Source: Parcubacteria group bacterium LiPW_30
Lineage (GTDB): Bacteria; Patescibacteriota; Minisyncoccia; Phycocordibacterales; VMEP01
NCBI GenBank assembly: GCA_007375595.1
Contig: VMEP01000001.1
Coordinates: 340,694 to 404,693 of the forward strand
DNA length: 64,000 bases
Direction: 5' to 3'
Part shown: in pieces, positions 1-64,000 of the stretch
How positions within the stretch are numbered: the first letter of the stretch is position 1
Layout of the letters: the number at the start of each line of letters is the position of its first letter
Made by a program: the position numbers and the translations under genes
Notes under the pieces: generated by a model
Told to the model about the DNA's origin: nothing
The model's database searches: none
What the model saw: the letters and a program-made list of their open reading frames with translations, nothing else

Positions 1-27
1 AACCCTGGCCGAAGGGCCATTTTACAA

Positions 28-60
28 GGACGCCAAACAAGGCGTCCTTCTTCTTTTTAA
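28..60 (+). terminator. Rho-independent terminator of a gene that starts upstream of the window
   Basis: GC hairpin ggacgccaaacaaggcgtcc followed by a T-rich run. Confidence 0.5.
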
Positions 61-110
61 TTTTTTAATTAGTGAGATAAACGATAAAACAAATTAATAA
101 ACTAACTTTT

Positions 111-138
111 TTGTAATTGAAGAGTAAAATGCTATAAT
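111..138 (+). promoter_or_regulatory. sigma70-like promoter (TTGTAA - 16 nt - TATAAT)
   Basis: ttgtaa at 111-116 and tataat at 133-138, directly upstream of the ATG at 147. Confidence 0.4.
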
Positions 139-146
139 CCTCCATT

Positions 147-260
147 ATGCCAAAAGTAAAAGGTTTCAATATCGCAAGGGAAAAATCTCGCTCTAAAAAG
201 ACAAAGAAGCGTCTTGATATAAAAAAAGCGATGCTCGCATCCCGCAAGAAGAAAAAATAA
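147..260 (+). CDS. 37-aa lysine/arginine-rich small protein (MPKVKGFNIAREKSRSKKTKKRLDIKKAMLASRKKKK), apparently leaderless
   Basis: ATG about 9 nt after the -10 element with no SD sequence; basic composition like small ribosomal or nucleic-acid-binding proteins; followed by a bidirectional hairpin at 269-310; too short for the ORF track. Confidence 0.25.
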   Translation: MPKVKGFNIAREKSRSKKTKKRLDIKKAMLASRKKKK

Positions 261-339
261 TTTATCCTTAAAACAAAAAATCCCTACTTTTTATTAAGTA
301 GGGATTTTTGCAAGAAATAATAATAAAATCGACAATAAT

Positions 340-1011
340 ATGGCAAGTAAAAGAGAAATAAATTCTCAATATGACTTAATAGCCGAGGACTATGTAAATA
401 ACCAGAGGGGATTTTTTACAGGCAAGGATGATTGGACAAGGTCTAAGTTAAAACAGGAACTAAAAAAATACAAAGGAAAGAAAATTTTGGATATAGGATG
501 TGGCGCTGGGGACGATATCAAGTGGTGTGAGGAAAATGGAATTGAAGCATATGGCGTTGAGTATTCAGAAAAAATGCTCAATTTAGCTAAGAATAACGTT
601 GCATACCCCGAGAACGTAAAAATTGGTGATTATGAAAGTATTCCGTTTGATGATAATTACTTCGATTTAGTTATGGGAAGATTTTCTTTACATTATTTAA
701 AAAATTTTGAATTGGCGTATAAAGAAATAGGGCGTGTGTTAAAAAGTGGAGGACAGTTATTAATAGTGGCGAGTAATCCTACTTACGATACATTGAAACT
801 TCAGGAAACAGATGGGGATGGCTTAATTTCCGTTAATCTATATGGAGGCCGTGTTGTCGTTAAGTTTCCACCACATACGCTAACTGACTACTTCTCTCGG
901 GAATTTTTTAGGCAATTTGTTCTACAAGAAATTATAGAATCAGAATCTGTTGATGCAGAAAATCCACTGAAAATCCCCGAGACCTTATATTTTAAGGCGG
1001 TGAAATTATAA
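340..1011 (+). CDS. class I SAM-dependent methyltransferase
   Basis: glycine-rich motif I ILDIGCGAGDD; length and layout typical of Methyltransf_11/25. Confidence 0.7.
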   Translation: MASKREINSQYDLIAEDYVNNQRGFFTGKDDWTRSKLKQELKKYKGKKILDIGCGAGDDIKWCEENGIEAYGVEYSEKMLNLAKNNVAYPENVKIGDYESIPFDDNYFDLVMGRFSLHYLKNFELAYKEIGRVLKSGGQLLIVASNPTYDTLKLQETDGDGLISVNLYGGRVVVKFPPHTLTDYFSREFFRQFVLQEIIESESVDAENPLKIPETLYFKAVKL

Positions 1012-1119
1012 GTATCTTTATTTGACAAAACACTACTTTCCTGTTAATTTCAGGGCTGGTTTTAGTCCTGTTCCAATTTAAGTTTCTAAACTTTTTCACA
1101 CAGACAGAGGAGATTTTCC

Positions 1120-2607
1120 ATGGCACAACTTTCGCCCGTACGGGCAGGAGAACCGGTTCTTAAAGGCCTCAAGCTTTTGAACCGTGGCAAGGTGCGCGAC
1201 ACCTACGATCTCGGGAGCGGTTATCTACTCTCGGTTGCAACGGACGCAATCAGTATTTTTGATTTCGTTTTGAACGCAAAGGTTCCAGGAAAGGGAATGG
1301 TCTTGACGGCTATGACCCATTTCTGGATGACGAAACTCGAGGAAGCTGGTATCTGCAAGACACATCTCGTCGCCGCGGGTGCCGCAATTGACCACTACCT
1401 CCCGAAAGAGCATCAGGGGAACGTCGACTTGCAGTCTCGGGCGATGGTGGTGAAGCAACTCCAGATGGCTCCGGTCGAGTTCATCGCTCGCGGGTACCTG
1501 ACGGGGACGGCCTTCAAGGAATACCAGAAAACCGGCAAGGTTTTTGGGGTTGCTTTGCCATCTGATCTTCAAGATGGCGACAAGTTGCCGTGCGTTTTTG
1601 ACACTCCGACGACGAAAGAAGTCGAAGGGCACGACATTCCGATGAACAGCGAAGAGGTGCGGGTGAAATATCCCGAGGAAACAAAAACCTTGCTCGCAGT
1701 CTACGAGTTTGTGCGCAAGTTTGCCGAAGAGCACGGCGTCATTTTTGCCGACACCAAACTCGAGTTCGGGTTTGATGAAAAAGGCAACCTTGTCCTCGGC
1801 GACGAAGTGGCCACTCCGGACTCCAGTCGTTTCTGGAGTTTGATGGCATGGATGGCTGAGAAAAAGAAGGAAAAACGTAAGGCGCCATCGCCGTACGACA
1901 AGCAGTTGGTTCGAAACTGGGGAATCGAGGTCGGGGTGAATAATCTTGACCCGCTTTCTTCCGAAGATGTGGAAAAGGTTCACGGGATGGAAGTCCCCAA
2001 AGAGCTGATTACCGCGACTTCGGAGATGTATCGCTACATCTTCTGGTTGCTGACTGGCATGCGCGTTGATTCCTATGTCGCCTCGAAACTGAGGGTCGAC
2101 CGGGAAATACCGGCGCGGAAGCTGGCCGTGGTTTTTGGAAGTAGAAGCGACTACGCAAAGGCGGGAGTACAACTTGCTGTTGCTCAAAAGTACGTTGGGA
2201 ACCGGTTCCTCGGAAAGCTCGACGTTCATGTTTTGAGTTGCCACAGGAACCCGTTGTATCTCGTTGAGTTTGCGGGAAGCGGATGTCTTGGTGCAGATGT
2301 CGTCATCGCCGTCGGCGGAAAGGCATTTGCTTTGCCTGGGGTTCTCGATGCCCATCTTCATGCAGAAGGCTTTAGAATCCCCGTCATTGGTGTTGCTCTC
2401 GGCGAAGAAGGAAGCGAAGAGTTGCTTGCGGCAGAACTCTCGATTTCCCAGATACCAGGGCAGACGGTGCTCATGGACGAAAAGGCTGGTGTTGTCTACC
2501 GCAACACCGACGGCCTTTCAAGGGCTATCGTTCGGGCGACGTTCTCCGAATTGCCACCGATGCTTCCGCGGGTGGAAAAGAAACCGGAGTTTTTTATCAA
2601 GTCTTAA
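1120..2607 (+). CDS. purCE: bifunctional SAICAR synthetase / AIR carboxylase (PurC-PurE fusion, PAICS-like order)
   Basis: N-terminal half matches PurC (KVRDTYDL, LLSVATDAISIFDFVL); C-terminal half matches PurE (VVFGSRSDYA, GGKAFALPGV); region clearly more GC-rich than its surroundings. Confidence 0.8.
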   Translation: MAQLSPVRAGEPVLKGLKLLNRGKVRDTYDLGSGYLLSVATDAISIFDFVLNAKVPGKGMVLTAMTHFWMTKLEEAGICKTHLVAAGAAIDHYLPKEHQGNVDLQSRAMVVKQLQMAPVEFIARGYLTGTAFKEYQKTGKVFGVALPSDLQDGDKLPCVFDTPTTKEVEGHDIPMNSEEVRVKYPEETKTLLAVYEFVRKFAEEHGVIFADTKLEFGFDEKGNLVLGDEVATPDSSRFWSLMAWMAEKKKEKRKAPSPYDKQLVRNWGIEVGVNNLDPLSSEDVEKVHGMEVPKELITATSEMYRYIFWLLTGMRVDSYVASKLRVDREIPARKLAVVFGSRSDYAKAGVQLAVAQKYVGNRFLGKLDVHVLSCHRNPLYLVEFAGSGCLGADVVIAVGGKAFALPGVLDAHLHAEGFRIPVIGVALGEEGSEELLAAELSISQIPGQTVLMDEKAGVVYRNTDGLSRAIVRATFSELPPMLPRVEKKPEFFIKS

Positions 2608-2639
2608 TTGCCAGCAGGTTGGTAATCGAGCATACGGGC

Positions 2640-2712
2640 GGGTCGGTTCATTCTGACCCGTCTTTTTTTTTGTAAAAAAACAAGCGCCCATTACTAGGCG
2701 CTTGCGTTGATT
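2640..2712. terminator. two hairpins between the convergent purCE and purN genes
   Basis: cgggcgggtcggttcattctgacccgtc + T9, then caagcgcccattactaggcgcttg. Confidence 0.5.
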
Positions 2713-2720
2713 TGGAGACT

Positions 2721-3392
2721 CTATTCGTCAAAGGCCCGACCTGACATCATGCTGGGATAAACCGAGCGATGGTTCGCCCCATCCCAAGAGATGAACCCGT
2801 TGACTATCAGGTTGGTCACTTCTGCTTGATACATGTGCTCGCAGTGGTTGACGCGCTGTGCCAGAGTTTCCGGTGTGTCGTCGTCTTTGATGCACACTTT
2901 CATTTGGAAGAAGATTGGACCGAGGTCGTACTTCTCCGTAACGAAGTGCATCGAGACCGCAGAGTGTGAAATTTCACCACGGCGGAACGCCGCCATTACC
3001 GCTTCGTGAACACGGTGCCCATAAAGACCAGGGCCACCAAACTCCGGCAGGGGCCCAGGGTGAATATTGAACACCGTTTGCGAGTTGAAGTTCGTTCGCG
3101 GGTCAAGCCCAGTCACGAGCTTCAGCCAGCCAGAGAGAGCAAAAAAATCAGCCCCCGACTCCCTTGCGATACGTTGATACCCTTCAGCGTTCCATGGACC
3201 ACGGAAATGGATGAATGGGATATCAAGCTCTCCGGCCTTTTCCCAGACACCACCATTTTCGTGGTTTGAAACCACTCCGACAATCTTGGCATCAAGTATT
3301 CCTGTGCGCGATGCTTCCACGAGCTTCCTGAAACCACCGCCACCACCGTCTTTTGTGCCCGCCGCAAAAACGAGAGTCTTTGGTTTGCTCAT
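2721..3392 (-). CDS. purN: phosphoribosylglycinamide formyltransferase
   Basis: VFNIHPGPLPEFGG matches the PurN NIHPSLLP motif; Formyl_trans_N-like N-terminus; GC-rich. Confidence 0.8.
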   Translation of the reverse strand: MSKPKTLVFAAGTKDGGGGGFRKLVEASRTGILDAKIVGVVSNHENGGVWEKAGELDIPFIHFRGPWNAEGYQRIARESGADFFALSGWLKLVTGLDPRTNFNSQTVFNIHPGPLPEFGGPGLYGHRVHEAVMAAFRRGEISHSAVSMHFVTEKYDLGPIFFQMKVCIKDDDTPETLAQRVNHCEHMYQAEVTNLIVNGFISWDGANHRSVYPSMMSGRAFDE

Positions 3393-3519
3393 TTGCTACT
3401 CCTTTTTTGATGGGTTGTTCAATCTGCCGGCAAGTATCTCTTAAAAAAATATTTTTTGCAACCAAGTGCTTGCGCCGTCTTCTTTGAAGTTTGGTTTGGT
3501 TGTATAATGATAGCTAACC

Positions 3520-4677
3520 ATGAACTCAGAAGAACCAGTTGAAGTAGAAGTCTCCAATCAAGAGCAAATTGAAATTAAAGAAAAAAGAGCGCGAGAGATA
3601 GCAAATGGCGGGGTTTTTGAAAACATTGTCGAAGACCTATTTGACGAAAAACTACTTGAAGGGTGTATTGAAAAGACAAAAGAAGATTTTGGTGCACGTA
3701 TTAAAAACGCGCATTTTGAAGCAAAAGAAAAAGATTGGGAAATATTAACCGCAATACGATTATTTCATCTTGATACAGCAGAGCATTGTGTTCGTACCCT
3801 TGAAATTCTTTCACATAAAATACACGAAACTCTTACTCGTCCTGATGGAGGGAGTGTTAATCTCGACACAAACATTATTGCTGAAAATATAACCATTGAA
3901 GAATTTTTACGCGCAGCGTTACTTCATGATGTTGGTAAAATCATAGTTCCACGCTCAATTCTAGATAACCCTCTTTCGAATACTAATTGGTGGCAAGTAT
4001 TAAGCTTGGCGATTAATTCAGAAGGAGAAGACTCTGATTTAATTCGAAATCATATTGCTAAACTTTCCGGCGCTCCTTTTAATATCGATACATACAGAAA
4101 AGATCTCGATTCTCATGATGTGCGACCAATTCAGGTTTGTCCTGTTGATGTGATTCTTCCGCCAGAAGATATTTCTGATTTGGCTAAGCGCGGATTTACC
4201 AAAGAAAATACTATTTTGGAAATAATAATGGCACATGAGGAAGAATCACGTAGGATTTTAGAGGCGAGTGGTTTTCCTGTTGAGGCAAAACTTGCCAGTA
4301 TGCATCATAATTATTTACATAGAGATATTGGTGGGCAAAATTCTTCAGTTGAAGCTCTTCGTGTTGGGGCGGACGTTGTCGGTATTTCTATGGCAGATAT
4401 TATTCATCTCGCCGATGTTACCGACGCTCTTGTGAGTTCGCGCTCATACAAAGGGCCAATGCCAATATCGAAAGTACTCACTATTTTAATTCAACACGCA
4501 AATAGCGGTAAGGTTGGTAAAGAGATGACATATATGTGGATAAAAAGTGAGCTTTCAAAAAATAAAATTTCTGAAGACGAAAAAATGCAGTTTGCGGATG
4601 ATTTTAAAGAAATAAATTTATTTTTATCTAAGCAAGAAAAAGAAGCGCAAGTGGAGTTTATGGCGGAGGCAGCCTAA
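3520..4677 (+). CDS. HD-domain phosphohydrolase (HD/HD-GYP-like)
   Basis: AALLHDVGKIIVP His-Asp motif; further His-rich stretch MHHNYLHRD. Confidence 0.55.
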   Translation: MNSEEPVEVEVSNQEQIEIKEKRAREIANGGVFENIVEDLFDEKLLEGCIEKTKEDFGARIKNAHFEAKEKDWEILTAIRLFHLDTAEHCVRTLEILSHKIHETLTRPDGGSVNLDTNIIAENITIEEFLRAALLHDVGKIIVPRSILDNPLSNTNWWQVLSLAINSEGEDSDLIRNHIAKLSGAPFNIDTYRKDLDSHDVRPIQVCPVDVILPPEDISDLAKRGFTKENTILEIIMAHEEESRRILEASGFPVEAKLASMHHNYLHRDIGGQNSSVEALRVGADVVGISMADIIHLADVTDALVSSRSYKGPMPISKVLTILIQHANSGKVGKEMTYMWIKSELSKNKISEDEKMQFADDFKEINLFLSKQEKEAQVEFMAEAA

Positions 4678-4770
4678 AAATTATTCTAGACATTATGTTT
4701 AATATGTTTCATACTACCGAAAGTGACGTTCTTATGCATTGAATTTTATTTATTAAAAAGGGGGGCTACG

Positions 4771-5205
4771 ATGAGACGGCGAAGTTTTGACAGGAAGGTT
4801 TATCTCCTGGTGTTTGGATTTAATGACGATGAATGGGCCCATAGCGTCGAAGGGGAAAAATGTAGGCGTTGGTGCAAGGATTTAGGGTTTAGTGTTGAAA
4901 TTAAAGTGACCCCTTCCGTTGTTGAAACCATTAAGCACATAAGAGAACATAAAATGCTTGATTTGGTTTATTTTAGCGACAACAAGTCGTCTTCGCGCGG
5001 AGACCATGCCCTCTCTGATGCTATGGCTATTGCTCAGGTATTGAGCGAACATAGCCATAAACCATGGGTTGCCATTGCTCCAGTTTTCGATTACCTTTCC
5101 ACCGTATTTCGAGTGAGAGATGTCGTGGTTGGAGAGGGAGATCTTTTGAGTGTTGTTTGGTCGCGGTGGATGTCACTTGTGAAAGGATACAGACAAACAC
5201 CCTGA
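4771..5205 (+). CDS. hypothetical protein (start moved to MRRRSF after the RBS aaaaagggggg)
   Basis: ORF with good SD; no recognisable motif. Confidence 0.4.
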   Translation: MRRRSFDRKVYLLVFGFNDDEWAHSVEGEKCRRWCKDLGFSVEIKVTPSVVETIKHIREHKMLDLVYFSDNKSSSRGDHALSDAMAIAQVLSEHSHKPWVAIAPVFDYLSTVFRVRDVVVGEGDLLSVVWSRWMSLVKGYRQTP

Positions 5206-5303
5206 CCACCCTTAAAGTGGCCTCGCGAAAGCAGTGCCACTTTTTGTTTTTTTGGATTAGTTAATAGGGGATAATATTATCCTATTTAATTTATAATGTA
5301 AAA

Positions 5304-5753
5304 ATGACTTTATATTTTGCTTACGGTTCAAATCAAGACGAAAATCAAATGAGAGACAGATGTCCTTGTTCTAAACTTATTGGAAAAGCCGTATTGAAAG
5401 ACTATAAGCTTGCTTACACTTTTAAATGTTTAACACACCAAACTGGTTGTGCAGATATTTTAAAAAGTAAAGGAGATGAAGTTTGGGGTTTGTTGTATGA
5501 GGTTTGTGAATGCGACTTAAAAAGACTTGATGGTTTTGAAAAACATCCTGCTGGTTATCGGAGGTTTGCAGTGACTGTTCTAGACGAGTTTGGTAAGGAA
5601 AGAGAAGCGGAGGTTTATGAGGTTGTTTCAAAAATTGAAGGAGATGTCGCCCCATCTCGAAAGTATCACGATATCTTAATTAATGCCTCGGAGAAATATA
5701 ATTTCCCAGAGTCGTATAAAAAATTTCTTAAGTCTTTTAGGGTTGATAAGTAG
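5304..5753 (+). CDS. gamma-glutamyl cyclotransferase-like (AIG2/GGCT family) protein
   Basis: N-terminal YFAYGSNQ signature of the GGCT/AIG2 fold. Confidence 0.6.
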   Translation: MTLYFAYGSNQDENQMRDRCPCSKLIGKAVLKDYKLAYTFKCLTHQTGCADILKSKGDEVWGLLYEVCECDLKRLDGFEKHPAGYRRFAVTVLDEFGKEREAEVYEVVSKIEGDVAPSRKYHDILINASEKYNFPESYKKFLKSFRVDK

Positions 5754-5771
5754 TTATCTTTAGTCTGTCTT

Positions 5772-7139
5772 TTGGTTGTCCACAAAAATAATTTGTGTTC
5801 TTTGTGGTATATTTTAATGATGTTGTTTTTTCTAAAAAGAAAAGCTGCTCTTCTTGGAACACTAGTTGTTGTTTTAATTTTTGCTGGCGTTGGATATTAT
5901 AAATATTCACATCCCGCCGTTGCGCCGGTCACCTACAAAACTCCCGAGGAGTCGAATGTTTTTGTTCGTTTCGACATGGAGGCCTACGATATAATTTCAA
6001 AAAATTATTGGAATAAGATGAAAGATGAAGATATCGCAACATTATTCCAGCTATCTATTCAAAAAGCCCAAAATTCTTCAACTACGCCAGCGCTTATAAC
6101 AAAAGACAGGGCTGGTGTGGCTAAAATGGTTTCAGACGCAATAACTGCCATCCCAACAGACGAAGAAAAAAAGAAATTTGCTCTCAACACACTAGTAATC
6201 GCAACCTACAATCTTCAGCCTGTAAACAGGAACGGAATTCTTTCTTCAAAAGAAGAAACCTCCTTTAGGCAAAATGTCAGTAATATTAATCCCGAGAAAG
6301 ACCTTTATAAAGATCTTGGGATAGAGAAGGGGGCGACAAACGAGGTCATTGAACAGGCCTATAAAGAAAAGGTTGCGGTGCTTGAAAAAGCGACAACATC
6401 AGAAGCTAAAGAAGAATTAAAACAAGTTGCTTATGCGCGGGAGGTTCTTACAAATCAAAACTCAAAAGCACTTTATGATGAAAAACAAATAGAACCAACC
6501 GTTTTTAAGCGACTTATTGGAAATACAATGTATCTTTCAATTAGTAAAATTTCCCCAACAACTTTACAAGAATTTGGTATTGCTGTTGATAGTGCAAGTA
6601 CGACGCCAAGACTTGATAGCATGATAATTGATTTTCGAGGGAACATTGGTGGTTCTTTAGATTTCCTAAAGTACTTTCTAGGACTTTTTGTTGGGGAAAA
6701 ACAATATGCGTTTGATTTGTTTCATCAAGGAGATTATCAAGTAGAACGCACAGTTTTGGCAAAATTTGATCAGCTAGAGCGTTATAAAGAAATCGCAATT
6801 TTGACCGACAACATGACGCAATCAACCGCGGAATTAACTACGGCAACTTTTAAACGTTTTAATTTAGCCGGCGTTGTTGGGGGTACTACTCGCGGATGGG
6901 GAACCGTGGAAAACACTTACCCAATTGAAACTGTTATCGGAGAAGGTGAAAAATATTCTATTCTTTTGGTAAACAACATAACCTTGCGTGACGATAATCA
7001 ACCAATAGAAGGTCGTGGTGTCGATCCAGATATAGATATTAAGAATCCAAAGTGGAAAAGCGACCTCTCGAGGGTTTTTAGAAACCAATCCTTAATTGAG
7101 GCTATTTTAAAGACTGCGACAGTGGAACCATTGAGGTAG
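5772..7139 (+). CDS. membrane-anchored protein with an S41 (C-terminal processing peptidase)-like domain and a degenerate J-domain-like segment
   Basis: N-terminal TM helix; IIDFRGNIGGSL and GRGVDPDIDI resemble S41 IIDLRGNPGG / GVxPDI blocks; KDLYKDLGIEKGATNEVIEQAYKE resembles a J-domain helix II but lacks HPD. Confidence 0.45.
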   Translation: MVVHKNNLCSLWYILMMLFFLKRKAALLGTLVVVLIFAGVGYYKYSHPAVAPVTYKTPEESNVFVRFDMEAYDIISKNYWNKMKDEDIATLFQLSIQKAQNSSTTPALITKDRAGVAKMVSDAITAIPTDEEKKKFALNTLVIATYNLQPVNRNGILSSKEETSFRQNVSNINPEKDLYKDLGIEKGATNEVIEQAYKEKVAVLEKATTSEAKEELKQVAYAREVLTNQNSKALYDEKQIEPTVFKRLIGNTMYLSISKISPTTLQEFGIAVDSASTTPRLDSMIIDFRGNIGGSLDFLKYFLGLFVGEKQYAFDLFHQGDYQVERTVLAKFDQLERYKEIAILTDNMTQSTAELTTATFKRFNLAGVVGGTTRGWGTVENTYPIETVIGEGEKYSILLVNNITLRDDNQPIEGRGVDPDIDIKNPKWKSDLSRVFRNQSLIEAILKTATVEPLR

Positions 7140-7175
7140 AATTTACTTTTTCTATCTTCGGGTTAAAATAGACAG

Positions 7176-7421
7176 ATGGATAATAATACTGAAGAATTTA
7201 AGGTTTCTGGCGATGAAGTTATTAAAACTGTTAAGGACCTTGTTAAAAAGGGCAACGCTAGACGCATAATAATTAAAAACGAAGAAGGAAAAGTGTTGAT
7301 TGAGGTGCCTCTTACTATTGGTGCAGTCGGGGCAATTTTGGCTCCAGCGCTTGCAGCTGTCGGCACAATTGCCGCTCTCGTGACAAAATGCACTATTGTT
7401 GTTGAGAAAAAAGCAGAATAA
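7176..7421 (+). CDS. DUF4342-family small protein
   Basis: RRIIIKNEEGKVLIEVPLTIGAVGAIL...ALVTKCTIVVEK matches the conserved DUF4342 pattern. Confidence 0.55.
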   Translation: MDNNTEEFKVSGDEVIKTVKDLVKKGNARRIIIKNEEGKVLIEVPLTIGAVGAILAPALAAVGTIAALVTKCTIVVEKKAE

Positions 7422-7459
7422 TCTGAGGGGGTTAGTTTTAAAAAATTAATATTTTTTTA

Positions 7460-7497
7460 AATAACGTTTTAAGTAATCCTAAAACGTTATTTTTTAG
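7460..7497 (+). terminator. hairpin terminator
   Basis: aataacgttttaagtaatcctaaaacgttatttttt. Confidence 0.45.
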
Positions 7498-7559
7498 TAA
7501 AAAAACTTCTTGTCAATATTTCATTTTTAAAATGACCTGCTATACTGCTGACTTCGTTA

Positions 7560-8156
7560 TTGGTAAAAAAGTTTTTTCACATGCAATATACTCAAAAAAT
7601 CAAAGAAGCCATCCGTGTTGCGATCAGGATTCACGAAATAGATCAAAAACAAAAACGGAAAGGCAAAGATATCCCATACATAACACACCCGCTTGTTGTT
7701 GGCCTTATTCTTGCTAGAATTTCAAAAGACGAAGATGTTGTTGTTGCTGGAATATTGCACGATACCGTTGAGGATAGCGTTGATGAAAAGAAATTTACCA
7801 TTGGAATGATAAAAAAACGCTTTGGCGAAGAGGTTTCAAGGATGGTTGACGACGTTACCGAGAAAAATAGGCATGTTCCATGGCTTGAGCGTAAAAAACA
7901 GAATGTTAAGAAAATAGCCACTCTTCCTAAAAACTCGCTTTTAATAAAAGCTGCTGACACTGTGGCAAATTGTACTGAATTAATTTCCGATTTTCGTAGA
8001 GAAGGGGACGATACTTTTCGCAGATTCAATGTTCCTAAAGAAAATCTTATCGAACATTACGTTGAGATTATTGAAGCGATAAAAAAGGCTTGGCCAACAC
8101 ATCCTTTGCGAAGCGATCTTGATTACCACGTCTCTGAATTGAGGGCGATGTTTTAA
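7560..8156 (+). CDS. small HD-domain (p)ppGpp hydrolase-like protein (RelA/SpoT HD domain only)
   Basis: ITHPLVVGLILARI...VVAGILHDTVEDS matches the SpoT/RelA hydrolase HD motif; alternative start at M8 (7581). Confidence 0.6.
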   Translation: MVKKFFHMQYTQKIKEAIRVAIRIHEIDQKQKRKGKDIPYITHPLVVGLILARISKDEDVVVAGILHDTVEDSVDEKKFTIGMIKKRFGEEVSRMVDDVTEKNRHVPWLERKKQNVKKIATLPKNSLLIKAADTVANCTELISDFRREGDDTFRRFNVPKENLIEHYVEIIEAIKKAWPTHPLRSDLDYHVSELRAMF

Positions 8157-8359
8157 TTTTTTATGTTGCCCACGTGTTTCTGGGGAACATTGACATATTT
8201 CTACGTTTAAGGCTTAATACTCGAAGTTCTTTAATATTTTTTTGGTCATAGTTAAAAGGTACTGAATTTTTTGGTGTTTCTTAGCTATGACCAAAATGGT
8301 CTGGTCCGGCTCGTGGGTAGCGAGGGTATTAATCGGCAATTAGCCGAGAGGAGAATTTT

Positions 8360-9031
8360 ATGGGGCGAATCAACGAACTTAACGATTTCACTCGGGGTCA
8401 ACTAGACGCCGCTTTGATGAAAATCGGGCAAGATGCTGGCATGGGAACAGCAGAAGGTATCCGTGCGTTTCTTCGCGGCGAACTCTCGATTTCCTCACCA
8501 CCTCGTTCGTGGCGTGAGGAAGACGGTGTCATCTACTTCAGCGTCACCCCTGATGGTGCGGACGGCGAAACTTGGATTACCTTACTAGAAGGCAATATTT
8601 TTCTTGTCGAATACTGTGCTAAAGAGGTACTCCGTTCGCCTTCTTTCAAGTCGACCAATGGCGTGACGACCGAAGTCGCTGTTCTCAAGGGAATGCTCTT
8701 CGAGGATCAATGTCGGATCACCGAGTTGATTCGCGCACATGCGGAAGCTTTCAGAACGCCCGACAAGCGCAAGCTCGAAAAGCCGAATGCTGAACTGGCT
8801 TGCCTCATTCGTCGGAAGTTCACAGATAAAGAGATCGAGGCTATGGGGCTGACATGTATTGTCGCCATGCACGAACCCATCAATGACTCCGACGGCAATC
8901 CGGGCTTGCTGAGCGCGCGCCGTGACGGCGGTGGTCGCTGGCTCAACGCGTACAACGGCAGATCTGACTGTAGGTGGGGCCGTGACCACGGGTTTGCGTT
9001 CGCCGTGTCGCAAGCCCGTCCGACTGAATGA
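8360..9031 (+). CDS. hypothetical protein in a GC-rich island
   Basis: Long ORF with SD gagaggag; composition sharply more GC-rich than flanks; no motif recognised. Confidence 0.5.
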   Translation: MGRINELNDFTRGQLDAALMKIGQDAGMGTAEGIRAFLRGELSISSPPRSWREEDGVIYFSVTPDGADGETWITLLEGNIFLVEYCAKEVLRSPSFKSTNGVTTEVAVLKGMLFEDQCRITELIRAHAEAFRTPDKRKLEKPNAELACLIRRKFTDKEIEAMGLTCIVAMHEPINDSDGNPGLLSARRDGGGRWLNAYNGRSDCRWGRDHGFAFAVSQARPTE

Positions 9032-9060
9032 TCTTAGTCATTCGGGCGGGTTAGTTCTCA
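9025..9060 (+). terminator. hairpin terminator
   Basis: cccgtccgactgaatgatcttagtcattcgggcggg. Confidence 0.5.
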
Positions 9061-9451
9061 ACACTAAGACTCTCTTAGCTATTAGCCCTGTTCCGATCCG
9101 TCGGAGCAGGGCTAAATTTTTTCATAAATTTTACCATATTGACAACACAGTATTTACAGTGTAGTATGGGCAAGTAACTAAATATCTCATTGGTTTTTGT
9201 TTTTGAGGGGTTTCCCCACAATACCAAGGCTCACACAAATCGGAGCTTTATCTAAAAAACTGGCGAGACATAATGGTCGCCTTTTATCGTAATGACCTAT
9301 AGTTTTAAGGGTAAATAACCCTAATCTAAGCTTGTTAGCTTAGACGGGCGTTCATTTTTTTTGTGAAAATGATTTAGCCCTAAACCATTTTTATTCGGTC
9401 GGGCGTCGCGCCAGTATTATCAGGCGTGATTAGCCCTAATTAATTTGTTTT

Positions 9452-10924
9452 ATGTATACAAAAAGTTTCAAACCTAAAGAAGGGGGTGTTAAAAAACCTT
9501 TTTCTAAAACAAGATCATCGTCTTTTAAAAAAGAAGGTTCTTATTCGTCACGACCTACATCTTCATCTAGAAGCACTAGTTCCTCATCTTCACCAAGACC
9601 AACGTCTTCGTTTAGAAGTGGTAGCTACTCTTCGGCATCAAAGCCAACTTCCTCGTTTAGAGGTGGTAGTTCTTCGTATTCATCTCGACCAGCGTCTTCT
9701 AGAAGCGGTAGTTACTCATCACGACCTAGTTCAAGCGGAAGTAGAGGGTATGGCCGTAGCGGTAGTTCTCGTAGTCAATCTCGCGGAAGTGGGATGCGTG
9801 GCGAAAGAATAGATTTTTCTAGATTTATCAATAAAGCAGTTGAAGTTTCAGAAAAAATTGAACACTTCAAACCAGAACATCAGTTTAAGGATTTTAATAT
9901 TGAACAGGAGTTAAAGGATGCCATTATTAAAAAGGGCTACACCTTACCAACCCCGATTCAAGATAGAGCAATCCCGCACATAATTGATGGTTCAGATATC
10001 GTTGGTATTGCAAACACGGGAACAGGAAAGACGGCGGCATTTTTGATTCCGCTTATAAATAAGGTCCGTATTGATCCAAAGAATAATGTTTTAATTGTTG
10101 TTCCAACTCGCGAGCTTGCAATTCAGATTGACGAAGAATTAAAAGAATTTACTCGTGGAATTAAGACTGGCACAAGAATCTTTTCTGTGTGTTGTGTTGG
10201 AGGTGCAAGTATTGGAAAGCAGATTTCAGAATTGCGCTACAAAAATAATTTTATTATTGGTACTCCAGGACGCCTTAAAGATTTGATAGAGCGCGCAAAA
10301 ATTAAACTTTCAGATTTTAGCACTATTGTCTTAGACGAGGCAGACAGAATGCTTGATATGGGATTCATTAATGATATGCGTTTTGTTATGGCAGGAATGC
10401 CAAAGGATCATCACACTTTGTTTTTCTCAGCGACAATTTCACCAGAGATTGAAAAGCTTATTAAAGAATTTTTACGTGAACCAGTGCGTATTTCTGTTAA
10501 GACGGGAGACACTTCAAAAAATGTTGACCAAGACGTTATTAGGGTTAGTGTTGCCAATAAAATTGAAACTCTCCACGACCTTTTAAACCAGAAGGAATTC
10601 GTAAAAGTTCTAATTTTCGGGCGAACAAAACACGGAGTGGAGAAGTTATCAAATATACTCGTAGAGCGTGGTTTTAAGGCTGAATCAATCCATGGCGATA
10701 AAAACCATGTCCGTCGTCAGCGTTCTTTGGGAATGTTTAAAGATAACCGCGTACAAGTGCTCGTCGCAACGGACGTAGCGGCACGTGGTCTTGATATTCC
10801 AGATGTGTCTCATGTCATCAATTATGATATTCCAGCTACCTACGAAGATTACGTTCATCGTATCGGTAGAACTGGACGAGGAGACAAGAAAGGGAAAGCA
10901 TTAACATTTATTGAACACAAATAA
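9452..10924 (+). CDS. DEAD-box ATP-dependent RNA helicase with an N-terminal Ser/Arg-rich low-complexity extension
   Basis: Q-motif region, Walker A GTGKT, DEAD (VLDEADRM), SAT, HRIGRTGR; first ~110 aa are S/R/G/P/T repeats. Confidence 0.85.
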   Translation: MYTKSFKPKEGGVKKPFSKTRSSSFKKEGSYSSRPTSSSRSTSSSSSPRPTSSFRSGSYSSASKPTSSFRGGSSSYSSRPASSRSGSYSSRPSSSGSRGYGRSGSSRSQSRGSGMRGERIDFSRFINKAVEVSEKIEHFKPEHQFKDFNIEQELKDAIIKKGYTLPTPIQDRAIPHIIDGSDIVGIANTGTGKTAAFLIPLINKVRIDPKNNVLIVVPTRELAIQIDEELKEFTRGIKTGTRIFSVCCVGGASIGKQISELRYKNNFIIGTPGRLKDLIERAKIKLSDFSTIVLDEADRMLDMGFINDMRFVMAGMPKDHHTLFFSATISPEIEKLIKEFLREPVRISVKTGDTSKNVDQDVIRVSVANKIETLHDLLNQKEFVKVLIFGRTKHGVEKLSNILVERGFKAESIHGDKNHVRRQRSLGMFKDNRVQVLVATDVAARGLDIPDVSHVINYDIPATYEDYVHRIGRTGRGDKKGKALTFIEHK

Positions 10925-10925
10925 T

Positions 10926-11099
10926 ATGAAACCAAATCTTACAACTTCAACAAGGACATTCCAGAAAAATGGAAAGTGGGTGGAGAAAAAACATGTAACA
11001 GAGGTGCTCGTATGTGCTTGTGGTTATAAATACATCAAGACCCGAGAGGGGCAAACAACCTGCCTTAAGTGTATGCATGTTGCAAAAAATACCAGATAA
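10926..11099 (+). CDS. possible small zinc-ribbon protein
   Basis: CACG...CLKC Cys pairs; no clear SD; overlaps the helicase 3' end if the longer start is used. Confidence 0.2.
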   Translation: MKPNLTTSTRTFQKNGKWVEKKHVTEVLVCACGYKYIKTREGQTTCLKCMHVAKNTR

Positions 11100-11239
11100 A
11101 TAAATCTTAAAAATAAAAAAACGATTTCCAAAAGGAGTCGTTTTTTTTATTTTTAAACTTATCCCTCGGCAAAACGATTATAAAAGGGCATAATCTAAGT
11201 GGTTTCTAGTATTCAATATAAATAATTTAAAATATTTTT

Positions 11240-11767
11240 ATGACGTTACATTTTGTTGAACAGTCGCCGGTTTCCCATTTTTTGTTTTCAGACACCAAGA
11301 GCGCGGCGTTATGGTTGTTGGTGCGCCTTTATTTAGGGTGGGGATGGTTCACGGCTGGTATTGATAAGATGCAAGATTCGGCGTGGTTTGGTTACAACGC
11401 CGGCGCAAAGTTAACAGGATTTTTGCAGGGGGCTCTTTCTAAAACTTCCGGCGCTCACCCTGATGTGCAGATGTGGTACGCATCTTTTTTGAATAATTTA
11501 GTAATGCCAAATGTAATGTGGTGGTCAAACGCCGTTGCGGTTGGTGAGGTTTTAGTTGGGCTTGGTTTAATGGTCGGTTGTATTGTTGGGGTTACTGCAT
11601 TCTTTGGCGCTTTGATGAATCTAAACTTCTTGCTTGCCGGAACGGTTAGTATTAACCCAGAATTTCTTATCTTAGGAATCTTTTTGATTCTTGCCCGTCG
11701 CGTTGCTGGATACTATGGAGTTGATTACTTTATTTCTCCTTATTTAAGAAAATTACGTAAGAGTTAA
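11240..11767 (+). CDS. DoxX-family-like integral membrane protein
   Basis: four predicted TM helices; LWLLVRLYLGWGWFTAGIDKM resembles the DoxX N-terminus. Confidence 0.45.
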   Translation: MTLHFVEQSPVSHFLFSDTKSAALWLLVRLYLGWGWFTAGIDKMQDSAWFGYNAGAKLTGFLQGALSKTSGAHPDVQMWYASFLNNLVMPNVMWWSNAVAVGEVLVGLGLMVGCIVGVTAFFGALMNLNFLLAGTVSINPEFLILGIFLILARRVAGYYGVDYFISPYLRKLRKS

Positions 11768-11772
11768 ATTAA

Positions 11773-11806
11773 AAACAAAATCCCGCAAAAGCGGGATTTT
11801 GTTTTT
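11773..11806. terminator. bidirectional terminator
   Basis: aaaacaaaatcccgcaaaagcgggattttgtttt, perfect palindrome between convergent genes. Confidence 0.6.
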
Positions 11807-11811
11807 AAAGA

Positions 11812-13794
11812 CTACCAAATTTTCACACGGTCTTTTGGTTCTCGGTATAACTTATCTCCTTTTTTCACGTTAAACGCTTCGTAGAATTCAGAAAGATTTG
11901 AAGCTGGGCCATTAACTCTAAATATTGACGGTGAGTGCGGATCGTTAATTGCTAACATTTTTTCAAATTCTGGCCTGGAATTTTCTCTTTCAAACAGAGT
12001 AACCCCAAGGAAAAATCTTTGTTCTGGGGTAAAACCATCAATATTTTTTCGTTCTGTTTTTTTGAGATGCAATTGATAAGCATCAAGGGCAATCGCAAAG
12101 CCCGCTAAATCGGCGATATTTTCGCCAGCAGTTAACCTCCCGTTTACAGAAACTCCGTCAGCAACCTTATACTTACTAAACTGCTCTATTAGTGGTTTTG
12201 TTTTTTTCTTTAGATTTTCATGGTCAGATTTTGTCCACCAGTTTTTAAGATTTCCTTTTGTGTCAAACTTAGATCCTTGGTCATCAAAACCATGGGTGAT
12301 TTCATGACCAATAACCATGCCCATTGATCCGTAATTTACTGCATCATCGGCCTCTTTGTTAAAAAATGGTGGTTGGAGGATTGCCGCAGGGAACACGATT
12401 TCATTCATAGTTAGACTACAATATGCATTTACGGTTTGTGGACTCATGTGCCACTCTTTTCTATCTACTGGTTTTTTTATTTTTTTAACCATACGATGAT
12501 GCTCAAAAGTAGAAATACGAATTACATTTCCAAGATAATCACCCTCATCTATACGTAAGCCGTGATAAGATTTCCATTTGTCTGGATAGCCAATTTTTCT
12601 GTTCATAGCGTGTAATTTTTTTAACGCCATTTTTTTTGTTTTTGGTCCCATCCAATCAAGTTTTTTTATTCTTTGTTCGTATGCGATAAATAAATCGTCC
12701 ACCATAGAACTCGCTTTCCTCTTTGTTTCGCCGTCAAAATATTTTTTAACATATATTTTCCCCATCAATTCACCAAGACTCCCATTTACAACAGAAAGAA
12801 CTTGTCGCCATAAGGGTTTCATTTCTTTTGTGCCCAAAATTACTTTTCCGTAAAAATTGAAATTTTCTTTCAAGAAGGACTCAGAAAGGAAGCCAGATGC
12901 AGCCGTTACTAAATGCCATTTAAGATACATTTGCCAATCATAAATTGGAACTTTTTTAATTTCCTGATTTACTTTTGTGAAAAACTTAGGCTGACAGACT
13001 ACAAGAGTGTTTGGTGTGTCTATTCCGATAATTTTAAAGTACTTTACCCAGTTTATTTCCGGAGAAAGGTTTTTAAGTTGAGCTAAACTTTTTTTGTTGT
13101 AAATTTTTTCAACATCATGAATATCTTCTTTACTCATTGACGCTTCGGCGAGGCTATATTCAATTTTGTAAACCTTTTTCGTTAGTTCGTTTATTTCTGT
13201 TTTTTTAACACCAAAAAGCGCGAACATTGTTTTCATGTGTAGATGATAGGCATTTCTTACACGTTTAGATTCTTTGTCGTCTTTAAGGTAGTAGTCTTTG
13301 TCTGGCATACCAAGGCCACCTTGCCCAAGATAGACGGTATTTTTGTCTCCGTTTTTCAAATCTTGGTCAACGTCACACCACCACAGTAGACTTAATCCGA
13401 TTTTATGAAATTCTGCGACACAAATAAGAAGGTCATCTATTGTTTTAATAGCATCAACCTTTTTTAAATAGTTCTCAATTGGCTTCAATCCAAGACGGTT
13501 GCGTTCTTTTAGATTCATCCCCGAGCGGTAAAAATCTCTAATCATCTGCTCGGGGCTACCGACAGGAATCCTCTTTTGCTTATCAAGTTCTTTGAGTATG
13601 AGTTTCAGTCTTTTTTCTGTTTCGTAACGCAAAATGGTAAAAGAACCCCACCGAGATTCCGTTTTTGGAATTGGGTTTTTCTTGAGCCAGTTACCCCCTG
13701 CGTAATGATAAAAATCGTCTTGCGGGCGCACATTCTTATCCATGTCTTTTGGGTCAAATCCCCACGATTTTTTCTTCATGCGAGAATAGTACAT
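11812..13794 (-). CDS. pepO: M13-family zinc metallopeptidase (neprilysin/PepO-like)
   Basis: HEXXH as VIGHEITHGFDD; GENIADLAG motif; length about 660 aa. Confidence 0.85.
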   Translation of the reverse strand: MYYSRMKKKSWGFDPKDMDKNVRPQDDFYHYAGGNWLKKNPIPKTESRWGSFTILRYETEKRLKLILKELDKQKRIPVGSPEQMIRDFYRSGMNLKERNRLGLKPIENYLKKVDAIKTIDDLLICVAEFHKIGLSLLWWCDVDQDLKNGDKNTVYLGQGGLGMPDKDYYLKDDKESKRVRNAYHLHMKTMFALFGVKKTEINELTKKVYKIEYSLAEASMSKEDIHDVEKIYNKKSLAQLKNLSPEINWVKYFKIIGIDTPNTLVVCQPKFFTKVNQEIKKVPIYDWQMYLKWHLVTAASGFLSESFLKENFNFYGKVILGTKEMKPLWRQVLSVVNGSLGELMGKIYVKKYFDGETKRKASSMVDDLFIAYEQRIKKLDWMGPKTKKMALKKLHAMNRKIGYPDKWKSYHGLRIDEGDYLGNVIRISTFEHHRMVKKIKKPVDRKEWHMSPQTVNAYCSLTMNEIVFPAAILQPPFFNKEADDAVNYGSMGMVIGHEITHGFDDQGSKFDTKGNLKNWWTKSDHENLKKKTKPLIEQFSKYKVADGVSVNGRLTAGENIADLAGFAIALDAYQLHLKKTERKNIDGFTPEQRFFLGVTLFERENSRPEFEKMLAINDPHSPSIFRVNGPASNLSEFYEAFNVKKGDKLYREPKDRVKIW

Positions 13795-13858
13795 GAATTT
13801 TTTGTCTCATGCTATATTTTCCCTTATATATAAGGTTGTACGGAAACCCCCATTTTTA

Positions 13859-14713
13859 ATGAAAACTAAATCTAAAAATTCAAAAAAAAGCGTTTATCTT
13901 TTTTATAAGGAAGAAAACACACGGGCCGTTAAATGTTCTAAAAAAATTAAAGAATGGCTTCTTGGTAAAAATATACCGATAGTTGACGAGATACTTAAGG
14001 CTGATGCAGTTATTGTTTTAGGTGGTGATGGAACAATTTTGGAAGCTGCTCGGGCGCCAAAAGCCAAGAATGCAATCATTGTTGGTCTTAATCTTGGTAA
14101 CGTTGGTTTCTTGGCGTCGGTTCGTGAAGAAAGTAATTTTTTGAAAGCGTTAGAAAAGTTTTTTAAGGGGGAATATAAACCAGTTAAAAGGACGATGCTT
14201 TTAACAGAGGTGACGCGCCAAGGGAAAAAAGTTTTTTCGGCAACCGCATTGAACGAAGTTTTGGTAAGTAATTTACTAGGGGTGGTGGAGCTTGAAGTTT
14301 CTATTGGCGGTTATGGAATACAGTCTGTGAGGGGAAGTGGTGTTTTAGTTTCAAGCGCAACTGGTTCTACTGCTTATAATCTTTCAGCCCACGGCCCGAT
14401 TGTTTCTCCCGATATACAGTGTCTTGTAATCACGGAATTACTTGACCACGGGTTACCAACACCAAGTATTGTTATAAAACCAGAACACAAAGTAAAAGTG
14501 GTGATTGGCAATTTTAGGGAGCACCGTCTTTTGGCGAGTGTTGATGGCAGGGAGTCTATTGATGTTTTACTTCAAGCTGATGGCGACACAACTTTTCCCT
14601 TGAAAAAGAACGACGTTGTCTCAATTTCCGGATCGCCGTATTTGGTTACTTTTGCCGAGCTTGAAGATAGCTATTTTTTCAAGAGTTTAAGAGAAAAATT
14701 CTCTTTTCGATAG
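13859..14713 (+). CDS. ppnK: NAD(+) kinase
   Basis: GGDGT as VLGGDGTILEAA; NLGNVGFL motif; start moved to MKTKSK to avoid overlap with pepO. Confidence 0.8.
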   Translation: MKTKSKNSKKSVYLFYKEENTRAVKCSKKIKEWLLGKNIPIVDEILKADAVIVLGGDGTILEAARAPKAKNAIIVGLNLGNVGFLASVREESNFLKALEKFFKGEYKPVKRTMLLTEVTRQGKKVFSATALNEVLVSNLLGVVELEVSIGGYGIQSVRGSGVLVSSATGSTAYNLSAHGPIVSPDIQCLVITELLDHGLPTPSIVIKPEHKVKVVIGNFREHRLLASVDGRESIDVLLQADGDTTFPLKKNDVVSISGSPYLVTFAELEDSYFFKSLREKFSFR

Positions 14714-14742
14714 TGGTATAATAAGGTTTCTGTAGCTTAAAA

Positions 14743-15954
14743 ATGAAAAAAAGATTTTTATATTTAATAGTTGCTAGTATTTTGTTTTTCATTGTTTTAA
14801 TACCGGTTCCTAGCTATGGGGCAACAGGAACAACACTAACTAAATCTACTAAACCGCTTAAAAGCACCCTTGAGGTTTCTGGATGGATTCCTTATTGGAG
14901 AAAAGCGACTGGTACTGCTGATGCTTTAGTGCACATCGATTCTTTTACTGAGATAAATCCTTTTGGATACACAATGAAAAATGATGGTACTTTAAACGAC
15001 ACAGCAAAGATGGACGAAGAACCTTGGCTTACTTTAAGAGCGGAAGCGAAAAAGAAAAAAATCCGTTTTATTCCAACAGTTATGTCGAGCAATTCCGAGA
15101 TGTTGCATCGCATTCTTTCAAATCAAAAAACACGAATTGCTCTTGAGGACGAAATCGCCAAGTTGGTTAAAGAAAAAGGATTTGATGGTATAGATATAGA
15201 TTTTGAAGGGAAGAAGGCAGAAACAAAACCATATTTCGCGACTTTTTTGAAAGGGCTCTATATGCGTATGGGCAATAAATGGGTGATGTGCACTATTGAA
15301 GCGCGTACTCCGCTTGATTCACGATACGATAATATTCCCAAAGACATCCGCTATGCCAATGACTTCGTTGCGATAAATAAATATTGCGACCGAGTTAGGT
15401 TTATGACTTATGACCAAGGAACAATTGATATTGTTTTAAATCGCGCTCGTACCGCTCCTTATATACCAGTTGCTGATCCAGCTTGGGTAGAGAAATCAAT
15501 AAAGCTTGCAATGAAAGATATTTCTAAAAAGAAAATATCAATAGGTATCGCTACTTATGGTTATGAATATAAAGTGACAAAGTTGTCAGAATACGGATAT
15601 CGTTACGATTTACAATGGGCATTTAATCAAAAATATGCAATTGATCTTGCTGCTTCTCTCGGCATAACACCGAAACGTAATTCTTCCGGAGAAATCGGCT
15701 TTATTTATACACCGGTAGAAACGGTTCCACCTGTACAACCAAGTAACAACCCAGATCAGAACATCCCAACTTCAACGGTGGCTCAAAATCAACCTAGTAG
15801 TTTAGTTAAAGAATCGGTGAATATTGTTTGGTGGAGTGACGCCGAAGCGATTAAGACTAAAATTGATTTAGCAAAGAAACTCGGAGTGCGTGGTATTTCA
15901 ATATTTAAAATAGACGGCGGGGAAGATCCTTTAATGTGGGATTATCTCAAATAA
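14743..15954 (+). CDS. secreted glycoside hydrolase family 18 (chitinase-like) protein
   Basis: signal peptide; GH18 DxxDxDxE catalytic motif FDGIDIDFEG; YaaH/YdhD-like C-terminus. Confidence 0.75.
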   Translation: MKKRFLYLIVASILFFIVLIPVPSYGATGTTLTKSTKPLKSTLEVSGWIPYWRKATGTADALVHIDSFTEINPFGYTMKNDGTLNDTAKMDEEPWLTLRAEAKKKKIRFIPTVMSSNSEMLHRILSNQKTRIALEDEIAKLVKEKGFDGIDIDFEGKKAETKPYFATFLKGLYMRMGNKWVMCTIEARTPLDSRYDNIPKDIRYANDFVAINKYCDRVRFMTYDQGTIDIVLNRARTAPYIPVADPAWVEKSIKLAMKDISKKKISIGIATYGYEYKVTKLSEYGYRYDLQWAFNQKYAIDLAASLGITPKRNSSGEIGFIYTPVETVPPVQPSNNPDQNIPTSTVAQNQPSSLVKESVNIVWWSDAEAIKTKIDLAKKLGVRGISIFKIDGGEDPLMWDYLK

Positions 15955-16070
15955 ACTTTTGTCGCAGTGGAAAAGTAATTCGCAAAAATAAGTTGAGGGG
16001 TATACTATTAATAGTGTTAGGCGGCTACAGTCGTGTGGCGCTTTAATCGTTATACATTTGTTTAAAAATT

Positions 16071-16565
16071 ATGGAACCAAAAAATAATTATAGAAATTTA
16101 ATAATAGGAGCAGTTGTTTTGGCGGTAGTGGGTTATTACTTTTTTCAAAGTAGAGATGTTGTAGCCCCAGTGCAAGATGAATCAGTTTCTGGTATTTCAA
16201 CTAGTACTAATGGTACAACAGCAAAAACGCAGGCAACAAAGACTACCGCAAGTACACCAAAAAGTGGAACTGCTTTGCCAACGATGACTAAGGAGGGATA
16301 TTACCTAGTCAGTTATACAGATAAAGGGTTTGTTCCTAAGACACTTGAGATTAGCGCAGGTAAGTCAGTTAGGTTTGTTAACAATGCAAGCAAGGCAATG
16401 AGAATTTTTGCTGACGACAAGACGAGCTCTCTTTATAACGAAATGAATCAAAGCAAAACCGTCGGACGCGGTGGAATTTATGATTTCACGTTCGTTTCTG
16501 CTGGGACATGGGCCTATCACAATGAAAACAATACGGCTGATAAGGGGGTAGTTGTGGTTAAGTAG
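16071..16565 (+). CDS. membrane-anchored protein with a Thr/Ser-rich linker and a beta-rich (cupredoxin-like?) C-terminal domain
   Basis: N-terminal TM, T/S-rich spacer, beta-strand pattern KSVRFVNNASKAMRIF...; no Cu-ligand Cys. Confidence 0.35.
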   Translation: MEPKNNYRNLIIGAVVLAVVGYYFFQSRDVVAPVQDESVSGISTSTNGTTAKTQATKTTASTPKSGTALPTMTKEGYYLVSYTDKGFVPKTLEISAGKSVRFVNNASKAMRIFADDKTSSLYNEMNQSKTVGRGGIYDFTFVSAGTWAYHNENNTADKGVVVVK

Positions 16566-16586
16566 TTTTTGAAGACATAAATAGCT

Positions 16587-17075
16587 ATGGAAAAAATTTG
16601 GAAATATTTACCAAGAATATTATCGACGCTACTTTTAGTTGGGACGATTTTTGCTTGGACTACGGTTTATTCTGATTTTCAGAAATTCTATGGATTTGAG
16701 GGGACTGTCTTTAAGGTGACAGACTGTGTGATACCAAATCCAGTCACGACACCATGTTTTTATGGAGCATTTGCTTTTTTGGGCGCATTTATTTGGTCTT
16801 TGTATTTGAATAAGATGAGCGAAGAACAAAAAAGAAAGCAAGAACACTTTATGGCGTGGTTTCTCTCCGGGGCAACAGTTTTTGCTTGGAGTAACTTCCT
16901 CCCAGATTTAATTGCGTTTTATTCAAGCGCTGGACTCCCTGTGCGCGGATGTTCAGGGCAATTAATAACGAGCCCATTTACAACCCCGTGTTTTGTCGGG
17001 TCAGTTATTTTTTTGATTTCTCTAATTGTTGGTCTTTTGATTTACCTTAGAAATAAAGAAACGACACTTAGTTAA
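16587..17075 (+). CDS. integral membrane protein with an internal duplication
   Basis: two repeated halves each with ...TTPCF(Y/V)G... before a TM helix. Confidence 0.45.
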   Translation: MEKIWKYLPRILSTLLLVGTIFAWTTVYSDFQKFYGFEGTVFKVTDCVIPNPVTTPCFYGAFAFLGAFIWSLYLNKMSEEQKRKQEHFMAWFLSGATVFAWSNFLPDLIAFYSSAGLPVRGCSGQLITSPFTTPCFVGSVIFLISLIVGLLIYLRNKETTLS

Positions 17076-17122
17076 GTTTTTAAAAATATTTTCTTAATTA
17101 TTTTAATTGAGCCTGTTTTTTC

Positions 17123-17950
17123 GTGCGTTCAGATATCTCCTCTGCTACAATGTCGCGCATGGAAAGCGAACTTATTTCTTTTTCAAACCACAAAAAAGAA
17201 ACTCTCCGTGGAATTTTCAAACGAGCCCCAGGGAGTACGGGGGTAATTTTTGCCCACGGTTTTGGTAGGACCTCCATGGAGCCAAAGTTCAAAAATATTG
17301 CCAACAAATTGGAAGGCAAGGAGAATCTTTTCTTTTTTGATTTTTCTGGATGTGGGCTATCTGAGGGGTCTTTTGAAGATATTACCGCAGATAAGCTCGC
17401 CAAGGAGCTTTCATGCGCCGTTTCTGCGTTTCGCGATAGGGTCCCAAGACTAAAAAGTATCCGGTTGGTTTCTCATAGTTTTGCTTGTGCTGCAACAATT
17501 ATTTTATGCGCACGAGAAAAAGATGTTTTTGACAAAATTGTATTTTTGGGACCAGCCCTTAACATGAGTGAGATTTTAAAATATTCCTTTGTAAGACGAC
17601 GTAATCCCGGCGGGAAAATTAACTGGTCAAACTATAAAAAACATTTTGATTTGCGGGCATATCAACGCGAAATGAAGAAAGATAAGCAAATGACTTATTC
17701 TCATTTTATTTCTAATCTTCACTATCTTGAAAATAAAGATAGAGATTACCGAGAATTAATGGGAATAATTCCAAAAGAAAAACTACTTATTGTTCAGGGT
17801 GATAGCGACAGGTCAATCCCACTTGAAAGTCAGGGCGCTTATTTAAAGAATTTTAAAACGATATTAGTTAAAGGAGGGGATCATGATCTTGAAAGACCTG
17901 ATGTGGTTGCAAAATACTTACCGCAAATAGTTTCTTTCCTGTCTTCTTAA
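17123..17950 (+). CDS. alpha/beta-hydrolase fold protein
   Basis: GVIFAHGFG oxyanion region; nucleophile-elbow-like LVSHSFACAA; Asp/His later. Confidence 0.55.
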   Translation: MRSDISSATMSRMESELISFSNHKKETLRGIFKRAPGSTGVIFAHGFGRTSMEPKFKNIANKLEGKENLFFFDFSGCGLSEGSFEDITADKLAKELSCAVSAFRDRVPRLKSIRLVSHSFACAATIILCAREKDVFDKIVFLGPALNMSEILKYSFVRRRNPGGKINWSNYKKHFDLRAYQREMKKDKQMTYSHFISNLHYLENKDRDYRELMGIIPKEKLLIVQGDSDRSIPLESQGAYLKNFKTILVKGGDHDLERPDVVAKYLPQIVSFLSS

Positions 17951-18004
17951 TGTATAAAAACGGCGGAGCGCGAAATGTTGACAAATACTGCGTTTAGGTG
18001 TATA

Positions 18005-18120
18005 GTACTAGAGAGGTTCTTTGAATTATAACTTGCGTTTGCCACAGCAGAAAGTGGCTTAATATATAGGCCTTTTTCTGCTATGGCAAACCTTCGCACG
18101 AAGGAGCCCTCTAGTACACA
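18005..18120 (+). promoter_or_regulatory. long imperfect hairpin (~115 nt) immediately upstream of the RBS of the 18133 gene
   Basis: gtactagagagg...ccctctagtac outer stem; gtttgccacagcagaaag...ctttttctgctatggcaaac inner stem. Confidence 0.35.
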
Positions 18121-18132
18121 AGGAGAAAGACA

Positions 18133-18771
18133 ATGGGACAAATCACCATCGACCAATCCCATCAGGTTCTTGCCACTCTGGCTGTGAATACTGACTGGAC
18201 AACGATTGACTTCACGAACTCGGGGCTTCAGGATTTCATCGTTCGCAACCCGAAGGAAGCTGGCAGACAGTTCACGGCGTTCCTCAAGAACGGCGGGAAG
18301 GTCCTCGTCGGCGAACCGAAGGTCATCACCATCAAACGTGGTCGCTTCAATCCAACCGAGTTCATCGGACAGGGCTGGAGCATCATTACGGACGAGACGG
18401 ACACTCGTTCCACGGCGCTCACCGAACTGGACCTCACCAAGATTCAGCAGGTGACGATGCTCAAGAGCGGCGAGACGTACGTGAAGGGCGAGGAGAAGCT
18501 CAGGCGTCTGAAGAAGTCGGGCAACATCCGACTGGACGCCGACGTCTTCCACACGCTGTGGGAGAACCAGCATCTCATCCCCGAGTCGTGGAAGGAGAAG
18601 GTGAACGGGAACACTCGGTTCATCTACTTTGACGGCACGGTCCTTCGGGACTCGGACGGTAGCCGTTACGTTCTGTACCTGTATTGGAGTGACGGTGCGT
18701 GGAACTGGTACGTGGGTTGGCTCGGCAACGACTGGTACGATCACAACCCGTCTGCCGTTCTCGCAAGTTAG
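18133..18771 (+). CDS. hypothetical protein (GC-rich) with a Trp/Tyr-rich C-terminal module
   Basis: SD aaggagaaagaca; C-terminus RYVLYLYWSDGAWNWYVGWLGNDWYDHNPSAVLAS is duplicated at 19128-19253. Confidence 0.5.
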   Translation: MGQITIDQSHQVLATLAVNTDWTTIDFTNSGLQDFIVRNPKEAGRQFTAFLKNGGKVLVGEPKVITIKRGRFNPTEFIGQGWSIITDETDTRSTALTELDLTKIQQVTMLKSGETYVKGEEKLRRLKKSGNIRLDADVFHTLWENQHLIPESWKEKVNGNTRFIYFDGTVLRDSDGSRYVLYLYWSDGAWNWYVGWLGNDWYDHNPSAVLAS

Positions 18772-19111
18772 TACTCGGGCTTTGGTCATTGGCACTTTTT
18801 GGAGCCTTTGACCTTTGTCTTCGGACCCTGCATCTGCTTACACAGATGTGCAGGGTCTTTTCGTATATAAAAATATCTATATAATAATTTGTGGCAGTAG
18901 GTGGATATCAGTGCGTGTTTACGGATGCGTACCACCGAACCCAGTATCCTTATATCCAGAGTATTTGAGATTACGGTTTCAGATAGCGTGGTGTATGTCA
19001 GACACTTCAAAAAATGAAGCTACTTGGTATAGCGTATTAAGGCATTACAATGCCGAAGACAGTGGAACACCCACAGACAACCTTGAGAGTATTCGAGGGG
19101 TGGTGATATGG

Positions 19112-19330
19112 ATGATGTGCTATACAATCCTTCGGAACTCGGACGGTAACCGTTACGTTCTGTACCTGTATTGGAATGACGGTGCGTGGAACTGGAACGT
19201 GAATTGGCTCGACAACGACTGGAACGATAACAACCCGTCTGCCGTTCTCGCAACTCTCTTCATTTCTCTCCGGCTTTCGCTGGAGAGTTTTGTTTTGTGC
19301 GTCTTTAAATTTTTAATATTTGTGTTATAG
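19112..19330 (+). pseudogene. partial duplicate of the C-terminal module of the 18133 gene (fragment or small paralogue)
   Basis: about 125 bp near-identical to 18641-18768, encoding NRYVLYLYWNDGAWNWNVNWLDNDWNDNNPSAVLA; upstream part of the ORF-track reading frame looks non-coding. Confidence 0.3.
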
Positions 19331-19378
19331 TATTTTGGTCTTGAACTGGGCAGTCGCCACGTGAGATAATTGCGCAAT

Positions 19379-19621
19379 ATGTATTACGTATATGTGTTGA
19401 AAGGCCCCAAGCAGTTTTATATAGGTTCCACCAACGATTTAAAAAGGAGATTTGCCGAACATCAATCTAATAAGTCTCTTTCGACGAAAAATCGTGGACC
19501 GTGGAGACTTGTATATTACGAAGCGTCTATATCAAAATCTGACACTTTGATTCGAGAGAATTATTTAAAAACTGCTTGGGGCAGACGATACTTAAAAAAT
19601 CGTATAAAAAATAGTGCATAG
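19379..19621 (+). CDS. small GIY-YIG nuclease-superfamily protein (UPF0213/YhbQ-like) nested in the rnpB P3 loop
   Basis: MYYVYVLKG...FYIGSTNDLKRRFAEHQ...WRLVYYE = GIY-YIG catalytic-domain signature; ORF exactly bounded by the 13-bp inverted repeats that form P3. Confidence 0.75.
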   Translation: MYYVYVLKGPKQFYIGSTNDLKRRFAEHQSNKSLSTKNRGPWRLVYYEASISKSDTLIRENYLKTAWGRRYLKNRIKNSA

Positions 19622-19698
19622 TTATCTCACGTGGAGGAAAGTCCGAACACTTCCGGTCTAACCTTTGGGCGACCGGAGAAGGGTAGCGGGTAACGCCC

Positions 19699-19760
19699 GT
19701 CGTCCAGCACTTATTTTGTAGTTTGGAAACTTCTAAGTTGCAAAATAAGTGCTGGATAGA
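19699..19760 (+). repeat. 62-nt hairpin repeat copy 1 (in rnpB P12 position)
   Basis: gtcgtccagcacttattttgtagtttggaaacttctaagttgcaaaataagtgctggataga; 15-bp perfect stem. Confidence 0.7.
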
Positions 19761-20010
19761 GGTGCGAGCAGTGACGTCGATGCCGAAAGGCTAGACCTCC
19801 CACGTGGAGGAATCCCATAGAAATATGGGAGTGAAACGGCTAAATCCTTACTTAAGTGCAAGGCCGTGCCCCGTGGGATAAAAGATTCCGATTTTATTAA
19901 TAATACCCTGTTAATTTACAGTTTCAGTATTGTTACGTAGTTCGGAATTTGTTATCCCATGGGGAGTGCCGCTTGAGCCCGTGAGTAATCACGGGCCTAG
20001 ATAAATGACT

Positions 20011-20072
20011 GTCGTCCAGCACTTATTTTGTCATTTGGAATCTTCTAAGTTGCAAAATAAGTGCTGGATACA
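20011..20072 (+). repeat. 62-nt hairpin repeat copy 2 (between rnpB P2 3' and P4 3' strands)
   Basis: copy 1 and copy 2 differ only at about 4 loop positions. Confidence 0.7.
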
Positions 20073-20100
20073 GAATTCGGCTTATAAGTTCAGGACAAGC

Positions 20101-20130
20101 AAAAAAGCCCTAATATTTAGGGCTTTTTTG
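20101..20130 (+). terminator. Rho-independent terminator of rnpB
   Basis: aaaaaagccctaatatttagggcttttttg. Confidence 0.65.
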
Positions 20131-20230
20131 CTTGTCCACTTTTTATCAACCGATAAAATTGTGTGTTATTAGAAATTTCTTATATAATACGGAGCACTTA
20201 ATTAATAAATTTTTAACAAACTTTCATTTC

Positions 20231-22597
20231 ATGCAAGGAATAAAAAAACTGTTTTCTTTAGAGGTTTTACCGTTTAGTTTATTAGTTGGACTCGTTTTTC
20301 TTTTACCGGTCTTCTTTTTGTCGGTAGCTGGAATTTCTCTTGATGTTGGTAAGGGTGTTTTTGCTGTCGTTCTCATTGTTGCCTCAATGGCTTTGTGGTT
20401 GGTTGGTCGCATGGTAGACGGTAAAGTTGTTGTGCCGAAAACACTTCTTGTTTTATTTGCTGCGTTACTTCCTCTTGAATATTTGATTTCAGCTGTTACT
20501 TCAAAGGTTCCAGCTGTTTCACTTTTTGGACAAGGATTTGAAGTGGGAACATTTGCTTTTACTTTCGTGATGTTCATTCTTCTTTTCCTAACCTCAATCT
20601 TGGTTAGCTCAAGAGACAAGGTTTTTACAGTTTACGTTGCTGCAATAGCATCCTTTTTAGTAGTGGCGCTTTACCAAGCCGTTCGTTTGTTTGCCGGGGC
20701 AGACACTCTTACTTTTGGTGGAACTTTCTCTGGTGTTCTCGCTAATACTGTTGGTAAGTGGAACGATTTGGGCGCATTTTTCGGAATGATAGCAATTCTT
20801 TCAATGATAACGCTTGAAACACTACCTCTTAAGGGTTTTGTTAAATATCTAACCTACCTATCGCTTGCTGTTTCAATCTTCTTTTTGGCGATTGTTAACT
20901 TCAGTTTTACCTGGATAGCTCTTGCTGTAATTGCGGTGACGGTTTTTGTTTTTGCAATTTATCTAAACAAAAGTGAAAATCCTTCATCTGGGATTGAAGG
21001 TGGTTCTGTTTTGCCGATAAAAAATAAAATCCCGATGGTGGCCCTTGTTGTTCTCTTGATTTCACTCTTTTACGTTTTTTCTGGAGATAAAATCGGTGGT
21101 TTTTTGCCAACACAATTTAACGCTTCACAAGTAGAAGTTAGGCCATCGTGGAGTGCAACCTTTGATATTGTAAAAGGCGCGCTTTCCGATAATTTATTCC
21201 TAGGTAGTGGGCCCAACCGTTTTGCATCAGAATGGGCACTACATCGCCCAGCAGTTTTAAACGAGACAATCTTTTGGGCAACTGACTTTAACGCTGGAAT
21301 CGGCCTTATTCCATCTTTTGCTGTTACAACTGGAATCTTGGGTATTTTGGCTTGGATTTTATTCCTCGGATTCTTCTTGTTCCGTGGTATCAAGAGCATT
21401 CTTATGTTTGATATAGGGCGTACAGCTCAATACTCAATCCTTTCTTCGTTTTTGTTGGCGGTATACCTATGGCTCTTTGCAATCTTCTATGTTCCAAACG
21501 TAGTTATCTATACGCTGGCGTTCTTGATGACTGGTGTTTTTATCGCAACGTTAGTAAACGAGGGGGTTATTAAAACATATCAAATCTCGCTTTTGGGTAG
21601 TCCAAAGATTGGGTTTGTTTCAGTTCTTGTTTTGATAGCTCTTACAATTTCCTCCGCTGCTTTAGGTTATGTCTTTGTTGAAAAAGCAATTTCATCTATC
21701 AATTTCCAGAAAACTATTCAGGCTTTGAATACAGATGGAAATTTTGATAAGGCAGAAGTTGGTTTGATTAAGGCATCGCAGTTTTCAGAGAGTGACCTTT
21801 ATTACCGCTCCCTTTCACAGGTTTATCTCGTTAAGTTGAACAATTTATTCCAACAGAAAAACATTTCGGAAACAGAAGCAAAGTCTCAATTCCAATCAAT
21901 ACTTGGTAATGCTATTGATAACGCTAGAAGTGCTCGAGACTATGACGCAACAAATTACGCAAACTGGATGAACCTAGCTTCGGTTTACGAATCAGTTGTT
22001 CCACTAGGCGTCACTGGTGCTTACGACGAAGCAAAAAAAGCTTACGACCAGGCTGCATTACTAAATCCACAAAGCCCGTTAGTTTATTTGACATTGGCTC
22101 GACTCGAAGTTTCCAACAAAGACAACAAAGCAGCCCGTGAGAACTTAAACAAGGCGCTTGCCCTTAAAGGTAATTATACAGACGCGTTATTCTTCCTTTC
22201 ACAGCTTGAAGCAGGAGAGGGTAATATTGCAGAAGCTATTGCGAAAGCAGATCAGGCATCGCTACTTTCTCCAAACGATGTTGGTTTGTTCTTCCAGTTG
22301 GGGCTTTTGAAATACACCAACAGAGATTACAACGGAGCTATCGTTTCTCTTGAGCGTGCTGTAGCACTCAATACAAATTACTCAAACGCAATGTATTTCC
22401 TTGGGTTAAGTTACGATAAAGTTGGAAGAAAAGCTGATGCAATTGCTCAGTTTGAAAAAGTTGAATCCCTAAACCCAGAGAATCAGGAAGTTAAAAATAT
22501 TCTTATAAATCTCAGGGCTGGAAAGAGTGCCTTAACTGATGTTCCTCCTCCTACTCCAGAAAAGAAGAGTACTCCTCCAGTAAAGGACACAAATTAA
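20231..22597 (+). CDS. polytopic membrane protein (O-antigen ligase/Wzy_C-like) with C-terminal TPR repeats
   Basis: more than 10 TM helices, then TPR-like repeats (ALLNPQSP..YLTLAR..; ALALKGNYTDALFFLS; ALNTNYSNAMYFLGLSY); start moved to MQGIKK. Confidence 0.55.
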   Translation: MQGIKKLFSLEVLPFSLLVGLVFLLPVFFLSVAGISLDVGKGVFAVVLIVASMALWLVGRMVDGKVVVPKTLLVLFAALLPLEYLISAVTSKVPAVSLFGQGFEVGTFAFTFVMFILLFLTSILVSSRDKVFTVYVAAIASFLVVALYQAVRLFAGADTLTFGGTFSGVLANTVGKWNDLGAFFGMIAILSMITLETLPLKGFVKYLTYLSLAVSIFFLAIVNFSFTWIALAVIAVTVFVFAIYLNKSENPSSGIEGGSVLPIKNKIPMVALVVLLISLFYVFSGDKIGGFLPTQFNASQVEVRPSWSATFDIVKGALSDNLFLGSGPNRFASEWALHRPAVLNETIFWATDFNAGIGLIPSFAVTTGILGILAWILFLGFFLFRGIKSILMFDIGRTAQYSILSSFLLAVYLWLFAIFYVPNVVIYTLAFLMTGVFIATLVNEGVIKTYQISLLGSPKIGFVSVLVLIALTISSAALGYVFVEKAISSINFQKTIQALNTDGNFDKAEVGLIKASQFSESDLYYRSLSQVYLVKLNNLFQQKNISETEAKSQFQSILGNAIDNARSARDYDATNYANWMNLASVYESVVPLGVTGAYDEAKKAYDQAALLNPQSPLVYLTLARLEVSNKDNKAARENLNKALALKGNYTDALFFLSQLEAGEGNIAEAIAKADQASLLSPNDVGLFFQLGLLKYTNRDYNGAIVSLERAVALNTNYSNAMYFLGLSYDKVGRKADAIAQFEKVESLNPENQEVKNILINLRAGKSALTDVPPPTPEKKSTPPVKDTN

Positions 22598-22624
22598 TAT
22601 TAATTAACAATGGTTCTTGTCTAA

Positions 22625-24304
22625 ATGGTTAAAAGAATCATCAATGTTTTAAATAAAGAAGTAGGCGGTCTACATGAGGCCGCTTTTCTTCTTGGGTTCT
22701 TTGCTGTCGCATCTCAAGTTTTAGCGCTCTTGCGTGACCGTTTGTTCGCTAATTATTTTGGCGCGGGAACCGAGCTTGATGTTTATTACACTGCGTTCCG
22801 TATACCAGATGCGCTCTATGTTGTAATTGCTTCGTTTGTATCGGTGTCGGTTATTATTCCGTTCCTTTCTAAAATGGAAGGAGATGAGAATAAGGCAAAA
22901 CGTTTTGTCTCTGAAATATTTACCATTTTTTCTATAGTGATGGCTGTTTTCAGTTTCGCGATGTTTTTCCTAATTCCATACCTCGCTCCTTTTATAGCTC
23001 CTGGTTTTTCCAAAGAACAACTCGACTCACTTGTTTTGTTATCAAGAATACTTTTGTTATCGCCATTTATTCTCGGGTTATCAAACAATATTTTTGGTAG
23101 CATCACTCAGTTTTATAAAAGGTTTTTTGTTTATGCCCTTGCCCCGGTTTTATACAACCTAGGAATTATTTTCGGTGTTTTTTCCTTTTATCCGGTTTTT
23201 GGGATGAAAGGTCTTGCTTTCGGTGTTATTTTGGGCGCATTGCTTCATGTTTTGATTCAAATACCGATTGCTATTCAAAACGGGTTTACTCCGAGGTTTG
23301 TTAGAAAAATAGACTGGAAAGATATTTTTGAGGTTGTGACTGTGTCTTTACCACGAACAATAACTCTCTCTGCTAATCATCTTGTTTTGATTGCTCTTGG
23401 GGCCATTGCTTCAACGATGTATATCGGCTCTGTTTCTATTTTTAATTTCTCGTTTAATCTACAATCAGTTCCTCTTGCGACAATCGGAGTTGCGTATTCA
23501 ATGGCGGCATTTCCAATGCTCGCAGCTTTTTTTACGCGCGGGGAAAAAGAAAGATTTATGGAACATATGGTGATTGCTCTTCGACACATAATCTTCTGGG
23601 CAGTTCCAATTACGATTCTTTTCATTGTTCTTCGCGCGCAAATAGTTCGTACTATTTTGGGTTCAGGTGCTTTTAGTTGGAATGATACTCGTCTTACTGC
23701 GGCTGCTCTCGCCCTCTTCTCTCTTTCGGTGCTTACCCAGAGTTTGACAGTGTTGTTCTCTCGCGGTTATCACGCCTCAGGAAACACCAGAAAACCACTT
23801 TTCATTAATTTGTTTTCAAGTGTTTGTGCTATCGGTGGCGCTTTTTGGCTTACAATTGTCTTTGAGAAAACTCCCGAATTTCGTTATTTCATAGAGTCTA
23901 TTTTGAGAGTTGATCAAATTGATGGAACTGCTGTTTTGATGTTGCCTCTTGCGTATTCTATTGCTTCTATTATGAATGCATTTTTGCATTGGATTATTTT
24001 TGAAAGAGATTTTGAAATGAATCTTTCTTTAATTATAAGAAAAACTCTTTTTGAGAGTTTCTCGGCGTCGGTGTTTATGGGTTTCGTCGCTTATAACTGT
24101 TTAAATATTTTTGCGTTAATTTTAAATACAGAGACGGTTATTGGAATTTTCCTTCAAGGATTTTTGTCTGGAATAATTGGTATTATCGCGGGGGTTATTA
24201 TTTTGAGGATTTTAAAAAATGACGAAATTAAAGATATTTCAATTGCTTTGCATAAGAAATTCTGGAAGGTAGATGTTGTAGCTCCGGCTCAAGAGGAGCT
24301 CTGA
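22625..24304 (+). CDS. murJ: lipid II flippase MurJ (MviN)
   Basis: N-terminal LALLRDRLFANYFGAGTELDVYYTAFRIPD matches MurJ; 14-TM topology. Confidence 0.8.
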   Translation: MVKRIINVLNKEVGGLHEAAFLLGFFAVASQVLALLRDRLFANYFGAGTELDVYYTAFRIPDALYVVIASFVSVSVIIPFLSKMEGDENKAKRFVSEIFTIFSIVMAVFSFAMFFLIPYLAPFIAPGFSKEQLDSLVLLSRILLLSPFILGLSNNIFGSITQFYKRFFVYALAPVLYNLGIIFGVFSFYPVFGMKGLAFGVILGALLHVLIQIPIAIQNGFTPRFVRKIDWKDIFEVVTVSLPRTITLSANHLVLIALGAIASTMYIGSVSIFNFSFNLQSVPLATIGVAYSMAAFPMLAAFFTRGEKERFMEHMVIALRHIIFWAVPITILFIVLRAQIVRTILGSGAFSWNDTRLTAAALALFSLSVLTQSLTVLFSRGYHASGNTRKPLFINLFSSVCAIGGAFWLTIVFEKTPEFRYFIESILRVDQIDGTAVLMLPLAYSIASIMNAFLHWIIFERDFEMNLSLIIRKTLFESFSASVFMGFVAYNCLNIFALILNTETVIGIFLQGFLSGIIGIIAGVIILRILKNDEIKDISIALHKKFWKVDVVAPAQEEL

Positions 24305-24394
24305 AGCTAGGAGGTTAGGGAGTTAGCTCTTAGCTTCATTAGGCTTCATTAGCGAGAAAGAGCGATAAATTTTAATCTGGTTCAAACTTATCAT

Positions 24395-24465
24395 TCTAGT
24401 ATTTTGCAAAATACTAGAATGATAAGTTTGAAAAGAAAAATTCCTCCCGGTGAGGGGAGGAATTG
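24395..24465. terminator. two hairpins between convergent genes, including a 22-bp perfect palindrome
   Basis: caaacttatcattctagtattttgcaaaatactagaatgataagtttg; ttcctcccggtgaggggaggaa. Confidence 0.6.
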
Positions 24466-24491
24466 AGGGTGCCGAATGTGATTCGGCTAAT

Positions 24492-25406
24492 TCATTTCGC
24501 TTTTGCGGGAACGAGCTTGAGCCACCGGATTGAAACGAACTCGTAGTTGACGAAGCCGAGTACTGCCCCGACGACCGCACCGAGGACGGCGCTTCCGAGG
24601 GAGAAACCGACGACAGCACCAAGCGTTGCGTCGACGAAACAGAGCGTTCGGCGTTCGGAATGAACGTAAACGAAAGTCCGCACGACGAAACGCCAGGTCT
24701 CCCTGCAGAGGAAATAGGCTAGCGTGACGATGGCGTCCATGATGCGCGCCTTATTTTCCCAGAGATACTCGCCGACACCGCAAAGCGTGTGCGCGAAGAG
24801 CCACAACAGAAAAAACGGCAGGATGATTGGGTTGCCGTATTTGAAGACGAGCAACCCCATGGACATATCACGAGAGAGAAATTCTTGGTACGAGCCTTTT
24901 GTGTCGTAGTCCAATTTTTGCCAGTATTTTTTCTTGTTGGTGAACGGCCAGAAAAGCGCGCCGACGACCAACATGGTCGTAACAAGATAGAAACCGACCC
25001 CCACCCCAGAAATGAGACTGTGAACCACAGGCTCATTTTCTGGGGCGGGCCACTCGAGGTAAGAAAATATTGCGTGGGACATCAAGGCGAAAGACGTTGC
25101 GAGCGCCAAAAGCCCCAACACCGACGCAGCCGTCGCTTTCCAATACAGCGGATATCGCTTCCATGTGGTTGCCCTATGGTACGCACTAGCGACATTGCCG
25201 GCGCTTACGCGATACGAACGGGCGACACCGGCGCAGAAGTTCTGGAAGTCCACCGCACAGTAGGCAACAAGACCGCCGAAGATCGCGCCGACACCCCAGA
25301 AGTACGAGCCGTACTCGAAGCGCGCCGAGATTTCAATGGCGCTTAAGGCACCAATAAAGGCGCCAAGAGCACAGGCAAACATTACGGACAAAGATTCCTT
25401 TTTCAT
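24492..25406 (-). CDS. hypothetical integral membrane protein (GC-rich island)
   Basis: SD ggagg + ATG (MKKESL); multiple TM helices; GC-rich. Confidence 0.5.
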   Translation of the reverse strand: MKKESLSVMFACALGAFIGALSAIEISARFEYGSYFWGVGAIFGGLVAYCAVDFQNFCAGVARSYRVSAGNVASAYHRATTWKRYPLYWKATAASVLGLLALATSFALMSHAIFSYLEWPAPENEPVVHSLISGVGVGFYLVTTMLVVGALFWPFTNKKKYWQKLDYDTKGSYQEFLSRDMSMGLLVFKYGNPIILPFFLLWLFAHTLCGVGEYLWENKARIMDAIVTLAYFLCRETWRFVVRTFVYVHSERRTLCFVDATLGAVVGFSLGSAVLGAVVGAVLGFVNYEFVSIRWLKLVPAKAK

Positions 25407-25540
25407 GGTGTTCCTCCATTCGTTTAGGTTGTGACTCACTAACAAAGAGCCGATTTAACACGTTTACTGTCTCGTAACGTATAACGTTTACAGATCTTTG
25501 TCAACGCACCAAAAAAGTATGCTAAAATACGGCTCAATTT

Positions 25541-27337
25541 ATGAATTTAAAACATATTCGAAATTTCAGCATTATTGCGCACATTGATCACGGCAAATCG
25601 ACTCTTGCTGATCGTTTACTTGATGCGACTCATACAATTGAAAAACGTAAAATGCGTGACCAGGTTTTGGACCGTATGGACCTTGAAAGAGAGCGCGGTA
25701 TAACCATAAAAATGACCCCTGTTCGCATGGATTACGCCCTAAACGGCGAATCATACGTATTGAACCTAATCGACACTCCTGGACACATTGATTTTTCATA
25801 TGAAGTCTCACGGGCTCTTCAGGCGGTGGAAGGGTCTTTGCTTTTAGTTGATTCAACTCAAGGTGTGCAGGCTCAAACTTTAACTACCCTTGCGATGGCG
25901 CGAGAGCTTGGAATTAAAATTATTCCAGTTGTGACAAAAATTGATTCCCCAATCTCTCGCGTTGATGATGTTAAGCGTGAAGTTATGACCCTGCTTGATT
26001 GCAAAGAAGAAGATATCTTGGCAGTTTCTGGTAAAACAGGAGAGGGTGTTGCTGAACTTTTGAAAGTGGTAATAGAACGTATTCCACCACCAAGTGATAA
26101 GTACAGAGAAAAAAATAATTTTAGAGCATTAGTTTTTGATTTTGAATACTCAAACCATCAAGGGGTTATTGTTTATGTAAGAGTTTTAGACGGTGAAATT
26201 AAAAAAGGAGATGACCTTTCTTTTTGTGAGGCCAAGGAAAGATTTATTGCCTCTGATGTTGGTATTTTTACTCCAGAAAAAAAATCTGCAGAAAAAATCT
26301 CAGCGGGGGAGATTGGTTATATTGTCACTTCAATTAAGAAGCCTGGTATTGCTTCCGTCGGAGACACGATCACTCTTACAAAAAATCCACTACCAGCGCT
26401 TCCTGGATATCAAAATCCACGACCAGTTGTATGGGCATCGCTTTACCCAGAAAGTCAGGATGATTTTGATTTATTAAAAGAATCCCTCGTTAGACTTAAG
26501 CTTTCAGATTCATCACTTTCTTTTGAAGAGGAGGTTTCCGGTTCGCTCGGGCGCGGTTTTAGGTGTGGTTTTCTTGGAATGCTTCACTTGGAAATTGTTA
26601 CTGAAAGATTAAGAAGAGAGTTTAATCTTGAACTTATAGTTACTTCGCCATCTATTAATTACGAAGTTGTTTATCAAAGTGGGAAGCGCGAGAAAATTTA
26701 TTCGCCACACCTTTTTCCGAGAGACGGAACATACACAGAAGCCTTTGAGCCATGGGCTTCCATAACATTAATTACGCCACCAGATTATGTTGGGGGAATT
26801 ATGCAACTTCTTTATGAACACGAAGCGGAGGTTGGGGAGTCGAGTATTTTCGGCGATAATCGTGTTTCAATCAAAGCCCGCGTACCACTTCGCGAGCTGA
26901 TGAGAAACTTTTTTGATGAATTGAAAAGCGTTTCATCAGGATTTGCCTCACTTTCTTATGATATCGATGAAATGCGTAAGGCTGATGTGACGAGGCTTGA
27001 TATTGTGGTTGCGGAAGAAATTGTGCCAGCATTTACCCGTGTTATCTCGCGTAGAAGGGCCCAGGAAGACGCTGAAAAGGCTGTTGAGAGATTACACCAA
27101 ATCCTCCCAAGACAGCTTTTTGAGGTCAAAATACAAGCTACAGCGCTTGGTAGAATACTCTCCTCTAGAAGCCTAAAAGCGCTTAGAAAGGACGTTACTG
27201 GATATCTTTATGGTGGCGATATTACACGAAAGATGAAGCTTCGAGAAAAGCAGAAAAAAGGTAAGAAGAGAATGAAGGCAGGCGGAAGAGTCAATATTCC
27301 AAAAGAGGTATTTCTTAATATGATGAAAAACCAGTAG
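25541..27337 (+). CDS. lepA: elongation factor 4 (LepA) GTPase
   Basis: NFSIIAHIDHGKSTLADRLL (G1), DTPGH, RERGITIK; LepA C-terminal domain. Confidence 0.9.
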   Translation: MNLKHIRNFSIIAHIDHGKSTLADRLLDATHTIEKRKMRDQVLDRMDLERERGITIKMTPVRMDYALNGESYVLNLIDTPGHIDFSYEVSRALQAVEGSLLLVDSTQGVQAQTLTTLAMARELGIKIIPVVTKIDSPISRVDDVKREVMTLLDCKEEDILAVSGKTGEGVAELLKVVIERIPPPSDKYREKNNFRALVFDFEYSNHQGVIVYVRVLDGEIKKGDDLSFCEAKERFIASDVGIFTPEKKSAEKISAGEIGYIVTSIKKPGIASVGDTITLTKNPLPALPGYQNPRPVVWASLYPESQDDFDLLKESLVRLKLSDSSLSFEEEVSGSLGRGFRCGFLGMLHLEIVTERLRREFNLELIVTSPSINYEVVYQSGKREKIYSPHLFPRDGTYTEAFEPWASITLITPPDYVGGIMQLLYEHEAEVGESSIFGDNRVSIKARVPLRELMRNFFDELKSVSSGFASLSYDIDEMRKADVTRLDIVVAEEIVPAFTRVISRRRAQEDAEKAVERLHQILPRQLFEVKIQATALGRILSSRSLKALRKDVTGYLYGGDITRKMKLREKQKKGKKRMKAGGRVNIPKEVFLNMMKNQ

Positions 27338-27620
27338 TAGGACTTACGCAAATGGCACATTTCTTTGTTGCACTTCGCAAAATGTCGTTCAATGTGCATT
27401 AGCACAGCTCACTCCATTTTGTTTGTGCTCCTAGAACTGCACTCATTTGCGTAAGCCCTAGGCAATGTTTTGGTTAGAGGGCTGGGGCGATATACAAAAG
27501 AATCATACTTACGATAACTAGTAGGCTTAGTATTATCCATGTGATACGGACAGCTTTGCGGTTTTCTTTGTTGAACATCATATAATATATAAAGTTTAAT
27601 TAAGAGTATAATATCAGAAA

Positions 27621-27989
27621 ATGCTTGAATTTCAAGACAAAAAAAGATTTAGAAGAATTCTGTATTCTCGGGTTACTTTTGTTTTGGTTTTTATTCTTTG
27701 CGTTTTTGTTGGTAGAGCAGCGGTTAGTATGTATAAAAGCGATAGTCTAACCGGGGAGAAAAGAAAGATAGCCGAAGATGAGTTGGTGGCGGTCAGGGCG
27801 CGGGAAAATTCGTTAAAGGCGCAAATTATTAGTCTTAAGACAGAGAGGGGGGTTGAAGAGGAGCTTAGGGGGAAGTTTAGGGTTGTTAAAAACGGAGAAG
27901 GGGTTATTATTGTTGTTGATCAGGAAAAAAAAGAGGCAACGACCACAAAATCTGGCTTTGCCAATTTTTTTAAATGGTTTTTAAAATAA
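27621..27989 (+). CDS. FtsB/DivIC-like septum-formation initiator (TM plus coiled coil)
   Basis: single N-terminal TM followed by a heptad-like segment. Confidence 0.4.
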   Translation: MLEFQDKKRFRRILYSRVTFVLVFILCVFVGRAAVSMYKSDSLTGEKRKIAEDELVAVRARENSLKAQIISLKTERGVEEELRGKFRVVKNGEGVIIVVDQEKKEATTTKSGFANFFKWFLK

Positions 27990-28012
27990 GTTTTAGTTTT
28001 GTGAGATAAAAA

Positions 28013-28081
28013 GCGAGTATAGTTTAGTGGTAGAATGACTGCTTCCCAAGCAGTAGATCGGAGTTCGATTCTCCGTACTCG
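28013..28081 (+). tRNA. tRNA-Trp (anticodon CCA)
   Basis: cloverleaf: acceptor GCGAGTA/TACTCGC, anticodon loop TCCCAAG, T-loop GGAGTTCGATTCTCC. Confidence 0.85.
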
Positions 28082-28089
28082 CACATTAT

Positions 28090-28123
28090 AAAAAATACCC
28101 CATCTTTGCGGGGTATTTTTTAT
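28090..28123 (+). terminator. terminator hairpin after tRNA-Trp
   Basis: aaaaataccccatctttgcggggtatttttt. Confidence 0.6.
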
Positions 28124-28132
28124 AATGACGAG

Positions 28133-28222
28133 GGGGATCGAAAGCCGGAGGCAGACGTGCCGAGGCGGGGTCGCGCAAATTTCTAGCAAGAAATTATGCG
28201 TGACCGATTCTCCGTACTCGCA
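28133..28222 (+). repeat. tRNA-3'-end-associated repeat element, short form (copy S1), ending in an 18-nt direct copy of the tRNA-Trp 3' end
   Basis: tcgaaagccggaggcagacgtgccgaggcggggtcgcgcaaatttctagcaagaaattatgcgtgac + cgattctccgtactcgca (= tRNA-Trp 28064-28081). Confidence 0.7.
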
Positions 28223-28337
28223 CGAATTCTTGTTAAAAACTTGATTATGGTTATTTTGTATTATTTTCGTGTAGATTTGTGTTTTGGCTTTATGATATAA
28301 TCAGCGTCCATTAGAAATTAACGGGTGTGGAATATGA

Positions 28338-28450
28338 ATCCCGTTAGAGGCCGCGGTCGCGCGGGATGGGAAATAAATAATATAAGAAGTAGAAGTACGA
28401 TTTATAAGTTTAATTAATTTGCAGGAAGTGGATTGACCGCGACCTGCCTC
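28338..28450 (+). promoter_or_regulatory. long-range stem-loop in the 5' leader of the glutaredoxin gene
   Basis: cccgttagaggccgcggtc (28338-) pairs with gaccgcgacctgcctctaaacggg, which ends at the start codon. Confidence 0.3.
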
Positions 28451-28458
28451 TAAACGGG

Positions 28459-28692
28459 ATGAAAAAAGTCACTATTTATAGCACTCCAACTTGCGTTTAT
28501 TGTAATATGGCAAAAAGCTATTTTCAGGAAAAAAATGTTCCTTACGAGGAGTTCAATGTTGGGCAAGATTTTGAAAAACAAAAGGAAATGATTGAATTAA
28601 CTGGTCAGCGTGGTGTGCCAGTAATTGTTATAGACGGAGAAGCAATAGTTGGTTTTAATAAACCAAGGGTTCAGGAGCTGTTGGGTTTATAG
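28459..28692 (+). CDS. glutaredoxin-like (NrdH/Grx) thioredoxin-fold protein
   Basis: CVYC active site after beta1; GVPVIVIDGE motif. Confidence 0.75.
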   Translation: MKKVTIYSTPTCVYCNMAKSYFQEKNVPYEEFNVGQDFEKQKEMIELTGQRGVPVIVIDGEAIVGFNKPRVQELLGL

Positions 28693-28699
28693 GTTTAGA

Positions 28700-28870
28700 T
28701 AATTCAGGGCGGAATCGGTCACGAATAAAATTTTGCTAAATTTTTGCGCTGTCACAGATATTTTCCTGCTGGAAAATTCTGCGACCCCGACTCGGCTCGA
28801 CAGCCTCCGTCTCTCAATTGCTTCACTTATCGCAATTGAGCCCGCCTCGCGCCGTCGCGCTCCGGCCGGC
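28700..28870 (-). repeat. tRNA-associated repeat element, long form (copy A), downstream of tRNA-Arg
   Basis: about 150 nt near-identical to 36945-37085; read on the minus strand it is ccggagcgcgacggcgcgagg..ggggtcgc..hairpin..cgtgaccgattcc, the same termini as the short form. Confidence 0.7.
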
Positions 28871-28924
28871 ACCATGTAAAAACACTCACTTATGTGAGTG
28901 TTTTTACATGGTGCCCTCGGCAGG
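28866..28924. terminator. 22-bp palindromic hairpin incorporating the tRNA-Arg 3' end
   Basis: ggcaccatgtaaaaacactcac ttat gtgagtgtttttacatggtgcc. Confidence 0.6.
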
Positions 28925-28985
28925 AATCGAACCCACAATTACCCCTTAGGACGGGGTAGTTATATCCATTTAACTACGAGGGCGC
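28909..28985 (-). tRNA. tRNA-Arg (anticodon CCT), CCA encoded
   Basis: acceptor GCCCTCG/CGAGGGC, anticodon loop GTCCTAA, T-loop TTCGATT; the T-stem has two G.U pairs. Confidence 0.7.
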
Positions 28986-29169
28986 TTTAAAACCATACCA
29001 TATTAAGATGTTTTTGGTTGTTGATTATCGCCATTGTTTATTTTTATTTAGTATTGTATAGTTTGGGCTGATTTTCCATTTAATTTAAAGAAAGGTAGGT
29101 GGAAAAGTTCTTTGAGCTTAACGAGCTTTGGAGGTTTTGTTTTCAAAAACATACAAAAAGGAAAGAGCT

Positions 29170-29577
29170 ATGCAACAAGTGCAAACTGTATCCAAAAAGA
29201 AGGCCAAGCCAGCCTTCGGCAGGAAATCTTCCGCTCGGGCTGATCATTTTTTCGACCGGCATTCGCCGGTCGAAGCTCGGCCAGTGGTGGCGTACTCGCC
29301 GGGATTTGCGGCGAGGCACATGGTTCCAGTACGCGTCGGAGAAAACGGGCACATCACCGCCAGTGTTTCCGAACTTTGCGGTTTTTTGCGCAATGGCAAC
29401 GCATCGGTTATCGGCGTGAAGAAGATGGTCGAAGTCGAAATCATGCGCGGGAAGCGAATGCGTGTTGTCACGCGCGAAGTGATTGACCCCGGTCCCAACT
29501 GCGATGTCGTCGTTTTCACGAACATGACGACGCCACATTGCTACGCCCTGAAGTCTCAGGTCAAGAGCGGCCTATAA
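29170..29577 (+). CDS. hypothetical protein in a GC-rich island
   Basis: SD aaaggaaagag + ATG (MQQVQT); GC-rich; terminator follows. Confidence 0.45.
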   Translation: MQQVQTVSKKKAKPAFGRKSSARADHFFDRHSPVEARPVVAYSPGFAARHMVPVRVGENGHITASVSELCGFLRNGNASVIGVKKMVEVEIMRGKRMRVVTREVIDPGPNCDVVVFTNMTTPHCYALKSQVKSGL

Positions 29578-29596
29578 GAAGGGAGGCCCAAGATAA

Positions 29597-29625
29597 AAGG
29601 CGCGCTTTAATACAGCGCGCCTTCG
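29597..29625 (+). terminator. hairpin terminator
   Basis: aaggcgcgctttaatacagcgcgcctt. Confidence 0.55.
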
Positions 29626-29664
29626 ATATTTATCACTATTTATCTATATGCTATAGTATTCCCC

Positions 29665-29967
29665 ATGGACCAGGAATTACGCGATTTACTTGAAAAGAAT
29701 CTTCAAATATCAGAGGAGAATAACGAGCTTTTAAGGAAATTATACCGTTCTCAAAAATGGTCTCAGTTTATGAGTATTATGTATTGGGTGCTTATAATAG
29801 GTATTACTTTTGGAACGTATTACTATCTTCAGCCATACATAGAAACGCTTTTAGGAACATACATTGATTTAATGAGTGGGATTGATACGATAAACCAAAA
29901 AAGTCAGTCACTCCCAAACATGAATACGATTAGTGATTTTCTAAGAGGAATAAGTGCTCCTAAGTAA
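29665..29967 (+). CDS. small membrane protein, hypothetical
   Basis: one central TM helix; no motif. Confidence 0.35.
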   Translation: MDQELRDLLEKNLQISEENNELLRKLYRSQKWSQFMSIMYWVLIIGITFGTYYYLQPYIETLLGTYIDLMSGIDTINQKSQSLPNMNTISDFLRGISAPK

Positions 29968-29978
29968 GAAATAAATAT

Positions 29979-30051
29979 GCCGAGGTAGCTCAGTTGGTAG
30001 AGCATTTCCCTGAAGAGGAAGGGGTCGCCGGTTCAAATCCGGCCCTCGGCA
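29979..30051 (+). tRNA. tRNA-Phe (anticodon GAA)
   Basis: GCCGAGGTAGCTCAGTTGGTAGAGC...CTGAAGA anticodon loop...GGTTCAAATCCGGCCCTCGGCA. Confidence 0.85.
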
Positions 30052-30215
30052 CACGAACAAAGTGAAGTGGGATGAGGGAACGAGTGAACTGCTTCACTCG
30101 TGTCCGGATTTGAAGGTCGGAACATGTCGCAAAGCGACAGTGAGACGGGGTCGAGAGTACTTATGAGCGTAGCGAATTAGTAACTCGTGACCAAATCCGG
30201 CCCTCGGCACACGAA
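30052..30215 (+). repeat. repeat element downstream of tRNA-Phe plus a direct repeat of the tRNA-Phe 3' end and downstream flank
   Basis: interior gtgaactgcttcactcgtg..gacggggtcgagag..ctcgtgac related to the S1/S2 elements; caaatccggccctcggcacacgaacaaagtgaggtggg (30192-) repeats 30034-30071. Confidence 0.65.
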
Positions 30216-30891
30216 CAAAGTGAGGTGGGGTGATGGAGCTTTTTAACAGAAGAGAACCATTGATTTGTGGTTTATTTGGTCTGCAGAATATACTTTATAC
30301 TGATATACTTTAAAAATGGAAAAAGTTGAAGTAGAAATAACCACGAAAGAATTGCTTGAACGGTATAACGAAAGATTCGCCGACAAAAAGGATATAACTC
30401 TTAAAGATCTTTCTGAAATGAAAGAAAGTGGAATCTCCGCTGAAATGTTTCTTGAGTTTCTTCGAGAAAAGTACGACTATTTATTTCACGGCTCAAGAAA
30501 TGAGATTTCTTTTGCGGATGGAGTAAAACCTTCAAAAGATGGCGTTATTTTTTCTTCAGATAATCCTTCCGTTGCAATACTTAAAGCTATTTACCGTAAT
30601 AACGCTAAAAATCTCGGCTATCCACTTAATTTAAAGGAAGACAAGTCTAATATGGTATTGGTTATTGATGAACCACAAGAAGATACTATTGGCGAGAAAG
30701 GTTACGTTTATGTTATTTCTGATAAAACAGGTTTTAAAAGAGATCCCAATAGTAATTGGCAATACTTAAAAGAAAATACAGCGGAAGAAAATACCCCTTT
30801 TGTTAAAAGGGTTGAGGTAGAAAGAGCTGATTTTAAATATCCCGTGCAAGTAAATTAGTAACCAGCGATTGAGTCCAGCCCTCGGCACACT
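30192..30891 (+). mobile_element. about 0.7-kb insert bounded by the second and third copies of the tRNA-Phe 3' end, carrying one ORF (candidate decayed integrative islet)
   Basis: third copy gagtccagccctcggcaca at 30873-30891 (1 mismatch to tRNA-Phe ATCCGGCCCTCGGCACA); no integrase present. Confidence 0.45.
30316..30858 (+). CDS. hypothetical protein (cargo of the tRNA-Phe-flanked insert)
   Basis: 180-aa ORF; no recognisable motif. Confidence 0.45.
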   Translation: MEKVEVEITTKELLERYNERFADKKDITLKDLSEMKESGISAEMFLEFLREKYDYLFHGSRNEISFADGVKPSKDGVIFSSDNPSVAILKAIYRNNAKNLGYPLNLKEDKSNMVLVIDEPQEDTIGEKGYVYVISDKTGFKRDPNSNWQYLKENTAEENTPFVKRVEVERADFKYPVQVN

Positions 30892-30895
30892 ACAA

Positions 30896-30925
30896 AACAA
30901 AAACTCCGCGATGTGCGGAGTTTTT
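30896..30925. terminator. bidirectional terminator
   Basis: aaaaactccgcgatgtgcggagtttttgtttt. Confidence 0.6.
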
Positions 30926-30933
30926 TGTTTTTA

Positions 30934-31440
30934 TTATATTGAGCGAACTTTAAGTTTGGTTTGTTTTTCGCGATCAACTTTTGGAAGGCGAATGACAAGT
31001 AGCCCGTGTTTTTCAATTGCTTCGGTTTCTTCAGGCTCTATTTCTTGTGGAAGCATTATTGTTCTTGAGAATGAACCCCAATAGAGTTCATTGTAAAAAT
31101 AGTCATCATCCTCACCTTCTTTATTTTCTTCGCGTTTACCACGGATTGTTACCATGTCGCGAGTTATAGATATTTGAAGATCGTCTGGTTTTACTCCAGC
31201 AACAATTGATTTTATTATTATCTCAGTTGGTGTTTGGTAAACATCAACTGTTAGTTGAGCTTCTTCGTTTTCTTCTTCTAACCAACCAGCCTCTCCTTTG
31301 TGGGCTCCTTTTTCTTCATTTTCCTCTCGAGTTTCCTCGCTCTCCTCATTTAAAGAAACACTGCCAGTTAATTTTTCGAAAAATGATCTTTTATCTTTTG
31401 ACATAGGGGGCTTAGTTAATTTTTTATAAAATTTATTCAC
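30934..31440 (-). CDS. Hsp20/alpha-crystallin family small heat-shock protein
   Basis: alpha-crystallin domain VDVYQTPTEIIIKSIVAGVKPDDLQISIT...GLLVIRLPK. Confidence 0.8.
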   Translation of the reverse strand: MNKFYKKLTKPPMSKDKRSFFEKLTGSVSLNEESEETREENEEKGAHKGEAGWLEEENEEAQLTVDVYQTPTEIIIKSIVAGVKPDDLQISITRDMVTIRGKREENKEGEDDDYFYNELYWGSFSRTIMLPQEIEPEETEAIEKHGLLVIRLPKVDREKQTKLKVRSI

Positions 31441-32134
31441 GCAACAACTTTATTTTTTCAAAGACAAGAAGGATTAAAACGGCGACAATCCAAAAGAATG
31501 CAAATACAACTAGAACATTCTTGTTTTCATCATTCATTATAAAAAAATTAAACAAAGTATGCAACGCAGTTGCGGATATTAAACCAAGAAGAAGTGCAAC
31601 TGTACGACTAAAGACACTTCTGTAAAAAGTAAGTCCAAGTGCGATACCGATAAAGGCGCTGCCTTCCGCGTGTAAAACCGCTGCTCCTAAAAAGCGGAGA
31701 TTTCCAGTAATGAGGCCCTCTAATAGATGTCCGTTTTTTATTGGGTCAAATAAAAATAACGCGCTTTCGGCGGCGGCAAAACCTAAGGCAGCAGTAATGA
31801 GATACATTGAATAGTCTATCGGCTCGTCTAAGAAACGTCTTGACCAAAAGATAATCGCCAAAAAGGCTAAAAATTTTGTGAGTTCTTCTATAAAGGCCCA
31901 AGCTGATAGTGTTGCCACACCCTCTGCTAGGAAAACTTGGACATATTGTTGTAGTGGTAAAACAAACTCAACCCCGACCATTCCGGCAATAAAAACAAAA
32001 GTAAGAAGAATTTTCGGTTCTGGATTTAGTTTGTCTTGTCTTAACCAAAACCAAAGCCAAAATATTGCAGGTAAAATTCCACCAAGTAGGGAATAAAAAA
32101 TTATGAGGTTATTTGAACTTATCATATTGGCCAT
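31433..32134 (-). CDS. PrsW-family intramembrane protease-like membrane protein
   Basis: EELTKF (EExxK), FAAAES (FxxxE) and HTLFN (HxxxN) motifs in TM helices. Confidence 0.5.
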   Translation of the reverse strand: MANMISSNNLIIFYSLLGGILPAIFWLWFWLRQDKLNPEPKILLTFVFIAGMVGVEFVLPLQQYVQVFLAEGVATLSAWAFIEELTKFLAFLAIIFWSRRFLDEPIDYSMYLITAALGFAAAESALFLFDPIKNGHLLEGLITGNLRFLGAAVLHAEGSAFIGIALGLTFYRSVFSRTVALLLGLISATALHTLFNFFIMNDENKNVLVVFAFFWIVAVLILLVFEKIKLLRE

Positions 32135-34314
32135 TTTTCAACCATTAATATTTCTCGGCCTTTCATTTTTGATTTTGGAAGATGTTGCCAAATTGATTCT
32201 GTCGCGAACGGCATGAAAGGATGAAGTGCTTTTAGTAGTTTATGAAGAATTTCTTGAAGCATTATGGCTGTGGCACTTTTATCTTTTTCGTCACTACCAT
32301 TTAAGCGTACCTTACTTTCCTCAATTATTTTGTCTGCAAAAATGTGCCATGCGTAATGATATAATTTTTCTCCGGCAAGATAGAAGCGATAGTTTTCGAT
32401 ATCACCAGTAATTTCTTCAAGGGTTTTTTCAAACTCTTTTATTTGCTCTTGTTGCCAAGCGCCAAGTTCTATATTTTCAGTATTTATCTCTTCTGTGTTT
32501 TCTAAAACAAATCTGGTTATATTCCAGAGCTTATTGGCGAAGTTTTTATATCCGCGGATTTTATCTTCTGAGAGTTTAGAATCATTTCCTGGGGCGGTGC
32601 CGACAATAAGCGAAAGACGAACAGCATCGGTGCCGAATTTGTCGGACATATCAACGGGGTCGATTATGTTGCCAAGAGATTTAGACATCTTGCGTCCTTG
32701 TCCGTCACGAACTAATCCATGCAGGTAAACTTTTTTAAAAGGAATTTGTCCTGTGAGATATGTACTCATTAAAATCATGCGTGCCACCCAGAAAAATAAA
32801 ATATCATAACCAGTTTCAAGCACGTCTGTTGGATGGTATCTTTTTAGGTCGTCTGTTTTCTCTGGCCACCCCAAAGTGGAGAAGGTCCAAAGACCAGAAG
32901 AGAACCAGGTATCAAGGGTGTCTTCATCTTGCTTCCAGCCATCGCCCTCTGGGGCTTCTACTCCAGTATAGGTTTCATCTCCTCGGTACCAGACGGGGAT
33001 TCTATGTCCGTACCAAATTTGTCGCGAAATACACCAATCTCTCAAATTGTTTATCCAATGGAAGTAAATTTTTGAAAAATGGTCTGGAATAATTTCTACT
33101 TGCCCGTTTTCGACGACATGAATCATCAGCTTTTTGAGCGTGACCATTTCTCCTGAGGCAATGCCATTTATTTCTGAATAAGGCAATTTGAACTCTTTAT
33201 TAACATCAATAAACCACTGCATCATTATTTGTGGCTCTATTACACCTCCACCACGGCTGTCGGTGGCGATATTGTGTATATAGTTTTCGTCAGTCTTGAC
33301 GACCAAGCCTTTGCTTTTTAATTTTTCAACAATAAGCGCGCGCGCTTTTTTAATATGTTGTCCGGCAAATTCTCCAGCGATGGGTAGAAGCTTCCCTTTG
33401 TAGTCAATGATTTGTTCTTTATCAAGATTATGTCGCTCGGCTATTTCAAAGTCGACTACATCGTGCCACGGTGTAATAGTCATGACTCCAGTCCCAAACT
33501 CCATATCAATTGCTTTGTCTTTAATTATCGTTGCTTTGATAGGTCCGTTTATCCACTCTAATTCTATTTCTTGCCCCTCTTTATATTCTTCATAACGCTT
33601 ATCATTTGGATGCATCACGACATATTTATCTCCAAATTTTGTTTCTGGGCGGGCGGTACCAATAACGAATGGTCCATATTGTAGGTAATAGAAAGTTGTT
33701 TTTTCTTCCACGTGTTCAACTTCTTCGTCAGAGACGGTTGTTTGAAGTTTTGGATCCCAATTGACGATACGATGGCCTCGGTAGATTAAATCATCGTCAT
33801 ACATTTTTTTGAACGCTGTTCTAACAGCAAGGTTACGCGCTTTATCTAAGGTGTACGCCTCACGACTCCAGTCAATTGAAGAGCCCATGCGTTTAATCTG
33901 GCCGACTATTGTGTCACGGCTTTCTTGGGCATAATCTTCAACTCGTTTTAAAAATACTTCACGACCTAAATCATGGCGTGTTTTTTCTTCTTCTTTATAG
34001 ATATTTTTTTCAACTTTTTCTTGGGTCGCAATTGCGGCATGGTCTGTTCCAGGGAGCCAAAGGGTGCGTTTTCCGCGCATACGATTAAAACGAACAAGAA
34101 TGTCTTCAATAGCGAGCATTGCGGCGTGTCCGACATGGAGAGTTCCAGTGACATTTGGGGGAGGAAGGACGATAGAAAAAGATTCTGCTTCGCTATCTGT
34201 GATTCCTTTCTCAACACATACGTCTGGGTTAAAAAATCCACTATCCTCCCATAGTTTGTATATAGCGCCTTCCGTTTCTTTCGAGTCGTATGGTTTAAGG
34301 AATTTATCGTCCAT
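32122..34314 (-). CDS. valS: valyl-tRNA synthetase (compact form)
   Basis: HIGH region PPPNVTGTLHVGHA, KMSKS as KMSKSLGN, TDHAAIATQ block; lacks the long C-terminal coiled coil. Confidence 0.85.
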   Translation of the reverse strand: MDDKFLKPYDSKETEGAIYKLWEDSGFFNPDVCVEKGITDSEAESFSIVLPPPNVTGTLHVGHAAMLAIEDILVRFNRMRGKRTLWLPGTDHAAIATQEKVEKNIYKEEEKTRHDLGREVFLKRVEDYAQESRDTIVGQIKRMGSSIDWSREAYTLDKARNLAVRTAFKKMYDDDLIYRGHRIVNWDPKLQTTVSDEEVEHVEEKTTFYYLQYGPFVIGTARPETKFGDKYVVMHPNDKRYEEYKEGQEIELEWINGPIKATIIKDKAIDMEFGTGVMTITPWHDVVDFEIAERHNLDKEQIIDYKGKLLPIAGEFAGQHIKKARALIVEKLKSKGLVVKTDENYIHNIATDSRGGGVIEPQIMMQWFIDVNKEFKLPYSEINGIASGEMVTLKKLMIHVVENGQVEIIPDHFSKIYFHWINNLRDWCISRQIWYGHRIPVWYRGDETYTGVEAPEGDGWKQDEDTLDTWFSSGLWTFSTLGWPEKTDDLKRYHPTDVLETGYDILFFWVARMILMSTYLTGQIPFKKVYLHGLVRDGQGRKMSKSLGNIIDPVDMSDKFGTDAVRLSLIVGTAPGNDSKLSEDKIRGYKNFANKLWNITRFVLENTEEINTENIELGAWQQEQIKEFEKTLEEITGDIENYRFYLAGEKLYHYAWHIFADKIIEESKVRLNGSDEKDKSATAIMLQEILHKLLKALHPFMPFATESIWQHLPKSKMKGREILMVEKWPI

Positions 34315-34461
34315 AATGACAAAAGCATATCATAAATAAGGGTTTTTTCTATCGTTCTTAATTTTACAAGAATTAACAATTCAATACTTATTTTGTTTGG
34401 TATTGATAATTTTTTATTTTGTTGTATAGTTAAAAAGGCAGTATCTTTAAGGAGGGTTCAA

Positions 34462-34860
34462 ATGAACAACGACGAGAAAGAATTGACCAGATCCTTCTCA
34501 ATGGTCTTTGGTAGCAAAAGCGATGAAGGTCGCTCTCCTGGGCCAACGTTTCTCGAGGAGGTTTTTTCCGCACTGGAAGATTTCAGATTCAGTAGTTATT
34601 TTGGCGGACGAAAGTCCAAGCTCGACATTGAGAGGGAGCGACAAGATTATGAAGCCCAGAAGCACGTTGCCCTCAATATGTTTCGGAAGTCTGCAAGGCT
34701 TCATGGGGCAAGCGCCGGGCTGAAAGAGTATTTGGCCCATCGTTACTTTCTCTCCGCCATGGTCAAGGAAAAGGATTGGGTGGTGGTTTGGGAAAAGTTT
34801 CGGGCAAATTGCAGGGCCAATCCCAAGCTTTCTGCCTACATTGATCACCTCATGATCTAA
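34462..34860 (+). CDS. hypothetical protein (GC-rich island)
   Basis: SD aaggagg + ATG (MNNDEK); GC-rich. Confidence 0.4.
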   Translation: MNNDEKELTRSFSMVFGSKSDEGRSPGPTFLEEVFSALEDFRFSSYFGGRKSKLDIERERQDYEAQKHVALNMFRKSARLHGASAGLKEYLAHRYFLSAMVKEKDWVVVWEKFRANCRANPKLSAYIDHLMI

Positions 34861-36101
34861 AACGAGAGGTTCCCCATAGCGCGGATTCGTGAAAGCGAAG
34901 TCCGCGCAACTTTTTTATCTGATTTAAAATATCCAGCAAGACCAATCATGATTGCGTTGTCGGTTGTGAGGGTTTGTGAAGGAATGAAAAGTTTTGTTTC
35001 TGGAAAATTATCGGCGAACGATTTTTCAAAAGAACGGCGGATATGTTTGTTTGCTGAAACACCACCACCGAGTGAGAATGTTTTTATTTTATATTTTTTT
35101 ACCGCTCGTTCACTTTTTGAAAGTAAAACTTCTGTTGCAGAATCTTCAAACTCGCAAGCAATTGATTCTTTAATGTTTGCAGTAATTTTAGCTAAAACAT
35201 CCGGCTTTGATGGATGTTCGCCCGACCCAGCTGACGCTGGGTTTAGGGAAATTTTTTTTAATGTATAAAGTACGGCGGTTTTTAACCCGGCAAAAGAAAA
35301 ATCAAAATCTTTTGAATGAAGCATTGGTCGTGGTAGTGGGTATAGTGATTTTTCTCCAAGATGTTTTTCGCGATATTTTTCAGCAAGACGCGATATTTCC
35401 GGACCTCCAGGATATGGTAGGGAAAGCATTCGCGCGACCTTATCAAAAGCTTCGCCGACAGCATCATCTCTCGTTTGTCCGATTAGCTTGTAGACACCCC
35501 ATTTTTTAGCCAAAACAAGCTCAGTATGACCGCCAGAGATAAGAAGAGACAACATTGGGAATAGTGGTTTTTTGAGCGTAAAATTGCCATTTTTTACGCC
35601 TTTAAGAAGAGAGGCGAGTAAGTGTCCTTCCATGTGGTTTGCCGGAATAACCGGTATGCCCCAAAGGAAATTTAAAGCTTTAGCAAAGTTAATTCCAACC
35701 CAAAGCGCTGGTTCAAGTCCTGGGCCATTGGTTACAACAATCAGGTCTATTTTAGGAGTTTTTATATTTGGTAGTTCTTCACAAATCAATTCAAAAAGTT
35801 CCGGTTCGTGGGAGAGAAGTGTTTTTAGTTTGTTTGTGTCTTTGGTGCTAAAAGTTTTTGTTTTTTCATTTTTTAACAGACCGCTTTCTTTCAGGGCCGT
35901 TTTTAAAATTGGAACAAGATTTTTTGAGTGTTCGCGTTTGGCGAGTGCTGGATATACGCCCCCATATTGCTCGTGGATTTTGATTTGTGAAATAAGCGCA
36001 TTACCCAAAACAGAAACTTTTGTTTCCGTTTTAGTTTCTTTGATATCGAGAATTGCTATCGCAGTTTCATCGCACGATGTTTCTATGGCTAAGATTTTCA
36101 T
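34857..36101 (-). CDS. tsaD: tRNA N6-threonylcarbamoyladenosine synthase TsaD (Kae1/Gcp family), with insertions
   Basis: MKILAIETSCDETAIAIL N-terminus; HMEGHLL metal-binding motif; LLISGGHTELV. Confidence 0.8.
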   Translation of the reverse strand: MKILAIETSCDETAIAILDIKETKTETKVSVLGNALISQIKIHEQYGGVYPALAKREHSKNLVPILKTALKESGLLKNEKTKTFSTKDTNKLKTLLSHEPELFELICEELPNIKTPKIDLIVVTNGPGLEPALWVGINFAKALNFLWGIPVIPANHMEGHLLASLLKGVKNGNFTLKKPLFPMLSLLISGGHTELVLAKKWGVYKLIGQTRDDAVGEAFDKVARMLSLPYPGGPEISRLAEKYREKHLGEKSLYPLPRPMLHSKDFDFSFAGLKTAVLYTLKKISLNPASAGSGEHPSKPDVLAKITANIKESIACEFEDSATEVLLSKSERAVKKYKIKTFSLGGGVSANKHIRRSFEKSFADNFPETKLFIPSQTLTTDNAIMIGLAGYFKSDKKVARTSLSRIRAMGNLSF

Positions 36102-36136
36102 AACATTTGCATATTATCCGAACAAAGCCAAAAAGG

Positions 36137-36847
36137 CTAATTGTGTAGATAAGACAATCTTTTCTCTTCAGGAAAGCGTTCTATGGCATAACGAAGTGTG
36201 GTTCGTGGAATTTGTTTGAGGTGTTTTTTAAGGAATTTTTCTTCCTCTGCCTGAGAACATCTTTTTCCGATTTCACGAAGCATCCAGCCAACTGCTTTAT
36301 GAATTAAGTCATGTTTATCACCTAATAAAATTTCGGCAATTTTTAGTGTTTCTTTTGGTTGACCTTGTTTTATAAAATGAAATGTTGAAAGTATTGCAAT
36401 TCGGCGTTCCCAAAGATTTTTTGAGCGCGCAAGTTTTAAGAGGGTGGAAGTCTCTTGTTTTGTTTGATAAAGATATGCGCCAACAATTTTATCTGCTGAA
36501 AGATCAACTAAATCCCAGTTGTTTATTTGTTTTGTATGCTTTAAATAAAAGTTGAAGATGTCTTTTTTAGTTTTTTCGTCTCCTTCTTCAAACTGACGAA
36601 CTAAAATTAAAATTGCGACTAATCTTTCCTCGTGTATTTTTGAGGAAAGAAGTTGTTCGGTCTTTGATATAGAAAGGTCTTTGTATTTTAAAGAAATGGA
36701 GCGAGATTTTGGAACAGTTACTCCAAAAAAAATATCTCCCTCGGCATATTCACCAGGGCCGGTTTTGAAGAAGCTTTGTAGGACTTTCTTCTTTTTTGGA
36801 TCGGCTAGTTTTTTTAAGTCGTTTTTAAGAGAGATGATTTGTGGCAT
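36137..36847 (-). CDS. DNA alkylation repair enzyme (AlkD/AlkC-like HEAT-repeat glycosylase family)
   Basis: N-terminal LKKLADPKKKKVLQSFFKTGPGEYAEGDIFFGVTVP matches DNA_alkylation family. Confidence 0.6.
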   Translation of the reverse strand: MPQIISLKNDLKKLADPKKKKVLQSFFKTGPGEYAEGDIFFGVTVPKSRSISLKYKDLSISKTEQLLSSKIHEERLVAILILVRQFEEGDEKTKKDIFNFYLKHTKQINNWDLVDLSADKIVGAYLYQTKQETSTLLKLARSKNLWERRIAILSTFHFIKQGQPKETLKIAEILLGDKHDLIHKAVGWMLREIGKRCSQAEEEKFLKKHLKQIPRTTLRYAIERFPEEKRLSYLHN

Positions 36848-36876
36848 GGGTGGTTATGGGTTAGTGTCGTCGCGCT

Positions 36877-36912
36877 CTATTATAACTTACGCTTGTGGTC
36901 AGGAATAATTTA
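36877..36912 (+). repeat. left copy of a ~32-nt direct repeat flanking long-form element B
   Basis: tataacttacgcttgtggtcaggaataattt vs tatagcttacgtttgtggtcaggaataattt at 37104-37135. Confidence 0.6.
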
Positions 36913-36919
36913 CACTCTG

Positions 36920-37090
36920 CATGGTTGGGGGGTCGGCTACACATAAAATTTTGCTAAATTTTTGTGCAGTCACAGATATTTTCCTGCTGGAAAATTCTGC
37001 GACCCCGACTCGGCTCGCCAGCCTCCGTCCCTCAATTGCTTCACTTATCGCAATTGAGCCCACCTCGCGCCGTCGCGCTCCGGTTTTCGA
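36920..37090 (-). repeat. tRNA-associated repeat element, long form (copy B)
   Basis: near-identical to 28727-28865; includes hairpin ctcaattgc..gcaattgag and palindrome attttcctgctggaaaat. Confidence 0.7.
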
Positions 37091-37103
37091 CTCCTCACTA
37101 TAT

Positions 37104-37135
37104 ATAGCTTACGTTTGTGGTCAGGAATAATTTTA
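37104..37135 (+). repeat. right copy of the ~32-nt direct repeat flanking element B
   Basis: see 36877-36912. Confidence 0.6.
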
Positions 37136-37139
37136 TTGC

Positions 37140-37200
37140 CGTCGCAATAAAATTTTCACGACCCTGGCTCGCGATTTTGTCTGCTGACAAAATATCGCTC
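37140..37200 (-). repeat. E2-type repeat element downstream of tRNA-Val
   Basis: cacgaccctggctcgcgattttgtctgctgacaaaatatcgctccgcctcg, homologous to 39360-39425 and 63720-63770. Confidence 0.6.
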
Positions 37201-37210
37201 CGCCTCGCAC

Positions 37211-37245
37211 AAGCTAAAAATCTCCCGCAGGGGAGATTTTTTTGC
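37211..37245. terminator. palindromic terminator after tRNA-Val
   Basis: aaaaatctcccgcaggggagattttttt. Confidence 0.6.
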
Positions 37246-37250
37246 GCTTG

Positions 37251-37323
37251 TGCGCGATAGAGGAGTCGAACCTCTGACCTACCCCACGTCAAGGGGTCGC
37301 TCTACCAACTGAGCTAACCGCGC
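37251..37323 (-). tRNA. tRNA-Val (anticodon GAC)
   Basis: revcomp GCGCGGTTAGCTCAGTTGGTAGAGC..CTTGACG anticodon loop..GGTTCGACTCC..ATCGCGCA. Confidence 0.8.
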
Positions 37324-37457
37324 ATAAAATAAATACAAAATATCCGGCAATACAATCAGGACTAAGTACCAAATTGTACGAGTATAATAGTAGTTTTTTG
37401 GTGATTTGAATAGGGCCAAATTTTCAGCGCCAAATAAACGAAAAAGTTGACCCCGTG

Positions 37458-38597
37458 TTATATTTCGCCATCAACATTATGTATTCTGTGCGGTATTTTG
37501 ATCCGGCGAATCTGATTTTGCATTTTTACTAACACCCAGGCTAAAACTAAAAGAAGAATAAGATTAAAAACCATAGCCAGCCAAGCAGGGAATAGTTTAA
37601 AAAACAAATCGTAGCGTGATACCAGTGGCCAGTGAATCAGGTAAATTTCATAGGCGTAAATGCCGAAAATATGAAAAACCTTAATTTCAAATTTTTTCAT
37701 TATGAAAAAAAGTATTATCGCGCCCATAGTGACGAGACTAATTAATTGCTCTTTCCATGGGTTTTCTCCCACACCAGAATAATATGCCGTATAACCAATT
37801 AAGATTAATAGGGCAATTAAGGTGAGGTAATAGGCAATACTTTTTATAACGTTTAAGCTTTGTGGAAAAATTCTAGATATTTTTATTTTATTAAAATAAT
37901 GTGGTTTAAAAAATAATGAGGCAAGAGCCACACCAAGAGGGAAAGCTAATAAGTGCAATTGATATAAATGCAAAACGTCTTCAGTGATTGGAAGTTTTAA
38001 TTGGATTATGAAATAAGAAGAAAGATAAATAAGAACCGCTGTTAACCAAGGGTACTTTTTGAAAAAAAAGAATGGAAAAACTAGATAATAAAATAATATT
38101 GGGGTAAAAAACCAAAGCGGGGAATTAATATCAATAAATAAGTCGGCTCTTGGGAAAAATCCAATAAGAGATTGAGTTATGTATAGCGAGCCGTAGGAAA
38201 TATGCAGAAGAAAAAAGTCTAGTAGGAAAAATGCGATAACGACAATCCAAAAAGGGATGAATAATTTTAATAAACGTTTTTTGTAAAATTCACCCAGTGG
38301 TAATTTTTCTTTTAGCTCACTAACAGTTAAACCAAACCCGGATAAAAATAAAAATAGATTTACCCCTACACCAGAGATAATCGAGAGGGGAAATAAAAAA
38401 CCATGGTCATTGGAAAGGAAATAACCAATATGGGCAAAAATTACAGACAAAATAGCTAGCCCTTTAAGCTCTTGCGTTAACGCTAGTGAAAATAATTCCT
38501 GATCTTCTTTTCGTTTTATTGAGAGAAGTAACGTAAAAACAAAAATTGCAATGAAGATACTAGTTGATAGAAGCGGATTATTTATAGAAATTGGCAT
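37458..38597 (-). CDS. acyltransferase family 3 (OafA/YrhL-like) integral membrane protein
   Basis: about 10 TM helices; N-terminal LKGLAILSVIFAHIGYFL typical of Acyl_transf_3. Confidence 0.5.
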   Translation of the reverse strand: MPISINNPLLSTSIFIAIFVFTLLLSIKRKEDQELFSLALTQELKGLAILSVIFAHIGYFLSNDHGFLFPLSIISGVGVNLFLFLSGFGLTVSELKEKLPLGEFYKKRLLKLFIPFWIVVIAFFLLDFFLLHISYGSLYITQSLIGFFPRADLFIDINSPLWFFTPILFYYLVFPFFFFKKYPWLTAVLIYLSSYFIIQLKLPITEDVLHLYQLHLLAFPLGVALASLFFKPHYFNKIKISRIFPQSLNVIKSIAYYLTLIALLILIGYTAYYSGVGENPWKEQLISLVTMGAIILFFIMKKFEIKVFHIFGIYAYEIYLIHWPLVSRYDLFFKLFPAWLAMVFNLILLLVLAWVLVKMQNQIRRIKIPHRIHNVDGEI

Positions 38598-38719
38598 AAA
38601 TTATTTTTGCCTGTAGTCTACACCTATTCAAGGTCGTCTTTGCGAATCGTTGCAGGCTACGTGGGTTAAGTACCATGGTGGTGATACGTCACAAGGATAA
38701 TTTGGCGGACTTTCGAAGC

Positions 38720-39313
38720 TCAGTTTGAAGCACTCGGGTCGTTGGTTAAAATCTGAATTGATGTCTCCCACGCTTCGTCTGGAGTCTCGAATACTGGATA
38801 TCCGTATTTATTTGATTCTTCCTTATAGCGCGGTCGTTCGCCATTGAAAAACGCATCTGATTCTAATTTCTGCAATTCTTCTGAAGCGCCCCAACGGGGT
38901 TCCTTCATGTTTCTCTCCAGTGTCTCTTCGAAAGACCGTCCGATTATTGCAATACCCGGAATACCCAAGTCTTTATGTGCTAAATGCGGAAGTATGTTCA
39001 CGCCCTCAAAAATAATTGGACGTACCTCGTTGGCATATTGAGCAAGTCCCGCAAGGATTCCTGGCCAGAATCCCTCAGACTGTGTCACAAGATTCTTCCA
39101 TTGTTCGTCGTAATTGGTGGTTGTGTAGTATGTGTATTCATCCTGATCGAGGTAATAGTTTACCCACTTCTTCCAGTGTTCATCTTTCGCCAAATCCTCG
39201 CGCATATCATCAATTGACACGCAAATACCTCCAACTTCTTCGGCGAGCCTCTTGCCTAGGTACGACTTTCCTGCGGTCGGAATTCCTGTGATGAATAATC
39301 GTTGTTTGTTCAT
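38720..39313 (-). CDS. P-loop NTPase / small kinase-like protein
   Basis: Walker A GIPTAGKSYLGKRLA near the N-terminus. Confidence 0.5.
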   Translation of the reverse strand: MNKQRLFITGIPTAGKSYLGKRLAEEVGGICVSIDDMREDLAKDEHWKKWVNYYLDQDEYTYYTTTNYDEQWKNLVTQSEGFWPGILAGLAQYANEVRPIIFEGVNILPHLAHKDLGIPGIAIIGRSFEETLERNMKEPRWGASEELQKLESDAFFNGERPRYKEESNKYGYPVFETPDEAWETSIQILTNDPSASN

Positions 39314-39351
39314 ATTTTAGGTACTCGGGTCTACCTTATACTAAGTTCTCG

Positions 39352-39496
39352 GTGCGGAGATGGGAGGAATTTCTCCCTCGGCTAAATTTTTGTCGCCACA
39401 AAAATTTGCCTAGGCACCAGCTCGTCATTTTGTCTGCTGACAAAATAAGACTCCGCTGTTCGAATCCTCACGCAAGTGAAGCAGTTCACTTGCTCC
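39352..39496 (-). repeat. E2-type repeat element downstream of tRNA-Ser, ending in a 16-nt direct copy of the tRNA-Ser 3' end
   Basis: tgcggagatgggagga at 39352-39367 equals 39531-39546; interior hairpin attttgtctgctgacaaaat; inverted partial T-loop copy gttcgaatcctc at 39440-39452. Confidence 0.65.
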
Positions 39497-39530
39497 ACTC
39501 CACAAATAAAAAACTGCTGGTTTTTTATTT
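39497..39530. terminator. palindromic terminator after tRNA-Ser with a TGCTG loop
   Basis: caaataaaaaactgctggttttttatttg. Confidence 0.55.
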
Positions 39531-39531
39531 G

Positions 39532-39618
39532 CGGAGATGGGAGGATTCGAACCTCCGATGAGGTTACCCCCATGCCTGATTTCGAGTCAGGTGCCTTCAA
39601 CCGCTCAGCCACATCTCC
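39532..39618 (-). tRNA. tRNA-Ser (anticodon CGA), class II with long variable arm
   Basis: revcomp GGAGATGTGGCTGAGCGGTTGAAGGC..CTCGAAA anticodon loop..long variable arm..GGTTCGAATCCTCCCATCTCCG. Confidence 0.8.
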
Positions 39619-39747
39619 AATATTTGAGTGGCTTGAATGATAACGTTTTTTTGCATTTTTAGCAAAAAATGTTATGATTTCACGGTGTTTTTGGCTAAAA
39701 CAATTTCTTATGAAATTGTTCGCCCGACCAAGCAAAGCTTGGATTAG

Positions 39748-39819
39748 GGCCCTATCGTCTAACGGTTAGGACACAAGCTTTTCAAGCTTGGAACCAGGGT
39801 TCGATTCCCTGTAGGGTCA
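39748..39819 (+). tRNA. tRNA-Glu (anticodon TTC)
   Basis: GGCCCTATCGTCTAACGGTTAGGAC..CAAGCTTTTCAAGCTTG..GGTTCGATTCCCTGTAGGGTCA. Confidence 0.8.
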
Positions 39820-39882
39820 CAAAAATTTGCGGAAGCATAATTTTTTATGATTTTTAAAAGTGACAAATTCACTTTGTAAAAA

Positions 39883-39968
39883 ATCGAAAACCGGAGCGCG
39901 ACGGCGCGAGGTGGGGTCGAGCAAATTTCTAGCAAGAAATTATGCGTGACCGATTCCCTGTAGGGTCA
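39883..39968 (+). repeat. tRNA-3'-end-associated repeat element, short form (copy S2), ending in an 18-nt direct copy of the tRNA-Glu 3' end
   Basis: atcgaaaaccggagcgcgacggcgcgaggtggggtcgagcaaatttctagcaagaaattatgcgtgac + cgattccctgtagggtca (= 39802-39819). Confidence 0.7.
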
Positions 39969-40188
39969 TTCGGTTTTCAGTAAAGGTTAGTTGTTTCGAT
40001 TTATCCCCCATCTCCGCTAAGATTAAAACATGAAAAATTTTTCATTTTCTAACGTAACAGTATTCATAATCTTTTTCGGAATAGCTTTAATTGAGGCGAT
40101 TCAGAAAGATAATTGGCTAGAAGCGTTTCTTTTTCTTGCATTAGGGGCAATGTCTCTCTGGGCTGATTTTCAGAAAAAATAATTATTT

Positions 40189-40599
40189 ATGAAAATATTC
40201 ATTGTTTGTAGTAAACATTTTTATCATCTGGTTCCACCAATCAAAGAGGCTCTTGAAAAAGATGGGCATGTAATAACCGTTCCTAATAGTTATGACGAGC
40301 CTTTTAAAGAAGAAGAGATGAAGAAAATAGGGAAGGAAGAACACAGAGAGTGGAAAGCGGGGATGATCCATCTTCAATCGGAAAAGGTAAAAAATAATGA
40401 CGCTGTTCTTGTTCTTAATTTTGAAAAAAATGGACAGAGAAATTATATCGGCGGAGCAACCTTTTTAGAGATATTTAGAGCATTTGATTCGGGTAAGAAA
40501 ATTTTTCTCTACAACCAAATTCCACAGAACATTTTTGAAGACGAGTTAACGGGAATGGGTCCCGTTATGATTGGAGGAGATTTATCACTGATACAATGA
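40189..40599 (+). CDS. hypothetical protein (Rossmann-like; possibly nucleoside 2-deoxyribosyltransferase-like)
   Basis: MKIFIVCS..N-terminal beta-strand, DAVLVLNF, YIGGATFLE pattern; weak. Confidence 0.3.
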   Translation: MKIFIVCSKHFYHLVPPIKEALEKDGHVITVPNSYDEPFKEEEMKKIGKEEHREWKAGMIHLQSEKVKNNDAVLVLNFEKNGQRNYIGGATFLEIFRAFDSGKKIFLYNQIPQNIFEDELTGMGPVMIGGDLSLIQ

Positions 40600-40847
40600 A
40601 ACCTTTTACTAAAAAAGTTTTTGGGGTGGTTTCTAAAATTCCAAAAGGTAAAACTTTAACTTATAAGGAAGTAGCAAAGAGGGCAGGGAATGAAAAGGCT
40701 TGTCGGGCGGTTGGAAATATTTTAAACAAAAACTATAACCCAAAAATACCATGTCATCGCGTAGTGCGAAGCGATGGAAAGATTGGTGGATATAATCGTG
40801 GAGTAAAAATAAAACTTGAAATGTTGAAAAAAGAAAAAGCCCGCTAA
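40596..40847 (+). CDS. methylated-DNA-protein-cysteine methyltransferase DNA-binding domain protein (Ogt C-terminal domain, stand-alone)
   Basis: active-site IPCHRVV (PCHRV) motif; about 83 aa. Confidence 0.75.
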   Translation: MKPFTKKVFGVVSKIPKGKTLTYKEVAKRAGNEKACRAVGNILNKNYNPKIPCHRVVRSDGKIGGYNRGVKIKLEMLKKEKAR

Positions 40848-40860
40848 CAGCGGGCTTTTT
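40828..40860. terminator. bidirectional terminator
   Basis: aaaaagcccgctaacagcgggctttttc. Confidence 0.65.
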
Positions 40861-40881
40861 CTTTTAAAATTACTTTTTAAA

Positions 40882-42696
40882 CTAAAATGCAACAATCTGG
40901 TGTTTGACCAAATTTTTGTACGGTTCACACCTCTTCATTAGAGCAGAGTGTTTGCCAGTGTCGACAACAGTGCCTCCATCCATCACGATAATTTTGTCAG
41001 CGTCTTTAATGGTGGAGAAACGATGGGCAATTATAATACCGGTGCGTCCAGTAAGAGCCTCTTTCATTGCTTCGTGGATTAAGGACTCGTTTTCGGCGTC
41101 TAGGTTAGAAGTTGCTTCATCGAAAATTAATATTTCCGGATGTTTTAAGAGAGCCCGCGCAATGCCGACTCTTTGGCGTTCACCACCAGAAAGCTTAATA
41201 CCGTTTTCGCCGATTAATGTATCAAACCGTTTTTCACCCAAGCGTTCATAGAATTGGTCGATACGGGTTTTTCTCGAAATTTCATCTAGTTCTTCCTCTG
41301 TTATATCTTGTGGGTTCTTAACACCAAATGTCATGTTATATCGCAGAGTATTGTCGAAAATTTCAACGACCTGTGGGACGAAACCTGCTTTGTGTATATA
41401 ACTATCCATATCAAGGTCACGGAGGTTGATATCGTCAACAAAAATACCACCTTCATCGGGGTCATATCCCCGGAAAAGAAGATTAACAATTGTAGTCTTT
41501 CCGGCACCAGAAGAACCGACGATTGCGACTGTTTCACCTTTATTTATTGTGAAGGTGATATCTTTTAGAACCTCTTTGCTTACGTCGTTATTTTCTTCGT
41601 CGCCTAGATCAGATTCTTCAGCTTTTCCGCTATCTGTAGTTAAGATAGGGTAGGTGAATGAAACATTTCTGAATTCAATTTTACCGCCTATTTTGGGGAG
41701 GACTATTGGGTTTAAGGGCTCTTTTACAGACGGTTCACGCGAAAGCATTTCGCGGAGTTTGTTGATATCGGTAAGTTGTAGAATCATGTTTCTTTGTATC
41801 CAACCCAAGCTACCAACATTACCAAAAACACTTCCCATCCACCCAACAAGCATTACAATTTTTCCAGGAGATTCAACTCCAGTTGAAACGAGCCACACTC
41901 CGGCAATTAAAGCGGAAACTTGACCAATAGAGACTAGCGTATCTCTTTTGTAATAAGCGCCGATGTATTCCGTCCACATTGATTTTGTTGGTGTTGTAAC
42001 GTTGTCCCAATGTTCACGGTATTCTCGGATCATTTCTTTTTCTTTTCCGGACATTTTTATAAGCTTAATGTTGCGGAGAATCTCGCTGAAATGTTTTGAT
42101 TGGTCATTCCATCGCTTGCGGTCTTCTGCGAATCTTGGATAGAAAACGACATTAAATCGGAATTGTATGAAGAGATAAATAACGGTGAATATTAAAACAA
42201 TAACTCCAAGTGTCCAGTTAACGAAGATAATTGCAATAGAAGCGAAAATTATTTGTGTTAAAAATGGAAGTAGGGAGTAGATAAAGATGTTTAAGAAATT
42301 TCCCAGAGCTGAAACTCCTCGGTTTATTACCGTGGACCTTAGTCCAGAGTTTTCATTAATGTGTTGTCCTAGCGAAAATCCAAAAAGTTTTTCGAGAATT
42401 TTCTCAGTGGCAACAGCTTGGAGGTCAAAGTTGAGATGCTTTACCTCATATTTTTCACGAGTGTAATTGATTACGTTTGAAGTAAGGTAAACTACAAGAA
42501 TAATAAGTCCTAAATAAAACGAATCAATAAATGGAGTTTTTGACGCAAGGTTGTCGAATATCCTACCTTGGAAGTAGGGAAGAGAGAGGAACATCAGTTG
42601 TCCAACTGTGAGCATTGCGAAAATTACCGTCGCCTTACTAATGAAGGGTTTGTAGTTTTCGTAGGCTATTTTTAAAAACTCCTTGGTCTTTTTCAT
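40882..42696 (-). CDS. ABC exporter, fused permease/ATP-binding subunit
   Basis: 6-TM domain, then Walker A GSSGAGKTT, signature LSGGERQRVGIARAL, Walker B ILIFDEATSNLD; start could be 42735. Confidence 0.85.
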   Translation of the reverse strand: MKKTKEFLKIAYENYKPFISKATVIFAMLTVGQLMFLSLPYFQGRIFDNLASKTPFIDSFYLGLIILVVYLTSNVINYTREKYEVKHLNFDLQAVATEKILEKLFGFSLGQHINENSGLRSTVINRGVSALGNFLNIFIYSLLPFLTQIIFASIAIIFVNWTLGVIVLIFTVIYLFIQFRFNVVFYPRFAEDRKRWNDQSKHFSEILRNIKLIKMSGKEKEMIREYREHWDNVTTPTKSMWTEYIGAYYKRDTLVSIGQVSALIAGVWLVSTGVESPGKIVMLVGWMGSVFGNVGSLGWIQRNMILQLTDINKLREMLSREPSVKEPLNPIVLPKIGGKIEFRNVSFTYPILTTDSGKAEESDLGDEENNDVSKEVLKDITFTINKGETVAIVGSSGAGKTTIVNLLFRGYDPDEGGIFVDDINLRDLDMDSYIHKAGFVPQVVEIFDNTLRYNMTFGVKNPQDITEEELDEISRKTRIDQFYERLGEKRFDTLIGENGIKLSGGERQRVGIARALLKHPEILIFDEATSNLDAENESLIHEAMKEALTGRTGIIIAHRFSTIKDADKIIVMDGGTVVDTGKHSALMKRCEPYKNLVKHQIVAF

Positions 42697-42793
42697 ATAT
42701 TTTCTCTGCGTATCTGGAAACAAAAAAATCCCCAAATACGGCGGTATTTACATAATAGCATATTTATTGGCTTATTAAAAACCAATAATGACC

Positions 42794-43735
42794 TTAGTTT
42801 TTTCCGTGGAGGTAGATATAAATATCTTCTAATGCTTTAACAGCATCACCTGCGGCGATATTGTTTTGGTGATACAAACCGTCGGTAACATCTCCAGCTG
42901 CCCAGATACCTAAAGTTTTTGTGCGTTGGTTTTTAGGGTCAACAACAATATTTTTACGTTCGTTTAGTTCAACAAGTCCATCTACTAATTCGGTATTTGG
43001 CACTTGTCCGATTTCGACAAAGATTCCGTCAGTTTTCATTGTGTGTTCTTCTCCGGTTTTTATATCACGATAGGTTAGTGATTCTGCAAAATCGTTTCCA
43101 TCAACACGGATAGTTTCAGCGTTTGAAATTACTTTTGTTTTTTCATTTTTTAAAACGGCCTCTACTGTCCCAGGATCAGCTTTATTGAAATCGTTTCCAC
43201 GGTTTAACAAGGTGACACTTTTACAATATGCGAGAAGTTGAGCCGCTGACTCAAATCCAGCATTTCCGGCGCCAATAACAATTACATCTTTGTCGGCATA
43301 AAGAGGTCCGTCACAAGAAGCACAGTAGGTAATACCTTTGTGTTCAAACTTGTCGGCATTTATAGCTTCTAGTTTTCTTCTTGCGCTACCTGTTGTAATA
43401 AGAACAGCGCGCCCTGAAAAATTTTTACCACTTGATGTTTTTATGGAAAAATTTTCTCCATCTTTTTCTATTTTAACGATATCTTCACCATCTTTTAGTT
43501 CAAGGACATCATCGGCATAAGCTTTTAAATGTTTTTTAAAACTTTCCGCAAGTTCAATTCCAGAGATTGAAGGTGTCCCTATCCAGTTGTGAATATCAGG
43601 AGAAACAACCGATTGACCGCCGAAGTCATTTGTCAGGAGGAGTGTTTTTAAACGCTTGCGCGCTGCATAAATACCAGCAGCACTTCCTGCTGGACCACCG
43701 CCTATTATAACGAGGTCATAAGAAGAAGGTGTCAT
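42794..43735 (-). CDS. trxB: thioredoxin-disulfide reductase
   Basis: FAD motif YDLVIIGGGPAGSAAGIYAAR; redox CASCDG; NADPH-binding GAGNAG. Confidence 0.85.
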   Translation of the reverse strand: MTPSSYDLVIIGGGPAGSAAGIYAARKRLKTLLLTNDFGGQSVVSPDIHNWIGTPSISGIELAESFKKHLKAYADDVLELKDGEDIVKIEKDGENFSIKTSSGKNFSGRAVLITTGSARRKLEAINADKFEHKGITYCASCDGPLYADKDVIVIGAGNAGFESAAQLLAYCKSVTLLNRGNDFNKADPGTVEAVLKNEKTKVISNAETIRVDGNDFAESLTYRDIKTGEEHTMKTDGIFVEIGQVPNTELVDGLVELNERKNIVVDPKNQRTKTLGIWAAGDVTDGLYHQNNIAAGDAVKALEDIYIYLHGKN

Positions 43736-43738
43736 TAA

Positions 43739-44917
43739 TTATTTTTGTTTTGAACGTCGCAAGAAAGCTGGAACAGCACCCCAATCATCATCGTCGTCTT
43801 TTTCTTCTTTTTTCACTTCCTTCTGGTCTTTGGTGTCTTTTGGTTGTTCTGTTTTTACAGGTTCGTTTGTGATATTTGCAACAGGAGAACTAACTGTTGG
43901 TGCTCCTTCTTTTTTCTCGTCTTTTGGAGAGAACTGAAAGAGAGATGGTTTTCTTGGTAGGGCTGTTGGGAAGCCTGTTGCAATAACAGTGATTCTTACC
44001 TCGTCTTTCTTTAGTCTTTCGTCGCGAATTGCACCGAAGATAACCTTAGCGTCTTTGTCGATTGATTCAGTAATGACTTTTGCTGCTTCCTGAACTTCAT
44101 GCATTGTTAGGTCATCTCCTCCAGCGATAGCAAACAAAACACCCTTCGCTCCCTCAATAGAGATTTCAAGAAGAGGGGAGTTAATCGCGGCAACAGCTGC
44201 TTTTTCGGCGCGCTTTTCACCTGTTGCTCGTCCGATACCCATAAGTGCTGAACCAGCGTCTGCCATAACTGCACGAATATCAGCGAAGTCGACGTTGATG
44301 ATTCCAGGAATAGTGATGAGCTCAGAAATCCCTTCAACGGCTTGACGTAATATCTCATCACACATAGCGAAAGAGTCCTTAAGGCTTGTGTCTTTTCCAA
44401 CAGCGGCGAGTAAGCGATCATTTGGAACAACAATAAGGGCATCAACTTCTTTTTCAAGTTCTTCAAGACCTTTTTCCGCTAAACGCATTCTTTGGTTTCC
44501 TTCAAAAAAGAATGGCTTGGTCACAACGCCAACAGTAAGTATTCCTTGTTCTTTAGCAATTTTAGCAACAATAGGGGAAGCACCGGTTCCTGTTCCACCA
44601 CCCATACCACAAGCAATGAAAACCATATCAGCGCCTTTTATGGAATCAACAATTTCATCTTTTGTCTCTTCGGCCGCGCGTTTACCAACTTCTGGGTTCA
44701 TTCCAGATCCGAGTCCTTTGGTTAGATTTTTACCGATATGAATTTTTTTAGGAGCGAGAGAGTAATGAAGGTCTTGAGTATCCGTGTTCATCGCCACGAA
44801 ATCAACTCCTTTAACTTTTGAGTTAATCATGTGATTTAGGGCATTGTTACCCGAACCACCGACACCTAAAACTTTAATTCTGGCGAATGCTTCTATTACT
44901 GGATTTATTTTTGGCAT
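43739..44917 (-). CDS. ftsZ: cell division protein FtsZ
   Basis: tubulin signature GMGGGTGTGASP; acidic/basic C-terminal tail. Confidence 0.9.
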   Translation of the reverse strand: MPKINPVIEAFARIKVLGVGGSGNNALNHMINSKVKGVDFVAMNTDTQDLHYSLAPKKIHIGKNLTKGLGSGMNPEVGKRAAEETKDEIVDSIKGADMVFIACGMGGGTGTGASPIVAKIAKEQGILTVGVVTKPFFFEGNQRMRLAEKGLEELEKEVDALIVVPNDRLLAAVGKDTSLKDSFAMCDEILRQAVEGISELITIPGIINVDFADIRAVMADAGSALMGIGRATGEKRAEKAAVAAINSPLLEISIEGAKGVLFAIAGGDDLTMHEVQEAAKVITESIDKDAKVIFGAIRDERLKKDEVRITVIATGFPTALPRKPSLFQFSPKDEKKEGAPTVSSPVANITNEPVKTEQPKDTKDQKEVKKEEKDDDDDWGAVPAFLRRSKQK

Positions 44918-45073
44918 ATTTTTTCTTTAAGGTCTTTCTGGGACCCTCCCTAATTGCTTATTAAAAGTTTTATCATCATAACAGATAAATCTTAAAAAAA
45001 GAAAGGCTGTTTTTTGGCCATTATTCTTAAAAACACGCATAAAAATGTGAAAACAGCAGTGTTCCTTGGCGGT

Positions 45074-46234
45074 TTATGGCAAAAGGCTTTTTATGAAATC
45101 TTTTGCGCTAGAAGAAATATCACCCCACATACTAACCTCTTTTTCGTGGTCATCCTTTCCAAGTACACATAGTCCATAGGAAACAAACCAAGTAGAATCG
45201 AGCATTCTTGGTTTACCAGAGCTCATGTCTACAACTTCCTTTCCAATAACCTTAACAGGAAGAGCAAGGGATGCTCTCGCTAAATCTTCAACCGTTGCGA
45301 TACCAGAGCCACCTCCTGTGATAAAGATACCAGCGGGCAAAAGCCCACTTCGTCCGATTTTTTTGAGATGATTATCAATTAGTTCAAAGATGTCGGTTAG
45401 ACGAGCTTCGATAATTTCTTCAAGACGCTTACGTGGATATTGTTCTCGTTTATCACCACGTTTGATAACTTCAGCTTCTTCAAGTGATACGCGTAAACCT
45501 AAAGCAATGTCGCTTGTTATATCAGTTGAGCCAATTTGGAAAACATGGAGCGAGATTGGAACATCGTTTTCAAAAACTATTAAAGAAACTGTTTCTGCTC
45601 CAATGTTTACGATTGCGCAACCAACTGTTTTTTGTCTTTTGTTGACGGCAACATAACTTGCGGCAAGTGGGGAAGCGACCACTTCAATAACTTGGATGCC
45701 AGCATCCTCAACAGCCGAAACCATGTCTTCCATGTGTTGTTTTAAACAAGTAATGAAAAGTGTTTTTACTTCAAGCTTCAATCCTTTCATCCCCACCGCT
45801 CGGCCGTGTACGTCTTTCCCATCAATTTTAAAACCAACTGGAATTGTTTGTATTATTTTTTTGTTATTTAATGCCCCTAAGTTTTTTCTACTTTCATCAA
45901 GTGCCTTAGTGATATCACCCTCGGAAACCTCACTGTCTCCTCGCGATATTACGGCGCTACCAGAAGATAATGTTGAATCAAGACTAATCCCACCCAAAGA
46001 CAAAAACGCCCTCTTAATAGTGATATGAGAATTTTTTTCTGCTTCTTTTATTGCTTTTTCAATAGATTTTGTCGCTTCTTCTGGTTGGATAATATAACCA
46101 TGTCTTAATCCGCGAGACTCAGCGACCCCCGTTCCGATTATTCTTGGTATTTCTACGTTAGGAAAACACTCCGCGACTACAACGCGGACAAGAGAAGTTC
46201 CAACATCAATGCCAACAACTATTTTTCTCGCCAT
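45074..46234 (-). CDS. ftsA: cell division protein FtsA
   Basis: actin-fold phosphate-1 VGIDVGTSLVRVVVAE; immediately upstream of ftsZ. Confidence 0.85.
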   Translation of the reverse strand: MARKIVVGIDVGTSLVRVVVAECFPNVEIPRIIGTGVAESRGLRHGYIIQPEEATKSIEKAIKEAEKNSHITIKRAFLSLGGISLDSTLSSGSAVISRGDSEVSEGDITKALDESRKNLGALNNKKIIQTIPVGFKIDGKDVHGRAVGMKGLKLEVKTLFITCLKQHMEDMVSAVEDAGIQVIEVVASPLAASYVAVNKRQKTVGCAIVNIGAETVSLIVFENDVPISLHVFQIGSTDITSDIALGLRVSLEEAEVIKRGDKREQYPRKRLEEIIEARLTDIFELIDNHLKKIGRSGLLPAGIFITGGGSGIATVEDLARASLALPVKVIGKEVVDMSSGKPRMLDSTWFVSYGLCVLGKDDHEKEVSMWGDISSSAKDFIKSLLP

Positions 46235-46291
46235 GAGCTTAAAAATTAAGCAGTGAGAGATTAAATAATATGAGCTTTCCTTAGTTGTTAA

Positions 46292-46690
46292 TTAAAGCAA
46301 ACCGAATTTTTTCATCACCGCCCTTTCTTTAGCTTCCATTGTACTACTATGATCCATTCCTTTCAAATGAAGCATGGCGTGGATAACTAGATGGCCGACA
46401 AAATTTAGATAACTTTTTTTAAAAAGGGGAGCATCTTTACGAGCAGTTTTTAGAGAGATGATTATTTCTCCATCATTTTTATCATAAGCAAACGAGAGAA
46501 CATTCGTTGGTTTATTTTTATTGCGATGTTTTTTATTTAATTCTTGCGATTTGGTTGGGCTAACAAAAACAATAGAAAGATTGTAATTTTTTCCTAGAAC
46601 TAAATTTTTTAATGCCACAAAAGGCAAGCTTGGGAGCTTGCCTTTTGTTTGCCTTATTATTGAAATATTATTTTCCTCTATGATTTTCAC
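46292..46690 (-). CDS. ybeY: rRNA maturation endoribonuclease YbeY
   Basis: HxxxHxxGxxH zinc motif as HLVIHAMLHLKGMDH. Confidence 0.75.
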   Translation of the reverse strand: MKIIEENNISIIRQTKGKLPSLPFVALKNLVLGKNYNLSIVFVSPTKSQELNKKHRNKNKPTNVLSFAYDKNDGEIIISLKTARKDAPLFKKSYLNFVGHLVIHAMLHLKGMDHSSTMEAKERAVMKKFGLL

Positions 46691-46935
46691 CTGTATGATC
46701 GCTTCTTTTTTTCAGGTAATTTACCAAGTTTTTTTAGTCTTTCGTATTCAGCTCGGCGTCCAATTACCACTAAAGCGCTTCTTTTCTTTCCCAGTTTTGT
46801 TTTTTCACGTTGGCGGTATCTTAGGCTTCTAACTCTTCGTAAAACGCCAGATTCCTGGACACGCTTAGTAAAGCGACGCAAAAGATTTGTGCCGTTTTCG
46901 TTATTATTCTTAGTGACTTCAACGTTTACTCCCAT
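46687..46935 (-). CDS. rpsU: 30S ribosomal protein S21
   Basis: LLRRFTKRVQESGVLRRVR..YRQREKTKLGKKRSA parallels S21 [29 protein letters not shown]. Confidence 0.6.
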   Translation of the reverse strand: MGVNVEVTKNNNENGTNLLRRFTKRVQESGVLRRVRSLRYRQREKTKLGKKRSALVVIGRRAEYERLKKLGKLPEKKKRSYR

Positions 46936-46981
46936 GAAGGCAAATCCTATCACATAGGATGAAAGTGAGCAAGGCTTTAAA

Positions 46982-48361
46982 TTAACGGTCTTTTATCTTT
47001 TTTATGTAGTCTGCAAGCTCGTCTATTTTTACTGTGTCTTGTGAGCGTGTGGCCATGTCGCGGACAATAACCGTGCCTTCGAGTGCTTCTTTTTGGCCGA
47101 AAATGACAGTATAAGGGACCTCGAGTCGTTCGGCTGTTGCAAGTTGGGCAGAAAGGTTGTCTTTGGCTAGGGTTTGAGCCATAGGGATTCTTGCTTTGCG
47201 AAGTATTTCTACGATGGCGAGGCTTTTTAGTTTTGCTTCAAAACCAAGCTGAATGAAACAGACTTTCGGTTTTTTAATGATACGAGGGGAGAGTGGTTTG
47301 TGGTGTTTGGACATAATAATTCTATCTACCCCAATACTTCCGCCGATAGAGGGAACATCTTTTTTAGAACCAAGAAGTTTTCCAAGATAGTCATATCTTC
47401 CGCCACCAGCAAGTGAAAGGGGCTGTCGTTCAATATTTTCTGTTTTTTCTTCAGTTACTATTTCTCCATTTTCTCCGACAATAGGAACTTCTTCCTCTGG
47501 TATTTCCAAAAATTCAAAAACAGTTTTTGTGTAATAGCTCAAGCCACGAACAAGATTGTGGTTAATTCGATAAGGAATACCCATCTCCTCTAAATACTCA
47601 AGCACTTCTTTGAAGTGTGATTTACAGGAGCTACAAAGGAAGCTCATTGAGTTTGGTGCAGATTCTTTTACGACTGCGCATTTTTCGTTTTTACAATCAA
47701 GTAAACGAAGAGGATTGGTTTTTAGTCGGTCGCGACAATTTCCACAAATATTATCTAAATGCTTTTTGTAATAATTCGTGAGTTCGCGAACGTATGCTGG
47801 GCGACAATCTTTATCTCCAATACTATTTATATCAAGAGAAATTTTTTCAATACCAGCTTCGCTTAGAATAGTGGAAAGCGTTTTGATAACAATCGCATCA
47901 GCAATACTTTTTTGAGTTCCTAATATTTCTAAACTGAATTGGCGTAATTCACGCAAACGTCCTTTTTGTGGGTTGTCGTGTCTAAAATATGGACCGTAAG
48001 AATAGAGCATTACCGGTTGTGGTAGTGCTTGCATTCCGTTTTCAATATAGGCGCGCATGATTCCGGCAGTTCCTTCTGGACGCATCGCCAAATGGTCGCC
48101 ACCTTTTGTTTTTAAGGTGTACATCTCCTTATCAATAATATCGGTGCCTTCGCCGATACCCGAAGTAAAGACCTCTTCTTTTTCAAGAATAGGAGTTTCT
48201 ATTGGCTTGAATCCATAATAGATAGCAATCTCTTGCGCTTTTTCAAAAAAACCTTGGTACTGATAATACTCATTGTCTACAATATCGCGCATCCCCTTTG
48301 GCGCATTTAAGGATTCTTTGTTTTGTTTTTTTTCTTGGTTCATATTTTTATTTAATTCCAC
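46982..48361 (-). CDS. hisS: histidyl-tRNA synthetase
   Basis: class II motif 2 region MRPEGTAGIMRAY; HisRS-specific GGGRYD. Confidence 0.85.
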   Translation of the reverse strand: MELNKNMNQEKKQNKESLNAPKGMRDIVDNEYYQYQGFFEKAQEIAIYYGFKPIETPILEKEEVFTSGIGEGTDIIDKEMYTLKTKGGDHLAMRPEGTAGIMRAYIENGMQALPQPVMLYSYGPYFRHDNPQKGRLRELRQFSLEILGTQKSIADAIVIKTLSTILSEAGIEKISLDINSIGDKDCRPAYVRELTNYYKKHLDNICGNCRDRLKTNPLRLLDCKNEKCAVVKESAPNSMSFLCSSCKSHFKEVLEYLEEMGIPYRINHNLVRGLSYYTKTVFEFLEIPEEEVPIVGENGEIVTEEKTENIERQPLSLAGGGRYDYLGKLLGSKKDVPSIGGSIGVDRIIMSKHHKPLSPRIIKKPKVCFIQLGFEAKLKSLAIVEILRKARIPMAQTLAKDNLSAQLATAERLEVPYTVIFGQKEALEGTVIVRDMATRSQDTVKIDELADYIKKIKDR

Positions 48362-48980
48362 CTGGGTAATAGGAGATACGAGTTGGTGGAAAAAGCCGGA
48401 GAAGAGCTTCCCCGATTATTGCATCGCGTCTCACTGGACCAACTATTCTTGAGTCGAGCGAGACCGGACGGTTATCTCCCATAACAAAGTACTGGTCATT
48501 TCCTAATGTTGCTTCAAAGTCGCTTGTTTTAATGTTTGTTAAATAAGGTTCAGAAATAATTAACCCGTCAGGGTTTTCTTTATTTATTACAGTAAGAACA
48601 TTATTTTTATAACGCAAAGTTTCCCCTGGTAACCCCATTATTCGTTTAATTAAATTTTCAGAAGTATTGCCTGGCTTTTTAACAATAACAACATCACCTC
48701 TTTCTGGGTTATTAAAGCGATATGAAATTTCATCAACGATTAAGTATTCGCCAGTTTCAAATGTTGGAGACATTGAAACGCCTTTTACGATAAATGGCTG
48801 GGCGATAAAGTATCGGAACGGAAGAACGATAAGTGCGGCAATAATTGCAAAACGGAAAAGTTCTCCCCAGAGTGACTCCGAAGGTTTTTCTTTTTCGCTT
48901 TCGTTGATAGTCGGTGGCGTATTTTTTTCCCACTCAGTCATATTGTTTGCGAATGATACTACGTTTTTGTGTATTGACAC
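48348..48980 (-). CDS. lepB: signal peptidase I
   Basis: catalytic Ser box GVSMSPTF; Lys box; VMGDNRPVSLDSR. Confidence 0.8.
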   Translation of the reverse strand: MSIHKNVVSFANNMTEWEKNTPPTINESEKEKPSESLWGELFRFAIIAALIVLPFRYFIAQPFIVKGVSMSPTFETGEYLIVDEISYRFNNPERGDVVIVKKPGNTSENLIKRIMGLPGETLRYKNNVLTVINKENPDGLIISEPYLTNIKTSDFEATLGNDQYFVMGDNRPVSLDSRIVGPVRRDAIIGEALLRLFPPTRISYYPGGIK

Positions 48981-49544
48981 AAGATTTTCTTACGTGCTGT
49001 GGTATTTTTTATTAATCCCGTTAGAGATCACCAATGTTGGCTTACTTTAAAATAATAGCGAGGGGAAATATTGTTTAGAATAATTAACTTAAATAAATAT
49101 TCCCTTGTCCATCTGCGATGGACTATCTCTAATGGGATAAAAATAATATTAATTCACAAAAATGTGAAAACCCCGACACGATATTTCGTGTCAGGGTTTT
49201 GTTTGCATGCGAGATTTTGATTCGCGTGCTCTCTTGCGGTTGCGGACCTGGGCGAAAGGGGTTCGCCTTTTTCGGGGCTTTTCGGAAGTTGTTGTTTCCG
49301 GATAGCTTTGTTGCGGTGGTCCAGGTATATCCGATAATGTAATTTTTGGCGGTTTGTTTCGCTCCGAAACGGGCAAAGTCTTCGCCAAAAATAACGCAAT
49401 CAAGGACGACAACTTACTAAATCGCCAGCTGCGCATAAGGATTACCTCGCGTGTAATGAACAGAATGTCATTATGACATACTTTTTACGAAACTGGAATA
49501 CTTTCGTTTTTGAAAGGTTGATTTAATAAGGTATATTTATTGTT

Positions 49545-50135
49545 ATGAATTATACAATTGTTGGTCTTGGAAACCCTGGAGAAGAATACGAATTAACACG
49601 ACACAATACTGGGCGCATTGTTCTTTCGGCTCTTCATAAAAAAGAAAATTTATCTCCTTTTAAATTAGATAAAAAACTGAAGGCTTTGGTTTCGGAAGGG
49701 AAGATTGGTAAGGATAAAATTGAAGTTATCTTCCCAGAAACTTTCATGAATAAATCAGGGGTAAGTATCACTCCTTTAATAAAAAACAAAAAACAAGCTG
49801 AGAGATTAATTGTTGTGCACGATGATTTGGATTTACCACTAGGCACAATGAAAATCTCATTTAATCGTGGTTCTGGTGGACACAAGGGGATTGAATCAAT
49901 AATTAAGGCAATTAAAACGGAAGCATTTGTTCGCGTGCGAATTGGGGTTTCGCCCAAGACAACAAAGGGTAAGGCCAAAAAACCAAAAGGGGAGGAAAAA
50001 ATTGTAAATTTTATTATTGGTAAATTTTCTAAAATAGAACAAGAGACACTAAAGAAGGTTGGGAAGCAAGTCTCCGAGGCCATTGTCACTCTTGTCAAAG
50101 ACGGTCGCGAAAAGGCGATGGGGGATTTTAATTAA
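49545..50135 (+). CDS. pth: peptidyl-tRNA hydrolase
   Basis: N-terminal IVGLGNPGEEYELTRHNTG with catalytic His. Confidence 0.85.
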   Translation: MNYTIVGLGNPGEEYELTRHNTGRIVLSALHKKENLSPFKLDKKLKALVSEGKIGKDKIEVIFPETFMNKSGVSITPLIKNKKQAERLIVVHDDLDLPLGTMKISFNRGSGGHKGIESIIKAIKTEAFVRVRIGVSPKTTKGKAKKPKGEEKIVNFIIGKFSKIEQETLKKVGKQVSEAIVTLVKDGREKAMGDFN

Positions 50136-50206
50136 ATTTTAGTTTTTGTTTAAACATCTTTTGTGTTAACTTTTGATAAGCATTTTCTTTGAGGGAGGGG
50201 TGGATT

Positions 50207-50539
50207 ATGAAATATCGCAAAAGGTTGGTTCACAAGGGTATTTGGTGCGACAGGGTGAAGATGGAAGATGGTACTGGGCCGAGAGAGAAGGCTTTTGCTG
50301 ACGCGTGGGAAAAAGAAAACGCCCGTACGCGTTACTTCCTATTTTCGGCCGCATGCTCAAGGCTCGAAATGCTCATGCGGGACGAAAACCGACTGATTCC
50401 TGTTTCCCAAGAATCAGCAACGGCTGTTGCGACAATCGTTCAATGGCTCGGTTCAAATTGCGGTTGGGTCTTTCTTGAATCGGCACTGCATAATGCCGGG
50501 TACCGCATCGTCCCTTTGAACGGCGAGACGAAGAAATAA
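50207..50539 (+). CDS. hypothetical protein (GC-rich island)
   Basis: SD gagggaggggtgg + ATG (MKYRK); GC-rich; terminator aaaaatcgccccagcggggcgattttttt follows. Confidence 0.4.
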   Translation: MKYRKRLVHKGIWCDRVKMEDGTGPREKAFADAWEKENARTRYFLFSAACSRLEMLMRDENRLIPVSQESATAVATIVQWLGSNCGWVFLESALHNAGYRIVPLNGETKK

Positions 50540-50582
50540 CGAGCAACAAAAATCGCCCCAGCGGGGCGATTTTTTTCATTTA

Positions 50583-51725
50583 CTATTTCTTGCTTTCGTC
50601 GAGATAGGTTAGGGTCATTCTTTGCTCTTTTGGTTCAAAGAAAGTGATTTGGAAGTTATAAGTTTTTCCAAGCTCTAGTGCTTCGCGAATTTTTTCTTCA
50701 GAACCAAATTCGGAAACATGAGCCAACCCAGCAACTCCTTCCTCAATAGAAACAAGCGCGCCGTGTTTGTTAAACTTGATAACAACACCGTTCACAATAT
50801 CTCCTTTCTTGTATCTCTTTTCAATACCTTTCCATGGGTTCTCCTTGAGAGCTTTGATAGACAGGGAAATCTTGCTGTCTTTAATTTCAATTATCTTAAC
50901 CTTTATCTTGTCTCCAACGCGGAACATTGAGCGTGGATCTTCCACAAGACCCCAATCAATCTCTGAGATGTGAACAAGCCCTTCAAGTCCCTCTTCAATC
51001 TTGATGAAGATACCGAAATCAACAATACCGGTGACTTCTCCTAATAGTTCGTCACCAACTTCAAATTTAGAAAGGACCGCGTCTCGCTCCTTATGATCCT
51101 CACCTTTTTCAGAAAAGATAAGTTTCCCTTCTTTTGGACTTGCCGAGATTATGTAAACAGCAAGTTTTGTTCCAACAAGCTTTTTCAATTCACGTAAGAT
51201 TTTGTCTTTGTCGCCATCTTCAACACGTGGGTAGTGTTCAGGTTTCAGCTGTGAAGCAGGGAGGAAACCAACGATTCCTTGCCATTCAATAATGAGACCA
51301 CCTTTGTTGGCTTCTTTAATAGGTAGCTCAAGAGTTGTTTTTGCTTTGATTGCTGTTTCGGCGTCGCTCCAAATGAGAGCTTGTCGCGCTTCCTTAAGAG
51401 AAAGCTCTATATAACCATCTTCGTTTTCCGTTGAAACAACTTTCGCTTTGACAGAATCACCAATGTTTATTTTCTTGATAATTTCTCGGGCGTTTATAAA
51501 TTCACGGCCGAAAATGATACCTGTTCCAAAAGGTTTCAAGTTAACAAATACAGCTGCGCGCTCAATTCCAATAACTGGACCTTCAACTAAGTCTTCTTCC
51601 TTTAGCATTGCGCCACTGTGGTCAATTACCATCTTAAGCGCATTCGCTTTCTTTAACGCTTCCTCATACTCTGCGAGTTCTGAAAACTCGGCTAAGTCAA
51701 ACTTTTCTTTCTTTTTTGCTGACAT
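50583..51725 (-). CDS. rpsA: 30S ribosomal protein S1 (four S1 domains)
   Basis: repeated S1 OB-fold motifs (VGDELLGEVTGIVDFGIFIKIEEGLEGLVHISEI etc.). Confidence 0.8.
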   Translation of the reverse strand: MSAKKKEKFDLAEFSELAEYEEALKKANALKMVIDHSGAMLKEEDLVEGPVIGIERAAVFVNLKPFGTGIIFGREFINAREIIKKINIGDSVKAKVVSTENEDGYIELSLKEARQALIWSDAETAIKAKTTLELPIKEANKGGLIIEWQGIVGFLPASQLKPEHYPRVEDGDKDKILRELKKLVGTKLAVYIISASPKEGKLIFSEKGEDHKERDAVLSKFEVGDELLGEVTGIVDFGIFIKIEEGLEGLVHISEIDWGLVEDPRSMFRVGDKIKVKIIEIKDSKISLSIKALKENPWKGIEKRYKKGDIVNGVVIKFNKHGALVSIEEGVAGLAHVSEFGSEEKIREALELGKTYNFQITFFEPKEQRMTLTYLDESKK

Positions 51726-52674
51726 AATAATTAATTAAAAAAATCCGCCACCTTTATGGGTGAAGCAGATTATTTCCCAGATTCGCTTGTGTACTACTTA
51801 AACTGGAGCCAAGCGAGGTTAACTGAGAAATCCGCTATTAATGACAAGAAGGTAACATAAAAGCCCCAAAAACTCAATATTCATGATTTTACTTTTCCTT
51901 TTTAAAAACACGATAAAATTCTGCTGAATTTTTCTATACTCACGCCGAGCGTTCCGTAATGTTTTTAAAAAGGAAAAGCTTTAGTTTTTTTGAATAAAAA
52001 ACAACAAAAAGAAAATAAAAATTCTAAATAAAAAAAGTTAAAAGCCCGCAATGATGCGGGCTCCCCCAATTCGGCTTTTACGGTCGTCTGGGGGGACGAC
52101 GATAGGGCTCGTTTCGGCGCATGGCGGTCTCCATTGTGTGGACATGCCGTTTCGGGTTTTTGTCAGGAACCCGAAATTAAACAACTACCTCCTTTTTGTT
52201 GTTGAAGATGTGAATGAGGATACGGCCGGGGCAACGCGCTGTCGCCCCGGCCTCCCCAAACGCGGGAGAGTTTCCCGCGAACAGTCGTCCGCCGATGGCG
52301 TTATCCCAAGATGGGACAGGCCGAGCGAGGCGTGACGGCTGGTGCTACCCCAACTTTCGTTGGGTCTTGCTGGCTTGCCGCCGGCCTGGTTTCAGGTCGC
52401 GCCGGCGCTGCCGAGCTTCTTCTCGATGATGGCCTTGCCCTTGTCGTCGATGGCGTTATGGAATACATTCCTCTTTGCCGTTGCCGGCGGGCTGTGCACT
52501 TGCATGGGGGGGGCTCCTTTCAGAACTTCAACTTTTGGTTTTTAGGTTAGAAACCAAGGGTACCAAACTGCCCCTTTTTGAAACGTGCTGCTAGGGAAAA
52601 GGTTAGCACACAGCCATGTTATTGTCAATAGCCAAAATATCCTTTATTTAAAGGATATTTTGGTATATTAACGT

Positions 52675-53952
52675 TTAAATTTCATGGAAAAGTGTCTTTT
52701 TTCTCTCCTCAAAAAAGAGAACAAACGTTAGCCAGGCGAGAATACTCATGGCGCCGGCGATTAAAATCGGAAGATTAACAGAGATTGTGGCAGCAAATCC
52801 AGCGAGTATTGGTGGAAGTGCTTGGGCAAGCGACTGGATTGATTGATTGATTCCAAGAATTTCACCTTGGGATTCTCCGTCAGCTAAGTTTGAAACGATT
52901 GCGTTGTAGTTTGGCATTGAGAGGCCATTCCAAATTGAAATAAAAGGAACAATTAAATAAAGATAAACTGCTTTGTCTGGCAAAAGTAAAAATGGGAAAG
53001 TTAACCCAAGTAGTAATGTTGAAAAGCGGAGAATTTTTACGGAGGAAAATTTAAAGGAAAGTGGGCGAACAATGAATCCTTGGGTTATTGCGATACAAAG
53101 CCCCATGTATGCGAAAAGATTTCCGATATTGCTTTGGGTAAAAGAAAACTTATCTATAAGAAATACTTGGAAGAATTGAGTAAAAAAAGAAAAACCGAAA
53201 GCTAAAAGAAAAATAACAATGAAAATAACTCGGAGATTTTCCATGCGAAAAGCTTTGTTGATATTTTGGAACCCAGTTAGTAGTGAGATTTTTTTGTGAA
53301 CTCTTGTTTTTAGTGTTTCTTCAAATTGGGAATGAACTAGTAGAATGTTTGCAATTGTAAGAATTGCTGAAAAGAAAAATGGCGTTGCGTAATTGAAGGA
53401 GCTTGAAATTGATGGATCGGAAAGCACTCCACCTAAAAACGGTCCGATAATAAAACCAAAACCGAACATCATTCCAACGAGACCGAAGTTTCGAGCTTTG
53501 TTATTTTCGTCACTAATGTCAGCTATGGAACTATAAGCAACAGACAAACTTCCTCCGGTAAAACCAGAAACGATTCGACCCAAAAACATAATAGGTAAAC
53601 TAGCGGTAATTATCCCCACCGCTGTCATTAAATATCCAAGAAACATTCCACTTAATGATGCGAGGAAAATTGGCTTACGTCCGATTCTATCTGATAGTCC
53701 GCCTAAAATTGGAGCCCCGAAGAATTGTGCTAGTGGATAACAGGCAAGAAGAAAGCCTAAGATAATGTTTCGCACTTCGGTGCCATATGATGGTGGGAGG
53801 ATGCCCGTTTGGTGCATATCAAGGAGGAGTGGGGCAAAAATCGGGATAACGATACCAAGCCCGACTAAGTCGATAAAGACAATTGCGATTATTGGGAGTA
53901 GGGGGTTTTTTCTTAGTGACATAAATTTTTTTAAAATACTTTTGAAAAACAC
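52675..53952 (-). CDS. major facilitator superfamily transporter
   Basis: 12 TM; MFS motif A GGLSDRIGRKP between TM2 and TM3. Confidence 0.8.
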   Translation of the reverse strand: MFFKSILKKFMSLRKNPLLPIIAIVFIDLVGLGIVIPIFAPLLLDMHQTGILPPSYGTEVRNIILGFLLACYPLAQFFGAPILGGLSDRIGRKPIFLASLSGMFLGYLMTAVGIITASLPIMFLGRIVSGFTGGSLSVAYSSIADISDENNKARNFGLVGMMFGFGFIIGPFLGGVLSDPSISSSFNYATPFFFSAILTIANILLVHSQFEETLKTRVHKKISLLTGFQNINKAFRMENLRVIFIVIFLLAFGFSFFTQFFQVFLIDKFSFTQSNIGNLFAYMGLCIAITQGFIVRPLSFKFSSVKILRFSTLLLGLTFPFLLLPDKAVYLYLIVPFISIWNGLSMPNYNAIVSNLADGESQGEILGINQSIQSLAQALPPILAGFAATISVNLPILIAGAMSILAWLTFVLFFEERKKTLFHEI

Positions 53953-54100
53953 GTATAATTTTCTGCTGAAAATTTACTATGCTCGCGTCGCCACGCTGTG
54001 CAATGTTTTTCAAAAGTATTTTGGGATGACTAAGTGCAAAAATGGTATTTTAAAAAAGACACTTTAAAGCAACCAAAATATTTGGTATAGTCATTGGAAT

Positions 54101-54733
54101 ATGATTATTACACACTACGGCAAACAATTTTTCAAGGTTCAGCTCGGCGACACGATAATCGCCTTCAATCCAATTGGCAAAGAATCAAAACTTAAATCGG
54201 CGCGTTTTGGTGCTGATGTTGCGATTTGTTCGGTTAATCATCAAGATTATAATGGTGTTGACGCTGTTGTTTATGGAGAAAAAGAGCCATTCGTGATTAA
54301 AGGTCCTGGTGAATACGAGACGCGTGGAATCTTTATAAAAGGGATTCCGACAGAGATAGTGATTTCTGGGAAAAAATATATCAATACAATTTATTATTTT
54401 GAACTTGATAGTATAAAGATTTGTTTTTTGGGAGCTTATGCTGGGAAACAATTACCAGCCGTGACCAATGAAGTTATAGAAGACATTGATATCCTTTTTG
54501 TCGCAATTGACGGGAACGAAGGAGTAACTCCAGCGGAAGCTTATGCGCTCGCTGTTTCGCTTGAGCCTAAAGTTATTATCCCAATGGATTACGATGACAA
54601 CGGTAAAGCTTTAAAAACTTTTCTTAAAGAAGGTGATTCTGAAGATTTGAAACCAGTAGACAAGTACACGATTAAAAGAAAAGATTTGGAAGGTTGTGAA
54701 GGAGACATTGTTGTTTTGGATTCGCAGGCGTAG
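54101..54733 (+). CDS. metallo-beta-lactamase-fold hydrolase (Lactamase_B_3-like)
   Basis: MIITHYGKQFFKVQLGDTIIAFNP matches the MKITWLGHS..DP start of UlaG-like MBL-fold proteins. Confidence 0.55.
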   Translation: MIITHYGKQFFKVQLGDTIIAFNPIGKESKLKSARFGADVAICSVNHQDYNGVDAVVYGEKEPFVIKGPGEYETRGIFIKGIPTEIVISGKKYINTIYYFELDSIKICFLGAYAGKQLPAVTNEVIEDIDILFVAIDGNEGVTPAEAYALAVSLEPKVIIPMDYDDNGKALKTFLKEGDSEDLKPVDKYTIKRKDLEGCEGDIVVLDSQA

Positions 54734-54821
54734 GTAGAAAGTAGATAGTAGAGAGTGGAAAATGGGAAGATAAAGAAAATAAGAAGTTCGTAAAGTAAGA
54801 GAAAAAAACGAATACAATACA

Positions 54822-55094
54822 ATGCAAGAAATAGAAAAATTTTTAATAGAGCTTCGCGCAAAACCGATACAAACACGAAAAACTATTTTAATTGTTGCCA
54901 CGACTGCGATTACTATTTTTGTTGCAATTATTTGGGTTTACTCGCTTCAGGGTAGGTTGGCGCGATTAAATGGAGAAAGAGCTGTTGCCTCAACAGCGTC
55001 TGCCCCCTCATCAATTATAGCGAAAGATGCTTCCAGTTTTTGGGGCGGAATATCTGTTTTGGTTGATGAATTGAAGCATCAGTTGTCGTTTTAA
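54822..55094 (+). CDS. small membrane protein, hypothetical
   Basis: one TM helix; preceded by a purine-rich GTAGA-repeat leader. Confidence 0.3.
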   Translation: MQEIEKFLIELRAKPIQTRKTILIVATTAITIFVAIIWVYSLQGRLARLNGERAVASTASAPSSIIAKDASSFWGGISVLVDELKHQLSF

Positions 55095-55198
55095 TCTTCC
55101 ATGAAATTAGGCCTTAAAAGGGGCCTGATTTTGACTTACTTTTCGCTTTAAAATAGTTCCCAAATTAGCTCATTTATGCTAGAATTACCTGAAATAAT

Positions 55199-57658
55199 AT
55201 GGCCAAAGAGAAGGATGTAGAAATAAAAGAAGAGCGAAAAGACGGGGTAGTTCCCGTCAATATTAGTTCTGAAATGAAGGAGTCGTATCTTGATTACGCG
55301 ATGTCGGTTATTACCCAGCGCGCTCTTCCTGATGTCCGAGACGGATTGAAACCAGTGCACCGTCGTATTCTTTATGCGATGAACGAAATGGGTTTAACCT
55401 CTTCTGCAAAATTCCGAAAATCGGCTGCTGTTGTTGGAGACGTTTTGGGAAAATACCACCCACACGGTGACGTTGCTGTTTATGACACGATGGTAAAAAT
55501 GGCTCAGACTTTTTCTTATCGTTACCCACTCATCTTAGGTCAGGGAAACTTTGGTTCTATTGATGGTGACTCTGCCGCAGCAATGCGTTATACCGAAGCC
55601 AAGATGTCGCGTCTTTCTAGTGATTTATTAAACGACATAGATAAAAATACTGTTGATTTTCGTCCAAACTATGACGGTTCAAGAAAAGAACCTATTGTTT
55701 TGCCGGCAGCAATGCCAAACCTCGTTTTAAACGGCACTCTCGGTATTGCTGTTGGTATGGCGACAAATATCCCACCGCACAATATAAGTGAGGTTATTGA
55801 TGCTTGCGTCACTCTTATTGATAAAGACGATGTAACCAACGAAGACATTTTGGAACATATAAAGGGGCCAGATTTTCCAACAGGTGGAATGATTTTTGCC
55901 GATAAAGAAATGCGTCATGCATATGTCTCTGGGCGTGGTGGGGTTGTTTGTCGCGGAGAAGCAGAAATTTTAGAAACAAAACAGGGGTTATTTCAGATTA
56001 TAATTACCTCAATTCCATATCGTGTAAACAAAAGCGAACTTATTGTTCACATTGCGGATCTTGTTCGTGATAAAAAATTAGAGGGGATTAAGGATATTCG
56101 AGATGAATCAACAAGAGATATTCGTGTTGTTATTGATTTAAAAAACGGTATTCATCCACAAAAAGTACTCAACTATATATATAAACATTCTGAACTCGAG
56201 ACGAAGTTTCACTTTAATACCCTTGCTCTACTTGATGGTGTTCCACAAACGCTTTCGTTTAAATCAATGCTTGAGGCATTTTTGGCGCACAGACAAGTTG
56301 TTATTAGGCGCCGAACACAGTTTGATTTAGACAAAGCTCTTGAACGAGAGCATATTTTGATTGGTTTGAAAAAAGCGCTTGATCACATTGAAGCGATTAT
56401 TAAGACAATCAAGAAATCAAAAGATACTCCGACTGCTCAGCTTAACTTGATGAAGGAGTTTAAATTTTCAGACAGACAAGCAAACGCAATTCTTGAGATG
56501 CGACTTCAGAAACTTGCTGGACTCGAGCGTAAGAATATTGAACTTGAACTTGAAGAGAAGCAAAAACTAATTAAGGAGCTAAAGACACTTTTGGCTAGTG
56601 AGAGAAAAATTCTTGAATTAATAAAAACAGAAATGCTTGAGATTAAAGCAAAGTATGGCGATGCTCGTCGAACAAAGGTTGTTCGTGGTGGGGTAAAAGA
56701 AATTTCTGAAGAAGATTTGGTTGAAGACAAAGAATCAGCTCTCGTGTTTACCCAAGGTGGATATGTTAAGCGCACAGACCCAGCAGAGTATCGCGTGCAG
56801 AAGCGTGGTGGTGTTGGCGTTGTTGATTTGAACACTAAAGAAGAGGATATAGTTTCAATATTACTCACGACCTCAACTCATAGCGACCTTCTTTTCTTTA
56901 CAGACAAAGGAAAGGCTTATCAAATGAAGATGTACGATATTCCAGAAGGAAGAAGGGCTACTCGCGGAAAATCAATTATGAACTTCCTTTCATTGTCTGC
57001 AGATGAAAATGTGACTTCGATTTTGCCGATGCCAAAATCGCTTAAGGACGAAAAAATGTCACTTGCGATGTTAACAAAGAACGGAACTATTAAAAAAGTT
57101 TCAGCAGATAGTTTTAAAGATGTGCGTAGAAGTGGTCTTATCGCCATTAAACTTGAACAAGGAGACGAGCTTCTTTCGGCATTTTTTGTTCGTAAAGGAG
57201 ACAGTATGATTCTTGCAACGAAGAAAGGGCAATCGATTCGTTTTAAAGAAACCGACGTTCGTGAAATGGGACGAGCGGCAGGTGGTGTTCGTGGAGTTAA
57301 GCTTGGCAAAGGAGATGTTGTTGTCGGTGCTGATGTTGTTCGCCCAGATTTTAAAAATCCAAACATGCTCGTGATGATGGAGAACGGTTACGGCAAAAGA
57401 ACTCCAATGAAGGAATATAAGATACAAAAACGCGGTGGTTCTGGCATGAAGACAGCAAAGGTTACCCCAAAAACAGGTAATGTTATTTCAGCAAAAATTG
57501 TAACCGACGAACTTACACAAGTTATCGCGATGTCAAAAAAGAGTCAGGTTGTAAAAGTTGATCTTTCGACCATTCCAATTTTAGGGCGCGCGACTCAAGG
57601 TGTGCGTATTATGAAACCAAGAGAAGGGGATAGTTTGGCTTCACTTACTTGTCTCTAA
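55199..57658 (+). CDS. gyrA: DNA gyrase subunit A
   Basis: [28 protein letters not shown] with catalytic Tyr region; GyrA-box-like QKRGGVG; beta-pinwheel C-terminal domain. Confidence 0.85.
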
Positions 57659-57660
57659 CA

Positions 57661-57695
57661 AAAAACACTTTTCGTAAATGAAAAGTGTTTTTTGT
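57661..57695 (+). terminator. terminator after gyrA
   Basis: aaaaacacttttcgtaaatgaaaagtgttttttg. Confidence 0.65.
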
Positions 57696-57760
57696 TAGTC
57701 TAAATTAATTGAAAGCTTGCTCTCATGTCTAATAACTTTTATAATTTGAGTTAATAATTT

Positions 57761-58294
57761 ATGGCATTTCTAGTACCAGACGAGATTATAAAAAGCCTTC
57801 CTCTTGAAAACGGAATGATAGTTGCAGATATAGGAGCCGGCTCTGGTGCGTTTGCAATTCCTCTTGCTCGCAATGTTGGTGATGGTGGTAAGGTCTATGC
57901 AATTGATATAAACAAAGAAGTCTTGGTTAAGATAAAAAAGGATGCAAAAGAAGCCAACCTTTCAAACGTAGAAATTATTTGGGCAAATGCTGAGGTTAAA
58001 GACGGAACGAAGCTTTCCGATAATTCAGTTGATTTTGTTTTAGTCTCCAATCTTCTTTTCCAGGCAGAAGATAAAAAAGGTTTAGTTGAAGAGATTAGCC
58101 GAATCCTAAAACCAAAAGGAATGATTGCAGTTATAGAATGGAAGGGGTCATTTGGCGGGATTGGTCCAAAAGAGAGCGCAGTCGTTAGCGAAAGCGAAGC
58201 GCAGAAACTTTTTAGTGATTCTTTGTTTGCGGAGTATAATAAATTTAACGCCGGAGATTATCATTACGGGGTTGTTTTTGTAAAAATTAAATGA
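57761..58294 (+). CDS. class I SAM-dependent methyltransferase
   Basis: motif I VADIGAGSGAFAIPLA; acidic residue after beta2. Confidence 0.65.
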   Translation: MAFLVPDEIIKSLPLENGMIVADIGAGSGAFAIPLARNVGDGGKVYAIDINKEVLVKIKKDAKEANLSNVEIIWANAEVKDGTKLSDNSVDFVLVSNLLFQAEDKKGLVEEISRILKPKGMIAVIEWKGSFGGIGPKESAVVSESEAQKLFSDSLFAEYNKFNAGDYHYGVVFVKIK

Positions 58295-59595
58295 AACCTT
58301 TTCAAATTATTGTTCTCTTGATTTTTGGTGTTTTCCTAGTAATTGGAGTGCTTATTTTTTCTGGGATTATAAAACTTCCCGGTGGTGGTGATAATAGTGG
58401 TGTTTCTGGTGAGGTTGTTATTTGGGGAACACTACCTAATTCGTATTTTGATAAATTATTGAGCGATTTTAATTTGGCCCACCAAAAGGAATCTTTCTCG
58501 GTTCGCTATGTAGAAAAAGACAAAACAACATTTGATAATGATTTAGTTGAGGCGATAGCAGCGAACGTTGGCCCAGATTTGGTGTTTTTGCCACAAGATT
58601 TAATTTTGAGACACGTTAGTAAAATATATCCGCTCCCATTAACAACAATTTCCGAGCGCGATTTCAAAGATATGTTTATTGAAGAGGGGGAATTATTCTT
58701 CTTTAATGGAAACGCGATTGCAATACCGTTTACGATTGATCCAATAATGCTTTATTGGAATCGGGATTCTTTTTCGGCGGCTGGTTTTTCCAAACCACCA
58801 CAATACTGGGAAGAGTTTATGGCTATAGTTCCACAACTAACAACCAAAGATAGCGCCACCAATATCACCAAAAGTGCGCTTGCTTTTGGTGAAGCAAAAA
58901 ATATTTTAAACGCGAAAGACATTTTATCGATGCTCATAATGCAAGCGGGGAGTAAAATAGTCGCATATTCTCCGGAGAAAGGAGTTGAGGTTTCTTTAGG
59001 TCAAAATAACACAAGTGGACTTAGGGCGGGCGAAGCAGCACTCCAGTTTTATACCGAGTTTTCTAATCCTGTTAAGCAACATTATTCTTGGAATAAATCA
59101 CTTCCATCCTCTCGAAATATGTTTTTGTCGGGAGATTTAGCTATGTACTTTGGATATGCAAGTGAAATTTTGGATTTGAGGGCACGCAACCCGCATTTGA
59201 ATTTTGATGTTGCGATGGTCCCACAGTCAAAAGGTGTTAATAAAAAAATAACGTTCGGAAGAATGCACGGACTCGCAGCTCTTAAGAGTTCAAAGAATTT
59301 AACCACAGCGCTTTATGTCGAGGTTCTTTTGTCTCAAGCTGATTTTATGAAGAATATTCCGGAGCGTTCTTACCTACCGCCAACTCGCCGTGATTTACTT
59401 CAAGTTCGACCTTCCGATCCGTATCTTTCTATTTTTTATGATTCAGCCATTATTTCAAACGCATGGCTTGATCCAGCGCCAAAGGAAACAACAGCTATTT
59501 TTGCTAGTATGATTGATAACGTTGTTTCAGGTAGATTCAGACCACAAGAAGCCGTTTCCGATACCGCCTCACAATTAGAAAAACTTGTAAAATAA
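58291..59595 (+). CDS. extracellular solute-binding protein (ABC-transporter SBP-like), membrane-anchored
   Basis: N-terminal TM anchor, about 430 aa, alpha/beta pattern typical of SBP_bac_1/8; weak. Confidence 0.45.
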   Translation: MKPFQIIVLLIFGVFLVIGVLIFSGIIKLPGGGDNSGVSGEVVIWGTLPNSYFDKLLSDFNLAHQKESFSVRYVEKDKTTFDNDLVEAIAANVGPDLVFLPQDLILRHVSKIYPLPLTTISERDFKDMFIEEGELFFFNGNAIAIPFTIDPIMLYWNRDSFSAAGFSKPPQYWEEFMAIVPQLTTKDSATNITKSALAFGEAKNILNAKDILSMLIMQAGSKIVAYSPEKGVEVSLGQNNTSGLRAGEAALQFYTEFSNPVKQHYSWNKSLPSSRNMFLSGDLAMYFGYASEILDLRARNPHLNFDVAMVPQSKGVNKKITFGRMHGLAALKSSKNLTTALYVEVLLSQADFMKNIPERSYLPPTRRDLLQVRPSDPYLSIFYDSAIISNAWLDPAPKETTAIFASMIDNVVSGRFRPQEAVSDTASQLEKLVK

Positions 59596-59598
59596 AAT

Positions 59599-60006
59599 AT
59601 GAAAATAAGTAAAAATTTTTGGATAGCGAGAAAAATAGCAATTACTACGTTTGTGGCATTTGTGATTTTTTCACCGCTTACTGTTTTAGGGGCAGGGCTT
59701 GTTCCTTGTGACGGTGTTAATGTTAAGTGTGACTACAATCAGCTAGTTATGCTTGCTCAAAAAATTATTAGATTTTTACTTGAGGCGTCTGTGATTATTG
59801 CGATGCTTTTATTTACTTATGCTGGGTTCCAATTAGCATTTAGTGGTGGAGATACAGGTGCTATGGCAAAAGCTAAAGCAGTATTTTTTAGCGCAGCAAA
59901 AGGTTTAATTATTGCACTTGCGGCTTGGCTTATTGTTGAGACAATTCTTAGAGTGCTTCTTAAGGGTGAAGGTTTTGGACAATATATTCCGCTTGGGGGT
60001 TTTTAA
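59599..60006 (+). CDS. pilin-like small membrane protein (VirB2/TrbC-like topology), paralogue 1 of 5
   Basis: signal/TM segment, hydrophilic spacer, then two TM helices separated by a short loop. Confidence 0.45.
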   Translation: MKISKNFWIARKIAITTFVAFVIFSPLTVLGAGLVPCDGVNVKCDYNQLVMLAQKIIRFLLEASVIIAMLLFTYAGFQLAFSGGDTGAMAKAKAVFFSAAKGLIIALAAWLIVETILRVLLKGEGFGQYIPLGGF

Positions 60007-60019
60007 TGTATAATTATTT

Positions 60020-60439
60020 ATGAATAATTTAAACTTAAATAAATTGACGAAAAGAATTCAAACGAAGAAGTTTTATACTTTATTGGCAGCAAGCCTAGTT
60101 ATCTTTTTTGCTGTTTTGACTCCTTTATTTGTTGACGCTCAGACGGCGAGTGGGCAGAGAGAAGCTACAAAATTACAAAATCCACTTGGCAGTGGTAACG
60201 ACAGTCTCACTGCTTTTGCTAACTCTGTTGTTGATGCTGTGGTTACTGTTGGCTTACCAATTGCCGCGTTAATGATTGTTTACTCTGGTTTTCTTTTTGT
60301 TGCAGCAAGGGGGAATGAAACCAAGCTTAAAGACGCAAAAAATGCTTTCCTTTATGCTGTTATCGGTATTGCTATAATTTTGGCTGCAAAAGTTTTATCG
60401 GAGGTTATAAGGGGAACAATAGACGCCTTAAGAGGTTGA
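60020..60439 (+). CDS. pilin-like small membrane protein, paralogue 2
   Basis: same architecture; signal peptide ending VDA|QT; TM1 VVTVGLPIAALMIVYSGFLFV, TM2 LYAVIGIAIILAAKVL. Confidence 0.45.
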   Translation: MNNLNLNKLTKRIQTKKFYTLLAASLVIFFAVLTPLFVDAQTASGQREATKLQNPLGSGNDSLTAFANSVVDAVVTVGLPIAALMIVYSGFLFVAARGNETKLKDAKNAFLYAVIGIAIILAAKVLSEVIRGTIDALRG

Positions 60440-60452
60440 TTAATAAATAATT

Positions 60453-60866
60453 ATGAAAATTATGAAAAAGGGAAATTTTTTAGTTTTGGGGTTGTTAGGG
60501 TTAGTAATGGTTCCGTCGGTTGTGTATGGAATCTCTAGTTTGACTGGTCTTATAGAGTTCCTTACAAATTCTATAATTATGCCAATCATTGGGCTTATTG
60601 GCGCACTTGCTGTTTTATTTTTCTTGTGGGGAGTTATGAAGTTTATTAAAGATGCAGACAATGAAACTAAGAGGGCTGAAGGACGACAATTCATACTTTA
60701 CGGCATTATTGGGCTTTTTGTTATGGTCTCTGTTTACGGTCTTGTTAGGGTTTTGGAAAATACCTTCCAGTTACCGGTTACTAATAATTCGACGAGAAAC
60801 ACAAATGTGGTAAATACAACGGCGCCGGGTGCGACATATAATAACCGCAACGCTCAAATGGAATAA
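60453..60866 (+). CDS. pilin-like small membrane protein, paralogue 3
   Basis: shares FILYGIIGLFVMVSVYGLVRVLENTF block with paralogues 4 and 5; N/T-rich C-terminal tail. Confidence 0.45.
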   Translation: MKIMKKGNFLVLGLLGLVMVPSVVYGISSLTGLIEFLTNSIIMPIIGLIGALAVLFFLWGVMKFIKDADNETKRAEGRQFILYGIIGLFVMVSVYGLVRVLENTFQLPVTNNSTRNTNVVNTTAPGATYNNRNAQME

Positions 60867-61027
60867 TTGTAAAGTTATTGAACTGTTAGGGTGACCATGA
60901 TGTTGAAATGGCGGCTTGGCTAATGATTCTTTTATCCCCAGACTAGTCGGAAAAAGAAGCAGTCTTGTGTTAAAATAAGAGAGAATTTAATAAAGTCGTT
61001 TAATTAGTATTAATTTTTAGAAATATA

Positions 61028-61444
61028 TTGCGTATGAAAAAAGTAGTTACATTAGTAGCAGCATCAGCACTTCCTGTAGTTGCTCTTGCTCAGACAGTAG
61101 ATGCCATTTTTAGTAAGATTATAACGCTCATTAATTACCTAACGATTATTGTTGTGGCGTTATCTGTTTTGGCGTTTTTCTGGGGTTTGTTTAAGTTTAT
61201 TACCAAGGCAGGAGAAGACAAAGAGGAGGGTCGCCACATAATGATTTGGGGAATCCTCGCACTATTTGTTATGGTTTCTGTTTGGGGTCTTGTTGGTGTT
61301 GTCGGGAATACTTTCGGTGTGCAACAAGGAGGAGCAGTTAATATCCCAGGCATCGGTGGTTCTTACGGCGGTGTTAATACTGGTGGTACTGGAGTTTCTG
61401 GGGGAGTTAATGTCACAGGTGGTATTAATATTCCAATTCGATAA
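61028..61444 (+). CDS. pilin-like small membrane protein, paralogue 4 (Gly-rich C-terminal tail)
   Basis: IMIWGILALFVMVSVWGLVGVVGNTFG block; tail GGAVNIPGIGGSYGGVNTGGTGVSGGVNVTGG. Confidence 0.45.
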   Translation: MRMKKVVTLVAASALPVVALAQTVDAIFSKIITLINYLTIIVVALSVLAFFWGLFKFITKAGEDKEEGRHIMIWGILALFVMVSVWGLVGVVGNTFGVQQGGAVNIPGIGGSYGGVNTGGTGVSGGVNVTGGINIPIR

Positions 61445-61492
61445 TCTATAGACACGAAGCGCGCGATAGCGCGCTTTTGTCACTTGTAAAAA

Positions 61493-61765
61493 ATGATTGC
61501 TGAAGCTGCAACACAACTACAAAGCGGAGCAAACAGCCTTGTTCAAAAACTTGTTGTTAATATCTTAGACCCAATTACGGGATTATTAGGCTCACTTGCA
61601 ATAGCTTATTTTCTTTTCGGGGTACTTCAATACATAATGAATTCTGATAATGAAGACGGGATAGCTCGCGCAAAGAAGTATATGATGTGGGGTCTTATTG
61701 GTTTGTTTATTATGGTTAGCGCATGGGGGATTATAAACCTCATTGAAGGAAGTCTTCCAAGGTAA
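61493..61765 (+). CDS. pilin-like small membrane protein, paralogue 5 (shortest)
   Basis: YMMWGLIGLFIMVSAWGIINLIEG block. Confidence 0.4.
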   Translation: MIAEAATQLQSGANSLVQKLVVNILDPITGLLGSLAIAYFLFGVLQYIMNSDNEDGIARAKKYMMWGLIGLFIMVSAWGIINLIEGSLPR

Positions 61766-61879
61766 GATTTAAATAATCCAGAATTAAAAAATAGTCTCGG
61801 CGAAAGTTGAGGCTATTTTGCTTTTTGGGCAAAGAAAAAGGGCGGGCGCATTACTGCGTCCGCCCGTTTGACGACGAAT

Positions 61880-62341
61880 TTATATCTGGAGCCCCATCTT
61901 GATTGGCGTTGTTTCCCCGTCGTCGAGGATAACGCAAACCCTTTCTCCACCTTCGAAGTTTCGCATGATCCGTTGTTTTGGACCAACACGCGCCACATAT
62001 CCGTCGGGGTAGATGAACTTGACGTTCCCTTCCTTCCCGATTGGGTAGATAGTGAACGGCCCAACTGGGATGGTAAAACATGAGGGAAAGTCGGCCGTGA
62101 CCAGGATCTCAGTAGGGTTTCGTGGTGCCGCTGGACCACGCGCGATTTCCTCGGCTTTGGCTTTTTCAGCCTCGGCGCGATACTCCTTCACGTAGTCTTT
62201 TCCAGACCAGTATAGTGGGATGACAAGAAGGATGATGACGGGCCACTTCGCCGCTTTTTTGATGAAATTAAGCGGTTTCTGGCTTTCGGCCACTATCCCA
62301 GCTTCCTTTGTTCGGCTTTCGTGTGTATCTGTCGTTGCCAT
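61880..62341 (-). CDS. NfeD-like membrane protein (putative partner of the adjacent SPFH protein)
   Basis: N-terminal TM plus C-terminal beta-rich domain; gene order SPFH-NfeD typical of stomatin operons; GC-rich. Confidence 0.4.
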   Translation of the reverse strand: MATTDTHESRTKEAGIVAESQKPLNFIKKAAKWPVIILLVIPLYWSGKDYVKEYRAEAEKAKAEEIARGPAAPRNPTEILVTADFPSCFTIPVGPFTIYPIGKEGNVKFIYPDGYVARVGPKQRIMRNFEGGERVCVILDDGETTPIKMGLQI

Positions 62342-62356
62342 GATGACTCTCCTAAA

Positions 62357-63463
62357 TCATTTCTTAGGGAAAAGGCTAGTGAGGAAGTTGGCGACTGCGT
62401 TCATCCCTTCGCCTCTTATTTCCTGAACATTGTGTTGAATGGTTTTGGTGGTATTTTTATTGACCACCAGCGCCGCTTCCATTGCTTCCGCATCGGTAAT
62501 CGGCTTACCACCATCCGCGCCTTTTTCTTGAAGCGTTTTGGCTGTTTCCTTGATCTTCTTTGCGGTTTCTCTCGCAGACAACGCCTGTTGAAACACAGGG
62601 TCATAGTCGACGTCGGAAATTGCAACGAGAATCAGGTCAATGCCGTACTTCTCTTCATACGAAGCGAGCTTGGGATCCTCGTGCCTTTCAAGCGCTTCCC
62701 TCCTTTCCTTGTCGAGAGCGTTTATGGACTTGAGATACTCGTCAATTTTTTTGATTACAAGCTTCTCCCGTTTTTTTCTGACTTCTTCCTCGGTGCCACC
62801 GGGCAATGTTGCGGGCATCTGCAGGTCCAAGGACAACTCATGTTCATAGTGACCCTTCATGCAACCTTCAATGCGCTTGATGTTTTTTCGAGCAGTTTCG
62901 GCGGTGAGGTTGGCAATAATCTGCGCGAGAAAACTCGAGCCGATGTCATGCAAACCGCGATCAATCACTGTCTTGTCGACGGCGATATACTTGCCGATAT
63001 TGCCCTTCATTCCCCGGTACTGGAAACTCCACACCACATGGAGCATTACGCCGTCGAGGGCGGGATATGTTTCCCCTTTCTCGAATTCTTTGGCGAATAT
63101 CCTCAGGTTTATGTAGTTTCCAGACTTTGTTTGTTCCCAAGGGTACTTGAAATGAATCCCCGTTGGGTATTCTTTGAGCTCTCCACCGAAAAGATTGACC
63201 GTAATAAGTGAGGTCACTTCGGGGACGGACACAAGAAAGTAGGGAAGGAAATGGCTTACGGCTAAGAGCCAGAAGCCGAACGAAAACCAACTGTTGTATT
63301 TTTGGAACAGCATCATGCCAAGTTCGTTGAAAACTAAACCAAGCAGAAGGTTGATGACCAAATACACAACTACTGAAAACGACAACAGAAAAGTAATTTC
63401 TGGTGCCTTTTCCCAGCGGAACAGGTTGACTGGTCCGTCTTTTGAAACAGTGGTAGTAGCCAT
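62357..63463 (-). CDS. SPFH/band-7 (stomatin/HflK/C-like) domain membrane protein
   Basis: N-terminal TM helices; GIHFKYPW and KYGIDLILVAISDVDYDPVFQQALSARETA match SPFH blocks; coiled-coil C-terminus. Confidence 0.65.
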   Translation of the reverse strand: MATTTVSKDGPVNLFRWEKAPEITFLLSFSVVVYLVINLLLGLVFNELGMMLFQKYNSWFSFGFWLLAVSHFLPYFLVSVPEVTSLITVNLFGGELKEYPTGIHFKYPWEQTKSGNYINLRIFAKEFEKGETYPALDGVMLHVVWSFQYRGMKGNIGKYIAVDKTVIDRGLHDIGSSFLAQIIANLTAETARKNIKRIEGCMKGHYEHELSLDLQMPATLPGGTEEEVRKKREKLVIKKIDEYLKSINALDKERREALERHEDPKLASYEEKYGIDLILVAISDVDYDPVFQQALSARETAKKIKETAKTLQEKGADGGKPITDAEAMEAALVVNKNTTKTIQHNVQEIRGEGMNAVANFLTSLFPKK

Positions 63464-63577
63464 GATGACTCCTTTTCAATGTGCGTTTAGCTAGGCGAAA
63501 TACCAAGCTATTACTGTCTATCATTATACATAAAATGACCAAAAAGTCAAGGTGGGGAAGGGGGTTATAAAATGAAA

Positions 63578-63836
63578 AGAGGGAGACTCGGTCAGGGGTA
63601 AAATTCAAGAAGAGATGGAGACCCGGTCATGAATAATTTTGAAGACAAAATAAGTTCACATAGATTGTGAGGAGAGATTCGGTCAAGAACATTTTTACTC
63701 GTCGTCACTCGTAAAAATTTCTCGACCCTGCTCGTTCGACCATTTCTGCTGAAATGGTACCCGAACTCGCTTTCGAGTCTCCCCTCCGAGCAACAAACAA
63801 AATCACCCGATGTTTTCACATCGGGTTCTTTGTTTG
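63578..63836 (-). repeat. array downstream of tRNA-Leu: terminator, inverted copy of the tRNA 3' end, E2-type element, and three degenerate direct copies of the tRNA-Leu 3' end
   Basis: ttcgagtctcccctccgagca (63773-63793) is an inverted copy; gagggagactcggtca (63578-), gatggagacccggtca (63613-), gaggagagattcggtca (63669-) are degenerate direct copies of ggaggggagactcg; E2 core ctcgaccctgctcgttcgaccatttctgctgaaatgg. Confidence 0.55.
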
Positions 63837-63921
63837 TGGTGCTGGAGGGGAGACTCGAACTCCCAAGCCTTGCGGCACTAGTTCCTAAGACTAGCGCGTA
63901 TACCAATTCCGCCACTCCAGC
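63837..63921 (-). tRNA. tRNA-Leu (anticodon TAG), class II, CCA encoded
   Basis: revcomp GCTGGAGTGGCGGAATTGGTA..CTTAGGA anticodon loop..long variable arm..GGGAGTTCGAGTCTCCCCTCCAGCACCA. Confidence 0.8.
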
Positions 63922-63954
63922 ATGTTTTTAAATTGTAAAAAATTAATTTAACTT

Positions 63955-64000
63955 ACCTAGCTTGTCGTCACGGATATTTTTCTGCTGAAAAATTCCGCGA
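63955..64000 (-). repeat. partial long-form tRNA-associated repeat (truncated by the window end)
   Basis: gtcacggatatttttctgctgaaaaattccgcga parallels gtcacagatattttcctgctggaaaattctgcga of copies A and B. Confidence 0.5.

Follow-up and report, generated by a model that had tools for sequence, protein, structure and literature searches.

A PurC-PurE fusion and a PurN-type gene in a Patescibacteria genome: probable members of a scattered de novo purine pathway

Two genes for purine biosynthesis lie side by side in a 64 kb stretch of DNA (hereinafter, the window) that comes from a groundwater genome of ultra-small, Paceibacteria-type Patescibacteria, and the question is whether this pair is a partial, horizontally acquired module, as suggested in an earlier note made from the sequence, or part of a larger pathway. 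The first gene (1120..2607, plus strand) is a single open reading frame of 495 codons and a stop in which a PurC and a PurE half follow each other in the same frame, as indicated by matches to PF01259 and PF00731, by more than 120 collinear homologues and by an AlphaFold2 model of high confidence (pLDDT 93.2, pTM 0.92). The second (2721..3392, minus strand) encodes a PurN-type formyltransferase of 223 aa and converges on the first across a gap of 113 nt. The open reading frames and Pfam domains bear out the layout described in the earlier note, including the PurC-then-PurE order, and so does the absence of other pur genes from the 64 kb: tblastn identified no purH, purM, purL, purB or PRPP synthetase gene in the window, and Pfam scans of most of its other long open reading frames (57761-61444 excepted) revealed only housekeeping functions.

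A protein identical to the fusion is encoded on four independent contigs and, because this observation combines with the more than 120 collinear homologues, a frameshift or a stop between the halves, which the earlier note had named as a possible flaw, is discounted, as is an assembly artefact. The PurC (SAICAR synthetase) half (1120..2073, plus strand, approximately aa 1-318) scores 193 bits against PF01259 (cut-off 20) and 263.6 bits against the NCBIfam equivalog NF010568 (cut-off 251), with aa 13-315 covering positions 9-295 of the 297 in the model. The best Foldseek matches of this half are yeast Ade1 (1OBG, 2CNQ) and Mycobacterium abscessus PurC (6YVQ), with target-normalised TM scores of 0.83-0.86 and 33-36% identity. 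On sequence and model, the N-terminal half is confidently identified as a full PurC with the SAICAR synthetase fold, and its ATP- and aspartate-dependent activity is predicted.

The C-terminal half is a divergent PurE-fold domain (2116..2604, plus strand, approximately aa 333-495). It passes the PF00731 cut-off (40.8 bits versus 30) but reaches only 32 bits against the purE equivalog TIGR01162 (cut-off 149.6), and it matches PDB sequences of class I PurE with E-values from 6e-6 to 1e-3 and with the motifs aligned. This is a real, if weak, PurE match by sequence, and the predicted AIRC fold is confirmed by the AlphaFold2 model, whose PurE half superimposes on class I PurE structures with a TM score of about 0.68 in Foldseek. 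The description of both halves as complete hence holds for SAICAR synthetase but was overstated for AIR carboxylase. The PurE motifs in this half are G340-S-R-S-D344, S373-C-H375-R376-N-P and G399-G-K401-A-F-A404-L-P-G407. Among 47 homologues with 50-88% identity, G340, S341, D344, S373, H375 and R376 are fully invariant; G399, A402 and G407, as well as the PVIGVALG and LSIxxLPGQ blocks, are invariant or nearly so; S343 is present in 42 of the 47, and Ala404, at the position of the class I His75, in 43. His375 aligns with the universally conserved catalytic histidine (His45 in E. coli PurE and His303 in human PAICS; PMC9376930).

Class I PurE (N5-CAIR mutase, represented by E. coli 1QCZ and Staphylococcus aureus 3ORS) is the best match of this domain in both sequence and structure. 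The two share the GSxSD P-loop and the SxHR 40s loop with Arg46 (Arg376 in the fusion); in both, the 70s loop ends in LPG and the blocks PVIGV and LSIxxxPG are present. The domain in the window differs from class I enzymes by its fusion to PurC, its low score against TIGR01162, and the replacement of His75 by Ala404, Gly72 by Lys401, Ala74 by Phe403 and Ala44 by Cys374, so that its 70s loop reads GGKAFALPG, without the histidine of the class I loop A-G-G-A-A-H-L-P-G. The class II residues, namely SAHK in the 40s loop and AGRSNGLGP in the 70s loop (PMC9376930; PMC10484210), are both missing, with Arg376 in place of the lysine. The motif alignment nevertheless suggests two class II-like positions: Lys401, which is basic, corresponds to Arg331, and Ala404, which is small, to Gly334. 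Inspection of the class residues, which had been proposed as a check, thus yields the class I His375 and Arg376 without His75 and without the class II loops, that is, a mixed signature that is, as judged from motifs and model, closest to class I.

Free-standing PurE proteins with alanine at position 75 (for example L012, AAAGKAAALPGV) have the same type of 70s loop without His75, in some cases with Lys72, and adjoin purC. Such genes are found in pur operons in L012 and L009; in L012, the variant with the K72/A75 loop belongs to a purD-purE-purB-purC cluster. Unlike the domain analysed here, these proteins are unfused, contain SAHR instead of SCHR, and show 44-52% identity to E. coli PurE, compared to about 36% for the PurE half of the fusion. 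We are aware of no biochemical characterisation of this Ala75 subtype. A tblastn search with E. coli PurK produced no matches in the window or in the searched fusion loci, which included flanks of at most 10 kb each; the same search does detect PurK next to canonical PurE in L024 and L027. PurE proteins that can be assigned to neither class have been reported (Brown et al., PMC3261824). A tentative and rather speculative possibility is that the PurE half represents a third functional type, with the class I Arg46, a class II-like basic residue 72 and no His75, that might carboxylate AIR without PurK and hand CAIR over to the fused PurC; the fusion would then be an independent bacterial invention of the PAICS type and part of a GC-rich cassette swapped among Patescibacteria. 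A survey of the literature turned up nothing specific on a bacterial PurC-PurE fusion or on purK in Patescibacteria.

The fusion shares with animal PAICS (human 2H31, 6YB8) the order of PurC followed by PurE in one chain and the same two predicted activities, such that the labile CAIR would be made and used on one chain. In contrast to this overall likeness, the identity is only 17-19%, the whole-chain rmsd is 13-15 A and the TM scores are 0.32-0.46 (6YB8, 4JA0, 2H31); the PurC half belongs to the long type of yeast and actinobacteria rather than to the PAICS type, and neither of the class II motifs (SAHK, AGRSNGLGP) occurs in the PurE half. Taken separately, both halves resemble free-standing microbial enzymes more than they resemble PAICS. 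Given the low identity and TM scores, the type of PurC and the lack of the class II signature, the fusion is independent of animal PAICS, and the resemblance is, on sequence and model comparison, convergent. Adjacent purE and purC genes are a common bacterial arrangement, and the fusion probably originated from such a pair.

The gene at 2721..3392 consists of a single Formyl_trans_N domain (PF00551, 65 bits), scores 79.9 bits against the TIGR00639 equivalog (below the cut-off of 150.1) and matches PurN proteins in the PDB with E-values down to 1e-14. Like PurN of E. coli (1C2T) and Coxiella burnetii (3TQR), it encodes one domain of about 220 aa with the Asn-x-His and Asp catalytic residues, with N109-I-H111 and D156 aligned to the NIHP and D-x-GP motifs of the solved structures, and its orthologues adjoin purM and purL. 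It differs from these enzymes in the score below the equivalog cut-off, in a short insertion after NIHP, and in a longer, altered N-terminal loop (GTKDGGGGGF), where the phosphate-binding motif is DGGGGGF instead of GxGSNLQ. All source names given among the 1769 homologues found are Patescibacteria groups, and this subfamily, with 63-70% identity, spans the Patescibacteria.

For the fusion, likewise, every named source of the more than 120 collinear full-length homologues belongs to Patescibacteria. The claim that this domain order is rare in bacteria stands in general but not in this lineage, where it is the norm. A scan of genome-collection contigs with the single fusion protein identified two loci. 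A metagenome scan with the family alignment, the patterns of which derive from the conserved PurC core, mostly retrieved ordinary purC loci, against which PurE loop types and the adjacency of PurK could be compared as controls; two candidate distant fusions from L009 and L027 were rejected, purC and purE being adjacent but separate genes in both. The genomic neighbourhoods of the orthologues vary. The fusion adjoins purH in L003, and purM and PRPP synthetase in L086, and is solitary, with no pur neighbours, in L087, L088 and L089. In both L091 and L092, orthologues of the purN-like gene (63-68% identity) are located between purM and a 1276-aa purL, and L092 also has purB close by.

The immediate surroundings of the pair contain several recognisable signals. 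A Shine-Dalgarno-like GAGGAG (1107..1112, plus strand), read from the sequence and of putative function, precedes the purC-purE ATG by 7 nt. The 113-nt gap carries one terminator-like hairpin per strand: one with a T-run after purC-purE (2636..2673, plus strand; hairpin 2636-2663, in which 7 of the 11 stem pairs are GC, and then T9) and one after the purN-like gene (2674..2705, minus strand; hairpin 2705-2680, in which 6 of the 11 stem pairs are GC, and then T7). A consensus scan of the region 900-3700 around both genes identified no sigma-70-type promoter, and Rfam produced only sub-threshold chance matches, that is, no riboswitch or other regulatory RNA near the pur genes. Directly upstream of purC-purE is a strain-variable insertion site (311..1020), which in the window holds a gene for a class I SAM-dependent methyltransferase (340-1011, identified by Pfam matches). 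The insertion is missing from L095 and L005 and replaced by 1 kb of different DNA in L094; the flanks of the site are 97.5-99% identical among the compared strains.

Both pur genes are compositional outliers, as the earlier note observed. The GC content of the two coding sequences is 0.53 compared to the window mean of 0.40, and the GC3 values are 0.61 for purC-purE and 0.58 for the purN-like gene versus about 0.31 for the neighbours and 0.26-0.35 for most housekeeping genes. The excess is limited to the two coding sequences, with a sharp shift at the gene boundaries. The remaining GC-rich open reading frames in the window are orphans, one of which (8360-9031) has been inserted as compared with L005 and L002; a phage origin was considered for the GC-rich open reading frames and rejected, the orphans having no matches in either PHROGs or Pfam. 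The pair is collinear in L002, L004 and L005. Its nucleotide identity is about 85% to L004 and about 74% to L002, and the divergence of the genes parallels that of the flanks. In the sister genome L005, by contrast, the flanking proteins are 97-99% identical to those of the window but the purCE allele is only 66% identical and is an outgroup to the alleles of the window, L004 and L002. An allele replacement at purCE has occurred in L005, and horizontal exchange of this gene among related strains is supported. Of the proposal of horizontal acquisition, exchange is thus plausible in view of the GC3 outliers and the L005 allele, but the islet is neither recent nor isolated, the pair being syntenic in L004 and L002.

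We consider it likely, with a probability of roughly 0.7, that the fusion and PurN are lineage-typical genes of a scattered de novo purine pathway and that their GC-richness comes from exchange among Patescibacteria. Under this interpretation, the fusion would be a bifunctional enzyme in which the PurE-fold domain is predicted to convert AIR (or N5-CAIR) to CAIR and the PurC domain to convert CAIR, aspartate and ATP to SAICAR, so that the unstable CAIR would be produced and consumed on a single polypeptide, and the purN-like gene would encode a folate-dependent GAR transformylase. The rest of the pathway is expected to be present in this genome, as judged from its relatives and the literature. 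The high GC content would stem from exchange among Patescibacteria that differ in GC content, with an acquisition or allele replacement that probably took place before the split of the window, L004 and L002 and a composition still drifting toward that of the host; the direction and timing are our inference, and the replacement in L005, directly visible, would be a second such event.

The proposal that the pair is a horizontally acquired partial module, which in the absence of the rest of the pathway would process host-derived, salvaged AIR or its riboside, accounts for the compositional anomaly of both genes and for the lack of further pur genes among the housekeeping genes of the window, and accords with the description, in the introduction of one source, of Patescibacteria as often lacking nucleotide synthesis (PMC12455944). 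Paceibacteria, on the contrary, have been reported to encode IMP synthesis from PRPP (PMC9166423), and the complete de novo IMP module was detected in 32% of 399 metagenome-assembled genomes of the CPR (Candidate Phyla Radiation, another name for Patescibacteria) (PMC11608272). Other Patescibacteria have the orthologues in the company of purM, purL, purB and purH, scattering occurs there too, as the solitary fusions demonstrate, and ever since the L002 lineage split off, pair and flanks have been inherited together. In the de novo pathway, PurN catalyses step 3 (GAR to FGAR) and PurC-PurE steps 6-7 (AIR to SAICAR); with two steps in between, the pair cannot act as a unit. We regard such a partial module as improbable and do not follow the earlier note on this point. 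Similarly little credit is given to the reading of the PurE-like half as a scaffold without catalytic function, such as an oligomerisation core, in a protein that is only PurC, as NCBI names the homologues. The score far below the purE equivalog cut-off, the replacement of His75 by Ala404 and the small number of representatives retrieved (only 180 of 1.84 billion at E<=1e-3) are compatible with a scaffold. However, the ligand-binding and catalytic motifs, including His375, are nearly or fully invariant in the 47 homologues, free-standing Ala75-loop PurEs occur in pur operons, and active class II enzymes likewise lack His75, with Gly334 instead (PMC9376930).

For the GC-richness, a serious alternative to exchange, and one that we nonetheless view as doubtful, is vertical inheritance of the genes under selection or another gene-specific bias. 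The syntenic orthologues of L002, L004 and L005 have the GC3 excess in common, and the orthologues of L086 and L087 show it as well. About half of the four-fold sites are conserved between the window and L002 (identity 0.51 versus 0.27 expected at saturation), and these unsaturated sites are compatible with a frozen ancestral GC content as well as with other explanations. The divergence of purCE from L002 and from the GC-rich L089 parallels that of the native M13 peptidase (57% for purCE and 60% for the peptidase in the comparison with L089), which makes the L089 test uninformative, and no GC-rich donor lineage was identified; since purCE is no closer to L089 than the peptidase and a donor is missing, selection for GC-rich codons therefore retains some probability. 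Against it, the GC3 is twice the genome level and far above the usual codon bias linked to expression (0.29-0.32 in the lepA, gyrA and ftsZ genes of the window), the other GC-rich open reading frames are orphans, including the inserted one, the gene lacks the excess and follows the host GC in L003, L088 and L089, and the L005 allele demonstrates that exchange does happen at this locus. An assembly chimera, with foreign reads incorporated into an AT-rich contig, would explain the abruptness of the GC shift but is refuted, since independent assemblies from different samples, L094 (an SRA run) and L095 (Hainich groundwater), contain the same arrangement at 99% identity, and the arrangement recurs in L002, L004 and L005.

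A widespread description of Patescibacteria is that they cannot make nucleotides, and purCE and purN bear on that view: under the preferred reading of lineage-typical, exchanged pathway genes, they add evidence that part of this radiation keeps the de novo purine pathway, with genes that are scattered and, in this case, exchanged between strains. Public annotation names the fusion PurC only, so surveys of pathway completeness may overlook the PurE step in genomes of this kind. The PurE variant fits neither textbook class. If it functions without PurK, one ATP would be saved per purine in cells that are very energy-limited, and the split between class I and class II, which currently serves as a rationale for targeting PurE with antibacterials, would be blurred.

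The ORF at 1120-2607 on the forward strand, with a GAGGAG motif 7 nt upstream of its ATG at 1120, encodes a 495-aa protein in which PurC is followed by PurE in one frame. This arrangement, described in the earlier note, is confirmed here as a real fusion that is typical of the lineage. Four independent contigs encode the identical protein, and two of them (L094 and L095, from different samples) show 99% DNA identity to the window. A search of 5.8 billion proteins yielded 722 matches, the best 120 of which are all 460-512 aa long, cover 93-100% of the query at 49-95% identity and contain both Pfam domains; all source-given names among the matches listed belong to Patescibacteria (Paceibacterota, Adlerbacteria, Minisyncoccia, 'Patescibacteria group'). 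The N-terminal two-thirds of the protein is confidently predicted to be a SAICAR synthetase (PF01259, 193 bits; NCBIfam equivalog NF010568, 263.6 bits with a cut-off of 251), and the PurE match of the C-terminal third is weak (PF00731, 40.8 bits, cut-off 30; TIGR01162, 32 bits, cut-off 149.6). In an AlphaFold2 model of the fusion (47 homologues; pLDDT 93.2, pTM 0.92) both domains and the linker are confident. The convergent ORF on the reverse strand (2721-3392, 223 aa) consists of a single Formyl_trans_N domain (65 bits); its best equivalog is PurN (79.9 bits, under the cut-off of 150.1), and the catalytic Asn-x-His and Asp are retained. This PurN-like subfamily is Patescibacteria-wide and highly conserved (1769 matches), with 63-70% identity across Komeili-, Berkel-, Wildermuth- and Andersenbacteria. 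The 113-nt gap between the two genes contains a terminator-like hairpin with a T-run on each strand, at 2636-2663 for the fusion and at 2705-2680 for the purN-like gene.

Human and insect PAICS, the animal PurC-PurE fusions, have the same domain order but align with the present protein only loosely over the two domains (rmsd 13-15 A, 17-19% identity). In Foldseek and profile searches of the PDB, the N-terminal half is nearest to yeast Ade1 and Mycobacterium abscessus PurC (TM 0.83-0.86, 33-36% identity) and the C-terminal half to class I PurEs (TM ~0.68, 24-31% identity). Because the halves are closer to these proteins than to PAICS, the common domain order is convergent, and the earlier suggestion of a rare PAICS-like protein finds no support. 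An obvious route to the fusion would lead through an adjacent purC/purE pair, an arrangement that is found in L009 and L027 and is common in ordinary bacteria. A 402-aa protein recovered in a HMMER scan (P0369), with an apparently truncated C-terminus, has the reversed order, PurE-like then PurC, suggesting that these domains were fused more than once.

The ligand-binding blocks of the PurE domain are all conserved in the 47 homologues of the fusion (G340-S341-x-S343-D344, S373-C374-H375-R376-N377-P378, G399-G400-K401-A402-F403-A404-L405-P406-G407, PVIGVALG and LSIxxLPGQ), and the counterpart of His375 is the catalytic His universal to both PurE classes (PMC9376930). The domain was aligned to E. 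coli PurE (K-12 record) and solved class I enzymes, and class II residues were taken from the human PAICS active-site list (PMC9376930, PMC10484210), for which we infer the loop matching to the fusion. At E. coli position 46, the fusion has Arg376 (class I Arg46, class II Lys304); at position 72, Lys401 (Gly72, Arg331); and at position 75, Ala404 (His75, Gly334). Judged by these residues, the signature is mixed, failing one defining feature of each class and fitting neither class I (the PurK-partnered N5-CAIR mutase) nor class II (AIR carboxylase). It is not unique to the fusion, since eight free-standing PurEs encoded beside an ordinary purC in metagenome loci (L009, L012 at 8185-8682, L013, L044, L046, L062, L077 and L081) have an 'AALPG' loop without His75; the L012 enzyme, from a purD-purE-purB-purC cluster, has Lys72 as well (AAAGKAAALPGV). 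PurEs lacking His75 are thus frequent in this genomic setting. PurEs fitting neither class have already been noted by Brown et al. (PMC3261824). The PurE domain of the Candidate Phyla Radiation (CPR, i.e., Patescibacteria) is more divergent than the free-standing 'AALPG' forms. When 1.84 billion representatives were scanned exhaustively with HMMER, only 180 proteins were retrieved at E<=1e-3, including ~36 full-length fusions and many free-standing proteins of 160-190 aa. With E. coli PurK as query, neither the window nor any of the fusion loci gave a match (~20 kb per genome covered), and PurK was not detected at the eight 'AALPG' loci within the available sequence of up to 10 kb on each side; the same query located PurK adjoining canonical AAHLPG PurEs in L024 and L027.

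PurN acts at step 3 and PurC-PurE at steps 6-7 of purine synthesis; with this gap between them, a module of just these two genes, whether stand-alone or for salvage, is metabolically implausible. The partial module proposed earlier is thus unsupported, all the more so as orthologues of the two genes occur among pur genes in other Patescibacteria: purH is directly upstream of the fusion in L003, purM is downstream of it in L086 with PRPP synthetase nearby, and the purN-like gene of L091 and L092 is flanked by purM and a 1276-aa purL, with purB nearby in L092. The earlier observation that the window holds no other pur genes stands, as purH, purM, purL, purB and PRPP synthetase were not found in the 64 kb, where the other long ORFs in a Pfam scan (57761-61444 left out) have housekeeping or unknown functions. 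The fusion is also solitary among ribosomal or pilus genes in L087, L088 and L089, so that scattering of pur genes is normal. According to published surveys, Paceibacteria are able to make IMP from PRPP (PMC9166423), and the complete de novo IMP module is present in 32% of 399 metagenome-assembled CPR genomes (PMC11608272). Both genes are ordinary in predicted function and typical of the lineage. In L089, a 196-aa protein containing only an MGS domain (1883-2473), encoded 8 kb from the fusion, shares 36% identity with the IMP cyclohydrolase (N-terminal) portion of PurH from L003 and may be a stand-alone IMP cyclohydrolase.

The higher GC content of the two genes relative to their surroundings was correctly noted and is sharper than claimed, with GC3 of 0.61 for the fusion and 0.58 for the purN-like gene vs 0.26-0.35 for most housekeeping genes of the window (e.g., LepA, GyrA, FtsZ and aminoacyl-tRNA synthetases). 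The evidence points to both vertical and horizontal inheritance. On the vertical side, collinearity with L002, a 476-kb Paceibacterota contig (~74% nucleotide identity), and with L004 (~85%) extends over the first 14 kb of the window, and in both the two genes have diverged from those of the window in step with their neighbours. On the horizontal side, their GC3 is twice the genome level, with the same excess in L002, L004, L005, L086 and L087 (the gene GC matches the host in L003, L088 and L089). Furthermore, flanking proteins of L005 are 97-99% identical to those of the window but PurC-PurE is merely 66% identical, DNA identity falls to 57-77% from ~1021 to ~2800, and the allele of L005 falls outside the group formed by those of the window, L004 and L002. 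This amounts to an orthologous replacement essentially confined to the gene. Horizontal acquisition, as originally proposed, is therefore supported in part: exchange is plausible from the GC3 excess and the L005 replacement, alongside the vertical signal in L002 and L004. Identity at four-fold sites between the window and L002 is 51%, with 27% expected at saturation, so that a GC-rich allele acquired before their split could still be drifting to host composition. A live alternative is that the GC-richness reflects selection for GC-rich codons, not transfer; no donor was identified, and identity to the GC-rich L089 is similar for the fusion gene (57%) and a native neighbour (60%), which keeps this explanation alive.

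A strain-variable insertion site lies ~100 nt upstream of the fusion (311-1020), its junction abutted by a 40-nt inverted repeat (271-310). It holds a methyltransferase gene in the window (340-1011) and ~1 kb of unrelated DNA containing small ORFs in L094 (6660-7683), and is empty in L095 (4931-4944) and L005, with flank identity of 97.5-99%. An HD-domain protein (3520-4677) and a 160-aa ORF (4723-5205), located between purN and the GGACT gene, are present in L004 and L005 and missing from L002; they are 87-92% identical (aa) between the window and L005, compared to 97-99% for genes further right. Given this lower conservation and variable presence, the whole 1-5.3 kb looks recombination-prone. 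Four further GC-rich ORFs (GC3 0.49-0.67) are found in the AT-rich window. Those at 8360-9031, 17947-18795 and 24492-25445 have no match in Pfam or PHROGs, and the one at 62357-63463 contains a Band_7 domain; the first lies in a segment (8159-9124) that L005 and L002 lack but that the same-species contigs L094 and L095 share, and the third looks like a multi-pass membrane protein. In another Patescibacteria genome, L090 (3794-6493) encodes a DnaB helicase whose intein contains a LAGLIDADG endonuclease (Pfam annotation).

The novelty of these observations is modest and lies in an independently evolved PurC-PurE fusion, in a PurE domain of predicted function that belongs to neither class, and in the cassette-like exchange of the fusion gene among close relatives.

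Follow-up and report, generated by a model that had tools for sequence, protein, structure and literature searches.

RNase P RNA gene and nested reading frame

The window, by which we mean the whole 64-kb stretch of DNA analysed here, carries at positions 19338-20096 of its + strand a type-A RNase P RNA gene (rnpB), inside which lies a short ORF for a GIY-YIG nuclease (Table 1). The universal rnpB blocks named in the original prediction are all present on this strand, with small corrections to their coordinates: the 5' strand of P4 starts at 19635 instead of 19634, the upstream partners of P1 and P2 span 19338-19355, and the terminator following the gene was moved from 20101-20130 to 20093-20137. 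The type-A core comprises both P4 strands (AGGAAAGUCC and ACAGAAnnCGGCUUA), the P8 hairpin (GGUAACGCC) and J18/2 (AGAUAAAUG, 19999-20007), and the universal core blocks are invariant across 43 related loci. The RNA had been described as otherwise intact, which holds for these core blocks and not for the rest of the molecule, where further insertions are found: a hairpin at 19869-19964 and two near-identical hairpins of 56 nt each, in P9 and at the P19 position. From the promoter-like site upstream of the gene, the consensus scan predicts a start at about 19337-19338, corresponding to the first base of P1. Since the terminator of the upstream gene is located at 19266-19287, rnpB and its nested ORF probably form a transcription unit of their own.

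Table 1. Features of the rnpB locus, in window coordinates.
Feature	Position	Strand	Pairing, evidence and remarks
Promoter-like site for rnpB	19304..19331	+	TTTAAA, 16 nt, TG-n-TATAGT; consensus scan only
P1 5' strand GTCTTGAACT	19338-19347	+	Partner 20087-20096; 10 bp, one G-U
P2 5' strand GGCAGTC	19349-19355	+	Partner 20007-20013; covariation
P3 5' strand (cassette repeat 5' arm) CCACGTGAGATAA	19357-19369	+	Perfect 13-nt inverted repeat
ORF 5'UTR	19370..19378	+	With A and U of AUG, pairs with 19605-19621 (last codon, stop and following bases)
80-aa single-domain GIY-YIG nuclease ORF, MYYVYVLKGPKQFYIGSTNDLKRRF...	19379-19621	+	Pfam PF01541
Internal stem 5' arm GCCCCAAGCAGTTTT	19404..19418	+	Codons GPKQF; pairs with 19568-19582
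Internal stem 3' arm AAAACTGCTTGGGGC	19568..19582	+	Codons KTAWG; pairs with 19404-19418
P3 3' strand (cassette repeat 3' arm) TTATCTCACGTGG	19622-19634	+	Adjoins P4 directly
J3/4 and P4 5' strand AGGAAAGTCCGAAC	19635-19648	+	RF00010 alignment; invariant in all related loci
P5-P18 helices, specificity and catalytic domain	19649..20006	+	RF00010 alignments, repeats, half-site scan; helix assignment approximate, the RF00010 model aligning this region poorly
P8 CGGGTAACGCCCG	19687-19699	+	
Extended P9 hairpin	19702-19757	+	
P15 GCAAGGCC	19858-19865	+	
Cassette-type hairpin at P16/17	19869-19964	+	Repeat search and half-site scan
P18	19977-19996	+	
J18/2 sequence AGATAAAT	within 19649..20006	+	
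P2 3' strand GACTGTC	20007-20013	+	Partner 19349-19355; covariation
P19-position hairpin	20014..20069	+	95% identical copy of the P9 extension 19702-19757
P4 3' strand ACAGAATTCGGCTTA	20070-20084	+	RF00010 alignment
P1 3' strand AGTTCAGGAC	20087-20096	+	Partner 19338-19347; covariation and fold
Intrinsic terminator-like hairpin, then T run	20093-20137	+	

As predicted, P1, P2 and P3 pair across the ORF, which sits at the tip of P3. Covariation was analyzed in 22 distinct related loci carrying an ORF-sized insert. In the P1/P2/P3 register 91.5% of the pairs are standard versus 33-45% in slid registers, 19 of the 30 P1-P3 pairs display double changes, and the covariation score was reached by none of 500 shuffles. 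Compensatory changes were found in nine of the ten pairs of P1 (84% of cells paired), in all seven pairs of P2 (97.4% of cells paired) and in three of the 13 pairs of P3, whose arms vary between CCCC/GGGG and CCAC/GTGG and between GAGAT/ATCTC and GGGAT/ATCCC in relatives. The sequences of P1 and P2 diverge among the 22 loci while their complementarity is kept, and when the 759-nt RNA is folded without constraints (z -25), both P1 and a rod formed by the insert are obtained. Because P1 and P2 pair across the ORF, this covariation shows the ORF to lie within the structural unit of rnpB.

A search of the whole window with Rfam at the gathering threshold returned tRNAs only. With relaxed filters, RF00010 yields a single RNase P match in the 64 kb, at 19575-20092, which scores 50.7 bits (E 1.7e-14) and falls below the gathering score of 100 bits. 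The low score is explained by the inability of the model to span the 265-nt insert; in this match P1-P3 are pushed into the end of the ORF, with mismatches. In ORF-less relatives with a short P3 loop, RF00010 reaches 101-136 bits and aligns the same hairpin as P3, the arm that here follows the ORF being taken as the P3 3' strand. A placement of P1-P3 downstream of 19621, with no partners upstream of the ORF, is thus contradicted both by the covariation of the upstream strands and by the P3 of the ORF-less relatives.

The gap between 50.7 and 100 bits could also be read as the mark of a mis-assembly or of a dead rnpB copy. This reading is effectively refuted: an 841-nt stretch is 100% identical in contigs of three independent assemblies (Logan SRR8863432, ENA ERZ27284382 and JGI 3300001199), and the locus is therefore not an assembly artefact. 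Furthermore, more than 40 distinct loci share the same architecture, with compensatory changes that keep P1-P3 and with invariant core blocks, and CPR RNase P RNAs commonly fall short of the Rfam threshold (PMC8172020). We consider it likely that 19338-20096 is the working RNase P RNA gene of an ultra-small bacterium of the Patescibacteria (Paceibacteria/Parcubacteria type).

The nuclease gene and its cassette

The predicted 80-aa GIY-YIG ORF matches Pfam PF01541 with an E-value of 1.8e-13 and 51 bits, the curated cut-off being 22.6. Its 388 homologues, mostly 80 aa long, have invariant catalytic-type residues (in 34 sequences, Y3, Y5, Y14, G16, R24, H28 and E48 do not vary) and the family displays the motifs PKQFY, STKNRGPW and REKYLKTAWG. 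The AF2 model of the protein (pLDDT 92) has a beta-beta-beta-alpha-beta-alpha-alpha topology, and its best fold matches in the PDB, which holds no closer structure, are UPF0213 and Slx1 (7cq3); the UPF0213/YhbQ-type BH0048 (1zg2) gives a profile E-value of 1.8e-8 and 34% identity in the fold match. UPF0213/YhbQ-type and SLX1 GIY-YIG domains are therefore the closest solved structures and sequences, but the family found here has its own motifs and an associated hairpin, and we know of no UPF0213 member bracketed by hairpins. NCBIfam returned only a weak, sub-threshold match to group-I-intron endonucleases. A tblastn search of plasmids, made to assess Ssn membership, gave one uninformative match. 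Among 21 nested coding sequences the median pN is 0.19 and the median pS 0.76 (dN/dS about 0.11), and these comparative data show the nested ORF to be a real, selected GIY-YIG gene under purifying selection.

The perfect 13-nt inverted repeat that had been noticed on either side of the ORF is present (16 contiguous pairs if G-U is allowed), and it delimits a cassette consisting of a 13-nt arm, the 80-aa GIY-YIG gene and the complementary arm, in which 243 of the 252 nt separating the arms belong to the ORF. The same arms bracket homologous ORFs outside rnpB, in L001, in L005/L016 and in about two thirds of 64 non-nested loci, and such cassettes occur in Verrucomicrobiota, Ignavibacteria, KSB1, Elusimicrobiota, Planctomycetes and others. 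In 20 non-nested loci from Patescibacteria no Rfam match overlaps the cassette, two of them being near, and outside, tmRNA genes. The proposal that the ORF had invaded P3 is therefore correct as to the insertion at P3 and wrong as to a native P3 having been invaded: judged by these comparisons, the "P3" repeat is the terminal inverted repeat of a self-contained, mobile-element-like GIY-YIG cassette.

The stem of the cassette, of the form CCCCGTGAGAT-loop-ATCTCACGGGG, also occurs without an ORF. The hairpin at 19869-19964 on the + strand consists of CCCCGTGGGATAA, an AT-rich loop of ~70 nt and TTATCCCATGGGG, and its position is also occupied in two related loci (L012 and L104); in a single rnpB as many as five helices can end in this stem. 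A half-site scan detected two hairpins in the 64-kb window, both inside rnpB. In 49 distinct loci, 160 half-sites were counted in 36 kb of rnpB versus 11 in 262 kb of flanks; with the P3 pair left out, half-sites are still ~41-fold denser in rnpB than in the flanks. A purely selfish repeat acting at the DNA level does not predict this near-confinement to rnpB, which hints at a role at the RNA level.

The same nested ORF was found in related genomes, at 16 of the best 80 species-representative genome loci. Among 55 true P3/P4-junction loci from metagenomes, 18 carry an intact nested ORF, four a broken one, six a deletion remnant and 27 a short loop (seven human-gut matches of the pattern scan belonged to a protein-coding gene and were discarded). 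Broken copies in relatives include frameshifts, others keep just a short hairpin, and ORF-less relatives have loops of 28-49 nt on the same stem. The stem is kept as P3 even where the ORF of a relative is broken, deleted or missing, so the protein is not required by RNase P, and the sequence comparisons show the nested gene to be functional yet dispensable for RNase P. In a neighbour-joining tree of the 80-aa protein, on which the single-origin vertical history is based, all nested proteins group in one clade except for a divergent pair (L131/L139) that differs strongly in the N-terminal half. Nested copies are thus essentially one clade in Paceibacteria-type genomes, which fits vertical descent. 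The cassette would have lodged at P3 in the ancestor of the clade and would have been inherited mainly vertically afterwards, with repeated decay.

Residence of the ORF in an intron was rejected, as no group I or group II intron model matches 19250-20200 at E <= 10 and as space for a ribozyme core is lacking. The homing-endonuclease-like nature suggested for the ORF was not established. A nuclease that cuts insert-free rnpB, or a P3 made of a solo hairpin, could have invaded this gene repeatedly by horizontal transfer and repair of the cut, so that the shared position would not stem from common descent, and the ORF-less alleles carrying exactly the same stem could be its targets; moreover, states of gain, decay and loss coexist as in the homing-endonuclease cycle, and the L131/L139 pair is highly divergent. 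We nevertheless find such active homing improbable, because the nested copies make up essentially one clade and their P1 and P2 have fully diverged between hosts, as expected from long vertical descent, because no intron or intein vehicle is present and because the same family is found at many unrelated sites in other genomes.

Folding and fate of the insert RNA

The ends of the insert form a 30-nt inverted repeat that is 80% complementary, and together with P3 they make up about 23 nearly continuous bp kept by covariation. In an RNAalifold consensus of 14 loci, pairs 17-19/260-262, which join the 5'UTR to the last codon, display 7, 5 and 9 double changes. A second stem lies within the ORF, where a 15-nt repeat is 100% complementary and is present in the consensus fold. 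Synonymous sites at this internal stem are constrained: K11 is encoded by AAG in 32 of 33 sequences (31% for K elsewhere), P10 by CCC in 28 of 33 (2 of 38 elsewhere), T65 by ACT in 30 of 33 (18 of 103 elsewhere) and A66 by GCT in all 33 (32 of 101 elsewhere). The sense strand folds with -95.8 kcal/mol (z -9.7) versus -77.0 kcal/mol for the antisense strand (z -5.8). Covariation, codon usage and predicted folding energies show selection on the insert RNA for a closed rod in which its ends are joined and the 5'UTR and the AUG are sequestered.

No Shine-Dalgarno sequence is evident before the nested ORF. Because folding of the RNA leaves the AUG base-paired, translation would need either a kinetic window or processing, both of which are speculative. 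The promoter-like TGaGATAAT within the 5' arm, 8 nt ahead of the AUG, was considered as a general source of leaderless mRNA and rejected, because in three relatives (L147, L015 and L089) the AUG follows the hexamer by merely 2-3 nt and because its last T is not invariant.

The ORF would share the promoter and the transcript of rnpB. Of the two routes to translation we lean slightly towards the kinetic window: most of the nuclease would be made on nascent RNA that still lacks the 3' arm, after which closure of the rod and formation of P3 would turn the molecule into a ribozyme with a large, retained P3 extension. Alternatively, an RNase III-like enzyme might cut the P3 duplex with no religation, releasing a small mRNA and leaving a two-piece ribozyme in which P1, P2 and what is left of P3 would join a 5' fragment of ~30 nt to a 3' fragment of ~470 nt. 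The length and conservation of the P3 duplex would suit such processing, since a duplex of ~23 bp is typical of RNase III substrates. P1 and P2 are as strongly maintained as a two-piece molecule would need, and cutting would free the sequestered AUG. In Salmonella and Leptospira, 23S rRNA intervening sequences, some of which carry small ORFs (the 23S_rRNA_IVP family), are cut out by RNase III to give fragmented rRNA. The insert resembles them as an extra element that is capped by a long duplex and tolerated at a helix tip of an essential RNA, but the processing demonstrated for 23S rRNA is a proposal for the rnpB insert, and we know of no report of a bacterial RNase P RNA that is naturally fragmented. 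Brown et al. are said to have found in 2015 that CPR rRNA insertions are removed from the mature rRNA. Insertions in CPR rRNA genes are located at the tips or bases of stem-loops (PMC11270868). However, the selection on the rod and the constrained synonymous sites are more easily explained by an insert that stays attached and has to leave the folding of the ribozyme undisturbed, and the loops of 28-49 nt and ~70 nt in relatives look like retained helices. We hold cutting of the insert to be the less likely of the two readings.

The preference for folding of the sense strand points to selection at the RNA level and, with the strong conservation of the protein and the density of half-sites in rnpB (the sole place where they form hairpins in the 64-kb window), could suggest a partnership in which the GIY-YIG protein binds the hairpin as RNA and serves as a lineage-specific RNase P accessory factor, a chaperone or an autoregulator rather than as a selfish DNA nuclease. 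Such a role has little probability in our view: many relatives keep the hairpins after the rnpB ORF was lost or broken, the same cassette resides outside any recognised RNA gene in other genomes, the catalytic residues of the nuclease are conserved, and the characterised Ssn enzyme neither bound nor cut RNA (PMC11893778).

The explanation that we favor as a whole, and with fair confidence, is that of an rnpB whose P3 is built from the repeat of a cassette enclosing a nuclease gene. By analogy with Ssn, this nuclease probably recognises its own hairpin as single-stranded DNA, which could account for the spread of the stem to the tips of other helices. A bolder version, which we regard as unlikely, would make the rnpB transcript bifunctional: it would be the sole messenger of the nuclease, translated while nascent, and closure of the rod would both shut translation and complete P3. 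With the hairpin recruited to up to five helix tips, RNase P RNA and nuclease would then be a coevolving RNA-protein or DNA-protein pair instead of a host and its passenger.

Relationship to known systems and implications

By architecture, the nearest characterised relatives appear to be the Ssn single-stranded DNA nucleases (family cd10448) with their flanking NTS/SRM hairpin repeats (Chenal et al. 2025, Nat Commun; PMC11893778). Both are small single-domain GIY-YIG proteins of about 80-94 aa (the cassette ORF encodes 80 aa with the GIY-YIG domain only), both genes are flanked on either side by hairpin-forming sequence with solo hairpins nearby, and both are spread widely over phyla. They differ in the sequence of the hairpin, since the published SRM pattern matches a canonical NTS and none of the cassette hairpins, and in its arrangement, Ssn genes having a complete hairpin on each side whereas the cassette flanks are the two halves of one hairpin around the gene. 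Additionally, the cognate hairpin of Ssn exists as hundreds of dispersed copies, whereas that of the cassette is concentrated in rnpB (64-kb window, 49 loci). We know of no Ssn gene reported inside a structural RNA gene. The Ssn authors note an architecture resembling IS and REP/RAYT elements, and action on single-stranded DNA hairpins has been proposed for REP/RAYT-type elements (PMC11893778). REP/RAYT elements (REPtrons) and IS200/IS605 likewise place a nuclease gene between inverted hairpin-forming repeats with solo repeats elsewhere, but their enzyme is an HUH Y1 nuclease and not a GIY-YIG one; the cassette is likened to them by architecture, its mobility being putative.

Within the same lineage, insertions in rRNA genes of CPR/Patescibacteria encode homing endonucleases (Tsurumaki et al. 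2024, PMC11270868), which are dominantly LAGLIDADG enzymes; a few of the ORFs are GIY-YIG. Group I introns are known from Patescibacteria tRNA genes (PMC13011429). The rRNA insertions share with the cassette an ORF-bearing insert at a stem-loop tip of an essential structural RNA gene and a degeneration and loss of the ORF with conserved flanks. In contrast to the rRNA and tRNA insertions, the cassette has no intron core and the helix that holds it is its own inverted repeat; rnpB is not mentioned as a host gene in either study (PMC11270868, PMC13011429). The diverged RNase P RNAs of CPR bacteria described by Lui, Nielsen and Arkin (2021, PMC8172020) are similar in their sub-threshold Rfam scores, their large helix extensions and their need for manual refolding, but extended or missing helices were reported for them and no protein-coding gene within the RNA.

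A nuclease gene nested in the P3 helix of rnpB is common to dozens of related genomes and, in agreement with the original prediction, the literature searched contains no description of a bacterial rnpB with a protein gene inside. With the cassette, the newly described Ssn-type pairing of nuclease and hairpin gains another hairpin, further phyla and a new niche, the helix tips of a structural RNA gene. The nested insert also accounts for rnpB of these genomes being overlooked or truncated by standard covariance-model annotation, which affects CPR genome completeness checks relying on this gene. RNase P RNA, which processes tRNAs, is essential and is one of the few universal ribozymes, and its P3 helix tolerates expansion. 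This clade offers natural alleles in every state, from the intact ORF through the broken ORF and the deletion remnant to the bare hairpin, and these alleles make it testable how much foreign RNA a ribozyme helix can carry, whether one transcript can be both messenger and catalyst, and whether a bacterial RNase P RNA can work as two pieces.

P1, P2 and P3 of rnpB and the reading frame between their strands

The rnpB blocks named in the original prediction were all found on reading positions 19100-20300, the P4 5' strand starting one base later than the predicted 19634. Rfam detected no RNase P RNA in the window at the gathering score. The RF00010 search suggested with the prediction, run with relaxed filters, returned a sub-threshold match at 19575-20092 (50.7 bits, E 1.7e-14) and no second RNase P match in the 64 kb; at E 0.001, rnpB and seven tRNA genes were the only Rfam families in the window. 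A 265-nt insertion is too costly for the model, so that its alignment begins within the ORF, whose last 50 nt it forces into a poor P1-P3, and these helices are misplaced. Low covariance scores have already been documented for CPR RNase P RNAs (PMC8172020). On comparative grounds, this disagreement is no refutation of P1-P3 5' strands upstream of the ORF, as two independent results place them there. First, fixed-register segments around conserved anchors were compared in 22 distinct loci carrying an ORF-sized insert. Standard pairs make up 91.5% in the proposed helices and 33-45% in controls with the 3' partners shifted by 1-3 columns; both sides change at 7/7 pairs in P2, 9/10 in P1 and 3/13 in P3, and the observed covariation score was reached by 0/500 shuffles. 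P1 and P2 are wholly different in sequence between genomes, their strands remaining complementary (P2 variants GACGATC/GATCGTC, GATAGAT/ATCTATC, GCAACA/TGTTGC and GGCGACC/GGTCGTC). Second, relatives with a short P3 loop score 101-136 bits over the full Rfam model, whose alignment takes exactly the arm hairpin for P3 and places P1 and P2 ahead of it. Both results support the predicted upstream partners of P1 and P2 and the pairing of the helices across the ORF.

Features of the window around rnpB, and its tRNA genes
Feature	Position	Strand	Remarks
Tandem ORFs	18133-18771; 18815-19330	+	shared ~40-aa C-terminal motif
Terminator of upstream gene	19266-19287		
Promoter-like site	ends 19331		TTTAAA, 16 nt, TG-n-TATAGT; six/seven bases before P1
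P1 5' strand	19338-19347	+	GTCTTGAACT; sequence read
Promoter-like site in 5' arm	19341-19370		-10-like TGaGATAAT, 8 nt before AUG
P2 5' strand	19349-19355	+	GGCAGTC; sequence read
Perfect 13-nt inverted repeat	19357-19369 / 19622-19634		CCACGTGAGATAA / TTATCTCACGTGG; repeat search
GIY-YIG ORF	19379-19621		80 residues; Pfam GIY-YIG E 1.8e-13
P4 5' block	19635-19648	+	AGGAAAGTCCGAAC
P8 hairpin	19687-19699	+	CGGGTAACGCCCG
56-nt hairpin	19702-19757		P9 extension
Conserved block	19858-19865	+	GCAAGGCC
Second cassette-type stem	19869-19964		P16/17; CCCCGTGGGATAA, ~70 nt AT-rich, TTATCCCATGGGG
P2 3' strand	20007-20013	+	GACTGTC
56-nt hairpin	20014-20069		P19 position
P4 3' block	20070-20084	+	ACAGAATTCGGCTTA
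P1 3' strand	20087-20096	+	AGTTCAGGAC
Terminator-like hairpin	20093-20137		downstream end of rnpB
tRNA genes (seven)	28013-28083, 28912-28983, 29979-30051, 37251-37323, 39532-39618, 39748-39819, 63840-63921		Rfam

The inverted repeat extends to 16 contiguous pairs with G-U allowed; one base separates P2 from its 5' arm, and the 3' arm directly abuts J3/4. The two 56-nt hairpins are 95% identical, the second lying between the 3' strands of P2 and P4, and no further copy occurs in the 64 kb. In L004, a Zambryskibacteria contig, the P19-position hairpin is instead a copy of that RNA's own P12-position hairpin, and in each lineage the P19 insert seems to be a copy of some other helix in the RNA that carries it.

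The tandem ORFs upstream share the motif DG.RYVLYLYW.DGAWNW.V.WL.NDW.D.NPSAVLA and have no Pfam match; the start and end of the second are doubtful because the terminator-like hairpin at 19266-19287 falls inside it.

The cassette within and outside rnpB

The GIY-YIG protein was found at 100% identity on contigs from Logan SRR8863432, ENA ERZ27284382 (a 364-kb contig) and JGI 3300001199, all three of which share the 841 nt from promoter to terminator without a difference. Searching with the protein gave 388 relatives; the best 120 are 65-100% identical and nearly all 80 aa long, with Lloydbacteria, Zambryskibacteria, Kaiserbacteria, Paceibacterota and Parcubacteria as named hosts. In a one-genome-per-species scan, 440 loci encode relatives. 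Among the best 80, 16 are nested in rnpB (L006-L015, L017, L018, L021 and L023-L025), the 3' arm being followed directly by AGGAAAGTCC; L004, obtained separately, is nested likewise and has a downstream TPR gene as in the window. The nested ORF therefore recurs in related genomes, where the original prediction proposed to look for it. In L004, a Y1_Tnp (IS200/RAYT-type) gene at 1341-1970 (-) lies ~170 nt upstream of rnpB on the opposite strand, which may be coincidence; enzymes of this type, too, work on hairpin repeats. Scanning metagenomes for the P3/P4 junction (ATCYCACGKGG-AGGAAAGTCC) yielded 62 loci, 55 being rnpB and 7 chance matches. The latter, human-gut contigs L091, L093, L098, L099, L109, L117 and L133, were discarded, the 21-nt pattern falling by chance in a large protein-coding gene (translation ...GWSISGLPSISRGGKS...). 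As judged from these contigs, the cassette is kept in dozens of genomes of a Paceibacteria-type lineage.

Homologous ORFs also lie between the same arms (CCCGTGAGATAA ... TATCTCAYGGGG) in L001 (Lloydbacteria) and L005/L016 (Parcubacteria Gr01-1014_8), where no RNase P sequence follows the cassette. Similarly, about two-thirds of the 64 non-nested loci among the best 80 of 440 are bracketed by CCCCGTGAGATA ... TATCTCACGGGG, often followed by T(G/A)AA, or by the variant CGTTAGAT; they come from Verrucomicrobiota, Ignavibacteria, KSB1, Elusimicrobiota, Planctomycetes, Bacteroidetes-labelled MAGs, Peregrinibacteria and others. Solo hairpins frequently adjoin non-nested cassettes, and no Rfam family overlaps the cassette in 20 non-nested Patescibacteria loci. 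In two Patescibacteria contigs (L031, 995-1402; L033, 481-882) a non-nested cassette lies less than ~600 nt from the tmRNA gene, outside it. Since the same arms surround homologues without RNase P, arm, GIY-YIG gene and arm form a discrete unit, and in nested genomes the cassette arms make up the whole of P3.

The second cassette-type stem of the window carries no ORF, and half-sites (single arms) occur in the 64 kb only in this hairpin and in P3. A single rnpB gene of the clade can have as many as five such stems (P3, a P5.1-like position, P12, P16/17 and the P19 position), with short GC-rich stems or ~70-nt modules as loops. Similar ~95-nt modules, which have subterminal motifs in common (GATAAGAG.TTCGGA ... 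TCGGA..T.TTATC), cap further helices of rnpB in L009, L011, L104 and L147, a pattern reminiscent of a non-autonomous derivative family. Over 49 distinct loci (among L004-L025 and L086-L147), 160 half-sites were counted in 36 kb of rnpB and 11 in 262 kb of flanks, a density that remains ~41-fold higher in rnpB with the ascertained P3 pair removed. A few outside copies (L086 ~1255-1345, identical to L097 ~5283-5373, and L147 ~435-530) sit in seemingly non-coding DNA. Such a strong bias to one RNA gene is unexpected for a purely selfish DNA repeat. The helix tips of rnpB may be alone in tolerating the repeat or in being targeted, for instance if a ssDNA nuclease met hairpins exposed on the non-template strand of a structured gene under heavy transcription; or the stem may serve some function in the RNA. 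The concentration in rnpB keeps alive the more novel though less likely reading that the nuclease and its hairpin are RNA-level partners of RNase P RNA.

Selection, decay and descent of the insert

Across 34 aligned homologues, Y3, Y5, Y14, G16, R24, H28, E48, R59 and E60 are invariant, as is the motif YLKTAWG. For 21 distinct nested coding sequences, median pN was 0.19 and pS 0.76, with dN/dS ~0.11 over the 83 unsaturated pairs. An AlphaFold2 model (pLDDT 92) has GIY-YIG topology, the nearest solved structures being UPF0213 protein BH0048 (1zg2) and Slx1.

The 278-nt insert folds at -95.8 kcal/mol (z -9.7) in the sense and -77.0 kcal/mol (z -5.8) in the antisense orientation, a difference that selection for G-U pairs in the transcript would produce. 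Three elements persist in the consensus fold of 14 nested inserts: the outer stem, an 11-bp extension and a 15-bp internal stem. In the extension, the 5'UTR and the first two bases of the AUG are matched to the last sense codon, the stop codon and bases beyond, and three successive pairs carry 7, 5 and 9 double changes; because it pairs the last codon and covaries, the C-terminal residue is highly variable. The internal stem joins codons 9-14 to codons 63-68, and its codon counts, compared with those elsewhere in these genes, indicate that it is maintained by codon choice: AAG at Lys11 (32/33; elsewhere 31%), CCC at Pro10 (28/33; 2/38), ACT at Thr65 (30/33; 18/103) and GCT at Ala66 (33/33; 32/101). 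In the full 759-nt RNA (-318 kcal/mol, z -25), P1 and the rod are recovered unconstrained. The folding and codon data argue that the insert is a selected RNA rod.

Among the 55 metagenomic rnpB loci, 18 carry an intact ORF (80-82 aa), four a full-length insert with a broken, frameshifted ORF of 23, 62 or 8 codons (L096, L103, L112 and L145), six a clean internal deletion fusing the first and last codons in-frame, and 27 a loop of 0-42 nt on the same stem. Five deletions leave a 49-nt loop (MYYVY-RLKNSI-stop; L086, L088, L097, L120 and L123) from an L015/L089-type allele, and one (L134) a 28-nt loop from an L011/L024-type allele. Each decay state is traceable to a different intact relative, and the ORF has therefore gone through several independent episodes of decay. 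RNase P can evidently do without the protein, which appears functional but dispensable.

Neighbour-joining groups the nested proteins in a single clade with non-nested Parcubacteria cassettes as sisters; two tips within it labelled non-nested (L021 and L142) are nested read-through ORFs. The exception is the nested protein of L131/L139 (82 aa), with a very divergent N-terminal half (SLKDNNLYTG for GPKQFYIG), a typical C-terminal half and loss of the 5' arm of the internal stem, which may reflect recombination or relaxed constraint. We read the tree as suggesting one ancient capture followed by mainly vertical descent; some homing alongside would be compatible with a distance tree of 80 residues.

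Proposed expression and related systems

These comparisons show that the ORF lies within the structural unit of rnpB and is a selected gene, and that the insert RNA draws its own ends together, the host helix being the cassette's repeat. Transcription would start at the rnpB promoter, pass through the ORF and stop at the rnpB terminator. The AUG is paired in the folded RNA, and the ORF has no visible Shine-Dalgarno sequence; our proposal is therefore that ribosomes engage the nascent transcript while the 3' arm, ~250 nt downstream, has yet to be synthesised. Once the rod closed, translation would stop and P3 would be complete. We lean towards a mature ribozyme that retains the rod as an extension of P3. 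Tentatively, an RNase III-type cut in the ~23-bp duplex might instead give a two-piece ribozyme held by P1-P3, comparable to fragmented 23S rRNAs. The -10-like sequence in the 5' arm could give a leaderless mRNA in this genome; its hexamer is common in cassette arms, at distances to the AUG that vary among genomes. It was rejected as a general source of leaderless mRNA, the AUG following the hexamer by only 2-3 nt in the nested loci L147, L015 and L089.

Among described systems the closest is the Ssn family of single-domain GIY-YIG proteins (~94 aa), which cut ssDNA next to a hairpin repeat (NTS/SRM) with copies on either side of the gene and others dispersed in the genome; its authors point to an IS-like NTS-ssnA-NTS arrangement and the REP/RAYT analogy (PMC11893778). 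Both share protein size and architecture, flanking hairpin-forming repeats, solo copies and wide distribution. Unlike Ssn, the cassette has a different hairpin sequence (the published SRM pattern gives no match), flanks that are the two halves of one hairpin, and a repeat concentrated in one gene in these genomes. Insertions in CPR rRNA genes, at stem-loop tips or bases, mostly carry LAGLIDADG and occasionally GIY-YIG ORFs and show ORF degeneration; for the GIY-YIG proteins, spread by homing was judged not to occur (PMC11270868). In Patescibacteria, tRNA genes often contain group I introns (PMC13011429). An ORF in rnpB is not mentioned in these two papers or in PMC8172020. In agreement with the original prediction that a protein-bearing rnpB is undescribed, the literature searched for rnpB with a GIY-YIG or homing endonuclease gave mitochondrial-genome papers only, an absence that is no proof, most subscription journals being outside its scope.

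The insert is thus best described, by analogy, as an Ssn-like hairpin-bracketed GIY-YIG cassette captured as P3 of RNase P RNA and repeatedly lost. Among known elements it comes closest to nuclease-hairpin pairs and to the insertions with ORFs in structural RNA genes of CPR bacteria. The ORF would be expressed from within an essential ribozyme gene, and the availability of natural alleles in every state makes it worth experimental follow-up.

Follow-up and report, generated by a model that had tools for sequence, protein, structure and literature searches.

Two near-identical hairpins lie inside rnpB, the RNase P RNA gene of the window (the whole 64-kb stretch of DNA that was analysed), and they are probably copies, without the ORF, of a selfish element in which a hairpin carries a GIY-YIG gene; the ends of peripheral helices would tolerate them. 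Their conserved stem, CCAGCACUUAUUU/AAAUAAGUGCUGG, is common to several phyla, and the full form of the hairpin holds a GIY-YIG gene of about 77–80 aa in its loop. The host gene, the two copies and the hairpin that follows the gene are located as follows.

19340-20094, + strand: rnpB, type-A RNase P RNA of bacteria, which four inserted modules bring to about 755 nt
19340-19347 paired with 20087-20094, + strand: P1 of rnpB, which appears in the whole-gene fold
19703-19756, + strand: hairpin copy 1, a 54-nt element TCCAGCAC..GTGCTGGA that extends P12 and sits in the 62-mer 19699-19760
20015-20068, + strand: hairpin copy 2, a 54-nt element that fills the P19 site and sits in the 62-mer 20011-20072
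20097-20137, + strand: putative terminator-like hairpin AAAAAAGCCCTAATATTTAGGGCTTTTTT (inverted repeat I2), read from the sequence

The window rnpB has the class A core motifs GAGGAAAGTCCG and ACAGAATTCGGCTTA and the P1 and P2 pairings; its P4 strands, with the conserved regions GAGGAAAGUCC ... ACAGAAnnCGGCUUA, were located at about 19634-19645, by reading the sequence, and at 20070-20084. The fold of the whole gene recovered P1, P3 and the local hairpins. The gene matched RF00010 with 50.7 bits (E = 2e-14), below the gathering score of 100 bits, and this low score was attributed to the insertions, because an insertion-poor close relative (L063) scored 104.3 bits and L121 scored 129.3 bits. 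Copy 1 lies directly 3' of J11/12 (GGUAACGCC); it follows GGGTAACGCCC and is therefore P12, as the earlier note on this DNA had proposed. Copy 2 is placed between GACTGTC, the P2 3' strand, and ACAGAA, the P4 3' strand, where the same note had put it, but the site is P19 and not J18/2 as named there. By definition, P19 replaces the 4-nt R19 linker of E. coli (PMC9945441, PMC12974513). The terminator-like hairpin directly 3' of rnpB is kept in the relatives L062 to L064. Upstream of rnpB, the adjacent ORFs 18133-18771 and 18815-19330 have a common C-terminal block, RYVLYLYW(S/N)DGAWNW..NDW..NPSAVLA; the former has no Pfam match, the G+C content of this two-ORF region (0.475) is above that of its surroundings, and L158 has a 157-aa ORF at the matching place.

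The 62-mers are identical at 58 of 62 positions, and the four mismatches are at positions 22, 23, 31 and 61. The element proper was taken as 54 nt, bounded by TCCAGC and GCTGGA, since the flanks GTCG (5') and TA (3') pre-exist at both sites in element-free relatives; within these boundaries the copies differ at three positions, all apical. Each copy has a perfect Watson-Crick stem of 16 bp (TCCAGCACTTATTTTG/CAAAATAAGTGCTGGA), which becomes a hairpin of about 26 bp once G.U pairs are counted, with 26 consecutive pairs in copy 1. The fold energy was −34.2 kcal/mol for both copies, with z values of −9.9 and −8.8 against shuffled sequences, and each formed a local hairpin in the fold of the whole gene (757 nt). 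The identity and the strong folds bear out the original description of two near-identical hairpins inside rnpB. A third copy of the 16-mer arm was not found within the 64-kb window, for which the chance expectation is 0.84 matches with up to three mismatches. The suggestion that the two hairpins form a functional tertiary pair was not supported: their loops, AACU and AUCU, are non-complementary, which speaks against a kissing pair, and close relatives lack both hairpins. Long-range pairing of arm 1 with arm 2 (inverted repeat I1) was missing from the minimum-energy fold of the whole gene, in which the hairpins fold locally. An assembly artefact was rejected as well, because the same rnpB architectures were seen in independent assemblies (L044 = L111 and L019 = L080) and the GIY-YIG protein of the window, described below, is on record from three sources.

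Relatives were retrieved by alignment of the TPR-containing membrane protein encoded downstream of rnpB. The search gave 80 metagenomic loci, and rnpB adjoins the gene in 62 of them, a synteny of related Patescibacteria. By identity of the TPR protein, the nearest relatives were L062 (88%) and L063/L064 (87%), and their rnpB cores were 96.9% (L062) and 91.4% (L063) identical to that of the window. P12 in L062, L063/64 and L158 is 18 nt long with a GCAA loop and no element; the site reads GTCGTCC-GCAA-GGATAGAGG in L062 and GTCCGGA-GCAA-TCCGAGAGG in L063/64, and in the window AGCAC..GTGCT replaces the GCAA loop. At P19, the stretch bounded by GTCG and (T)ACAGAA is filled by the CCAGCAC hairpin in the window, by a CCCCGTGGGATAA hairpin of about 105 nt in L062, and by a 47-nt CCCCGTGAGATAGG hairpin in L063/64 and L158. 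The change is thus a cassette-like replacement, of a GCAA loop at P12 and of a whole hairpin at P19, between the unchanged flanks GTCG..TA. Comparison of filled and empty sites detected no target-site duplication at P12 or P19, nor any direct repeat there. The insertions are not conserved helices, as L062, L063/64 and L158 are without either of them, and the alignments place the gain of the P12 and P19 copies of the window later than its divergence from the nearest relatives sampled.

The pattern CCAGCACTTATTT-N(16-40)-AAATAAGTGCTGG, an exact 13-bp stem, was then scanned in one genome per species. It was found at 61 loci, spread over 35 genomes and five phyla, the carriers being Omnitrophota, Planctomycetota, Patescibacteria, Chloroflexota and Desulfonatronospira; for a pattern with 26 specified bases, we estimate far fewer than one match by chance. 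Copy number reached 14 loci in one Planctomycetes MAG and five in one Omnitrophota MAG; in related Patescibacteria the exact stem was present only 2–3 times, and in the window it is confined to rnpB. The 61 loci are mostly intergenic, beside unrelated housekeeping genes (pilB/pilT, nrdJ, groEL, aspC and others), with no recurring protein family among the neighbours. Outside Patescibacteria the copies are mostly intergenic and occur in both orientations with freely varying loops, and the Omnitrophota and Planctomycetota copies form the end of a palindrome, about 120–130 nt long, that has further conserved boxes. Changes in the stem are compensatory at positions 6, 8, 9 and 10 (for example, CTTATTT/AAATAAG versus CTAATTT/AAATTAG). 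These results support the earlier idea of a small mobile hairpin element, which is dispersed across phyla and not conserved in relatives; the outcome that the earlier note had named as refuting it was not observed.

Several other identities of the hairpin were considered and rejected. The 61 loci carry no rRNA signature motifs, and no shared neighbour gene, either a transposase or a regulated gene, lies beside them. Many flanks read ..AAC|..|GTT.., which prompted a comparison with integron attC sites, but there are no arrays, the stems are perfect without extrahelical bases, and the flanks fit RYYYAAC/GTTRRRY inconsistently. The stem resembles the Haemophilus uptake sequence AAGTGCGGT, but no single half-sites lie outside the hairpins in the window. 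Rfam had no match to the hairpin or to its long palindromic form; hits to microRNA precursors were spurious and caused by the AAGUGCU string. No match was found in 2.9 million viral contigs, and a literature search with the stem sequence returned only an unrelated coffee primer. Intergenic copies in Patescibacteria (L012, L014, L020, L025 and L037) lie inside a longer palindrome with the outer arms GAGCGAAGCGA../..TCGCTTCGCTC; the copy in L037, as judged from flanks translated by eye, lies in a ribosomal protein operon, where it separates rplB from rpsS.

The closest relative of each window copy is the other window copy (49/52 identical), and the next-closest, 88% identical, is an intergenic copy in another Patescibacterium (L025). 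The mutual closeness could come from ordinary helix expansion followed by concerted evolution, in which a helix enlarged in place and was then transferred to the other site by gene conversion or template switching between the two palindromes, without any mobile element. The flanks GTCG..TA, pre-existing at both sites, could guide such conversion, target-site duplications are lacking, and several relatives have one module twice per rnpB. We regard this explanation as unlikely, because the 13-bp stem is found in unrelated intergenic contexts and in other phyla, where it encloses GIY-YIG genes, and because of the intergenic copy in L025. In addition, the P12 extension came as a block and not by gradual growth, since it is missing from the closest relatives. 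Recent gene conversion within the gene, which the earlier note had raised, is the likeliest origin of the second copy in view of 49/52 against 88% identity, but it does not account for the source of the hairpin.

The other two inserted modules of the window rnpB are a GIY-YIG element and a hairpin with arms of that element's type.

19357-19634, + strand: hairpin-borne GIY-YIG element that replaces P3, with a 30-nt inverted repeat
19357-19386 and 19605-19634, + strand: arms of the P3 element, CCACGTGAGATAA.. and ..TTATCTCACGTGG
19379-19621, + strand: GIY-YIG nuclease ORF of 80 aa in the loop of P3 (Pfam PF01541, E = 1.8e-13)
19869-19964, + strand: P16/17 extension hairpin CCCCGTGGGATAA..TTATCCCATGGGG, 96 nt, ORF-less, with arms of the GIY-YIG-element type

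The P3 element folds with z = −9.7. The closest solved structure to its protein is UPF0213 protein BH0048 (1zg2), and the UPF0213 family is related to the structure-specific nuclease Slx1. The protein of 80 aa consists of the catalytic domain only, with no separate DNA-binding domain, and its score against TIGR01453 was 25.8 bits, below the cut-off of 56. No intron family was found around the window rnpB in the Rfam search at E-values up to 10. The protein has 388 homologues in Paceibacteria-type CPR bacteria, many of them also 80 aa long and 65–90% identical. A GIY-YIG element with CCCCGTGAGATAA arms occupies P3 of rnpB in 5–6 other Patescibacteria loci (L107, L146, L157, L158 and L160) and intergenic sites apart from rnpB in L142 and L147; L107 carries it though its rnpB-neighbour protein is only 39% identical. 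The P3 of L063/64 is short and without the ORF. The arms of the P16/17 hairpin are one compensated pair away from those of the GIY-YIG element. This hairpin is missing from L063/64, whose P15-17 segment is 25 nt, but P19 of L062 and P16/17 of L158 each have a hairpin of the same CCCCGTGGGATAA type, and L160 has two. ORF-less hairpins with the arms of the CCCCGTGAGATAA element are found at P19 of L063/64 and L158 and in P15-17 of L157. Two arm families therefore exist, each found both with and without the GIY-YIG ORF.

ORF-bearing forms of the hairpin were found in Omnitrophota. In L049, the arms ACCCAGCACTAATTTTT/AAAAATTAGTGCTGGGT enclose a 77-aa GIY-YIG ORF (PF01541, E = 6.8e-10), and an ORF-less copy adjoins it; the protein has 81 homologues, the named ones all from Omnitrophota. 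At further Omnitrophota loci the GIY-YIG ORF is bracketed by CCAGCACTWATTT arms in five cases out of five, in five different neighbourhoods, so that the arms of this hairpin family enclose a GIY-YIG gene of about 77 aa in all six Omnitrophota loci examined. The stop codon of the Omnitrophota ORF is supplied by the 3' arm. An ORF-bearing CCAGCAC element was not found in a Patescibacterium, and the GIY-YIG gene of the window has different arms. The ORF-less hairpins may be derivatives of the ORF-bearing form, or they may be landing sites of the ORF.

The coding sequences of these elements also contain internal helices. In the window, a perfect 15-bp helix (GCCCCAAGCAGTTTT/AAAACTGCTTGGGGC, 19404-19418/19568-19582) joins the codons for GPKQFY to the codons for KTAWG, and it is retained in the homologous elements of L107, L142, L146 and L147. 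The Omnitrophota MAG locus L038 carries an unrelated GIY-YIG element (3073-3350; PF01541, E = 2.6e-17) with yet other arms, CCCCGTTAGAGACAGAAA, and a different perfect 15-bp helix (3163-3177/3322-3336); it is placed between an apparent leuC and leuD, from flanks translated by eye, and its 5' arm contains the apparent leuC stop codon. From the folds of the GIY-YIG elements, with z values of −4 to −10, the mRNA itself is predicted to be a long structured hairpin.

The peripheral helices of about 45 related rnpB genes, from the loci retrieved via the TPR protein, were surveyed for such cassettes. P12 is usually a segment of 18 nt, and few genes besides that of the window have an expanded one. P19 is missing from some genes and reaches about 235 nt in others, and the P18 segment and the return strand are of near-constant length. 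The lengths of the variable segments were as follows.

P2 3' strand and P19 segment: 11 to 245 nt (11 nt when P19 is absent; 245 nt includes the P2 3' strand)
P5-P11 segment: 28 to 215 nt among the approximately 45 genes
P15-17 segment: mostly 24 to 202 nt among the approximately 45 genes

Three modules recur in these genes, namely CCAGC-type hairpins, CCCCGTG(A/G)GATAA hairpins and a composite module of about 130 nt (GCCAATTTTGTTCACC...GGGCAAAATCGGT), which is present in up to three copies per rnpB. In the Patescibacteria lineage of the window, this hairpin family and two or three others occupy the tips of peripheral rnpB helices, namely P3, the site after P5, P12, P13/14, P16/17 and P19. Different lineages carry different cassettes at different helices, often two per gene. 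L044 has cassettes in the P3 region, after P5 and at P19, with one module doubled (after P5 and at P19), and L019 has them at P3, after P5 and at P19. Other modules are doubled in L076 (after P5 and at P19) and in L160 (after P5 and in the P13/14 region), and the rnpB of an Omnitrophota MAG (L004) has two copies, in the P13 region and at P19.

The composite module is built of GCCAATTTTGTTCACCACAGGTGAATACAAAATTGAGCGTC, a variable hairpin and CTCGATTTTGCACCACCTCTGGTGGGCAAAATCGGT, and it was seen at five different rnpB helices: at P19 in L066, L067, L072-L074, L077, L078, L088 and L098, in P5-11 in L019, L088 and L098, at P12 and P15-17 in L079, and at P3 in L044. Rfam has no counterpart to it. 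The window rnpB also contains a 15-nt direct repeat (TCTCACGTGGAGGAA/TCCCACGTGGAGGAA) at 19625-19639 and 19798-19812, through which the P3 3' arm/P4 junction is similar to part of the S domain; it may be due to chance, or it may be another trace of cassette exchange.

All 27 detections of CCAGC-type hairpins in Patescibacteria fell inside 30.5 kb of rnpB regions; they represent 16 distinct hairpins in 10 of 39 non-redundant regions, and none was found in the 308 kb flanking those regions. Furthermore, G.U pairs extend the CCAGC-type stems on the sense strand only. The concentration in rnpB could reflect targeting of a conserved gene, survival where the hairpin is harmless, or a real contribution to the RNA, and the lengthening by G.U pairs could mean that the RNA itself is under selection, or that the hairpins serve RNase P, rather than pure selfishness. 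Both observations would suit the recruitment of the hairpin into RNase P RNA of these lineages as a functional module, either as a protein-binding site or as a stabilising arm for lost tertiary contacts, and so would the conservation of the stem sequence across phyla and the two copies in the Omnitrophota rnpB. This possibility appears quite improbable to us. Genes with 91–97% identical cores are without the hairpins, the position shifts between lineages, the cassettes swap with unrelated hairpins, and the copies outside Patescibacteria are, as described above, mostly intergenic in either orientation with variable loops. An essential role is disfavoured because the hairpins are sporadic among near-identical rnpB genes.

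The long perfect duplexes of 16–26 bp at helix tips of a structural RNA also recall the intervening sequences of rRNA. If the hairpins were of that type, RNase III would cut them out and leave a fragmented but functional RNase P RNA. In anatomy they are like the intervening sequences of 23S rRNA and the short uncharacterised inserts of CPR rRNA (PMC11270868), and the explanation concerns the fate of the insert, so it is compatible with a selfish element. We give it little credence. To our knowledge, there is no report of a bacterial RNase P RNA that is fragmented.

For the selfish hairpin element, the likeliest history is one arrival followed by copying between sites, because the window copies are each other's closest relatives. 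A copy elsewhere in a genome would have given rise to the first one in rnpB (the intergenic copy in L025 is the nearest known), and the second site would then have been filled from the first via break repair or gene conversion. Such copying may have been guided by the self-complementary arms and the short common flanks. A possible trigger is the GIY-YIG nuclease cutting hairpin or cruciform DNA; a break at the hairpin could plausibly be repaired from another copy with the arms as homology. After insertion, the perfect palindrome would fold on itself and lengthen the host helix, the catalytic core would remain intact, and selection would tolerate the change. We know of no strand-transfer activity and no transposition mechanism for an 80-aa GIY-YIG domain alone.

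More tentatively, and short of calling it probable, we propose that these hairpins represent an undescribed class of selfish elements, that is, long hairpins with a conserved stem and a GIY-YIG gene of about 80 aa, which have non-autonomous ORF-less derivatives, cross phyla (Omnitrophota, Planctomycetota and Patescibacteria) and use the peripheral helices of RNase P RNA as a preferred safe harbour. If so, they would be a GIY-YIG counterpart of REPIN-RAYT, and rnpB would be a mosaic of exchangeable hairpin cassettes. Literature searches on GIY-YIG with hairpins or REPINs, and on insertions in Patescibacteria rnpB, returned no description of the element, and we found none published for the hairpin family, its link to GIY-YIG genes or cassette exchange within rnpB.

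These observations bear on several questions. Peripheral helices of rnpB are exchanged whole for dispersed palindromes, even twice per gene, and P3 hosts an intact nuclease gene; such genes can serve as natural experiments to learn where RNase P RNA accommodates large inserts. Minimal GIY-YIG proteins are a large and mostly uncharacterised group, annotated just as 'GIY-YIG nuclease family protein', and the hairpin family gives a concrete handle on how they relate to palindromic DNA. CPR RNase P RNAs were described with large helix extensions and sub-threshold Rfam scores (PMC8172020), and cassette insertions explain why covariance models miss many CPR rnpB genes. The rRNA genes of CPR bacteria contain short uncharacterised insertions at stem-loop tips, and GIY-YIG-encoding insertions that match neither group I nor group II introns (PMC11270868); these unexplained insertions are now linked to a recognisable element.

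Among known systems, REPIN-RAYT consists of REP doublets that form hairpins and are mobilised by a flanked single-copy Y1 transposase. The likeness lies in short, palindromic, non-autonomous intergenic repeats, in a protein gene bracketed by the same arms, and in copies that resemble each other within one genome. However, the enclosed gene here is a minimal GIY-YIG nuclease (PF01541) and not an HUH/Y1 (IS200/IS605-like) transposase, the arms cross phyla, the copies colonise a ribozyme gene, and mobilisation by the GIY-YIG protein is hypothetical. MITEs and the Correia, RPE and ERIC elements are likewise small, have terminal inverted repeats and do not destroy genes; RPEs insert into genes for proteins and RNAs without destroying them. 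Their multiple dispersed copies may be a further likeness, given up to 14 hairpin loci in one MAG but only 2–3 exact-stem copies in related Patescibacteria. The hairpins have terminal inverted repeats, the whole element being palindromic with a 16-bp perfect stem, but the inner stem and not the outer ends is most conserved. They are not classical MITEs, because neither a target-site duplication, at the two sites examined, nor an encoded or related transposase was found. The term MITE-like used in the earlier note thus describes behaviour and not family membership, because the ORF-bearing relatives encode only a GIY-YIG nuclease domain of 77–80 aa.

GIY-YIG homing endonuclease genes have the PF01541 catalytic domain and reside in a highly conserved RNA gene, as the P3 element does. 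They differ in that the protein here is about 80 aa without a DNA-binding domain, no group I or II intron matched in Rfam, and the ORF takes up the loop of a long hairpin whose 3' arm gives the stop codon. UPF0213/YhbQ/Slx1-type nucleases are also similar, a UPF0213 protein being the closest solved structure. The intervening sequences of 23S rRNA, at helices 25 and 45, some with an S23p/four-helix-bundle ORF, are also hairpins that extend helix ends of an essential structural RNA; like the cassettes described here, they occur sporadically in close relatives, and a small ORF is present in some. Unlike those sequences and the CPR rRNA insertions, the present ones are hosted by rnpB, and several cassette families swap among at least five helices. 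P19 of bacterial RNase P RNA is variable in length, being gained and lost, and both window copies lie exactly at the variable helices P12 and P19. The hairpins differ from the extensions of CPR RNase P RNAs (PMC8172020) in being copies of one dispersed family, present twice per gene and not in the nearest relatives.
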